The notes under the pieces are model-generated. The model saw only the letters and a list, made by a program, of their open reading frames with translations. It was not told the DNA's origin and made no database searches. A stretch of 64,000 nt of DNA, taken from the NCBI RefSeq assembly GCF_902459465.1, contig NC_047079.1, forward strand, positions 1,674,001-1,738,000. The letters are read 5' to 3'. The position numbers and the translations under genes were made by a program. Positions within the stretch are counted from its first letter, which is position 1. The number at the start of each line of letters is the position of its first letter. This document shows positions 1 to 64,000 of this stretch, in pieces. Source of the DNA: Asterias rubens. Taxonomy: Eukaryota.

Positions 1-1985
1 AGCTCTTCAGATTGACACACAGTTCTCTTGGTATAGCAGCAATTATTTTGTACTACTACCATGAGAGCAGATGTGAGTGGTTTGATTCCACTGGTGCTTA
101 GTTCAGGATTTGTGAGTTTCAAATTTGCATCGTGATGAAAATAAAATAAATTGGTGCATGACGAAAGAAGAGTTAGGTTTCGTGAGGTGACTTATGTTCA
201 ACATACTTTCAAGATCTGTTTTTGTTCTTTTTAAACGAGGTTTGCTTGTATTTTCTATGGTTATTAACATTTTGCAGTTTTGTTTACAAATTGGCTTTTT
301 CTAATTTCCACACCTGAAGCTACTGGAAAATTTCAGTATTTGGGGGTGGATATGGCAACATCTAATGCTACATTACAGCAGCCCGGCATTACATTTAGTT
401 TTTGTTGTTTTAAAAACGCAGGACAAAGAGTGGGGAGGAAACAGTTATATTCCAAAGTTTCCAAATTGGTTATCACCACATATGACCTTCTACAATATCT
501 AATGAAATTTCCTTTCAAGTGACTGAAAGATGATGTTCCTTCCAAATATTCTGATAAAATAAACTTTTTGACTGTTAACTTCTCAGGAAAACAACACAAT
601 TATTACTTGAGACTTGATTTTAGAGAAGAGGGTGGGCTAGAAATCTTTTGTGACCTCGCTTGAAAACTGCACAAGTGTTTGTATAGTTGGAGCATTAGGT
701 TGTCATTTTCTTTCAATATTTTCCTTTAACTTCACTTACCAATTGTGCCCAAATTTGTACCAAAAATTGGTATTGTCATGCAAAAGTGACGTTGGGATCA
801 ACAAGTGAGAACTGTTCTTTAAACATTTAAAGATTAGTATCCTTTAAAGGTAATATTTTTAAAGACATCTAGTGTAGTTTTCAAGAAGAGGTGGGTTTAT
901 TCTCAAATTTAAAAAGTTTTGAGCAGGACTGTTTTGTAATTTTTAATGAAGTAAAAAACACGATACTGAAATGATTTTATTGTGTACATGATATCAAAGT
1001 TCAACTTTAATTATTCATACTGTAATTTTGTAACAAGATCTTATTCGTGTTATTTTATGCACAGCCTATGTTGAGATACACCAAGTGAGGAGACTGGTCT
1101 TTGACAACTACCAATTGTGTCCAGTGTCGTCAAATTAACCCACCATCTCAAAATCCTTGCTCTATGATCTCAACAAGTTGGTTGGCACTTCCAAAGCTCC
1201 AATAGATTGGGGGGTTTTTGTACGCAAAGTTTATTTTTTTTGAAAAAAAGTGACCATTTCACTTTAATGGTGATTTAAAATTAACGGAGAATTTACCATT
1301 AAAGCATAGAGATTTTACATGGTTTGGCTGTCATGTTGACCATAATTGTTCATGTAAACAATGTTGCCTGAGTTAGTGCCCTCCTATGGTTAGATTAACC
1401 TCCGTTCATTGCGAGTTGGTGCGCAGGATAGCATCTGTGGGGGCATTTTTAATGGCTGATGCAGAGGAATACCGCAATCTCAATAAAGTCTAGCTTCAGT
1501 CTGAATTTGCCATGCAGTTAGACTTGACTCAAGTCCCAATCCGATGCCATCACCAGAAAAACTAGTGTTTTGTGATGCTCAGCAATCCCTTATACTGTTC
1601 CGTATGTTTCTCATGACCACAATTTGAAATTCCAAAATACCTATATTTGAACGGCTGGCAATACTGTTATACGGCTTGTGTGCTAGTTGGCGCAATAGGC
1701 CTATGCTTTAAAGGCACTGGACTTCTTTGGTAATATTGTCAAAGACCAGGCTTCTCACTTTGTGTACATTATCTGAGGAGGAAGAAGCATAAATTAACAA
1801 ACCTGTGAAAATTTGAACTCAATTGGTCATAGAAGTTTCAAGAGAAGAAGAAACACCCTTGTCACACAATTTGTGTGCTTTTAGGTACTTGGAGACCTCA
1901 GCTGAGGTCTCAAATTTAATTCAAATATTTAAGTGAGAAATTATTTCATTCTCAAAAGCTTTGTACTTCAGTTTCAACCCTAAAA

Positions 1986-3515
1986 AAGGTTTTGATGAAA
2001 TTGTTGGTTGTGATTGAAATTGTTGTAAATTTTAGATGAGATGAATTTTCAATAACAAGGTTTGATAGCGAGTAGGCCTACCAAGCCTGTCATTATAATG
2101 TTGAATTACCTCACATGCCTAAAGGGACATGTTGCTTTGAGTTGCGTTTTGTTGTTGTTTTAGAAAGTGCTTTTGCTATGAAATGGATGTGGTTGGAAAG
2201 ATGTTTCAAAATTAGAAAAATAACAAACCGCACAAATGTTCCTGAAAATCGTTTGGTTTCCCTATTACCCTCTTGAACTAACACTAACTGCCATTTTGTT
2301 GAACAAATTTTTTTTTTACTCTACAAAATGTCACACCATTTTAGTTCACAAAGTAAAAGGAAACACAGTTTTGAGGCACATCAGTGTAAATAATTATACA
2401 CTACTTTTCTACTGTGACTTTTGCAATGTTTTTAATCAACCAAAAAAAAAAAACTATAAAAACAACTGCATGTGTTCATTAACTTGGGCCGATTTCACAA
2501 ATTTTGCAAATCAATACTAGTAAGTTAAAAGTGTGATGTAACAATGTAAAGAACTATGGTGATACTGAACAATTTTCTTACGACGGATTTTATTGTTTTG
2601 TGAAATCGACGACCCTAGGTTCATGTCATAACAAAAGCTTCCATAGTCCAAAGCGCCACATCTAAAAGCATTATGTGTTTCTTTAAGAAGGTTTTCCATG
2701 AAATCAATGATTGTGATTGTGATTGAAATGTGAGATGTGATGAATTTTCAACAAGGTTTGATAATGAGTACTGAGCCTGACTTGTTCATGTTGAATTACC
2801 CCACATGCCGAAAGGGATAAGTTAATATTGCATTGGATATGTTTGACTTAAAAAATGCTTGCTTTGAAATGGATATGGTTGAAAAGATGTTTCAAAGTTT
2901 GAAAAATAATTATACACCTGGAAATTGTTTGGTTTTCCTTTTACCCTATTGAACTAACACGATCTGCCATTTTGTTGAAACAAATTTTTGATCCCACAAA
3001 ATAGCAGACCATTTCAGTTCACTAAGTTAAATGAAAAACACACAGTTTTGAGGCACATTAATAGAAATAGTTCTACATGCTACTTTTAAAGATTGATGTC
3101 TTATTAAACGCTTTCATAGTCCCCAAAGTGCCAAATCTAAAAGCACAGTGTCTCTTAAAGAAGGTTTATGAACTCTTTGATTGTGATTGAAATTCGTTGA
3201 ATTTTGAGATGTGATGAATTTTCATCAGTAAGATTTTATAACGAGTACTGAGCCCTGACTTTTGTTGAATTACATCTAGTGATTGGGCATTTTTTGCTTC
3301 AAAATGTGCTTGTTATTATGAATTATAGTTTGAAAGATGTTTCAAAATAAAAACAAATGATCAACACAATTATACCTGTAAATATTGTGTAGTCCTTTTT
3401 ACCCTCTAAACAACCTGCTATTTTGTTGAAGAATATTTTTAACCCCCACAAAATGGCGTACTAGTTTAACATATTTCACAACGTCCCTTGTCCGCTATCA
3501 AAAGCACTTTCCCAA
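1986..3515. repeat. Three diverged tandem copies (~700, ~470, ~355 bp)
   Basis: Shared blocks TTGTGATTGAAAT..GATGAATTTTCA..GAGTA...GAAAGATGTTTCAAA...TTTTGAGGCACAT, restarting at ~1986, ~2688 and ~3160. Confidence 0.75.
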
Positions 3516-3689
3516 GGTTGTATGAACTTAAACTTCACATAATATTCATTAGAAGAGGAAACCATTTAAGTTCTGTTATGGGTGCCAATCTGTTTTGAAA
3601 GATAGGAGGGGGAGGGGACATCGTTGGTCATAACATTTACGGCGTGGTTTAAACATAAGTATAGGGAGATTACACATGAGTTAACAAAA

Positions 3690-3977
3690 CTGGGGGAACA
3701 TCCCCCTCCCCAGGATTGATGCCAGTGACGGGACACAGAGCTGGGGGAACATCCCCCTCCCCAGGATTGATGCCAGTGACGGGACACAGAGCTGGGGGAA
3801 CATCCCCCTCCCCAGGATTGATGCCAGTGACGGGACACAGAGCTGGGGGAACATCCCCCTCCCCAGGATTGATGCCAGTGACGGGACACAGAGCTGGGGG
3901 AACATCCCCCTCCCCAGGATTGATGCCAGTGACAACATCCCCCTCCCCAGGATTGATGCCAGTGACGGGACACAGAG
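3690..3977. repeat. 51-bp minisatellite, ~5.5 near-identical copies
   Basis: Unit CTGGGGGAACATCCCCCTCCCCAGGATTGATGCCAGTGACGGGACACAGAG at 3690, 3741, 3792, 3843 and 3894, plus a partial copy; explains the three repetitive ORFs in the track. Confidence 0.97.
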
Positions 3978-4764
3978 TTTGGTCTTGTGGGTCTTACAAA
4001 GTGCAAAACTTTAGCCTTGGGATGGGTTTGTCTTTTAAGGGGATGTGTAAATCTGTCAACATTGAAGTATTCGGGTAAGAAGCCTTTACGGCGTTGGGTC
4101 CAGGCTCGCTTAGGGACCCGTGCAAATTTTGCATTTCAGATGCTCTGTGGTGCAGTGCAATCTTAGGCCAATTTCTAGGGGGACATTTGATATAGTGCCC
4201 TCGCCCTTCAGAAGTTGGGGGGGGGGGGGGCACACACATTGACATTTATTCTTTTAGATGCTTAACTTTTTTATCTACTGCCTTCCCGAACGAATATGCA
4301 CGATTGTCATATATTAGTTTGGGGTTCAGCAGAAATTATTGCTTGGCAAATTTCTTTGCTAAGCACAAATATACTTGTGGGAAACCAGTCGTTACATTGT
4401 AAACTCTAAGGACTTTTGGCCGGCACTGAGTTTCTGCTAAGCAATATTTGTCTGTGCTTAGAACATAGTTTGTGCATGAATTTGTGCTTGCATCAGGCTT
4501 TATGAAATCGGGCCCTGCTTGAAGCCCCTTGTGCCCAAGCCGTGGTTGTAGGTGTGACAAAGGGACACTGACTGCCACTAAGCCCGATCCACTCACACTT
4601 GGGATTAATACAAGTTTAATAATTTAAAAGCTAACTTTTGTAACATATCAAGTTAACTACTAAAATTGTTAATGCACTGTGTAACTATTATTTCTGAGCT
4701 AACAGTCTTAGTTTGATTCTCAAAAAGTAAAACAATCATGATTAATTTTAACATAAGTATGCCG

Positions 4765-5037
4765 TACCGGTGTCAGATGCAATTGTGTCCGCCATGCAAT
4801 ACTGTCCGCTCCGGACACTTTTGCATATGCAATCGTGTCCGGGGCTACGGTTTTGCACGTGGGCGGACACAAATGCATATGCAAATGTGTCCGGGCGGAC
4901 ACAATTGCATTATGCAGCAGCGTCCGGGCGGACACGACTGCATATGCAAAACCGTCCGTCCGGAGGACATTATTGCGTATGCAATAATGTCCTCCGGATA
5001 TTGCATAGAGGACATATTATTGCATGCGACACCGGCA
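4765..5037. mobile_element. MITE-like element filled with tandem ~27-bp palindromes centred on TGCATATGCA
   Basis: Imperfect TIR T.CCGGTGTC..ATGCAAT; about 7-8 units such as GGACACAAATGCATATGCAAATGTGTCC. Confidence 0.7.
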
Positions 5038-5414
5038 ATGAACTAAACAATGCGACTCTGCAGCTCTACTACATCCACAATCTCGGGTGCTGATTTTCAG
5101 AACCTATTGAACTCTAAGATATTGGCGCCTGGTTACATTATTCCTTATCTTAAAACACTATCGATCTACTTACAAAGGTGGTTCTTGAAAATTGATTGAT
5201 AAACTTCCTAATACTGTGTTCTTATTGTGCACTCTACCTGGGCGTTAAATAACTAACATTGAATATAAAGATAAATTAATACCATTCATACCTCAAACAG
5301 AAAAGAGTAAACAATAGAAAGAACAGGTGACCAGCCAAAGCAGTGTGCGTGTTGAGGTTAATGTGATTCTCGATTCCTGCCGATTTTGATAGCTAGGACT
5401 GCAGCTGAAAATTT

Positions 5415-5785
5415 TAAAGGGAAGGTACACGTTTGCGTAATTACTCAAAACAAATATTAACTTACAAACTGACTTGGTAACGAGCATTGGAGAGCTGTCG
5501 ACAGTATAAAACATTGTGAGAAATGGCTCCCTCTGAAGTAGCATAGATTTCGAGAAAGAGGTAATTTCCCACTAAAATAATAAAATACTTCTAGCCAGAA
5601 GTCTTTTATTCCTACTGAAAGCACACAAATTCGTCCAACAAGTGTGTTTTTTCTCTCATCATTTTCTTGCATCTTCGATGACCAATTGAGCTCAAATTTT
5701 CCCAGGCATGTTATTTTATGATTTTGGGATACACCAAGTGAGAAGACAGGTCTTTGACGATTACCAAACGTGTACCTTCCCTTTA
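5415..5785. mobile_element. MITE family A (variant TIR TAAAGGGAAGGTACACGTTTG)
   Basis: Perfect ~21 bp TIR, TA flanks, body shared with other family A copies. Confidence 0.85.
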
Positions 5786-6126
5786 AGGTTGCAATGCTCC
5801 CGAGTTTTTTTGTTTGTTTTTGTTTGTATTTTTTTAAAGACTATTCCCTCCCCCCTTTTTAACTATAGCTCAATAAGTCTAAAATGTTTGCGGAAAATCA
5901 GTCAGAAACAGACATTTGAGCAACTTTTTTTTTCTACGACACCAATTCACAAAATACGAAAATCGCACCAGATAAAAACGAACGAACATGCGTCTGCTTC
6001 AGTCTGAAGTCTCAAACATGTTTCAATGTAAATGTTGGTTCATTATGTCCGTTTCAATGTGTTTGACAACACCTTTGTTTAACTGGTGTTCAATTGCGCT
6101 GATGATCAGCTAAACATGGTTTTCAC

Positions 6127-6870
6127 TCACTGATATTCATAGTAGACGCAGTTCTCCTTCAAGTACTTGTCAGCATCAACCTGGGAGATGGTGACGTTGT
6201 TGAGTTGGCACATCTTCCCAGACAGGTTGAAGGAGTGGCAGTTGGGATCCTTGGAGCAAGCCAGGCAGCACTGTATGGGGTCTTGGATGTAGGTTTCCTT
6301 GAAGGTGTGGCCGAGCAGACAGTAGGGTGTGGCTTGATGATCTGAATCCTTGATGTTGACAGCGAAGCAGCGAATATGACCAGGGCAGATGTTCCTCTCA
6401 CACAGAAAAAGTTTGTCCTGACTACATTTTGGGTTACCCCAATAGCCACTGGAAATCCTTATGGTTAAACATGTGTTGTTGGCGTGTTCTTTATTCGGGT
6501 CCAAGTTCTGGTACTCATTCTGGTCATCATTGTAACATTTTAACTGTCCAGGAACCTCTATGCCACAAGTGCAACCCAACCACATGTTTAATTTCTTGAC
6601 ATATTTTTTCAGAATGTCCTTGTGTAATTTCCAAATGAAATCGTTTTCGGTTTTTGAGTTTGGTACAGCCAGGTCACTTCAAGCTTCAAGGCATACCTGA
6701 CGAGCTTGAGTTCAGTTGAGTGGTGTATCAGTGACCATCATGTAGCATGACTGACCAAACTGCCTCCAACCACAGGGACAGCCAAGGGAGCGAATTGCTC
6801 TGACCACCGATTGACCGACAATCATCAGAAGAAATCCACTCATCAAAATACAGGCTTGTTTGAGATTCAT
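6127..6870 (-). pseudogene. Intronless secreted C-type lectin + PAN/Apple domain gene with two in-frame TGA codons
   Basis: Manual translation from ATG at 6870: MNLKQACILMSGFLLMIVGQSVVRA (signal-like), CPCGWRQFGQSCY...N*TQARQVCLEA*SDLAVPNSKTENDFI...MWLGC...CLTI...W...C...LFLCE (CTLD), then CLLGHTFKE...QCCLACSKDPNCHSFNL...CQLN (PAN/Apple). One frame throughout; TGA at 6714-6712 and 6681-6679. Confidence 0.88.
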
Positions 6871-7953
6871 GGTTGGAAAATAATTTCAAGGCCTTTTCTC
6901 CTGAACACAAAATTAAATTATAGGTCTATCGCCGATGAATTTAAGATTTGTGAAACATACATGTCTTTATTTTGGGAATTATTAACTGACGTAATTCCAG
7001 TAGATTTTAATTCACCAGTGAGTCCAGCACACGATCGCATCGTTCGTGATGCAAATTATGGGATATAAACCTAGCTCTGGCAGTTGTATCGACCAGACTT
7101 TGGAAAGAGCAGAATGAAATCGTGTAACTTATATTTTAAGCTCCTCCCTCACGCTAGTCTTTTGTCATGTTATTATCAGTGTTGGCGCTGATGAAGCCAT
7201 AGACTTGATTCAAGTCTTAGATCGCGGTTATTTTTCTACATCTCAACCACGAAAACGCTCCCGCATTATTAGCTATCACGCGCCCTAACTCGTAGGATAA
7301 AATGACGAAGAAATATCACAAGAGGGCGTTGTTTGTAGCAGCTTTCAGGACGACTAAAAAGCCACAATCGAAGACTTGGAACCAAGTCTAATGAAGCCAG
7401 AGCGCCTTGAGACAGGGGCCTTCTTGCTCCCCCATGAGAAGGAAAATAAATGTCAAAATTAATGGTTCGATATTTTGTGCCTGCTTCTCTCTCCACAATG
7501 ATTGGTTCGATATTTTGGTTCTGCCCTCTCCTTATTATTTCATTACCCCCTGCCTACCTGCTTCTCTCTCCACAAAATAAAACCGTCTGGTTACCCCACT
7601 GCTTATGACTGCTTATAGCAACACACCCTCAATAATGTCAATACTCCCCAACACTCTTGTGACAAAGGCCCCCCCCCCCCCTTACAGGAACACCACTCTA
7701 TAATATGTAAGAAACAAGTCAAGTTAGTAAATTTTTCATTTGAAATCGTTTTAGCTAAATGCAACACATCTGGTTATCAGTGGAGCTAATTAATTTGTGC
7801 GAAGTGGGCGGGACTTGCAGTGGAACTACATGTACGTCACACTTGGGAAAGTGTGTGCTTTAGTATTATTATTTTTTGCGAAGATGCCGCCAATCCAGTA
7901 GGCCTGGATTTTAATAATCTATAAGTCAATCCATCCAACGCGCAACTATACAT

Positions 7954-8142
7954 GGCCCAATTGTTATAAAGCTGCTGAAGCAGAAAGTATTGTTTACAAG
8001 TCTTCATGCTTAGCACAAATTAGCAGGATACCAGTCAGAAATTAATGGTACATGTGACATAGTATTTTGGCTGGTAACCTTATTCTGGTAAGCATGATTT
8101 GGTTGTGTGCTGTGCTACTTTTTGTGCTCTATGAAATTGGGC
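7954..8142. mobile_element. MITE family G (TIR GGCCCAATTTCATAGAGC)
   Basis: TIR plus shared TTTGGCTGGTAACCTTATTCTG core. Other copies or fragments at 36375-36515, 42054-42257, ~12755-12900, ~19780-19870, ~42770-43050, ~48895-49020, ~58255-58450 and ~61500-61600. Confidence 0.7.
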
Positions 8143-8630
8143 TGCTGTCGTGAGAGAAATGATAAAGACCTTGATGCTTCTCTGAACAAAAGATTTGGCT
8201 CTTGCGTCGATTAGAGCTTGGATAAAGCAGAACGGTATCGTGTTGGTTATAGTTAACTTCTGAAATTATTTTGCTGTAGATATAATTCGTTGTTTTTGTC
8301 TCACATGGCGTGAACAAAAAATTACCCACCTGAATTTTTGAGGGTTGAATTTGTGCACCTTGAAGCCATTAGCTCTAAATGGAGGAAGCAGATTTGTATT
8401 ACGAAAAGAACAGTTTGGGCCACCTTTTTTATTGGGAAATAAAAATTATTCGACTAAAAGTTGTTCAAAAGTGGTTCGACCCAGTGTTCTTGGCTGTGGC
8501 TGCTGAATGCGCCGTAGCACCTTGTAAACCATAATAAGGTGCTACATTGGGTCTCAGAATTCATCACTGCAATTACCTTTCTTTCTGAAAGTTTGTATAT
8601 GCTCAGCGCCTTGAGTACCTTGTTTGGTAG

Positions 8631-9011
8631 AAGCAGTGGACATTATTGGACTTACTCAAAATAATTATTAGCACAAAACCTTTCTTGGTGATAAGTAATG
8701 GGAGAGGTTGGTGGTATAAAACATTGTGAGAAACAGCTCCCTCTGAAGTGCCATAGTTTTCGAGAGAGAATTATTTTTCCACGAATTTGATTTCGAGACC
8801 TCAAGTTTAGAACTTGAGGTCTCGAAATCAACCATCTAAACGCACACAACTTCGTGTGACAAGGGTGTATTTCTCCTTTCATTATTATCTCGCAACTTTG
8901 ATGACCGATTGAGCTCAAATTTTCACAGGTTTGTTATTTTATGCATATGTTGAGATACACCAACTGTGAAGGCTAGTCTTTGACAATTACCAATAGTGTC
9001 CACTGCCTTTA
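8631..9011. mobile_element. MITE family A inserted in the 3' tail of a SINE
   Basis: TIR GCAGTGGACA.../...TGTCCACTGCCTTTA; the SINE tail resumes as TATAAGACT at ~9014. Confidence 0.85.
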
Positions 9012-9714
9012 AATATAAGACTTCAATATTATTCATGTATATACTGCTGTGACCGGTTTCCTGCTGATTTATTATAGCTATTTATAGGCCCCTCGAGTTA
9101 CTCTAAAAACGCCCTTTTAATGAAACACAAAAACAAACACATACTGCGAGATTCACTGTATAGTATTTAGTTTGAACTCTGGAGAAATCAACATACAGTT
9201 TATTGAAAAAAAAATCAATTATTGTTATTATTATAATGAAAATCTACAGAACAGAAAGTTTTTATTTTGAAGGGTCTTCTTTTTTTTAGTGAATTTAGGT
9301 ACAATAATACTGCATGCGCTGTATAAGACGACTACAATTAAATAAGATTGAAACATAATTTATGATTCTTTATAAATTATGAGGAGAAAAACCCAAACTA
9401 ATGGACCAGCTATGAACAATCATAGAGTGACCACTACGGTTGACTAATTACCAAGTGGAGATACTTCTTGTCTTTTCAGTGCTCATGTGGAATGATATCT
9501 TTAAAAGAGTGGTTTTATTAATAATAGTTTTGCGCAAATTCGTGTGTTTTCAGATGCCTAATGTGCGGCTTCAGCCATGAAGTATTTTAATATTTTGAGT
9601 GAGAAAAAGAAAACTATGTAACCCTAGAGGGAGACGTTTCTCACAACTTTTTTTTTTTCTTTTTTCTATCAACAGATATTCTTAACATTCAAGTAATTTG
9701 GATTTCGATGTCAC

Positions 9715-10074
9715 TTAAAGGATTTGGGTACTTTTTCAAAATGTCCATAGATTTACAATAAACTTACAGGGTTTGACGATAATGATAGTGGAAAGCTTCC
9801 CTTCAAATGTTACTTACTGAGGTGCTGTTGTTTTTGAGAGATGAGTAAAACAATGTCATGAAAATACGTTTGTAAATGCTTAAAATTATTTTGGTCTCAT
9901 GAGACGAAAATTATTTCATTACATTGTTTTACTCAATTCCCAAAAACTACAGCACCTCAGCACGTAATATTTTCAGGGAAGCTTTCTACTATCATTATCT
10001 TCACACTGTGTAAGTTTATAGTGTAAATCTGTGGACATTGTGTGTTTTGTCCTACAAAAAGTACACACCCTTTA
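9715..10074. mobile_element. MITE family C
   Basis: TAAAGG..GGGTACTTTTT / AAAAAGTAC..CCCTTTA ends, internal palindrome around GTCTCATGAGAC. Second copy at 57417-57780 and a half copy at ~48090-48276. Confidence 0.8.
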
Positions 10075-10919
10075 AACCATGCAAGAATAGCGAACATTAG
10101 TACTTACAAAAATTCTAAATTAAATTCTTTTTTATTTAACAATAACATTTTTCATTTAACAATAACAAACAAAATAATAAATAAATCAAAATAAATAAAT
10201 AAATACGAACATCCCGTCCCTGAACAATACGGAATTAATCAATAATGCATTTTCATATTTATAACAAATGTTTCACTTTAAATGAAAACCGTCTATAGTT
10301 GCAAAGAATCTCAGTACTACGAACAGTATATTTTACACAAATATATCTTAAATAATTTGAATAAATGAATTTGTATTTGCTTATAGTTTTGGTTTTCGCC
10401 TGCTACACACCTCTAGGTTTCTTTGTGTGAATTAAAATCGCAATCGATTCTTTGGTAATGCATCTAAATACATTTAATGTATCTGATGCCTTCTTGAGCT
10501 AGAAGTAATTGCACTTTGTACTGCTTGAGGACTTTCTTGTAACAATATCAAGTCCTCCTCACCACCCCTTCCCCTTACATTATATATTATACCAAAACAT
10601 GTCTTGCCTCAGCAATTTATAGAAACTAAATAAAAATTTAATACAATTTTTACAAACCACCCTCTGCAACTTTGGTTAAACGAGTTATTATCCAAGCACG
10701 GTCGGTACCTTTTCTATAGACACGCCCCTCCCACGCCTCTCAACAATCCTGAGTTTATGAACAATGCATTTCATGTTTATAACAATGGTGGCGCTTATAA
10801 TGAAACCACTAGAGAGCAAGTTCGAGCAAAGACTAAGGTTAGAGTGTGCACCGTGGTTAACTAGTAAAATGTTGACCATTAGTTTTGACTCGAACCTAGG
10901 CTAGTCGCCCAGTGGTTGA

Positions 10920-11060
10920 CTATGGGTGCGTTCGATTAGCTTCCCCCCCCCCCCGGTCGACCCCGGTGTATGGCGTTTTTTCCCATGACGAACGTGTGCA
11001 GATAATTGCCCACGTTCGTCCTGGTAAAAAAACCCTGCCACAAACCGGCGGCCCTCACTG
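10920..11060. mobile_element. Truncated palindromic MITE abutting the promoter
   Basis: Hairpin GACGAACGTG...CACGTTCGTC with CCGGTGTATGGCG / GCCACAAACCGG arms; right arm incomplete. Confidence 0.55.
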
Positions 11061-11084
11061 ACACCAACTACGGGTTCCTTACTG

Positions 11085-11165
11085 ATTGGAATTTGATTGG
11101 GGAATTCCGGAAGTGACGTATGGAAAACATATCCCCAGCTGTGTACATGTACCACATGCGCAATG
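11085..11165 (+). promoter_or_regulatory. Probable promoter of the SH2D5-like gene: two inverted CCAAT boxes and a composite ETS-CRE site
   Basis: ATTGG at 11085 and 11096; CCGGAAGTGACGTA at 11107-11120; TGCGCA near 11157; about 200 bp upstream of the ATG. Confidence 0.6.
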
Positions 11166-11310
11166 CTTGAGTTAACGTGTAGCTAGCAGCGAAAGCAATC
11201 GTTCGTTGCGTTTCGTGTTTGTGGAAGAATGGAACAATCAGACAGGATGGACGAACTTTGACAGAACTTTTGACTCTAAAATTTCCTGTGATCAAAACAT
11301 CAAATCAAAA

Positions 11311-11610
11311 ATGTTTAACGTAAGAGGAAGTAGAACAGTCACAGAGGAAGAAAGTGGGATGGACTTGTCATCAAAGAGAGCCAGTTATTTAGAAAGGCGA
11401 GCCCGTTTGCTGAGCGACGTGTCTGTGTCCAGTTCTAGTTCACACAGCTCCGAACCCGACCCGGACAGCTTAGCGGGGATGAGACTCCGAGGAAGCCCCG
11501 TGCCTTCACCGGGCGGTCCCCGCAATGGCACGCGGGGACAGGCCGGCCCGAGTAACGGCGTGGATTTTGCTGATGAGTGGAGCACAAAAGGGGTGGCAAA
11601 AACGTGTGAG
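11311..11610 (+). CDS. SH2D5: Probable first coding exon of SH2D5-like PTB-domain adaptor gene (Ser-rich low-complexity N-terminus, MFNVRGSRT...GVAKTCE)
   Basis: GC/CpG-rich 100-codon open frame inside ORF 11206..11667, just downstream of a promoter-like motif cluster. It ends at a GAG|GTAGGA donor in phase 0 and joins exon 28429 to give AKTCE-YVGSFSV, like the start of the SH2D5 PTB domain. The start codon (11311 vs a later ATG) and the link across a 16.8 kb intron are inferred. Confidence 0.7.
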
Positions 11611-11971
11611 GTAGGATACATTTTTGTTTGGTGTATTTGTAATAAAAATGTGTGGGTATTCACATAAAAAATATGTGTTTACATTACAGAAACGTGTCTG
11701 ATGTTATATTTTCCAACAAGTTTTAGGCCCATGGAGAAGTTAAAAAAATTAGGTTTTGTGGATTTAAATTTGTATGTAGCTAGCTCCACGTCTATTGCAC
11801 CTGTAGAATTTGATTAACTGTATTTATTAGTTTTGTCTTAGTGAGTTGTGATAACCATACCTTTCTACTTAAAAAGTACTCAGAACAGAGTATGAGGTTC
11901 GTTCTGCTATTGTCTCCATGAACGAACCTCATCGTTCTAGGAGTAGAAAGTACTCAGAAAACAGATAACTT

Positions 11972-12088
11972 TCCGTATGGCGCCGCCTCTTTTTCACTCT
12001 TTTTTACAAAAGGGGATATCTCATTGAGGTAATTAGATAATTTATTGTTTCATATCGAATGAAAAAGTGGTGGTGCCATACGGAAACT
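11972..12088. mobile_element. Short MITE (TIR TTCCGTATGGC.CC)
   Basis: TTCCGTATGGCGCCGCC ... GGTGGTGCCATACGGAA. Confidence 0.6.
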
Positions 12089-13063
12089 TTTCCAAGAAAA
12101 CTAAGCATGAACTAGTTTATACACTACACTTACTAGTATAAATTGGAAGTGGGCCTAGTTGAGATGATCATATAAGACCCTACAAAGGTTATGATCATCG
12201 CAACTAACTAAGTAGAAACTTCCATTTTTGGAGGTTCAAATATAATTCTTCCAAGTATGTATGTCAGACACAATTGGTCGATCGCTTTGCTTGATTGGTT
12301 GGTTGATTCTGTTGGAGATCTCAGACTTCCAATGTGAATTATAAAGAAAGGGTGTTCAACTGGTGGCAGAAGCATCGACCGACAGTACAACCACGTACAA
12401 CGCAGACTACCGCGGCCCATGGCCCAGCCAGCATCCATACTCCCAAATGAAAGTACATTGTATACGTAGATCCTAAATATAGTTAAAATCTGATTCAATG
12501 AGGATGAGGTGGAACAAAGTTTTGTGTGGTAAGAAAGTTTAATAATTACATTTGTAGGGATTTGGATCCTGACTGGTAATAATCAATATTCATTAGCTAA
12601 ACAAAGACTTGGACAGAGTTAGAATTATTCTTTATCAATCAGATAGATAAACTGCTTTATTTAGGACTTCCCGACACGAAGGCTAAATGATTGCTTATCA
12701 TATAAAAAACAATACAGTAACCAAAACAATGGACAAAGCCAAATTTCACAAAGCCAATGAGCACAAAAGCTTACTTAGCACAGACATTCATGCTTAGCAG
12801 AATCAGGTTATCAAATAGAAAAACCATGACAGTTTATATTGCTTCCTTAGAAATAAAATTTTTCTCAGCTCAAAATAGTTTTGCGCTTTATAGGCCTAAT
12901 GACTTTATTATATATGTGCCCAGACAACATCTCATCTGAGTAAATGAGGCTGAATAGTTACAAGTGGCCGACATCTGTCAAACTCAGTATCTAAATGCTG
13001 GAAGGGTTGTTTGGATTAAGACAATAGTAAGACAAAAACTGTATAAATGTTGCTGTTTTTATA

Positions 13064-13420
13064 TGTTCTAGCTTACTGGTTTATTATATATCTCTACAAG
13101 GTGTTTACTTTTATGAATGGTCAATCTTTCGTTTTCTGAATCCCAATCCCAAAACTATCTCGGGTTGTTTCCTAGTCATTGGGATTGTGCATTAATTATG
13201 CATAATGTAAGTTAACAGTTCCTTGCCTTTATTAAAGTCCACCTTTTTTACATGTTCTAGCTTACTGGTTATCTCTAGGTGTTTACTTTTATGAACGGTC
13301 AATCTTTCATTTTCTGAATCATCCCCAAACTATCTGGGGTTGTTTCCTAGTCATTTGGATTGTGCATTATGCATTTAATGTAAGTTAACAGTTCCTTGCC
13401 TTTATTAAAGTCCACCTTGA
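13064..13420. repeat. Recent tandem duplication, ~188 bp period
   Basis: ATGTTCTAGCTTACTGGTT...TTAAAGTCCACCTT occurs twice with few differences. Confidence 0.85.
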
Positions 13421-14428
13421 TGAGGAATTCAATTTTTGCCTAAGGAACCTTATCATACAAAATGGTGGATTTCGATAATGGGTACGTTTAGGGCTTATGT
13501 ACAATGCCTCCCTGCCCCCATGCAAAGAGCATTCACTTTTTACATTAGCCGTAAGTCTGACCAAGGCCAAACTGAATCCCACAAACGTGACATTGTATTT
13601 TTTATAGATCTTTGTGGTTAAAATCCACTCTGTAAACAGAATGTTTTCCAGGATTCGTTTTTCATGATCATACCGAAAGTTATTATTGTACCTGATGTTT
13701 TGTTTACGACACACAGATGAAGCATTCCTTATTAGCGAAGTTGTCATATAAGTCACCATTAACAAAAAACACCTATTTTCCCGAAATCATAATCTTCTGC
13801 TCCTGAGGGAATCCCCTTTGTCTAGAAGTCTCAGCAGAGCAGTTCCACTGAGCAAGGACCACGCTGTCCGTTGTTGTCCCTCTTCTAATTCTACCTCCAT
13901 GCTCTGAGGCAGTCATTGTGCAACAATGCACGCTCCGTTGATCCCCTATCATGGTCAATTTTACACTATGGTGCCATCTGCTTGCAAAATTGGCTCCATA
14001 ATAATACCCAGTGGAATTTTGATGAATGGCCGTTTTGAGAAGCTTGTACTATTTGCAATACGCTTGATTGCTTTCAACCAAGTGAATCAGGACACCATAG
14101 AGTTAGAGACTTTAACAAAGAAAATTAGAGGGCTCCATTATGGCAGGCCTGCATTTGATATTTTGCAATTGCAGCACAATCGTTTAATAATTCATTTATA
14201 TGCAGCTGTTTGATTGTAAACTGGAGGTTTTGCTGGTAATGAATAAATGTACCACACCACAAACATCAAAAATAATAACTATTTGTAACTTTCTATAGTA
14301 GTCATGGTGGTATGCATTAACCTTAGTTTGATGGCCTCAGTGTTTTATTTTATATTATTTAGTTTATAATTTAATATTTTGTATTTATATATAAGTTTGT
14401 ATTTTTTGTATTTATTTTGTTTTTTAAA

Positions 14429-14469
14429 GGGGGGTGGGGGTGGGGGGGGTGGGGGTGGGGGGTGGGGGG
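14429..14469 (+). repeat. (G5-8T)n tract, G-quadruplex-capable
   Basis: Six G-runs separated by single T residues. Confidence 0.8.
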
Positions 14470-17400
14470 TGAGGAGTTAATTAAGAGCTATCCTCTAAAC
14501 CCCTTGCATTGGCTGCTATTGTTGATGAAACGTGCTTACGAAGTATGAAGAGCTATCATTGGCTGAGGGTTGTGTACAAATGTAATTCGAATGTTTGTCA
14601 TCAAAAATGGTGGTCAGTGATGTCAAGCTCAATATCCAGTTTTGTTTCAATACACACACCTTACCTGTGAAACTGTCATCAAATCACACTTTTGTTAAAA
14701 CAAAACAATATTTCAAGAAAAAATACACTAGCAGGGATGGAATACTTTTAAAATTGATGAACACGGAGAGGTGATTGGGGTTCAATTCAGCTTCAACCAA
14801 TGTGTGTCTGTTTAAACCTTGGATAGATATTACCAATCTATAATAAACCGGAAGAACTACCACACATGACCCCGCAGGTTGTGATCTGAATCTAGATAAA
14901 ATAAACAACTTTGATATTAATCGGTTCCTCAACTTCATCTGATGACCACAAGTAGGTTCTATTTTGTATGTACATTTTTAAAGTTGTTTGGTAACAGGCC
15001 TGGAATTACACTGAGGCGACAATGGAGGTCATTGCCCCTGTTGCCCTTGTCTTTGTGTCCCTTCAAACGTTTTCCCGTAAGCAGAGAAGTGCTCTAAGTT
15101 GTAGGTCTTACATGTACTATGTAGGTCAAAAATCAAATTCCGGACGTGTGATAGGCCTAACTGGTTTGACAATTTCCATACCACGTAGTTTAAACATTTT
15201 CTTTTCCCCTTTGATTATGTTGAGTTGTCAAAACTCATTGTCTACTCTGTCCCTTTCACTGTGTCCAATATTTTCCCTCAACAGTGGCCCACTGGCCAAA
15301 TGCCAGTTAAAACATCCAAGAACCACAGTCAAACTTTGCTCTCTCAGTAGTCCAGCTGCCTAGTTAAGTGTTGAAAAACATTCCTATTCTAAGATACAGG
15401 TGTGATATTAAGTCTTTTTTCCAATTTATTGTTGTGCCCCTGAACAAATCAGAAAAACTGTGATTAAGCCACCTGAATAGTCTATTTTTAAAGCCTACAC
15501 CATAGGTCAGACCCACTTTTATTCATGGACAAAATAAGCATGCCTGAATAAAAGTACAGTGTATGGACTACGGAAAACCTATGTACATGTAGTAGGTTTA
15601 CTAATGCACCACAATTTCTAAAATCTGAACAACTTTAAACGACAACTGGGATGTCTGTTGAAGGTAATCTTGGACAACAGACACAGGGCTCAGACTGTAC
15701 ATACATGTAATACCATCATCTTTGCATCAATAATCTTTAACGCAACACAAAGAACCAGTTTAAAGCCTTTATGGCATGCAGTTTTAACAAAACATACAGG
15801 GTCTTCTTTGTCCAGCTGTGGTTTTCTCAGACCTCTATTTGTTTGCAGACTTCCGGGAGAAGTTGAGAATTTCTGTAAAGCAATGCTAGGTTTTTACCAT
15901 TTAGCCTTTGTTTTGATAGTTGCATGATATGGAGATAACACTTTTGTTTTTATTTTTAATATATATATATAGTTTCCCTTGTGGTTTATTATTTGATATA
16001 TATATATATATATATTTTTTTTTTTTTTGGGGGGGAGGAGGCAGGGGGATGAGGCCTGATAGCATTTTGAGAGGATGACAGAATATTTAGGGTGAGAGAC
16101 TTCAAAAGATTGTCTAAATTCAGATTTGTTTTATAATCCTTTCTCTCTGCTTTTGGAAAAGGTAGCTGTTACTTTGTTTAGATTTTAAGATTTTTTGGTG
16201 TTACCTTTGATCTACTTCTCTGGTACTGCTCGATGATACTTTTTTGCGCAAACTCCTTGAAATAGCTAACTGGGGGATACTTAACTGTAGCAATGCAATT
16301 ATTTCAACATTCCTCCTAAAATGTGGATACTTTCAGTTTCATACCCTTTTTGTCTGGAACTGCTTTTTAAACTTGTTCATTCGTAACAGAAAATTCTGGG
16401 AGACATTTTCACCTAAATATCAACATAAATTTTGACAATCTTGATTTATCTTGCTGAATTGCTGAGCCCATATTTTTGGAAATAGTGTGCATTTGTGTAC
16501 ATGTACCATTCATTGATTCATATAATATTGTACCTACCGAATAAGCTTTTCAGGAAAAAAGACTTCGCCCATTTAATGCAAAAGAATACAAACACAAAGC
16601 AAACAATTCTATAAACTAGATTCAACACAGTTTTCCCCAAGAATAGTATTTAGATGACACTCAGGTGGTAACAAAAAAAGGCACAGGGGGGGGGGGGCAC
16701 GAAAAGGCTTAACCTGTAATTATTGTTGTTGTGAGAGAATGGGCAATGCATATTTTGCATTTTGAGAAAGTGTGTTCTTTCCATTTTTTTTTCTTCAGCA
16801 TAAATCTCTTACTTTTAATTGCTGTACTGTAGGCCTAAACAGTTTTTAAAAATGTGCACAATTGATAAATTCACACAAATTTGCTAAGAGACCTTCTCCA
16901 TCAAAGCATTCAAGGCAAAAGAAAACAAACACAAAAACGAACAATCTTAATAACTAAATGTAGATCTGATTGAAACACAATTTGTTTAAGAATTCGTGAC
17001 AGGTGTTTGAAAAAAGAGGATCCATGGGATTTTTATGGGTTGTTTTTAATGACTTTTTCAAGGTTTGTAATTTGGCAGAATTCCACTCTGTATAAAAGGA
17101 GGTTATGAGTTTAGTTTCAGATCTTCTTTGCCAAGGGGTAAATTGGCAACCAGGACTTGTAAACAATAAGTACTTTAGGGACTACACATTGTACATTGGC
17201 AGTGAAGGACTATGGAGGCCTCTGTGAGAGAACTAACTGCTGTGATGTTGTGTGGTTAAAATTGCACCATGACACAATACCAAAGTAAACAAAACAAAAA
17301 CCACAGATATTTTCCATGAACGTCTGTTTCCAGTATAAACTGGTTGTACTGTAGATGAAGCATGGTCAAGTTTTGTTGGACGATAATATCGTCCTATAAA

Positions 17401-18953
17401 ACTGTGTCTTGTCTAAAGTGAATGATCAAATCAATACACCATCTGCTGATAAATGGTGTTAATTATGCGGACAGAATCCCAATTAAGTATCTAACTCTCA
17501 TTTGCAATTTTTAACAATGAATGAGTAAAGAAACTGGTACCACTAGCTTTTGCCTAAAAACAGCACACATTTAGGAATAGACCCAATTATCCACCCAGTA
17601 CCTGTATATTCACTGCATAGTAAATGGTTCAGACAAAAGTTGTAGGACTGTTGATGAGTTTGAGACATTGTACAGGGTTGGTAACTATTTACAAGAAAAA
17701 TGTTTTATTAAATTTACTCTGAAAGCTGGCTGATTATCAAAAGCTACCAGTAACAATAGAGTAAGGACGGAGATCTCTACAGGTCCTTACTCTAGTCTAT
17801 GCACGGACCCTGGGGGGGGGGGGGGACACGGACAAATAACGTGCCCCCTGCCCAGCCTCACTCTGTTGTGCCCAATGCACTGTTGTGTAAATACTGAAAA
17901 AGAAAAGTAGATACAATCGTAGACATTCCCCTAAGGTAATGAACATGGAGTGCAAGCGAAACACATGAAATGTGTACATTTTTGAAGGAGTTATGACACT
18001 TACGTGCACTCAACTGCAATTACGAAGGTGGATGTATTCATTATTCATATGGAATTTGTTATTCATGAGTTTTTAAATTAGCCTGAGCTGTGACAAGAAA
18101 GTATGACACAGAAAGTTGTCAACTAACACATAATATTACACCATACTGTAATGTAGAATGTAGGGGGAAGAAGCAGCTATGTACACAATAATAGAGCTGT
18201 TCGTTTTAATGGATTTTTTAAAACAGGTTGGTCAACATTCAATGTCTGGTACCCCTTGATGCATGCTTGGAATTGCACTGATGGCACGAAGGACACGTGT
18301 CCTCTGTTGCCCTTTCAAAATTTCCCATAAACCTTATATTATAAGATTTTCCAATGATAGCACCCTCAGGGTTGAGCATTTCAGGCCTGTTGATTGTGTT
18401 CAGAAATTCTACATCACTGTAGACTTGTGGACAAGTCGTTAAATGTCTGTTGCGGTGATAGCGTTCCTACTCTGCCCGCGATTCCTGCGATAGTCTTGCG
18501 AGACTGCTGGCCCGCGAGACTCATGCTCTCACAACTACGGTCCCATTTAATGGGGAGTATAAAGTCGGGCAACCAGCAGTTCGCGCGAGAGCAGTGATCT
18601 CGCGAGAGCACCGCCACAACTCGACTATCTCACCGTGTGGGACCATTTTCGTACCCCTTCTCTAAGACTATAAATGATAAGTGTACCTAGGGTTATTTTA
18701 CGTGCATTGCACAACACAACAAAAGGGACCTACAGCTTTACATAATATAGTTCCATCCAAATGACAAATTGTATTTGTTTTGCATTACATGTACATGTAC
18801 CCGTGAAGGTAAATCTTCTCTTCATGTTAGAATTGAATCTCATTTTGATTCAGGTCTTGTTCAAAATATCTGCTCCATGAAAACTTTAGAGCAACAAGCC
18901 CCCGAGTCTTTTTGACCCTCCCTATACATTCCAGCCCTGTATTGATGTGTCTT

Positions 18954-19331
18954 TAAAGACACCGGACACGATTGGTAATTGTCAAAGACCATCCTTCTCA
19001 CTTAGTGTATCTCAACATATGCACAAAATAACAAACCTGTGAAAATTGAGCTCAATCGGCTATCAAAGTTGCGAGATAATAATGATAGAAAAAACACCAT
19101 TGTCACCCAAAGTTGTGTGCTTTCAAATGCTTGATTTCGAGACCTCAAATTCTAAATTATGAGGTTCAAAATCAAATTTGTGGAAAATTACTTCTTTCTC
19201 GAAAGCTACGTTACTTTAGAGGGAACCGTTTCTCACAATGTTTTATACTACCAACCTCTCCCCATTACTCATTACAAAGTAAGGTTTTATAATAATCATT
19301 TTGAGTAATTACCAATATAGTGTCCGCTGCC
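18954..19331. mobile_element. MITE family A
   Basis: GGACAC..GGTAATTGTCAAAGAC left end, GAGTAATTACCAAT..GTGTCC right end, shared body. Confidence 0.85.
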
Positions 19332-20870
19332 CGCAATCAGAGTCAATATTTGCAGCTTTTTTGCCAGATGTGGTTCATCCATAAATCTAGCAAAAAAAAT
19401 AAAATCCTGAGAGACTGACATCTCAGTGAAGTCTGAAAGAATATCTGCGCCACTTTCGAATTCCATAATACTGCTATACAACTTGGGCTATTCATAGAAC
19501 ACAGACCTTTATGCTATTCCACTAAGTAGTGCATCATGGCATTTAATGTAATAAATGTATGCTTCATAACTTCATTCCATCTTTTAAATATCAAATTCTG
19601 CACTCTCTTCTAATGTCAGATGCCGTTCACTTATCCTTTAAACAAATCAACGTCCCTCATTTCATTTCCCAAGAGTGAGTCGTTTACATGTACATGTATG
19701 TGTGGACCTATAATTGTTCAAAACACTCTCGGAAAATTCATACCTGAGGTAAGCCTTCAAGCAAACAATAAAAGATCTGTGCCCAATTTCATAGAGCTGT
19801 GTAGGTACAGAAAATAGCTAAGCACAAAATGAATTGTGCTAACCAGAATGAGGTTTCCAGCCATGATTCCATTCAACATGACTCCAAAACCAAAAAGGAG
19901 AATTTGAGTACATTGGGTCGATCTGCATCATCGTTTTTTTTTAGAGAATTACTCAAGCTATTTACTAAAGTCTTAATGATTTTGGAAGATTGAAAATTAG
20001 ATTTACATACATAGAGGAAAAATATCATGTTTTTTTTCTTCTTACTACTCAATTTTTATAGGACTGTACAGGTGTTATTACGTAGTTATCACACAAGGTA
20101 TGCTTGTGGAATACAAAACAATATATCGCTTCTGTATTCCATATGATATCTAAGAAGGCATTCTTAGGCAAAACTTCTAAAATTTGTGTACAGAATGACA
20201 CAGGTTGACCTGGTGTAATAGAATTGTCCTCTTTGGTTTTGAAAGGTCAAATATCATGCCTAGGAAAAAACAGTAGACAAAAATTGGACATGACAATGGT
20301 GCAAGAGACCTCAGTCATAATACAAAAAAATATTTCCAGAATGTATTTTCACCTCATCCCACAACAAACAAGAAGAAATCGTCACAGAAAGGGACATAAT
20401 AAACCAAAAATGTCCAGATACTTTGCATCCAAACCAAAAAATGCAACAAGAAGAAAAACAAGGCCAAATCTACCCTTGGAGGGGGGGGGGGGGGCATTGA
20501 TAAACCCCAAACTTCAAGATTTGTCTGCAACCCACCCAATGAAACAAAACAAAAAGAGGGCATAGCATTCACACACCAAAAATGGCTAGATATTACTTGC
20601 ACCCAACCCTACAACACAAAACAAAACAGACAGAACAAATTTTCACAGAAGGGGGCATGATAAAAATGACGCATAGGGAGAAGAGAAACTTGTAGTTTTA
20701 CACTTTCGGCCTCATTCGGGAAGTCCCTGCAGGGTATATGGTGTCTTGACCAATGGATACTTCACAGCATGGGAAGGAGTCTAAGGTTTCAATCCTGCCG
20801 CTTATTCTAACCGGTGACTCATCTTGTGTCTCTATTTGATTGGCCCAGTTGTCAAGGGCCTGTTGCTACA

Positions 20871-21528
20871 TCTTGACTATTGAGACCGTGTTGAGATGAA
20901 GATGAGGTAGGGATCGTTAACCGGTTTGAGTTGGAAGGTGCGGAGGAGGGGAATAGAATTGGGTAGGAGGAGTCTTGCGTATGAGTTATTGGGGGTGTTG
21001 GTTCGAATCCTGGTCATGTCACTTATTGCTGTTGACTGTTGAGACCTTGTTTAGATGAAGATGAGTTTGGTATCACTAACCGGTTCGTGTTGGAAGGTGA
21101 CGAGGAGGGGAATAGGGAATTGGGTAAGAGAAGTCTTGCATATGAGTCATTGGGGGTGTTGGTTCGAATCCTGGTCATGTCACTTATTGCTGTTGACTGT
21201 TGAGACCTTGTTTAGATGAAGATGAGTTTGGTATCACTAACCGGTTCGTGTTGGAAGGTGACGAGGAGGGGAATAGGGAATTGGGTAGGAGAAGTCTTGC
21301 ATATGAGTCATTGGGGGTGTTGGTTCGAATCCTGGTCATGTCGCTTGGGGGAAATTGTGCATCTTGACCATTGAGACTGTGTTGAGATTGATAGGATGGG
21401 GGAAAGTATTGTTTAAAACCAGTTTGAGTTTGAAGGCATGGAGGAGGGGAATAGCGAATTGGGTAGGAGTCCTGCGTACGAGTCATTGGGGTGTTGGTTT
21501 GAATCCTGGTCATGCCGCTTATTGCTGC
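20871..21528. repeat. ~160-bp tandem repeat, 4 copies, each with a B-box-like GGTTCGAATCC
   Basis: Unit starts at ~20873, 21032, 21193 and 21364; copies 2 and 3 are nearly identical. Confidence 0.9.
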
Positions 21529-22469
21529 ATATTGAATAAGAAAGAAGAAAAAGAATCCCTCTTTGTCTGATTTGCCTGAAGATTTTTCACAGAACCAAGT
21601 AAAGTATGGAGTATAGGTCTACACAAGGTCAAAATGGGGTAAGGGTAAAAACATACTTGTAATGTTTTCTTTATCCCTGATGCAATGAGATTGTTGCAGT
21701 ATCCACTGCTAAACATCTAGATTCAAACTTCCTCTAGCCACTGGACTAGCTCAGTGGTCTAGTGGTTAGACATCTGATCTACATGTAGCAATGCAAAAGT
21801 CATGGATTCGAATCACACCAGAATTATTCGCCTGATTTTTTTTTCTCAGAACTCTGCCAACTACTGAGTTTATAGTGCTGGACATAAATCAACACATATT
21901 GGTGTAAGGGCAAAACAAATGATATTCTTTATCCCCTGGGCAAAATTTACTTATTAAATGCCATTAGTTTTCATTGTTGCGACTATTGCCCATTATCTAT
22001 ATTTGCTGAGTAAAGTAACTTTCTAAGCTTACCCACTTTAAAATACAAAATTGGGTCCAGGTCTCTGTACAAATGATGAATTTGCATTGAACCATTTATG
22101 ACTGCACTCTAGTGTATGGTACAATGTATAGTGTATGGTACAATGTATGTAATCATTGTACATGATGATGGGATGAGTCAGGTCTGTAGTGTGATTGTAA
22201 ACAATAGAATGCATCATCCTATTGTCCTGGCTGTCATCGACCAGGTGTCCTCCACTCTATTGTTATATCTCTGTTAAGGCTATCAGGATGCTCATTTACA
22301 GAGTCTCCACGAAGCCTAATGGCACTCTTGAACAAGTACATATGGGACAAGTACCTACTACAAGTTTGTACTGGTAGACAATAAGGGTGGAGGGGGGGGG
22401 GGGGTAGAAGGAGTGTGGGCCTGGTGGGGGTGGGGGAATTTTGTTTTAACACGTATACTGAAAGTATTT

Positions 22470-22838
22470 GAAGGCACTGGACGCATTTGGTATTTGTCAA
22501 AGACAGTATTCTCACTTGGTGTATCCCAACGTTCATAAAATAACACAACTGTGAAAATTTTGACTTATCATCGAAGTTGGAGAAAAATCATGAAAGAAAA
22601 AACACCCCTCTTGCACAACTTTGTGTGCTTTCAGATGCATAATAAAAGGCTTCAGGCCTAAAGTCTTTTATTATTTGAGTGAGAAATTACCTCTTTCTTA
22701 AAAACTATGTTACTTCAGAGGAAACTGTTTCTCACAATGGTTTATACTATCAACAGCTCTCCATTGCTCGCTACCAAGTATGTTCTTATGCTAATACACT
22801 TTTTTTTTAGTTATTACCAATAGTTTTCAGTGCCTTTA
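22470..22838. mobile_element. MITE family A
   Basis: AAGGCACTGGAC...CAGTGCCTTTA termini and shared body. Confidence 0.8.
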
Positions 22839-23440
22839 CGGTTTATGCTATACAATGGTTTCTTGCCCAGGGTTCTCCTCGATGCACAAGCTACTAGCAT
22901 ATCAGGCCTATTTTTGGTGGGCGTTCAAGAAGTGCTGCATTAAAACAAAAACAAATTAAATAACAAATACTAGGGGGCTTAACGAAAAAATAATCTGGAT
23001 AATTTTTATTTCTTACAAACTATAATGACACACAAGATAATTAGTTCTCATAACCTTTAAAGGCAAACCCTGTGGAAGGAAATGTCTACTGGAACATTGC
23101 AATGGGCACCAAGGCAATGACCAAGGGCATGCAGGCAATTGCCTCTGTGGCGTATCTGGGCTGATATGTGTCTAGTAACAGGTGTACATGCATTGTACTC
23201 TCTCTGAATAAATAAATTGGTGAGTTGTACATGAACATGTAGCAGGATACGTACATTGCTAAGTGTTTCCTGAACCCAAATACTTCCCCCATGATCTGTA
23301 TAGCAGAGGTTTGCAAGGTGCCAACATTTGACCACAACGGCTCTTCGCAGAGCCAACACTCCTCCCAAAGGAGTTTTATGGTTGTACCCGCAAGCGTTAC
23401 TTAAGATACTTTTAGCTTATTTCTCATTATCTACACCATG

Positions 23441-23700
23441 CTAAGGCATAAAAAAAATATGTTGGCGTAACCCGACCTACCCTAAAAGTATGAAGGGAAG
23501 AAATTTAATGATTAAAATCTATTAAAGACATAAAAATAAATGTCATCAAGGGTTTAAAAATATACAATTTGTTGTGTGTAGCCTTGTTTTGTTTTGTTAT
23601 CGTGTATACTACCGTGTTAAACAATAAAATCCCTACCTACATGTACCTACCCTATTTTGGGGGCCCATTATGCAAACATAACATTTTTTTTATGCCTTAG
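23441..23700. mobile_element. MITE (TIR CTAAGGCATAAAAAAAA..TGTT)
   Basis: ~20 bp TIR; internal CCTACC motifs. Confidence 0.7.
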
Positions 23701-24790
23701 TTGTGTCAAACCATGGAGGTAGCAAACCACATTATAATGTGTTTACTATGGTTCTAAGACAGTGTCCACAAAACACAGGTTTGCTTTCTCAGCATTGTCT
23801 ACACAGGAAGAATGATCCGTAATTGAATACACAATCTGAGAAGCATTACTGCCAGTAACACTTCTCAGATTCAAACTTTGGGGCATGAAAAACTGATATC
23901 TTTTTACATACATGAAACCACATTATTTCAAAGTGAAATGTTTCTCAAAATGCTTTATCAAAAGCTGATGTCTAACCGAACTTTTTCATTAATATTTAAA
24001 AGAGTGGTTACCAAACGCGTACCTTCCCTTTAACCGTACATGTTATAACAGTCACAAGGGCACTTAAAGATGGTGTCCACGTTAAGCAGGTTATCAAGTA
24101 TAGAACAAATCAAGGTCAAGAGTTGCTGCCCATATTTTGCAGGTACATGTATGATGCTAACTCTGCCCGCAGCAAGAAGTGCATGCCATTCTGCAGATTC
24201 AACGCTCAAATGTCAACATCAGTCTGACTGTAGTAATTACCTTCCACCCCCTACCAATCAGGCCAAGGTGAAACACAAGTGAAGTTTTTGGCTCCTAGTG
24301 TATTTGGCCCACAGCTCTTCATCAATGCTTATTCTCTCTGCCTGTCTCAGCTGTGTGTGATATAGTGACCTCCAAATTACTAGATGGTGATGCATTTATG
24401 CCTGCAGCTAGCTTGCTGTGTACATGTACATGTAGAGGCACATGCATACCAGATACAAACTTCAATTCTGTTGGTAGTTATACCATGGTAATACATGTAC
24501 ATCCAATTATTGCATACACTTGTACATGTACAAACATTTTGTGTATCATAAACATTCCTGTCTTTGATCAAGAATACTGCAAAAAATTTAGAAGCATTCT
24601 CTGCTTGACTGTTCTCAAAATTGTTGTCAATAAATGACAAGTTGAAGTCTGTAACTTTGATCGCATACATCAAACAGTACTTAAATTCATGATTAAAAGT
24701 GTTTTTTTACAAAATTAATGAGAAAACAAGTTGATTGAAAAATTCATGCAAGTTTTTTTTCTTTTTTTTCCACTTTTTAAATCTGTTTGT

Positions 24791-25177
24791 TAAAGGAACA
24801 CGTTGCCTTGGATCGGTCGAGTTGGTATTTGAAAAGCATTTGTAACCATTTTTTATAAAATGCACATGGGTAGAAAGATGTTGTAAAAGTAGAATACAAT
24901 GATCCACACAAACATGCCTCGAAATTGCACGGTTTTCCTTTTACCTCGTCGACTAACATGTCGGCCATTTATGGGAGTCAAAATTTTGACTCCCATAAAT
25001 GGCCGACCGTGTTAGTTCGCAAAGTAAAGGGAAAACCACGCAATTTCGAGGCAAATTTGTGTGGATCATTGTATTCTACTTTTAAAACATCTTTCCAACC
25101 ATATGCATTTTATAAAAAAGGGTTACAGACGCTATTTATAGACCAACTCGTCCGATCCAAGGCAACGTGTTCCTTTA
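24791..25177. mobile_element. Foldback MITE family B
   Basis: TAAAGGAACACGTTGCCTTGGATCGG TIR; the whole element is an imperfect palindrome around TGGGAGTCAAAATTTTGACTCCCA. Confidence 0.9.
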
Positions 25178-27148
25178 AATTGTTAAAATTAGTATTGAAG
25201 CAAAATTAAAACTTGGGAGGGGATTTTTTTTTTTAAAGAAACCTCATTTGCTAATCACGCCCTTATTTGTGCAACAATTTGATAATTTGTTTAATAAAAA
25301 CATAAACGCCAGTTGGGCAAAATCCTGAATTGTTTACAAGTTACCAGAAATAGAGGTCAAGTCTTATTCTAATTGAAGAACAATATTTTCCCAGCTCAGG
25401 AGTTTATGGCTTCCATCACACAACTTACTTTGTAGTTAAAAAACAGCAGATGAAATTGCCAACTGCAATTTCTTTTTAAAGCAGAAATTTCTTCTGACCC
25501 CCACCCACAACTACAAAACAAACCAACATGTTTGAAGACTAATTATTAAGTTTCTGTACCTTGTTTTTAAGGAACGGCAAACCTGACACAAAACAAAACC
25601 AAGCTCTTTGAGTCACTGATGTATAAATGACTCTCTTAAAAAACAACTAATGATATCGTCAAATCAAAAGTATCACATTCTTTCTGATAACGTTTCTAGC
25701 ATTCAAGAAATGTCCAGCTTTGAAATCCTTGAGACATGAAAACAAAACCCAATGCAGTGTTTGACGTCTGACGCATCATCTGCTCAGGAGGGAGCCGGTT
25801 GTTCATATCTGGAGGCAGTAGGGGGCAGGCTTGCTGGAAAATTAGATTGATCAAAATTATTACGTACTTCACGGTATGCAGCATTCAACGGTTACCGAAC
25901 ACCGCACTGGGATATCTAATGTCTTGTTGTGTTACAGGTAGCGACCTGTCAGTAGGAGACCAGCGCATGACCTTTTAAGGAGGTAAAGGTGAAAGGTCAA
26001 GGTGGAGTTTCTACTGAATCTATACTATTAAACTTGATGACAATATTTTACAGTATACATTGTACATGTAGGACATGTGTGATACATGTGTTGCATACTT
26101 GGATTCTACTATAGGGGGTAGCTCAATCTCAAAGTAAATAACTCTGTCATTTATGATTCTAAGGGAAAATTGTATCAATTGCTTTCATGATACAAGATCA
26201 TGACAAAGGTCCAAAGGAAGAGAAATAGGTTGGTCAAGGGCAGAAGCAAAATGTGATTTCTCAGGATTTTTTTCCCCCAGATTTTTAGGATTTCTTAAAG
26301 GCTCCTTAGACCAGGATGTAGAGCCTTCAAATTTTCTTGAAAGAAGTAAACAGTCATCTATGGGAGAAAGATATTTAGCCTCATAAGCTTCCTGACATGG
26401 AATATCTGGCAGGTTCTACAATGTACATTAGGTCTAGAATAAGGGGAACCCAAATCCCATCTTCACATTCATCAAACATCATACTGGGTGTTATTGCACT
26501 TGCAGTTTGTGCCATGCACATTGCAGTTCAAAAGTATTTTGCTGTATCATTTTCAGCCAGTGTTTGCATTCCCTGTATGGTTGACATGTACATGGACTAC
26601 AAGAAGTAAACGAGATGGTATATTTGTGTTGGAGCAAATTTCTTCCCAGGGGCAGGTGATTTGTAGTGCAACATTTTGCATTCAAATTAGCTTGGTGTAA
26701 TTAGAACTTACTGCTCTAGAATTACTTTGTCCTTGGCTCGGATGGAGTCTACCAATGGCTAGTCTGGTTCATTGCAATGCACAATATACACACAACATAG
26801 TCTGGAGATTAGTCCCTTAGTCTCCTTTAAAAGGTTAAAGAGTTTTGTTATGTTTCTTTTTAAAAATAGCATATCATTGTGACAGTGCAAAAATGTACAT
26901 ATTCTGAATTTTGCAACAAATTAATATCTCGCAGGAAGATGCTCTGTGCAAAAACGTTGTATCTCTGTGTCTACTTTTTTGTGCGTAAATCTGGACTATT
27001 TAAATTTTAGGCGAGATACAATGTTTGCAATGTAAGTGAAACAAAATACAACTAGTGATTTTGTTGCATTGTGTCGTGAAGTGGTTTGTGTTACGATGAG
27101 GACATATAGGGTGCTTGCTCTACTCTACTGAATGGAACAAGATTTACT

Positions 27149-27512
27149 TTAGGCCGAGTAAAACAAAAAACATGTTTCACGTCCGGGTTTTTCAAAAAAA
27201 GGAGGAAGAGGGGCTTTTTATTTTTTACTTTTTATTTCAAGATGGCCGCCATTCTTTGTTAAAATGTCAAATATCCATTGTTTTTTCTACTGCTGAAATA
27301 CACAAAACATAAATGAAACAATTTAGTCGAGGCATTCAGACAAGACATTCAGATTGTTTTTGCTGAGATCATTTAAAATAACCCTATTTAAAAAAAAAAA
27401 AAAAAAATAATGTGCAAAAAAAAATACAATAAAAAATAAAATAAAAAAGGAGGCGGCCTGTAAAAAGGAAGCGGGCGGGGATGCGAAACATGTTTTTTTT
27501 TACTTGGCCTTA
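27149..27512. mobile_element. MITE (TIR T.AGGCC.AGTAAAA...CATGTTTC)
   Basis: ~30 bp imperfect TIR; internal poly-A tracts. Confidence 0.7.
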
Positions 27513-27715
27513 AGTGTTCTGGTGAGTTTACCTTACACAGGAGCCATGTACCTGCTAAATCAACAGAATCTATCCCCAACGAATTTAAATTCACCTTGCT
27601 AAATACATTCAGTAGGATTTGAATCTTTGCATGGTGGGGTATAATCAGGTCATGGAGCAATTTTGCGTTAGCACCATGCAGTGGTGGTTCTGAGAATAAC
27701 CGATTGTTGACAGCT

Positions 27716-27756
27716 CAACGTTTCGATCAGTAAACTCTGATGGTCTTCAGCAGCTG
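27716..27756 (-). ncRNA. Minimal hammerhead-like motif within a Penelope-like element fragment
   Basis: Minus strand reads CAGCTG CTGAAGA C CATCAG AGTTTA CTGATC GAAA CGTT GAGCTG: CUGANGA and GAAA cores, ATCAG/CTGAT stem II, CAGCT/AGCTG stem I. Confidence 0.6.
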
Positions 27757-27867
27757 CTTTAAATAGTAGGTCTACTGCCAAGAAGAAAACTAAGTAAAAC
27801 TGCTAAATACAACAAAATCCAACACCTAAATCACTTGTCTGCTAAATGCAACAAAATACATCAAGAT

Positions 27868-28231
27868 ACAGGCCTGGCATGTTATTTTTGAAAGGGCAAG
27901 GCCACTTTCTTTCATTTTGCATTTAAGGCACTTTCATTGGAAAATCTTAAAGTCAATTGGAAACTTTTATAGGGGCACCAAGGCCAAGACCACATTCAGG
28001 TTCAGGTTCAGGTTTATTTCCATACCAATTGTACATGTACAATGTAAGGGACAAATAATTATAGAACCGAATAACAGTATGGGGAGGTCGCAGACAGGAA
28101 GCCTAGGCTTGTACAGGGTCTGGCCTCTTTAAGTAGAATACATGTACATACAAAATATATAAATAATAAGTAACGATCATGAGGCCATTGCCTCCGTTGC
28201 CTTCGTGTCTTCCGTGTGAGTCTAGGCCTGA
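27868..28231. mobile_element. CAGGCC-ended MITE (family H) interrupted by a retroelement 3' tail at ~28005-28175
   Basis: Halves match the copy at ~58765-58940. The insert has AATAAA-like + (CCTGAA)3 tail on the minus strand. Confidence 0.55.
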
Positions 28232-28428
28232 AGGTTTGGGAGTTGAGTTAACGGCCAAATGCAACCAACAACAACACCTTTTACCAACTGGTACTTACAT
28301 TCTGTTGCATTGAGCAGGGTGATTGACTTTTGAACATAATTATTTGTTGGTTGACCTATATTGCAAATTGCTTTGTGAAGTAATAACCAATTTTTGTCAT
28401 CATTGTTTCTATATTTTTGATTTTACAG

Positions 28429-28509
28429 TATGTAGGATCGTTCTCAGTGGCTCACCTACAGCCGAATAATAGAGCAGAGTTTGTACGGCTTCAGTTACAG
28501 TCCCTCCAG
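28429..28509 (+). CDS. SH2D5: SH2D5-like exon 2, PTB domain start (YVGSFSVAHLQPNNRAEFVRLQLQSLQ)
   Basis: ttttacag| acceptor, CAG|gtaatc donor, 81 nt, phase 0-0. YVGSF motif as recalled from the SH2D5 PTB domain. Not in the ORF track. Confidence 0.88.
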
Positions 28510-28567
28510 GTAATCTACATAGTCTCTATTTTGTCAAAATTAATCGGATAAAAAAGTCTTACTCTAC

Positions 28568-29063
28568 CGTCTAACCCCAGAGTGAAACCCTAGGGTCTAA
28601 CCCCTCGGTTTAACCTTAAGGTCTAACCACATGGTCTTACTCCAGGGTCTAACAACCAGAGTCAAACCCCATGGTCTAACCCAAGGGTCTTACTCCAGGG
28701 TCTTACCCCAGGGTCTAACCCCAGGTCTAACCGTAAGGTCCAACCCCATGGTATAACTCGTGGGTCTAACCCCAGGGTCTAACCCCTGGGGACCCAGGGT
28801 TTCACCCAACAGTCAAACCCAGGGTTAAACCTCATGGTCTAATGCCAGGGTCTAACCTTAAGGTATAATCCCATGGTCTAACTCCAGTACTAGCCCTAGG
28901 GTCTAACCCCTGGGTCTAACCCCAGAGTATAACCCATTGGTCTAACCCCAGGGTTTCATCCAACAGTCTAACCCAGGGTCTAACCTCAGGGTCTAAAACC
29001 CCAGGGGTCTAATCCCAGCTTCTAACCCCAGGGTCTATCAAAGGGTTTCCCCCTGAAACCCCA
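28568..29063. repeat. Degenerate 14-bp minisatellite (CAGGGTCTAACCCC)n just after the exon 2 donor
   Basis: Continuous GGTCTAACC periodicity of ~14 bp over ~500 bp. Confidence 0.9.
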
Positions 29064-29540
29064 ATCTTAATGCTCAATATTCTTGAGTGTTATCGTTACC
29101 CACTCAACCCTAGAATTTTATACATGTTTTAACACATATTCAAGGTTTGAGACGCAATGAGCGATGAAAACATGTTGCCATTCCCAGTGCTTGATGAGTG
29201 TTTTGATTTGTGTGTGTTTCTGTGGCCGATACTTAATGGACCAGTACTTGTGAAATATTGCGTATGCTACGGCAATAAATTAGCTTGAATTATGACTACA
29301 GACAGATCACAAATTACTGCAGAGTCATTGCAAAACATTTTTATCGGAAAGTCAAGAACAACAAGCTATTTGTGAGTTACAGTTGAATAATGTCTAGTAC
29401 AATGATGGCTTAAAATTAAATTCCTCAGATTGGTTGAGGGAAAAGCTTTTGCATAGACAGCGAATGCCCATAGACGATTCTGAATGACTGGTATGGCACA
29501 ATGCTTAGGCTTTGTACAACAAGACCCAATTTCATAGAGC

Positions 29541-29908
29541 TGGACACTAGTGGTAATTGTCAAAGACCAGTCAACTGCAGTCTTCTCACTTGGTGTATCT
29601 CAACATATGCATCAAATAACAAACCTGTGAAAATTGGTCAGTGAAGTTGTGCGAGAATAGTGGAAGAAAAAGGTCCCTTGTTGCACAAGTCGTGTGCTTT
29701 CAGATGCTTCATTTCAAGCAAATCTCGAATTCAAATTCAAAAATTTTAGTGAGAAATTACTTCTTTCTCAAAAACTACGTTACTTCAGAGGGAACTGTTT
29801 CTCACAATAATTTGTACTATCAACAGCTCTCCACTACTCATTACCAAGTAAGGTTTTAATGCTAATAATTATGTTGAGTAATTACCAATAGTGTCCACAG
29901 TGCCTTTA
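29541..29908. mobile_element. MITE family A upstream of exon 3
   Basis: Shared termini and body; ends 107 bp before the exon 3 acceptor. Confidence 0.8.
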
Positions 29909-30014
29909 AGCACCAAACTGATCTCACTGATGTCTCACTTTTGGGCCAGTTTTTACTCAACTGTCGTTGTTTCATTTCCATTCATACCTTTTAATAACGT
30001 TTTCCCCCTTGTAG

Positions 30015-30092
30015 GATCCCAAGAGGTCTCGTCCAGTGGCACTGTTCATTTCCCTGGCAGGAATCAAGGTGTTTGATCCTGACAACCAACAG
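30015..30092 (+). CDS. SH2D5: SH2D5-like exon 3 (DPKRSRPVALFISLAGIKVFDPDNQQ)
   Basis: ttccccttgtag-type acceptor, CAG|gtacag donor, 78 nt, phase 0-0. Typical PTB beta-strand pattern (ISLxGIKV). Confidence 0.9.
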
Positions 30093-30119
30093 GTACAGTA
30101 AACATAATTATACCTCGGT

Positions 30120-30459
30120 GCAGTGGACACTTCTGGTATATGTCAAAGACCAGTAATTCTTACTTGGTATATCCCAACACATGCATAAAATAATAAATCT
30201 GTGAAAATTTGGACTCAATTTGTCATCAAAGTTGCAAGACAATTATGAAAGAAAAACACCCTTGTCGTAAAAGGCTTCAGGCCTGAAGTCTTTTAATATT
30301 TGAGTGAGAAATTACTTCTTTCTCAAAACTACATTACTTAGAGGGAGCCGTTTCTCACAATGTTTTATACTATCAACAGCTCTCCATTGCTTCAATACAA
30401 AGTACGTTTTTATGCTAACAATTTTTTGGGAGTAATTACCAATAGTGTCCAGTGCCTTT
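30120..30459. mobile_element. MITE family A downstream of exon 3
   Basis: Same orientation as the 29541 copy; starts 27 bp after the exon 3 donor. Confidence 0.8.
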
Positions 30460-30793
30460 CACATTAGGTTTGAGCATTTTTCGCTCAGTGGTACTGCATT
30501 GGTTATGTTAGCAAAGTTGTAAGAACAAGTTTACTACTATTTTTTCTTATGAACTACACCATGCGAAGCTTCAAGCCTCACTTAAGGGTTCTCACTTTAA
30601 GTACCACATTCAGCTAAATGAATGTTTTTATTGTGCATTAAACAAACATTGGTTGCTTGGCTGCCTGATAGAATTGGACCCAAGTGGCTGCAGAAGCTTT
30701 GACCTAAAAGACTTGACCTAAATCTGGCAGACCTAAGGGATCACCATGAAAGCAATTCCTGCCTAAGAACACATCGTTCACACTGGTACTTAA

Positions 30794-31342
30794 TAAGGGA
30801 ATCAATGTGTGGTGAAGAGGTTTTCAACTAGTGGTTTTAACCCGCCGAGGCCTGGTTCTTGGTAGTTTTACCGAGACGAAGTCGAGGTTTATTTTTAAGA
30901 ATCAAGCCTCGCCGGGTTTAAACCACTAGTTGAAAACCGATTCAACACACTTTGATTCCCATTCTTAAATACCTTTTCGGTCAAAAAACATCAACACTTT
31001 TTGGTCAAAAAGTAAAATAAATGCAAAAATTATAATTGTTCAATGAATTCTTTCAACACAACACCAGCTATGAAATGGTAGGGCCCTCGGGTAAACAACT
31101 CCTTATATTATAAGGAGATTGCTGTGCGCGTTGCGCGTATTGCGTGATTTGGCACAACTGTTCCAGCTGTTGCTCTCGACCAATAGGAATGAAGAAACTG
31201 TTTTATAAGCACAGGTGCAAGCTCGCGTGTCACGCCCATGTTTCAACACTTTTTACTGGTGTTATATCATCTGTTCAAACACCCTAACGTGATGCCCTCT
31301 CGACCAATCAGATTGGATAAACTGTCTTAGGTATTTAAGAAT
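30794..31342 (+). mobile_element. Non-autonomous hairpin-terminal element, family D (Crypton-like layout)
   Basis: ~165 bp left foldback centred on CCGA-GAC-GAA-GTC-GAGG. The internal 14-mer ATTCTTAAATACCT (30961) is the exact inverse of the right end AGGTATTTAAGAAT (31329). A second copy lies at 52522-52873. Confidence 0.75.
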
Positions 31343-32289
31343 ACTAAATAAAACAACATTCAGCATTTGCAGCTCATTCATGCTACCGAAAACCCACCCT
31401 TAACAAATTTGTAAATTCCCTCTGGTGGAAAAACGGATTAGGATTTTAGAGATTCATTTGAAAGGGTTTGCTATTGGATGGTGGGGTTATACCACAATAT
31501 GAAGGCTGGTTGTTACAGTGTTATAAATAATGGCAAAATCTAGCAAGCCTGACCACTTTGAGATTCTTTGGCTGGTCCTCAGGCTTGTTTGAACTGGTGT
31601 TTGGCCAGGGGACCACTGTTATGGGAGAACGCTGGCAAGTTTTTAAGAATGTTTCAAATTATTGTTTGTTCGCGTAATTTTAAGGGGAACAACACCCACA
31701 AATTTGGATAATGATTCATGTACGTGTAAGAATGTTGCAAATTATTGCTTCATATGCAAAAAAAAACAAAAAAAAAACAAAAAAAAAAATCCATAAATAA
31801 TTATTTACACACACACACTTACGTATGTACATGTATGCCCAGTTCAATCTGGTTTCACTGGAACACTTCAGTAACATACATTGTACCATGTACAATGTTT
31901 TCTTTTGAAGCATTGTATCAAAGAGTACAAAGTCTACTGATAAGTTTCATTTCAGGAAAGTCATTCTCAGCAGTGAGTCATCCAGTTGTAAACATTTAAA
32001 CAGTTTCTGCAACCCACTTGTGGAAGGGCCATGACTTGGGGTCCAAAAGTACTTGTTTTTGTAATATGATACTGTGTTGAGTGAAGCAGATTTATTTTAG
32101 AGATCTGCGGATGTCATTATAGGCAAGTTGAGCAAGGAATTTAAAGTGAGATGTTTACAGCATGTGTAGAATAATTCCAATATTATCAAGCACAAGTAAG
32201 TATTCAAATGATAACTTGCTGGTGTTTAAACATCCCCTGAGAATTGTTTTTGCTTGTTCTGAAAAGATATTATGAATTCAAACAGATAA

Positions 32290-32688
32290 TAATAATAATA
32301 TTGAATGAAGTCTTATATATAGCGCACGTATCTACGAAACAAGGTACTCAAGGCGCTGAAAGATAGGTAATTGCAGTGATGAACTTTGAGACCCAATTAT
32401 TTAGCACCTTAAAAGGGTTTACAAGGTGCTACGGCGCATACAGCAGCCATAGCCAGGAACACCGGGGCGAACCCCTTCTCTTTTCGAAAAGTGCACTGGG
32501 TTCTTTTACATGCGTTACACAACACATGGGACCAACGGCTTTACGCCCCATTCGAAGGACAAAGCATTATGGTTAATTGCTTGCTTAAGGACACAAGTGT
32601 AACGGCTGGGGATTCGAACCCACACTCTGCTGATCAGAAACACCAGAGTTTGAACTCGGTGCTCTTAACCACTTGGCCACGACACTTC
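32290..32688 (-). mobile_element. tRNA-derived SINE family F with central domain resembling the Meta-SINE domain
   Basis: Minus strand: A-box-like GTGGCCAAGTGG, B-box GGTTCGAATCC, central GTAAAAGAACCCAGTGCAC..AGAGAAGGGGTTCGCCCCGG, (ATT)n tail. Truncated copies at ~40310-40570 (-) and ~8395-8630 (+). The Meta-domain assignment is from memory. Confidence 0.75.
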
Positions 32689-35654
32689 CAGATCAATGAA
32701 TGTTGCGAGATGCTACATCGGTTTGATGACATTCGTCGAGAACAGGGTGGAACATGTGAAGGTTGTCATCTCCCACCCGGCTTGAAGGTTGAAATGTCTG
32801 GAAGAATTGTTTTCAACCATTTTATTAAACACTGGTTACTGTATACCTACATGTATGCATGCCTGATGCTTTACCAATGCAATAGAGGCCCTCAGCATGC
32901 ACTAGTCTGTACCTTGGTGCCCTTGAACTATTCTAATAGAAACTCTGCATTTTCCTTTTAAAGGTGCTCGTTACTGACTAACAATTGCTTTGCCCTTTTT
33001 CAAGAAGTAGCAGTCCACAGTTTTAATTTTTTTTAACTTAGGGTCAGCATAGCAAAAATAAATTCACAGGTTAGCAAGAAAAAGAGGCTTGTGGTCGTAC
33101 TACTTTCTACTGTTGGGGTACGCAATTTGCGCTAACGTTGTGCAATGCACTACCTTTTGCAGATTAATTTGATGCTAACACTGAAAAATCAGCAATGAAG
33201 GTTGTTAGAACAGAATGCTTCAGGAAGCAATGCAATTGAAATTGCCTGTGACATGTACCCATTTTGATAGTTAATTAATGATAAATTTGATGATTTAAAT
33301 GTCAAATTGAGTTTTTGAATGCACTAATTTTCCAATAGATAAAGTTTCTCATGAAAGCGGGGATTAATTACAAGTCTCATTAAAAAAGTGTAAAAATGTC
33401 ATTTTCGACGGTGATAAGGCCAACGTCAATGGCAATTTGATTGATCACCATCAACATTCAGGAATGAACTGAGAATTCTCTCTACAATATTGTACCGACC
33501 ATCTGTTTAAAATAGTGATGATGCCTATGCATGTATATGAACCTTCTTCTAGGAAACACGGTCGTCTTTATTGGTCTAGTTGTTAAGATTTATATTACAT
33601 CTGTAAAACCAGTAGAGGGGAACACTACAGTGGATTCTACCCACATGATTTAGTCTCGGAGAACGTGACCCACATGATTTAGTCTCGGAGAACGTGACGC
33701 AGCCGAGCAGTCCATCATGGACTCATTCTGAAATGTTTCTGATCAGGGCAACAGAGGCCGTGTACTTCCAGGCTTGTGGTTGTTCAGGCTCTAGAGTAGA
33801 ACGCAGAAGCTACAACCATGTACACCCGTTGGTCTCAGTAGGCCTACACTGTGGATGATTGAGGACACCGGCTCAAGTTATGATTCTGCATAATCCAACC
33901 TATGGACCTGTGATTTTTTTCTCTGGTTTGTAGGACCATGGAGGCCATGGTAGGACTGAAAAATACTGACATTTGAATTAGGGTGGGAATGGCATGGTGG
34001 TGGTGAAGTCTGCTGTTCATGTTGGCTTGTTGTTTGAAAGGCATTCACATTGGTTTCTGTGTGGGGTAATACCACGTTATAGAACAAGCAACAATTGTGT
34101 AGTCTTCTTTAGTTGTTATGGATAACATTGGTGTGAACTTTTCAACTAGCCTGATCTAGTCATCATCGGGAGACACACTAATTAAAACTCTTTTAAAATT
34201 TTGTTATTCTGTTATTTCTAAAAGCTGTTGAATTATCATTACACATGACATGCACACTTCCTGAAAACATTTCACTACCACCAATGTGGTGATAATGTTT
34301 ATTATGTCAATCTTTCCTATGGTACAAACTGGACAATCCAATTTGCAGGAATACATCATGTGTCAATGCTACACGTCATAGAAGTCAGACATTTTGGCAC
34401 TTCATTATCGCGGGTCTGTTAAAAGAATTGAGTGTCTGATGTTGTAAGTCTCTTTTTAAAGGGATGATGCTGGTTTTTGTTGGAAGAGCAAATTCATTCT
34501 TCACCACCAGAAATAATGTTATCGAGGGATGTAACATTTTTCTTTTTATTAGTATATTTTTATTTGATGTGAACAATGAAAATTCAAAATTGACTAGAGT
34601 GGGATTTGAACCAATGACCTCTCAACCTCACGTTTAATGTGCCAGCAGTCTACATACCAAGAAACATGTATGTATCGCGCCCTATACGTTAAAGGTCTCC
34701 CAATATCAATATCAATATCTTTGTTAGAGGGGCCTGGTCAGAAGACATACAACTGTGTAGCTAGGAATCACATTTCACACCCAAGTTTACAAAGCGGCAG
34801 CCAGGAGATCACTTTAACAGGGGATGCATTTTTTTTAATTTCAACTATCAAATCAGACGCCACAAGGGAAACATTAAAGATTTAAGTTTTAGTCGGCCTG
34901 CATTTAAACCATGTTTTGGACCTGTACTGTCACCTGTGCCATTGGCTCTCCTCCCGAAACCATTTAAACTCCTTAGCAGTATGCAGCACCTGCAAACAAG
35001 TTGGCATGAATGTAAAGCTATTATGACACAGCAATCCCTATACTCAAAGGGTTTTGCAGTATCGCGTCTACATGTACATGAAATATGTACTTGTGTATCA
35101 GGGAACAAACTATTTCATTGGAAATGGAGCTCATTTTGCTAAAGGATAGCCATTTGCCAAGAATTTGGAAGAAGTTCCGAGGGAGAAAGGGGCAAAGTGC
35201 CAGATAGGGAAGGGGATAGTACTACCTGTTCCAAAACCACCCTGGATTCTAAGCTTTCTAACTGTGGCTTACCGCAACTTCTTATAAGACAATATGCACT
35301 TGAGTAATTCCCATTTTTGGTACCTCTTTCCAAGAGGCCCAAAGAAAACTTTTGGAGAAATGTCAGATTTTATTGGGCTTGGCAGCTGGAGTCATTCCGT
35401 TCAGGGAACGGTTTTGTATTATGCATGCGAGGATTGGTTTTTGTAACTGGAAACCTTTAGCTTCAATCACATTTGTCTGGGCATTTTTGGATGGAGTGAA
35501 TGTCAGAATTTATTGATGTTGTGCAAAACATGCCATGTCAAACCTTGGTACGGTCTCTAAATCATAGTCTTTTTCACTGTATGGAAAAGAAGGAAAAATG
35601 CAATGAGCATAAATTTTGTAATAAAGGCACTAAATTTCTGTTATCATTATAGAT

Positions 35655-35880
35655 TAATTGGTGGTTAACTTGTGCGGTTGGGTTGGTGAGGTATGTTTTG
35701 GCTCCTTTCACATCTGGGACGCGCTTTGAATCCCACTCGGGGCACTATGTTTTCAGTCCCTACCTGATTGTGTGGGTTTTCCCTGGCATAATTCTCTTGG
35801 GTTTTCCTCCCACATCTAGAACTAAAACTTCCTTCCTTGTCTTCTCTCCATGGGGCTCTTGGCTAGTACAGTGATTAAGT
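35655..35880 (+). mobile_element. Decayed tRNA-SINE with GGGTTTT...TTTCCTCCCACAT core
   Basis: Degenerate B-box TTTGAATCCC and core motif; inverse copy at ~62165-62340. Confidence 0.55.
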
Positions 35881-37781
35881 TTGCTTTTCTGAGAGTGCTT
35901 AGCTTCACAACCAGAATAAATGAAGTGGATGAAATGACAACATTGTGGTGTGGCTGGATGTGTTATTCTTAACAGTGGTGTGTCCTTGGTTTTGATAAAG
36001 CATTGGTTTTTGGAATCTGAGTAAATTAATTCCAATCCTCTAGTTTCCCCCTGTATAATAAACTGAAGGAGGAGGTAAACAATTCAAATTGATAATTGAA
36101 GCAAAACTTTACACAGATTTGCAAACTGACAAACTGATACGGTGCTCACACTAATGAATGATAATTCCATCTACACGTCCAAATAATGAGATTTTGAAAA
36201 TGTCATCAGGCAGTTAAGTTTTCAAGTTTTGGAGTTAAACAAAAATCAGAGCCTGTTTTCAAGGCACTGATCGTTACCTTGGAATTCTGCACTCATGGCT
36301 TAAATATTCCAATGCTTTGCAGGGCCCTTTAAGTGCAGAATTCTTTGGCAAGCTGTGCCATGAAAATGGGCTCAGGGCCCAATTTCTTAGAGCTACTAAA
36401 AATCAGCGAATAGTGGAATATGGAATGGTATTTTGGCTGGTAACCTTATTCTAGTAGGCACAATTTTGTTGTGCTTTTATCTACTTTTTACAAGCAGCTC
36501 TGTGAAATTGGGTCCAGGTAGCAGCGCACATGTGTCTCTACCACTTAGATCATGTCTCTATACCACAAAGTTCAAATCTCTCCTCAAAACTTATCTCATG
36601 TGATGTCACAGGTTTTCAAGGACTAATTTGGTTGTGTCTGTTTTCTTTGTGTACATTTACAAGTTGGTTTCACTGCGCCTTGAACACCCAGCAAGGTGTA
36701 CACTTAATTTGTTTGATTATTTTTGTTCAAATTGTAATTAGGCGTCACTTTTCTTTTCGTTATCAGACGTTAGAGTTTCGTTAGAGTTTCATAACTCATC
36801 AAAACCATTTTAATTTGAATGGGGCATCAACTGCTTGACCACACTCTCTGTCAAGCAAGTTATGTATTTTGTAAATTTTCCTGTTATACATGCATGTGAT
36901 CTGCAGTTAGTGTATTTTTGTATGTAGAATATTTACGTACAAAGCATAATCACCATGATCGGCAGCATATTGCCCACTGCACCTTGTAAATCATTACATG
37001 GTGCTTTAATTAATAGGAATAGGTCTTATACTTCAAAACGTAGCGCCACATACCTTGCAGGAAAAATACTGAGCGCTTTGATCCGGCCCTTAGGGGTGTG
37101 ATAAAGCGCTTTGTATAAGAACCTAGTATTATTATTATCATTATAAACATCTCTTTTGTAATGTTGAACATTTGATAGCCTGATTTTTATGTTATTAATG
37201 CTTCCCTTGGGAATAAGCGTTGCTAATTGCTGACATTTTGCTGTCAACAGTTTCATGATTTACGTCCGGATTTTATGGTCTGAAACAAACTGGGCGCCAG
37301 TTTTGCTGTTTCGTTGATAGAGATATGTTTCAATCTCTCAGTGGAGCATTCAGTAAATGAAGATTGAAGTTTCCAGTACGTTAATTTAGCGGCCATTTCT
37401 ACTGGATGGACAGGGAAACTGTGCCCCAATTTCGTGGCTCCAGTTACACAGTAAGCAAAGAATCAGCACTTATGGAAGCAGTGAATTCTGCTTACGTGTA
37501 TGTCAAGCGTATTTCACACAGGTTAGTAGGGAATAGGGAATGTCTGCCACATGCGTGTGCATAGTCCCTGTTACTTGACATTCTTGGCTTACACAGCTAG
37601 CGTAGAAATTCAGCACTTGCTCTGTAAGGGAAAAAATGGTGATCACAATCTCAGAATTGAGTGGTAAGCAGAGCCATGAAACTGGGCACTGTAACCCCAA
37701 AGACAGGCACTGGTTATACAAACCCCAAAGTATCATTAAATACTCATTATACAGAACAAACATTTAACTAGGGTTTGCCCT

Positions 37782-38198
37782 TAAAGGAACACGTTGCCTT
37801 GGATCGGTCGAGTTGGTCTCTGAAAAGCGTTCTGTAACTGTTTGTTATCAAATCGATATGGTTAGAAAGATGTTGTAAAAGTAGAATATAATGATCCACA
37901 CAAGTATCACTCAAAATTGCACGGTTTTCCTTTTACGTCGCGAACTAACACGGTCGGCCATTTATGGGAGTCAAATCACGGTCGGCCATTTATGGGAGTC
38001 AAATTTTTGACTCCCATAAATGGCCGACCGTGTTAGTTCGCGACGTAAAAGGAAAACCGTGCAATTTTGAGTGATACTTGTGTGGATCATTATATTCTAC
38101 TTTTAAAACATCTTTCTTACCATATGCATTTCATAATAAACGGTTTCAAACCCTTTTTATAGACCAACTCGTCCGATCCAAGGCAACGTGTTCCTTTA
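37782..38198. mobile_element. Foldback MITE family B, symmetric variant with 28-bp internal duplication
   Basis: Same TIR; CACGGTCGGCCATTTATGGGAGTCAAA duplicated at ~37949 and ~37977. Confidence 0.9.
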
Positions 38199-40881
38199 AC
38201 CTTTTCAGTGACTGTGCAACTGCCAGGTTACTCGCCGTTTTACTCGTCTGCATACATATGTACATGTATGTTTTCACTGATCCATGATTCTTATAAAACA
38301 GGTATACATTTTATATACTAGTTGCAAATTTTTACTTGAGCATTTCAAAGGAACTGAGGTAAATGAGGGCAATTGTATAATACTGGAATAGTCTTAAGGG
38401 CACTCAAGGCAATTTCCACGGGCACGGAGGTAATTTCCTCCTTTTTCTTCATGATCAGTTTACCAGCACAGTCCAACAGAATCAAACAAATTATGCTGTT
38501 GGATTTTGATGGGTTTGGGACAGTGAGGGTTTACCGTCTGAATTGATTAAACCTAAAGCCAGAATCAAACCTCATTTCATTAGACATTTTAGTCCGGAGT
38601 CTAGACTGGCGTTTGAGTCATGCATCGATTCGGTTATACCAACCGAATAGCAAAAGTATTCAGTACTTTTCTAGGCCCCCTTCGCATGGAGCAATAATGG
38701 CGATGGCCCCTTGCAATGCATGTGTCATACAAATTACCTAACAATCCTTCTAGGTTGGAATCACAAGATGATTGTGCATGTAAATGGTTTGGGGTTTACT
38801 TTTGGCAATTGTCAAAGCTCAGTATCCTCTCACTTACATGTATTGGATCCCAACATACATAAAATAACACAATTTTTGCTCAATTGGTCATCAAAGTTGC
38901 AAGAAAGTAACAAAAGAAAAAAGAAAAACCCATTGTTACACAGATCTGTGTGCTCTCAAATGCCTTTACTAAAGACAGGACCACTGAATTACATGTACAG
39001 TACATGAATAACATATAATTTTAAAATGCGTACATGTACAAACTGTCTGTATGGTGTTTTTTATATAAAAAACGTTGTATTATTAGAATGGGAATCAAAA
39101 CAGTGAATAACTTTGTTTTTCCAAAACAAACAGTGATGTACTTCCCCTTTAAAGAATGCTTTTAAAACGTTTTAAACAGTACCTTTATCTGTAAAATGAA
39201 ATGGCTGTATGTTGACTGCTGCTACCACAAAATATCTGCGTCCGTACTAGATAGCACTTTGACAAATCTTTATCTAAGAAGAAACCAGCCAAAACTTCCA
39301 TCTACATTGCAAATTAATTCACAGAGAAATGTCATTTTCTGTCATAAAATCTTGATTAAATTGGCTCCCCAGAAACCTCTTTCTGAAAGTGCAGCTACCT
39401 ACATGTGATGTTCTGCTCAAATATCTTCATTGGGTTTTCAATCAAGTTAATGCTCATCCCAAATGAAATAAATATACCCTGATTAGGACAGAGAAGCTCC
39501 AGTGGGGGTAGTTTGTTGGTTATTTCAGGTCATTTTGGGCAGCTTTCTCATTCATTGTCGTCAAGCCTTTTTTTATGAGTCACGACAGCCATTAAGATAT
39601 ATCCATCTATCTCATTTAGCCTTCATAAAGATAAAACTATCCGTCTTATTATTGCGTTGCCTGATTAGTGTAAGTGGTTGTTCACCGGTTTCATTGCGTT
39701 AACGAGCATACCAGTGGTGAGTCGTTAGAGTTGTCCTTTTTTCTGTTTTTTTCCCCCTTGTGTGTTTAATTAAAACGTGACCTATTGTACTTTGCAGACT
39801 TGTTGAAAGTTGTACACAATTTTCCCTTGAAGACAAATTTACATGCGAATAGACCTCTTGCATGTGACGTCACACTCTCAAGAACTGCCTCACTGAGGTC
39901 AAAAAGCACCCTCACTGGGGTCATAGGATTGGACGATGGCTGTTCTTTGTGCGTAGAAACGTGTGCGTGAGCATTTCGCGTTATGCAAGGGGTCTAGGTC
40001 ACCTGATGTCATCAACTCAATAATCTTGGTTGCACCATTTTTGGAGTCAATGTCCTTGTGTGTTATTATACAAGGAAGTGGACATTTTGCATGACACAGT
40101 GTTTTCATGCTTAGCGTAATTTGTATGTGCAATTTGACTCTCAAAATAGCAAGCATGGCAGACAATATACCCGGAGCTTGAAATTTACACTTGGCCGAAG
40201 GGCCGAGGCCAGTAACTTTAGCTTTGGGCCAGTAAACTTATGAAACTTCATGTTGAATGTTTGAATGATACACTTCAGATAATAGGCAAATCTTCCTCTT
40301 ATTTAATAATAATAATAATAATAATATCAAAGTCTTATATAGCGCACGTATCTACCGACAAGGTACTCAAGGCGCTTAGTAAATACATTTATACAGAAAG
40401 AGAGGTTATTGAAAGTTATGAATTCTGAGACCCAATTATGTAGCACTTTATAAGGGTTTATAAGGTGCTACGGTCATTTAGCAGCCGCAGCCAGGAACAC
40501 CGAGGCAAACCCGTTGTAGATAAGTGCACTGGGTTCTTATACATGCGTTACACAACACATGGGACCAAGGGGGGGGGGGGTTAAAGGAAGAGTATTCACT
40601 TCTATATGTTTCTCTTTAAAAGGAAAGAACAACACACCAGTGTATTTGTTTCTCCTAGATTCGGTGCTCAGTGTTATGATTCGTAACAAAAATAACTTTT
40701 GCTTGTCATTCAAACAAACATGCAGGCAGTAGAGATGCATATTTTCATATATTTTATGCCGCTAAGGAACCGAGTTGGTTTATGGATATCGACCATTTGA
40801 ATGATTTAATTTTCTTTGGATGAAGTGTTTGGTCTGACAAGAACTGGGTTTGAGATACTGTATAGCAGGGTTTGCCCATAA

Positions 40882-41020
40882 CTAGGCAGTGTCTGAAACA
40901 GCAATTATGGCTACAGCTGTAGCTAGATCAGCAGCACGTCTGTCAGTGTTGAAGAGTAGGCAGAGGCGTGCGATTTAGCCGTAGCTGTAGCTCAAGTCGC
41001 TGTTTGGGACACTGCCCTAG
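40882..41020. mobile_element. Short palindromic MITE (CTAGGGCAGTGTC TIR)
   Basis: CTAGGCAGTGTC..AAACAGC / GCTGTTT..GACACTGCCCTAG with inner GCTACAGCT/AGCTGTAGC arms. Confidence 0.7.
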
Positions 41021-41338
41021 TCAGTTGGACCAGTTTCCTTGCCATTTCACTAGTCCAGCAGCCTTTTCACTAGTTTGTATTTTGTATTAAATAGGGGTGC
41101 TTTTCAAAACTGAAGCAGCAAGTTGATCCACATAATCAGGGCTTAATTTTGACTGGTCGTCAGGTACATACAGTAGTATCTTAAAACTACATGTAACATT
41201 TGGCCAGCAGACCACTGCTTAGGGAAAGCGCTGGTATGGACCCTTCTCACTAACTTTACATTTCTGTCACACAGTGGGAGATCTGCCATGGTGAAGAAGT
41301 ACATGTATGCAGTATGTAGGATCAAAGCTTAGTGCCAT

Positions 41339-41848
41339 TATACAATTGTTGCACGCTGTGACGGGATCCATGGCGTTTTGTACACCCGAGGGGGAAAATG
41401 GCACCCGAGGCGAAGCCGAGGGTGCCATTTGCCACTGAGGGTGAACAAAACCCATGGACCCCAGTCACAGCGTGCAACAATTGTTTTGTTATACCTTGGT
41501 AATATTTTTATTCCTCTTCTCGAAGTTCTGTTGTCATCTTCAAACATTATTAAGATGGAGCAATGCATAGTTCAATCATGGTTTAACAAGCAGACGGATG
41601 GTTCAAACAAGAAACAATTCTTCATCTGTTGATCGAACCCGCGTGTGTTTTGCACAGCGCTTGAAATCGACCAACGACGGGAACGATCAAGGTGATGTAC
41701 ACCGGGTGTACATCACTTTTCATGTTACCCGGCGCGCTGTGCGTTACGCGTAGTGGTATCATTAGCCATGATGCGTATTTGTTGCACGGCACGTGATAGG
41801 TTCTCGACCAATCAAACTTCACAATTTGCACAGAGGTACATGTATAAC
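41339..41848 (+). mobile_element. Non-autonomous hairpin-terminal element, second family with the same layout as family D
   Basis: ~155 bp left foldback centred on CCCGA-GGC-GAA-GCC-GAGGG; internal GTTATACCT (41488) inverse to the right end AGGTA(catgta)TAAC; subterminal ACGTGATN4TCTCGACCAATCA. Confidence 0.72.
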
Positions 41849-42302
41849 AACCAGTGTTGTGCAACCGACCTAAATGCTTTTTTCATGTGTACTTCTTATG
41901 GCTGGTTCCATGTTTATTTTTCTTTAGTAGGAATTGTTTAAGCAATAGGAGAGCAGCTATATAGCTTTATTTGATTCATAGAGCAGCTATATAGCTTTAT
42001 TTGATTCATTTGAAATTTAAAACTAACTTGATGATCACTACCAACTGGCCCATGGGCCTAATTTCATAGAGCTAAATATATTCATAGAGCTAAATATTGC
42101 TTGATAATTGTCTGCTAAGCAGAAATGATGAGTACACCAGTCACAGATTGTACACGTGGAAGGATTGATAACAATGATAGTTTGGCTGGTAACGTTATTC
42201 TGGTAAGCATAGTGTGCTGTGTAGCTTGTTTATGCTAAGCTCTATGAAATTGAGCCCTGGAACTTTCTTTAAAAGTGTTGTCTCTTTTATTTCCGGCTAC
42301 AG

Positions 42303-42449
42303 GTGACCCTAATGGCCCACGCCCTGAAGCGAATCTCCTACGCAACCTGCGATCCAGAGTTTTGCCAGTTTGCCTTTCTCTCTCGAAACCCTAGAGGGCC
42401 TGTTGGGGTGCAGTACTGCCACGTATTTATCACAAGGGAACAGCACGAG
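42303..42449 (+). CDS. SH2D5: SH2D5-like exon 4 (VTLMAHALKRISYATCDPEFCQFAFLSRNPRGPVGVQYCHVFITREQHE)
   Basis: ctacag| acceptor, GAG|gtttgt donor, 147 nt, phase 0-0. The LMAHAL-R-I-Y-T...CQFAF--RNP...CH-F pattern closely matches my recollection of the SH2D5 PTB domain. Confidence 0.92.
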
Positions 42450-43811
42450 GTTTGTATTCACTGATTATTTATTCTTTGAATTATTTGTTTGATGGGAGAC
42501 TCATTGGTTGTGTGATTTGCGTACAAGTTGTTTTTACAGTGAGCAGCAGTTTGGGGGCATTGCTCATTTTGTGTGTCATGAAGATTCTTGTGTGTTACGC
42601 GGTGCCCACATGAAGATTCTTGTGTGTTATGCGGTGCCCACAGGGGCACTGTTGTTTGACTGAATGGTGGGTTGGACTTACATGTACCAGGTCGGTCTAT
42701 TAGTGCGTGTGGAGCATCGCATGTGTATGAAGGTCTCAGATCCAACTTCCCTAAAGCTGGTAATCGCAAATAGTCACAGTTACTATCTTTCTATAAGTCA
42801 CCAGCCAAAGTTCGATATCGACTGCATTGTTGTGACTGGTACCCTGTTATTGTTTTGTTTTAGCAAGTAATCTCCCTGAGCAGTATAGTGTGGTTATCGG
42901 CTTTTAAAAAATGCCCCCTGATAGATCTTGCTAAGCAGCAACAGGTCACCAGCCAAAGTTCTATATCGACCGTATTGTTGTGACTGTTACCCTGTAATTA
43001 TTTTGTCTTAGCAAGTAAACTTGCTGGGCAGTATGGCTTTTTGTAATGTGGCCTTCTGCATTAACCCTGCACAGAATGAGTAATTTCCCCCATTGGTTCA
43101 CATTCGTCCTGTGTAGACTCTGCAGACAACAAACCTGTCTATGAGTTGGTTATGGGATGGCTGGTTGGTGATGACGCAATTAGTCCCATCTTATGCAACA
43201 CACCAATTAATGCTAACCTTACTTATGAGTTTTTCTCACCGTCCATCCGCATGTGATGAATTGTTTGGACTTTTTCCCAACTTCAAGATTATTTCTCACA
43301 GATCTCATTTGCCATTGAACTTTTGTGAAGAAAATGCTGTAGAGATTCAAGGCACAGTATTGTCCCTACTAAGTTTGTGTTTCTGATTGTTTGGTCCTTG
43401 AGAAAACATATTTTAACACCATAAACATAATTAAAATGACTCGGTTGAGTCTAGAACAGTGTGGACTTGCACAGAGGCCAACTGTTGCCCTTTCCTTGGC
43501 CCTGTCGCCCCTACAAGAGTTTCCAATTGAAAATGTCATTTGCTCAAAAAAATAAATATATACCCTGCTCTCTAACAAAGGTCAGAATCATGATTTAGAA
43601 ATATTCTCGGGAAAAATATCAGATTGCCTTAAAAGATTTTGCATGAGCATCTATAGATTTTCAGAGACCAGGAGATTTTGTAAATACATGCACTCCCAAA
43701 ATCCGCCCTAAATTGTAAATTTCCATCGCGCAAAATGTGTGTCTCTTGTCATCAGACTGAGATAGGCACTTGTATCAGGGTCATGTCCAGGTCCCTGGCA
43801 CTTGTATAACA

Positions 43812-44190
43812 TAAAGCCACTGGGCACCTTTAATCGTCAAAGACAAGTATTCTCACTTGGTGATACCCCAACTATGCATAAAATAACAAATATTTGAAAA
43901 TTTTGACATAGGTCATCAAACTTGCAGGAGAATTACTGAAAGAAAAAATACCCTTTTGCCTTGTTGCACAATAATTTGTGCGGTTTCTGATGCCTAAAAA
44001 TGCTTCATGCCTGAATTGCCATTTAATATTTGAGTGAGAAATAACCCCTTTCTACATTACTTCAGAGGAAGCCGTTTCTTACAATGTTTGATAAATTATA
44101 CTTTCAATAGCCCTGCATTGCTCTATTACCAAGTAAGTTTTTACGCTAACCATTATTTTGAGTTATTACCAATAATGTCCAGTGCCTTTA
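43812..44190. mobile_element. MITE family A inserted into one copy of a short tandem duplication
   Basis: Shared body and termini; AGGGTCATGTCCAGGTCC occurs both before (~43777) and directly after (~44191). Confidence 0.75.
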
Positions 44191-46342
44191 AGGGTCATGT
44201 CCAGGTCCTGTTATGTCATGGAGGCTAATGCACAAGGCATCCCCATGTAGTTATGATTCACTTCCCTCTACTCCTACCCCATCTTGGCTAGAAGACATTG
44301 TGTGCATTAAAGCCCCCCCCCCTGATTCATGTTCTATGTCGATGTGATTAATTTAAGCTGAAATGAAACAGCTGATGTCTTGAACAATAAATCCCTTTAA
44401 GAATATTTAAAATGAAATACAGGGAAATTGCATTGGAATCATTTGTACAAAAAGAATCTTCCTCTACTGGGAAAGTAATGTGCTTACATGTATACAGTTC
44501 ATGTCCGGCTGGATGCTCATGGTGTTTTAGAGACATGCAACTTTTCCTTGGATCAGCTGATTTCCTCTTTTTTTATTTTCAGTTTTACCATTCAAAATTG
44601 AAAAATACTACACAAAATCATTGACATTTTGTAATTTCCTCTTATTTTGTAAAGTTACAAGTTGCATGCCAATGCCTGTATATAAACATTGTTCCTGCAT
44701 ATATGAAGTGCTCATTGCTGTATTCCAATCAAAATTCACCCTATTAGACTAGGCAGTTTCCAGTGATTGACCTGCAGGAGAATCAAAAGGTTGTGGGTTC
44801 AAATCCTACCAAGCTTACTGCTGAATTCACAATGCCTAGAATAAGTATTGTCGACTAGTTTCTGAATCAAAATTTCTTGATTTGTCCAACTCGTAATCAA
44901 ACAAATGTTTGTATGAGAGAGATTGGCTGTTGCTAGCTTGGTGTTTATGTCCTCTTGTGGGAGTTTGCTGAGTTCCCTTGACATAAAGATCTTTAAGATC
45001 TTATGTTTTAGCAGCATGCACTGCAACGATGTAATAGATGGGGATAAAGAGTATTTAACTTTGTTTTTCCCTAATGCAAATGTGTTTTAAGTAAGCCGGG
45101 GCGACTAGTGCGACTGTTGATTGCTTAGTCGAGTCGCGTCTAACGTTTTTCAACTATTCGGTTAATCGTGCCATCCACGACTACAGCAAAAGTATTCCCG
45201 ACTTCAACAAAAATAGTTGCGACTACCTATTTGGTGAACCAATTCTGTTGTTCTCTCGACTTTTCACAACAACATAATGACACAATCCTTCAATCCTTTC
45301 AGCGCCTGCTGCAAACATGTCAAATTGCATTTTGGGAATAAGAAATTAGTCGCGACTACTGTCAAAGTCTGACTATTTGAGGCATGACTTTTCGAGTAGT
45401 AAATTTCACTATTTGCCCAGGCCTAGTATTGAGTACTGTATACTCAAGTACATTCCCAAGTTATCTTCTTGTGTACAGCATGACACATCATCAATCTCTT
45501 CAGTCACAAGAATTAAATGCAGGAATTATATGCAGGAATGCAGGAATGGCACAATTAAGGACTTCTGCTATTGCGAGTACAATTGAAGACAATCAGGCAA
45601 GATGGGTGCGGAGTCAATTACTTCCACTAACACATGACCTTAGGCTACCTTTCTGATTCAGATAAAAACCTCAAACCTTGTAGCACTGACTGCTTCTCGC
45701 TGTTGCGAATGTTATCATCCCCTGGCCGTGAAAAATCGCTAGTGACTCTGCCCCGGGCGTAACTAATCACCACTGACGGAACTGCATTTGCATGAGGGCA
45801 TTACGATACATTGGGCGATTATTTTTTATGCATTAAATATGACTGTAGTACAAGTGTAGCTCTGTGAATAGGATTTGTCTTGCAAAAGTGCATTTCATTT
45901 TGTCGATTGTCAAAGGCGGACTAAGTAGCAATTTGATGATGTTTAGTAGAATTGCAGAGATAGAGTTATCTAGGAACAAACCTATTCCAGCTTTAGTGCA
46001 TCGACATGTATGTTTCTTTTTTTCAAACACATGTTTTGTTTGTTTTCGTACGTATTTCTTATGTTATTTATTTTCTCTTCAAATCAAATGGGGAAAAAGC
46101 ACTGTATTAAAACAACACTTAAAAGGTAGGGCCAAGAATTTGTGTGGTTAATGTAGTGTTGATTTGTAGGCCAATGATAAAGAAAGACACAATATACATG
46201 TACATTGTAGGTCACCTGGGAAGATTTCAGCTGAATACAGTGTCTACTTGTTTAGAAAACAGGAAAAAGCGTAACAGTATTTACATTGAAAACAAGGAGT
46301 ACATCCAATGTTTACTGAGCTGACAGCGCGTATCAACCGCAT

Positions 46343-46632
46343 CTCTGAAAATTTGAATCGCTAAAGTGACATAGATTTCGAGAAAGAAGTAATTTTCCAC
46401 GAATTTGATTTCGAGACCTCAGATTTAGAATTTGAGGTCTTGAAAGCAAGCTTCTGAAAGCACACATCTTCGTGTGACAAGGGTGTTTTTTCTTTCATTA
46501 ATATCTTGCAACTTCGGCGACTGATTGAGCTCAATTTTTGAGCTCAATTTTTTACAGGGTTATTGTTGTATGCATATGTTGAGATACACCAAGTGAGAAG
46601 TGTGGTCTTTGACAATTACCAATAGTGTCTTT
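46343..46632. mobile_element. MITE family A, truncated on one side
   Basis: Body and right end TTGACAATTACCAATAGTGTC match family A. Confidence 0.75.
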
Positions 46633-48643
46633 AATGTAATATTGTGCGATTCACAAACAATAAATTGTGATTCAGTAACGAGTCACCAATACTTTTTAAA
46701 GTCATTGTGAAATCAGCAGTTAGCTTGACTGGATTTGAACTCAAATCCTTGGGATTGCAAGTCATGCAGTCAAAACAATGAAACTCTTAAATTACAAAAT
46801 ATTTGCTTTATTTTTGTTTTGTGTGTCAGCTGTGTTTGGCACATACATAATGTATTATCCTGTAATCTCGAACTTGTGCATGGTGAGAACCTAGAGTATG
46901 CAGATCACAAGATCTCTTATCTTTTTCATGAAATAGGTTCATTGCTTACACATTTTTGTGTGCTTTAGGAAAACAAATATTTTCTTACAAATATTAACAG
47001 TGGTTTAAAAATCAGACCCAAGTCTAGCAAAATATTCCTCAAGACAAAGATTCATCAGTTTTCTAAGAAATCAATCTTTACCTTGACTTTAAGATAGTTA
47101 ACAGTTTCATTTGGCCAGGCAAACCTTTTCAACCAAAATTGCGTATCATACATGACTTGCAGCGCTGAAACATAATCAATATCTAAAATTGATGCGGCCT
47201 ACTGGGAATATTGATAGTGAATTCTTCGCAAAGAATTTCACACGAAGCCTAGAGCCTGAGTTTCCCTGGTGTTGTGAAATCGTTCTCTCGCTCCAATTGC
47301 CCCATTACCATTTAAAAACCACTAATCTTATTGTCAAGGTTTAATTCTTGAGTTCTGTTCAACTGGCAACTTTCTGGCCCCTGGATATGAGACATCTTCA
47401 GTATTAAAGGGAAGGTATGGATGCACACCTACATTGACGGTTGGTAATCACTCTTTAAGTTGATATAAAAACATACTTGGTTAGAAGTGCAGCAGCTTTG
47501 GATAGTACAAAGCTTTTTAAGAATCATTTTACTTTGAAGTAGTATGGTTACGGAACAAATACATCGAGTTTTATCCCCAAGATATTTGAGTCGGAGACGT
47601 TTCCGGCAGACAGTTCCTCAGATTGTGTATCCTTATGACTGATTATTCTTCATGTGTAAACATAACTGCCTCGGATTTTGGCAAACTCTTGAAAGTAGTG
47701 AGTAGACAGTGCTTACACACATCGGTGTATGGGTAAAACCAAATAACATTATTCAAATATTTTCAGAACTAAAAGAACAAAAATTGGGAGGTGGAATAAA
47801 TAAAAATAAAACAAATTGAATTGAACTCTATATAAAATAAATTGTGCATTTAGTTGTTTGCGACATTCACTTCTTGCCAGTTTGCCATACAGTGCAGGAG
47901 CATCTCTTTAAAGGGTTTTTAAACCTTATGCAGAGCAAGTTTTTTTGGCAATGACATGAATCTCTACTCGTTGTATGAAGATGTTTGTAATCTAATTTAC
48001 CTGTCAAAGTTTCAGCCTCATTTGTCGTCAAGTACTTGAGAAAAAAAAGGGAAAATCTCAGAGCAATGTTTTTAGGAGAGTCGCGCAAGTCAATTGAACA
48101 TGCTAAAATAATTTTTGTGAAATTATTTTACTCATTATTTTCTCAAAGACTACAGCAGCTCAGCAAGTAATATTTAAAGGGGAGCTTTCTACCATCATTA
48201 TCTTTAGACCAAGTTTCATGTAAATCTGTGGACATTTGTGTTTTGTGTCAAACCAAAAACTACCCAAACCCTTTAAGGTTACTAATGGTGTTTTGGAGGC
48301 GTAGTGTCCCGATTCAATCCAATCTACTGTTGCAAGTCCCTTGGAGATAGCAGACACCTGCTAGTAATGGAGACCTTACAAGCACACTGAAATTGATTCC
48401 TAACAACTTGAGGGCTTTTAGGTAATGGTGAAAATCACAGGTAGAATGGCTGGTTACTCTTTCTTCACCTTTAGAGACCATTCAGTTCTGTATTGAATCA
48501 TCACAGTTCGCCCTGAATGGCTAATATTGTTGTCTTTCTGACAACATTTCTGTCAGTAAAACATAAGAGAAAATAAAATTTAGCTGTTGCAAACAACTTT
48601 ATAACCAAATGGACAGATGGTATAAATGCAAAAAATAGTTAAT

Positions 48644-48684
48644 GGCCTGACGTTTCAACCCTAGCAGAGTCTTTCTCGAAGGCT
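48644..48684 (-). ncRNA. Variant hammerhead-like motif in a Penelope-like terminal repeat fragment
   Basis: Minus strand reads GCCT TCGAGAA A GACTC TGCTA GGGTT GAAACGTC AGGC: 4-bp stem I, stem II, GAAACGTC, and a U3-A8 type variant core. Confidence 0.45.
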
Positions 48685-49979
48685 GATATTTTTCTTGTCA
48701 TGTTGTCTTCAAAACACGTTTTTGATTGGAATATAGATACATGTATGACATGATTGAGTGGTAAAGTGGGGTGTAGTTTTGGAGACATACTTTATAAAAC
48801 AACCTTAAATCAAATCTCTTTCTAATAATACATTTTAAAAACTATATATGACAGACTTTTTTATTTTTCCTAAAATCGTATTACATGTAAATTGGCGCCT
48901 GAGACTGAATTTCATAGAGATGTTGGAGCAGTACATATTGCTGAATAATCTGCCTTTTTGACAGGTTACACACATGTAACAGAAAAGAGAAACTTGCCAA
49001 CTGAGCTGACCTATCAAGCCCTAGTATTGACAGTCACCCTTCTTTGTCACTTTCTCTTGTGGTTTATTACTTGACAAATAAATAACTGAATTAAACAGAC
49101 GCAGAAGCTAGCATTTGTTTGTTTGTTTTTTATTTCCAAATTTTACTATAAATGTTAGGCCGATACACACGAATAGCGGCTGATACGTAGAAGAATAACA
49201 CGTAATACAAAACAAACAAATCACCTTTGATTTGACTTTTTTAGAAGATTTTTTGAAATTTCAAATTCACAGAAATCATCAAATAAAACCAATTCAAACA
49301 GTTCAGATTTCATCAGTGAAGTTTCTGAAACCAAACGTTAACATCAATTAAAACATTTCCAGAAACTTCATTCATCATGTACATTATACAATGTACATGT
49401 ACATGTAATTCATCGTAAATCAACCAAACTGGCCAAGTTAGGGTCCAGAATGCCCTCTAGTTTAAAAAAGTAAACATAAAATCAAATCATTGGAGCACAT
49501 TGAACATTACCATGACATGTCAAAACATTAAAAAGGACATTTTCAGTTCTATCAAAGTCAAAATCACTTTATTTCTTGAACCTTTCAAAACACCGCGATT
49601 GCCATTCAGCCAAGCGATAGAATTCTTCAGTCATATGTCAAACCAAACATTTTACACCCATAAAATATATTGTCCTTTCCGAGTGAACTGTAATTGGGCA
49701 TCCCCCTGTAACTTTGATTTAATATAAAGCCGGAATGAGTTTAGTTGCTATGGGGATGCAATGCCATAGCAACAATTTGAGATTGTAGGTAGGCTCGGGG
49801 AGGGTTGGGTCTGTGGAGGAGACGGAGACAGCCATGCATTTTTTATTTTTTCAATCCCTTGTTCCATTTCTACCCCGAGAAAGGTTGGATAAACATGAAT
49901 TTTTTATGTCACTGCCATCTTCTTGAAAATTCCCACTGCAGTGATGGCTGCTTTGGAAAGGAGGAACTAGTGAATAAAA

Positions 49980-50316
49980 AATGGTTAGCATCAAAACTTA
50001 CCTGGTAATGAGCAATCGAAAGCTGTTGAAAACATTGTAAGAAACGGCTCCCTCTGAAGTAACAAAGTAACATAGTTTTTGTGAAAGAGATAATTTCTCA
50101 CACAAATATTAAAAGACTTCAGGCCTGAAGCCTTTTATTAGGCATCTAAACCCACACAATTGTGCAACAATGGTGTGTTTCTTCCATTATTCTCTTGCAA
50201 CTTTGATGACCAATTGAGTCCAAGTTTTCACAGATTTGTTATTTTATGCATATGTTGGCATACACAAAGTGAGAATTCTGGTCTTTGACAATTACCAAAG
50301 TTGTTCAGTGCCTTTA
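49980..50316. mobile_element. MITE family A
   Basis: Body match and CAGTGCCTTTA right end. Confidence 0.75.
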
Positions 50317-50899
50317 CAGGAAACAGGAAGATGCAGAGTCCGTTTGCTACCTTGTCATTCATTAGGACAAAAAAACAAAACTCTTATCTTGGTAAATAAG
50401 ATAAGATACAATTTGTTTTGATCATTAGTAAGTCATTAGTAATGACAAAGTGTCAGCCGACTTCAGCATGTTTCCCTGTGTTCTTTTTTGTGGCTGTTTT
50501 GGTGTTGAATTTTGCTTAGTGGGGGAGTTTGCAAAGCAATTTTTCTGCTGAGCAGGTTGGTAAACTTGTGGCGTCGGGAATACAGAAACTATGCGACTTA
50601 AAGTTCAACCTTACAGTAACTTACATGTACTTACGGTGGTATGGAGAAATAATAACTGTAGGTTTGACTTGATTAGTCATTGGGATCTTCCTTCTTTTTG
50701 GCCAAAGTTTGTTTATAAGTTTTGAGTAATTGTGTGCATATTTGAAGCACAGTTGTTAGGTCTTGAAGTGAAAAAAAAAAAAAAAAGTTTGACCGGTTGA
50801 CAATTGTCACCAAATTGTGTACTTACGTATTTCTTTGAACCACATTGCTGTTGATAAATTTTTCATATTTGTACAAATTTCTTGTTTCTTGTCCTGCAG

Positions 50900-51124
50900 G
50901 CAGAGGAGATAAATGCCATTGTGGGTAAGGCGTTTAAAGTTGCCTACGCTAGCCTCCGCAGTAAGAAACAATTCTTTGAGCTAATGGAGGAGCTGAACCG
51001 TGAACAGGAAGAATACTTCGCTCAGATCACGCGGCAGCAGAACACAGCAGCGGTTGTTGAAGACTGGATGGATGGTGACATCAACAGGGAAAGAGTGCTC
51101 TCTGTTGGCCAAGGACGAGTCTGG
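50900..51124 (+). CDS. SH2D5: SH2D5-like exon 5, PTB C-terminal helix and linker (AEEINAIVGKAFKVAY...GQGRVW)
   Basis: cctgcag| acceptor; AFxVAY is the PTB terminal helix; TGG|gtaggt donor in phase 0; inside ORF 50882..51142. The exact donor is less certain because its 3' part is duplicated downstream. Confidence 0.85.
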
Positions 51125-62808: not shown

Positions 62809-64000
62809 AAATATACAATTCGTGAAAGATACAATTACAAACAAGCAGATTACAAATAAGCATCTTCAAACAAGTTTTTAAGAGACCTAAAACAGCGAAA
62901 AGAACTAGCCTGGTGAATATGCACAAGAAGACTATTCCAACGAAATGAAGCAGCAGAATAAAATGATCTTTGACCATAAAAACTGAAAAAGCTCTTTTAG
63001 TTGTGGTAAGCAAAGAGCTTGGTTCTGAGAGAATATAAATTGAATGGTTTATGTAGCGTATGATTAAAACAATCACATGAATCTGTAAAGTTAGACTCAC
63101 AGTGCCGTAACATTCAATAGTTCTGGAGCCATCCCTGCTTGAAACATCAGCCTCAGCCAAACCTTCGGCTCCATTGGTCTGTTGATGGAGACGTCAGTCC
63201 CAAGAATGTCCATCACCACCTTTGGGCCCTCGGCAATTTGTGTCTCAAGCTGGGAATCTTTCAGATTATTTAGAATTAAAATAATATTATGGTTTGAGTT
63301 AAAGAAATATCATCAACTGCTACTCAAATAGTTAAAAAAAAGTGAACTGTGCCAGTTTGTGTCAAACTCCTGTCGGAAACACATAAAATTCTGCCACATT
63401 TGGATGTTATTTTGGTCAGCTTTCTACATCAAACTAAGTGCTTCTGACATCTCACAGCCCCCACCCCTACCCCAGAAATTTCCCCACGGTTTCCTTGGGG
63501 AAAGCGTTTGGCAAGGAGGAGGCGTGAAATGGTCTCTTATGGGTCCCCGTTGTGAGTAGAAAGTTCAGCGTCAGATTCAGGGGGTTGATGTAGGGTCATA
63601 TATCAGTCCTAGTTCTCAATCTGACAACCTCTCTAATAGAAATTAAGTTTTTTGCTTTAAAGACACTGGACGCTGTTGGTAATTGTCAAAGACTAGTCTT
63701 CACAGTTGGTGTATCTCAACATATGCAAAAAATAACAAACCTGTGAAAATTTGAGCCCAATCAGTCGTCGAAACTTATGAGATAAAAATGAAAGAAAGAA
63801 ATACCCTTGTCACACAAAGTTGTGTGTGTTTAGATGGTTGCTTTTCTAATGGCCAAAGGCTAAATTAGATTTGGGACGCAGATGTGCTTTATATTTCAGT
63901 ATTCCACTAGTGTGTGTGAAAATGAATTCATAAATACGTGTACCTCAGACAGTTTCGCTATTCCTATTGGTGGAGAGCGCGTCACGTTGGGGGTGTTTAA

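Follow-up and report, generated by a model that had tools for sequence, protein, structure and literature searches.

High-copy non-coding repeat families of Asterias rubens that join a capped palindrome to asymmetric inverted repeats are probably Helitron-like transposons

Two stretches of the 64,000-nucleotide Asterias rubens sequence analysed here (the window), at 30794–31342 and 41339–41850, are each a complete copy of a high-copy repeat family with recurring ends. We consider it probable that these families (A and B), a third family (C) and further ones belong to Helitron-like group 2 (Helentron/Helitron2; HINE-type) as non-autonomous rolling-circle transposons. A and B are non-coding, about 510–550 nt long and without long terminal repeats. 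Family A has approximately 3,100 candidates in the genome (3111 in a first-look count); the 40 that were scored are 88–91% identical across positions 1–549, all 40 are full length, and the termini repeat in 30 aligned copies. Family B has 1120 candidates with identities of 83–93%, and its termini repeat in 20 aligned copies. Family C, found in flanks, has copies that are 98–100% identical and is very young; a fourth family, D, was recognised by its tip-to-module spacing, and the same genome holds traces of additional families beyond A, B, and C. An earlier note on this DNA had taken the two elements for non-autonomous mobile DNA, in agreement with these recurrent ends and with the lack of a visible target duplication; to call them unrelated was too strong, since the families share the hairpin tip and a 25-nt end module.

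Read on the + strand, the families follow a common plan: a tail of 3–8 nt, a palindrome of 140–170 nt with the tip C-GA-GNC-GNA-GNC-GA-G, a subterminal inverted repeat that leads into some 320 nt of body, the module CACGTGA-N11-CCAATCA, a further 18–19 nt, and a terminal inverted repeat (Table 1). The palindrome of A, B, and C lies 0–5 nt from the subterminal repeat and 3–8 nt from the terminus, beyond a left tail that is TAA in A, TATA in B, and about 8 nt in C. The inverted repeats span 14 nt in A (100% matched), 9–11 nt in B, and about 30 nt in C (26/30, with G·T wobbles); within B, TTGTTATAC (41486–41494) is complementary to 41842–50. The whole A or B unit has no inverted repeat shared by its two outer termini. 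The previous statement that conventional TIRs are absent is thus right for symmetric ones, but an asymmetric pair exists, terminal on the right and subterminal on the left. Similarly, the internal mirror of the end-to-end junction described before is real in that the subterminal repeats match the right ends, but it is approximate, and the left tail has no internal counterpart; it follows from the subterminal repeat lying directly against the inner palindrome arm, a geometric result of the design. The right end of B, formerly placed at 41848, is at 41850, the window copy carrying a CATG insertion (41839–41842) where the family end reads ...AGGTATAACAA. In the truncated relative of A, the tip lies at 52782–52796 and the alignment to A ends near A position 352; no right end was found within reach.

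Table 1. Positions of the elements and their parts in the window
Feature	Position	Strand	Basis or detail
Element A, full family copy, non-coding	30794..31342	+	40 scored copies and 30-copy alignment
A tail TAA, 3 nt	30794–30796	+	
A long palindrome	30797..30960	+	arms 30797–30860/30897–30960, 64 nt each, 88% complementary
A tip C-GA-GAC-GAA-GTC-GA-G, CGAGACGAAGTCGAG	30872–30886	+	motif location
A subterminal inverted repeat ATTCTTAAATACCT, abutting the inner palindrome arm	30961..30974	+	14 nt, perfect complement of 31329–31342
A degenerate internal duplicate, CCAAT part of the end module	31173..31205	+	direct repeat, 82% identical to 31297–31329
A end module: E-box-like, N11, CCAATCA	31287..31310	+	alignment with families B and C
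A terminal inverted repeat, AT-rich, TATA-like, 18 nt past CCAATCA	31329..31342	+	repeat pairing and family alignment
Element B, full copy of the second family	41339..41850	+	ends TATACAATTG... and ...AGGTATAACAA in 20 aligned copies
B long palindrome	41342..41484	+	arms 41342–41411/41415–41484, 70 nt each
B tip C-GA-GGC-GAA-GCC-GA-G, CGAGGCGAAGCCGAG, includes GCGAAGC	41406–41420	+	motif location
B subterminal inverted repeat TTGTTATACCT	41486..41496	+	the junction fold joins it to the family right end
B end module CACGTGA-N11-CCAATCA	41790..41814	+	alignment with families A and C
B terminal inverted repeat, interrupted in the window copy by a 4-bp CATG insertion (41839–41842)	41834..41850	+	20-copy alignment
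Truncated third copy of family A: tail, palindrome, subterminal repeat, ~190 nt of body	52530..52873	−	

The hairpin is conserved as a structure, with compensatory changes in at least six tip types. The capped foldbacks reported for A and B are present in all their parts (arms, tips, and folds, z = −12 and −13): as single-stranded DNA, the palindrome of A folds at −56.9 kcal/mol (z = −12) and that of B at −66 kcal/mol (z = −13.3). The chance expectation for the two tips in the window is 0, and the tip pattern occurs 2775 times, compared with 24 in the control. Among the first 100 tip matches listed, the middle pair is Watson–Crick in 97, and the six tip types all have GNA loops. The compensatory tip changes seen earlier between the two elements extend to these tip types. 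In a formal covariation count, 94.9% of cells were paired, with a score of 0.58 against at most 0.12 when slid. The tips of B and C carry GCGAAGC and GCGGAGC, and A retains the C-GAA-G core; as single-stranded DNA, GCGNAGC forms a mini-hairpin of extraordinary stability (PMC13037366).

Predicted folds of the junction place the right end in a stack upon the palindrome in all three families (A, B, and C). Of the two strands, the + strand gives the better fold, with the clearest difference in C (−89.3 vs. −79.6 kcal/mol, with five G·T pairs). From this modelling, the folding strand is probably the + strand of the window, which would put the hairpin 5′ in the “HLE2-reverse” layout. A single-stranded or circular intermediate, as proposed before, is kept as the natural reading.

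The opposite end carries the 25-nt module that alignment shows to be common to A, B, and C. CACGTGA-N11-CCAATCA is present in 1,805 exact copies, compared with 1 in the control, and family C modules occur in pairs spaced 517 nt apart, approximately the length of the two copies read (512–521 nt). The string ACGTGAT-N4-TCTCGACCAATCA stands where it had been reported, at 31287–31310 and 41791–41814, 18 and 19 nt before AGGTA; the window copy of A reads AACGTGA in its E-box-like part, where the family majority reads CACGTGA. This conserved E-box/CCAAT/AT-rich end would be a promoter or a protein-binding site.

Neither two paralogous empty sites nor the flanks tabulated for 24 A and 20 B copies show a target duplication, with a 1–2 nt ambiguity remaining in A. 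The empty-site comparisons are a minisatellite (L027) and L040 against window 46649–46725, at 81% identity; no empty allele was found in reads from other individuals. Family A lands at TTAA^(A/G), which gives T^T only when the other strand is read, and family B at ACA(T/G)^(T/G); both targets have T-rich positions at +6 to +8. The left flank mimics the last 3–4 nt of the right end (TTAA vs. TGAA in A, ACA(T/G) vs. ACAA in B), and the resulting direct repeats at the junctions are only 3–4 nt long and imperfect. One aligned B copy (L035) is a precise head-to-tail dimer.

An asymmetric short inverted repeat with an adjacent stem-loop is the hallmark of Helitron-like group 2 (PMC4067079, PMC11417382, PMC5148889). 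The published design has short inverted repeats of 12–16 nt with a stem-loop after one of them, and a “reverse” variant with the stem-loop 5′ (PMC11417382); HINEs have 12–15 nt subterminal repeats, an end palindrome, and no target modification (PMC4067079). A, B, and C have the asymmetric inverted repeats of the group (short by its definition, about 11–18 nt), a stem-loop beside one inverted repeat near the terminus, although approximately 10 times the described length, and, as examined in A and B, no target-site duplication. The group 2 T^T insertion rule is not cleanly followed, A landing after TTAA and B after ACA(T/G); Fusarium relatives depart from T^T as well (TNAT^, PMC5148889).

A possible source of the enzyme is present, as the genome contains intact, young Helentron genes. 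There are 13 Rep-domain matches, and open frames of up to 1921 aa match a Rep + PIF1 + AP-endonuclease protein over residues 8–1789; the Helentron frames carry DUF6570, a marker of Helitron-like group 2. The Helentron has been recently active, because its copies are 98.7–99.7% identical to one another. No tip, module, or similarity to A, B, or C was found at any of 18 readable Helentron loci (the Rep or ORF match with 1.5 kb of flank to either side; elements can extend 10 kb past the gene). Around a young intact Helentron on contig 2 (148–154 kb), exact C-family modules were absent within 170 kb, as were modules with a spacer starting A, G, or T within 1.7 Mb. Since a rolling-circle partner was not found among the readable loci, the enzyme assignment of A, B, and C rests on architecture.

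The lack of a partner near any readable Helentron gene is also what would be expected of a separate single-strand system, such as an undescribed HUH nuclease of IS200/IS605 type, with convergent Helitron-like ends. In IS200/IS605-type elements, the choice of cut sites and target depends on subterminal hairpins together with short DNA guides, and the family-specific motifs directly 5′ of the left end in A and B mimic the right terminus, as in IS608-type elements; the hairpin is, in addition, far longer than in described Helitron-like elements. We regard this explanation as improbable. Its enzyme is hypothetical, and for Replitrons, which are the other HUH transposons of eukaryotes, the reported hosts are limited to plants, algae, and protists, whereas Helitron-like group 2 is present and recently active in this genome and already has the inverted repeat and stem-loop design and GAA-loop hairpins on record.

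The tyrosine-recombinase system (Crypton-like, with a DIRS-like internal complementary region) to which the elements had originally been assigned would move them as a double-stranded circle, integrating by recombination at a short core that element and target have in common. The genome has at least 37 tyrosine-recombinase matches, including a multi-copy family with 338-aa open frames; the absence of a visible target duplication is compatible with such an enzyme, and the left-flank mimicry of the last 3–4 nt of the right end resembles the short terminal direct repeats of Cryptons. Cryptons, however, by definition lack terminal inverted repeats (PMC3212892), whereas an 11–30 nt pair and a giant palindrome are present here, a design that matches Helitron-like group 2. 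The base after the shared triplet in B is T/G at the left junction and A at the dimer junction, which a simple shared core does not predict. The purine-only tip (GNA loop and G·A pairs) and the G·T asymmetry point to one folded single strand, which an enzyme acting on duplex DNA does not need. Two recombinase copies (contig 1, 24.93 Mb; contig 2, 3.36 Mb) had no exact C-family module and no module with an A/G/T-starting spacer within 78 and 150 kb, respectively. Taken with the architecture, we judge this system very unlikely to be the mover.

A chance composite, in which a fold-back miniature element (30797–30960) sits beside an ordinary-TIR miniature element (30961–31342, which alone has perfect 14-nt inverted repeats), both DDE-moved with a TA duplication, has next to no probability. 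In its favour, TA is on both sides in 17/24 A copies, but the right-hand TA is missing in the other 7/24 and in B generally. The outer ends of the element as a whole are not mutually inverted, and A is full length in 40/40 scored copies. The composite is already contradicted by recurrence, the same adjacency, in unrelated sequences, being found in at least 3–4 families and thousands of copies. A DDE miniature or fold-back element was rejected as a class on the same non-inverted outer termini and the lack of a consistent duplication.

Under the Helitron-like assignment, a Helentron would provide, in trans, the Rep/helicase protein that cuts one strand at each end. Released as single-stranded DNA and closed end to end into a circle, this strand would then be inserted elsewhere with no duplication of the target. 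Within the folded strand, the right-end repeat would pair with the subterminal repeat and stack on the palindrome, holding both ends side by side on a built-in splint, with a 2–6 nt bulge at the junction as the putative point at which Rep cuts and joins.

We tentatively offer, as an unlikely possibility and one more doubtful than the class assignment, that the families form an animal lineage of “reverse-layout” Helitron-like elements in which a splint, end-mimicking landing, and an outward promoter occur together, a combination not described before. If so, the subterminal repeat and inner palindrome arm would form a DNA splint for Rep beneath the GCGNAGC cap. Landing sites would be chosen for mimicry of the last 3–4 nt of the 3′ end (TTAA/TGAA, ACAK/ACAA), which suggests one DNA guide reading both end and target. 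The 3′ end would carry an E-box, N11, CCAAT, N18–19, TATA-like promoter pointing outward, which would read into host DNA unless a circle or tandem junction placed the element itself in front of it.

Among known systems, Cryptons share the lack of target duplication and short imperfect direct repeats at both junctions. Their ends have only 4–6 bp terminal direct repeats (PMC3212892) and neither inverted repeats nor hairpins, whereas A, B, and C have an inverted-repeat pair and a palindrome, with direct repeats of 3–4 nt; Crypton was rejected on these terminal repeats. The internal site complementary to both ends recalls the internal complementary region of DIRS, a class rejected because only this adjacency of two end-complements resembles it: DIRS are retroelements that encode reverse transcriptase and have long inverted terminal repeats, whereas A and B are about 510–550 nt and non-coding. 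No recombinase gene was linked to A, B, or C ends, two copies having been checked.

IS200/IS605 elements are bacterial, with a small Y1 HUH transposase and hairpins at both ends. A, B, and C may share with IS608 a single-strand logic with subterminal hairpins, without classical inverted ends or target duplication, and, in A and B, a short landing motif just upstream of the left end and similar to the motif at the right-end cut site; this likeness is an analogy from the flank pattern alone. The d(GCGNAGC) mini-hairpin known at replication origins of single-stranded DNA phages resembles the tips of B and C, the loop being always GNA, but the motif here, as a predicted hairpin, caps a long transposon palindrome between tandem G·A steps.

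The closest likeness is to the HLE2-reverse or proto-Helentron layout (FoHeli3–5 of Fusarium, Phytophthora). As in HINE and DINE-1-like elements, the inverted repeats are asymmetric, with the stem-loop directly outside one near the terminus. Fusarium Helitron2-type ends carry GAA-loop hairpins (PMC5148889), and those of FoHeli1/2 are matched by the A and B tips. Group 2 features shared here are the absence of target duplication, AT-rich landing sites, very high copy number, head-to-tail dimers, and Helentron genes with DUF6570 in the same genome, although the 18 readable Helentron loci yielded no coding partner with A, B, or C ends. Group 2 stems are 5–20 bp, whereas the hairpin here, unusually long for Helitron-like stem-loops, is a 140–170 nt palindrome with a GCGNAGC-type cap between tandem G·A pairs; each family has its own landing site (TTAA in A, ACA(T/G) in B) in place of T^T, and CACGTGA-N11-CCAATCA lies at a fixed 18–19 nt from the opposite end. 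New here are the tip covariation in six types, the promoter-like end module, the strand asymmetry, and the family-specific landing motifs.

Elements A and B, both non-coding, follow one plan: a tail, a palindrome with a hairpin tip, a subterminal repeat, a body (approximately 310 nt in A), an end module and a terminal inverted repeat. For family A, a first look at the 417.6-Mb genome assembly (G000) gave 3111 candidates, and the 40 copies scored are 88–91% identical across all 549 nt; family B has 1120 candidates with identities of 83–93%. Alignment of copies with their flanks shows that similarity ends sharply, at TAAGGGAATC... on the left and ...AGGTATTTATGAAT on the right in A, and at TATACAATTG... 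and ...AGGTATAACAA in B. In public assemblies of other individuals, contig breaks coincide with the element ends. The right end AGGTATAAC read in the earlier note proved correct for family B, although a private 4-bp insertion, CATG, interrupts it in the window copy. A short copy at locus L002, considered as a chimera with a conserved hairpin end and a variable other end, was rejected as such, the end of the locus having cut the copy.

A third family, C, has a tail of approximately 8 nt, a palindrome tipped C-GA-GGC-GGA-GCC-GA-G, a subterminal repeat and a body, followed by CACGTGA-N11-CCAATCA, 19 nt and ...GGGTGTTATATAA. It has 1426 candidates and was probably active very recently, as suggested by copies that are 98–100% identical and by 906 genomic occurrences of its exact 25-nt module. 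A and B had been described as two unrelated elements; the right ends of A, B and C share 23 invariant columns of 75 and the same spacings, so A and B are not unrelated. Judged from these columns, A and B are distantly related within a single group, keeping functional modules and little else.

Coordinates of the elements, related repeats and enzyme genes (window positions unless a contig or fetched locus is named)
Feature	Position	Strand	Remarks
A, whole	30794-31342	+	opens with 3-nt tail
A, palindrome arms (64 nt)	30797-30860 / 30897-30960	+	
A, subterminal repeat (14 nt)	30961-30974	+	directly after palindrome; perfect inverted copy of 31329-31342
A, ACGTGAT-N4-TCTCGACCAATCA	31287-31310	+	then 18 nt to terminal repeat
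A, terminal repeat	31329-31342	+	last 14 nt of element
B, whole	41339-41850	+	order as in A, other sequences; tail TATA
B, palindrome arms (70 nt)	41342-41411 / 41415-41484	+	then TTTT, TTGTTATACCT, body
B, CACGTGA-N11-CCAATCA	41790-41814	+	19 nt more to right end
A, truncated third copy	52530-52873	-	holds third tip match
Copies of 250-340-nt repeat (approximate length)	62555-62812, 61739-61962, 29577-29909, 30304-30459, 19116-19330, 8628-8867, 46384-46497, others		
C copies	L015:282-793, L028:2208-2735	both -	tip scan of fetched flanks
Intact Helentron gene	G000 contig 15:12913954-12919290 (L076)		1921-aa unbroken frame
Tyrosine-recombinase frame (338 aa)	e.g. contig 13:15628768-15629343; contig 1:24925693-24926268; contig 2:3359009-3359584		at least 10 near-equal copies

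The truncated copy of A loses its right half exactly where an exon-derived minisatellite (51060-52521) starts. Tandem arrays are known to be carried or seeded by HINE-type elements, so the minisatellite may have begun at this broken copy; the array was not reported by Tandem Repeats Finder at default settings. Another very abundant repeat, the 250–340-nt one of the table, is 74–83% identical to L073:709-1049, a fetched locus, and has at least 10 copies in the window, two of them just upstream of A.

The hairpin tip behaves as a conserved structure. Folded as single-stranded DNA, the left parts of A and B reach -56.9 and -66 kcal/mol, 12 and 13 SD below shuffles. The window has three occurrences of the 15-nt tip pattern (none expected), and CGAGNCGNAGNCGAG occurs 2775 times in the genome vs. 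24 for the control. Among the first 100 tips listed, in order along contig 1, the middle position of the 3-bp stem is a Watson-Crick pair in 97; these comprise six types, the middle pair being A-T, G-C or C-G and the loop GAA, GGA or GCA. A separate search added a seventh type with a T-A middle pair, its 100 tips being C-G or T-A in 88 cases, wobble in 6 and mismatched in 6. In a set of 52 tips from copies of the three families, 94.9% of cells are paired, and in seven of nine pairs both sides vary. The covariation suggested by the two window hairpins holds in genomic copies, with a score of 0.58 in the 52 tips vs. at most 0.12 with partners slid, although the copies stem from a handful of founding families and it represents a few independent events rather than thousands. 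Every loop is a GNA, closed by a C-G pair and bordered by G-A steps, and GCGAAGC and GCGGAGC appear in the tips of B and C, respectively. These are "mini-hairpin" DNAs known from origins of single-stranded DNA phages; they withstand 7 M urea and have a melting temperature of approximately 76 degrees (2026 review, PMC13037366). None of this applies to the complement of the tip, which has a TTC loop and pyrimidine mismatches.

A genome-wide count of the end module, CACGTGA-N11-CCAATCA, gave 1805 occurrences vs. one for the reversed control. Together, the families have spread some 1,800 intact E-box/CCAAT modules and a very stable DNA hairpin, in several thousand copies, through this 418-Mb animal genome. 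The 11-letter variable spacers sort into at least seven classes, those of A, B, C and further ones, one of which (D) has tips approximately 400 nt upstream on the same strand. A degenerate second CCAAT part of A's module lies at 31173-31205, 124 nt upstream of the real one, and is reminiscent of a Xenopus Helentron family in which duplicated left terminal sequences have been reported. On contig 1 (26918148-26918391) the module alone forms a tandem array of four B-type units with a 73-nt period. On the + strand, the CACGTGA E-box is followed by exactly 11 nt, CCAATCA, 18–19 nt and an AT-rich terminal repeat (TATTTAAG, TATAACAA or TTATATAA). By established promoter grammar, this order would make the module a polymerase II promoter directed out of the element; it could equally be a binding site for a transposition protein. 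In one public run, RNA reads covered the elements approximately equally on both strands and gave no clustered starts, so strong promoter activity is unsupported. Through the end module, the elements could supply the host with promoters or enhancers on a large scale.

The right end has its inverted copy in the subterminal repeat, and the left end has its own in the inner palindrome arm; the two copies lie 0–5 nt apart. The internal site that the earlier note read as a mirror of the joined right and left ends is therefore correct as an observation. When the last 30 nt were joined to the first 170–215 nt, as in a circle or head-to-tail dimer, and folded as DNA, the right end of A, B and C alike paired with the subterminal repeat and stacked on the palindrome, so that just 2–6 nt bulged out at the junction; in C the end pairing extends over 30 nt. 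The internal site would thereby serve as a built-in splint, uniting both ends within a single strand. The predicted folds favor the + strand over its complement in A (-95.4 vs. -92.5 kcal/mol), B (-80.6 vs. -78.0 kcal/mol) and C (-89.3 vs. -79.6 kcal/mol), where the complement would replace five G.T pairs with A.C. Because the special tip earns no bonus in the energy model, the real gap between the strands is probably larger. From this asymmetry and the logic of Fusarium Helitron2-type elements, we infer that the + strand of the window is the sense strand, with the hairpin 5'. If the splint reading is true, it would suggest in concrete, testable terms how enzymes of Helitron-like group 2 locate and join the two ends, a step for which we know of no experimental model.

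Flank tables for 24 A and 20 B copies showed no repeated flank. Termini and target-site duplications, which the earlier note had hoped to read from empty orthologous sites, could be assessed at two paralogous sites, neither duplicated (a slash marks the junction). At L027 (contig 1, approximately 25.25 Mb), an A copy lies at a TTAA/T junction between 42-bp minisatellite units and splits GCCATTAA/TAGGATT, with an ambiguity of at most 1–2 letters. For a B copy at L040, the uninterrupted paralogous site is window 46649-46725 (81% identical), which retains CAA before and a T-run after the insertion point. Public sequencing runs yielded no empty-allele joint across the element, repeats swamping the tables. 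A TA target duplication was rejected, being absent in 7 of 24 A copies and in B generally. Positions -4 to -1 of the A left flank were T (17), T (14), A (20) and A (20) in 24 copies, with A or G next and T at +7 in 23. In 20 B copies they were A (11), C (19), A (19) and T, G or A (14, 4 and 2), with T or G next and +5 to +8 T-rich. The last 3–4 letters of the left flank imitate the element's own end, TTAA vs. TGAA in A and ACA(T/G) vs. ACAA in B; the only two C copies read have ATA(T/G) before TATACAC vs. ATAA at the right end. B also forms a precise head-to-tail dimer at L035 (...AACAA/TATACA...), and C modules recur in pairs with a 517-nt spacing, close to the 512–521 nt of the two copies read.

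Searches for a partner enzyme returned 13 Helitron Rep-domain matches in the genome. Open frames of up to 1921 aa match a Rep, PIF1 helicase and AP-endonuclease protein over residues 8–1789, which is the make-up of a Helentron, and contain DUF6570, a group 2 marker according to the HELIANO paper (PMC11417382). The closest named relatives are in the sea star Patiria and in sea urchins. One family (contigs 2, 6 and 11; L061, L062, L070, L071) has unbroken frames that are 98.7–99.7% identical, and in two Helentron copies, including that on contig 15, an OTU-protease-like frame lies upstream. B's terminal repeat AGAGGTATAACAA occurs in two tandem copies 340–390 nt behind the contig-15 gene; it was rejected as a tie to B, because the surrounding 25-mer occurs nowhere else in the genome and so links nothing. 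None of 18 Helentron loci, taken as the Rep or ORF match plus 1.5 kb, carried a tip, a module or similarity to A, B or C. Proximity by pattern lists was assessed on contigs 1–3: an exact C module is absent within 170 kb of the contig-2 Helentron, and a module with an A-, G- or T-initial spacer within 1.7 Mb. Viral contigs contained no related loci, and metagenome contigs only distant relatives (28–35% identical, mostly bacterial helicases) without tips or modules. Two of these metagenome contigs bear a human-gut label; they were treated as microbial and entered the motif scan only.

The earlier note had favored a Crypton-like tyrosine-recombinase system with echoes of DIRS. The genome does contain at least 37 tyrosine-recombinase matches, and the repeated 338-aa frame among them probably represents a Crypton- or DIRS-type family. 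The two copies covered by the pattern lists have no exact C module or module with an A-, G- or T-initial spacer within 78 and 150 kb; within the reach of the test, proximity is thus negative for both enzymes. DIRS elements belong to the retroelements and have long terminal repeats. Cryptons by definition lack inverted or long direct repeats, having only 4–6 bp direct repeats (PMC3212892), and the tyrosine-recombinase assignment is unsupported. Replitrons were rejected as a home for A, B and C, being reported only from plants, algae and protists.

The best reading of A, B and C, based on their architecture and on the active Helentron population in the genome, would be as non-coding families of Helitron-like group 2, and for annotation the layout belongs with Helitron-like elements, not Cryptons. 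This analysis contributes the quantitative covariation, the conserved end module with a count of its copies, the asymmetry between strands, the mimicry at landing sites and the negative proximity tests. Group 2 elements (Helentron, Helitron2) have 12–16 nt inverted repeats with a stem-loop after the right one and insert between T and T (PMC11417382). Their non-coding derivatives, HINEs and DINE-1, reach very high copy numbers and often contain internal tandem repeats; they have 12–15 nt subterminal repeats and an end palindrome and leave the target unchanged, and such elements were noted long ago in sea urchin (PMC4067079). Fusarium Helitron2-type elements carry GAA-loop hairpins at their ends, land after TNAT and end in ATTTT (PMC5148889), so that there too, as in A and B, the landing site resembles the element's 3' end. 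Compared with Helitron-like group 2 elements, the terminal palindrome of A, B and C is unusually long and is capped by a mini-hairpin.
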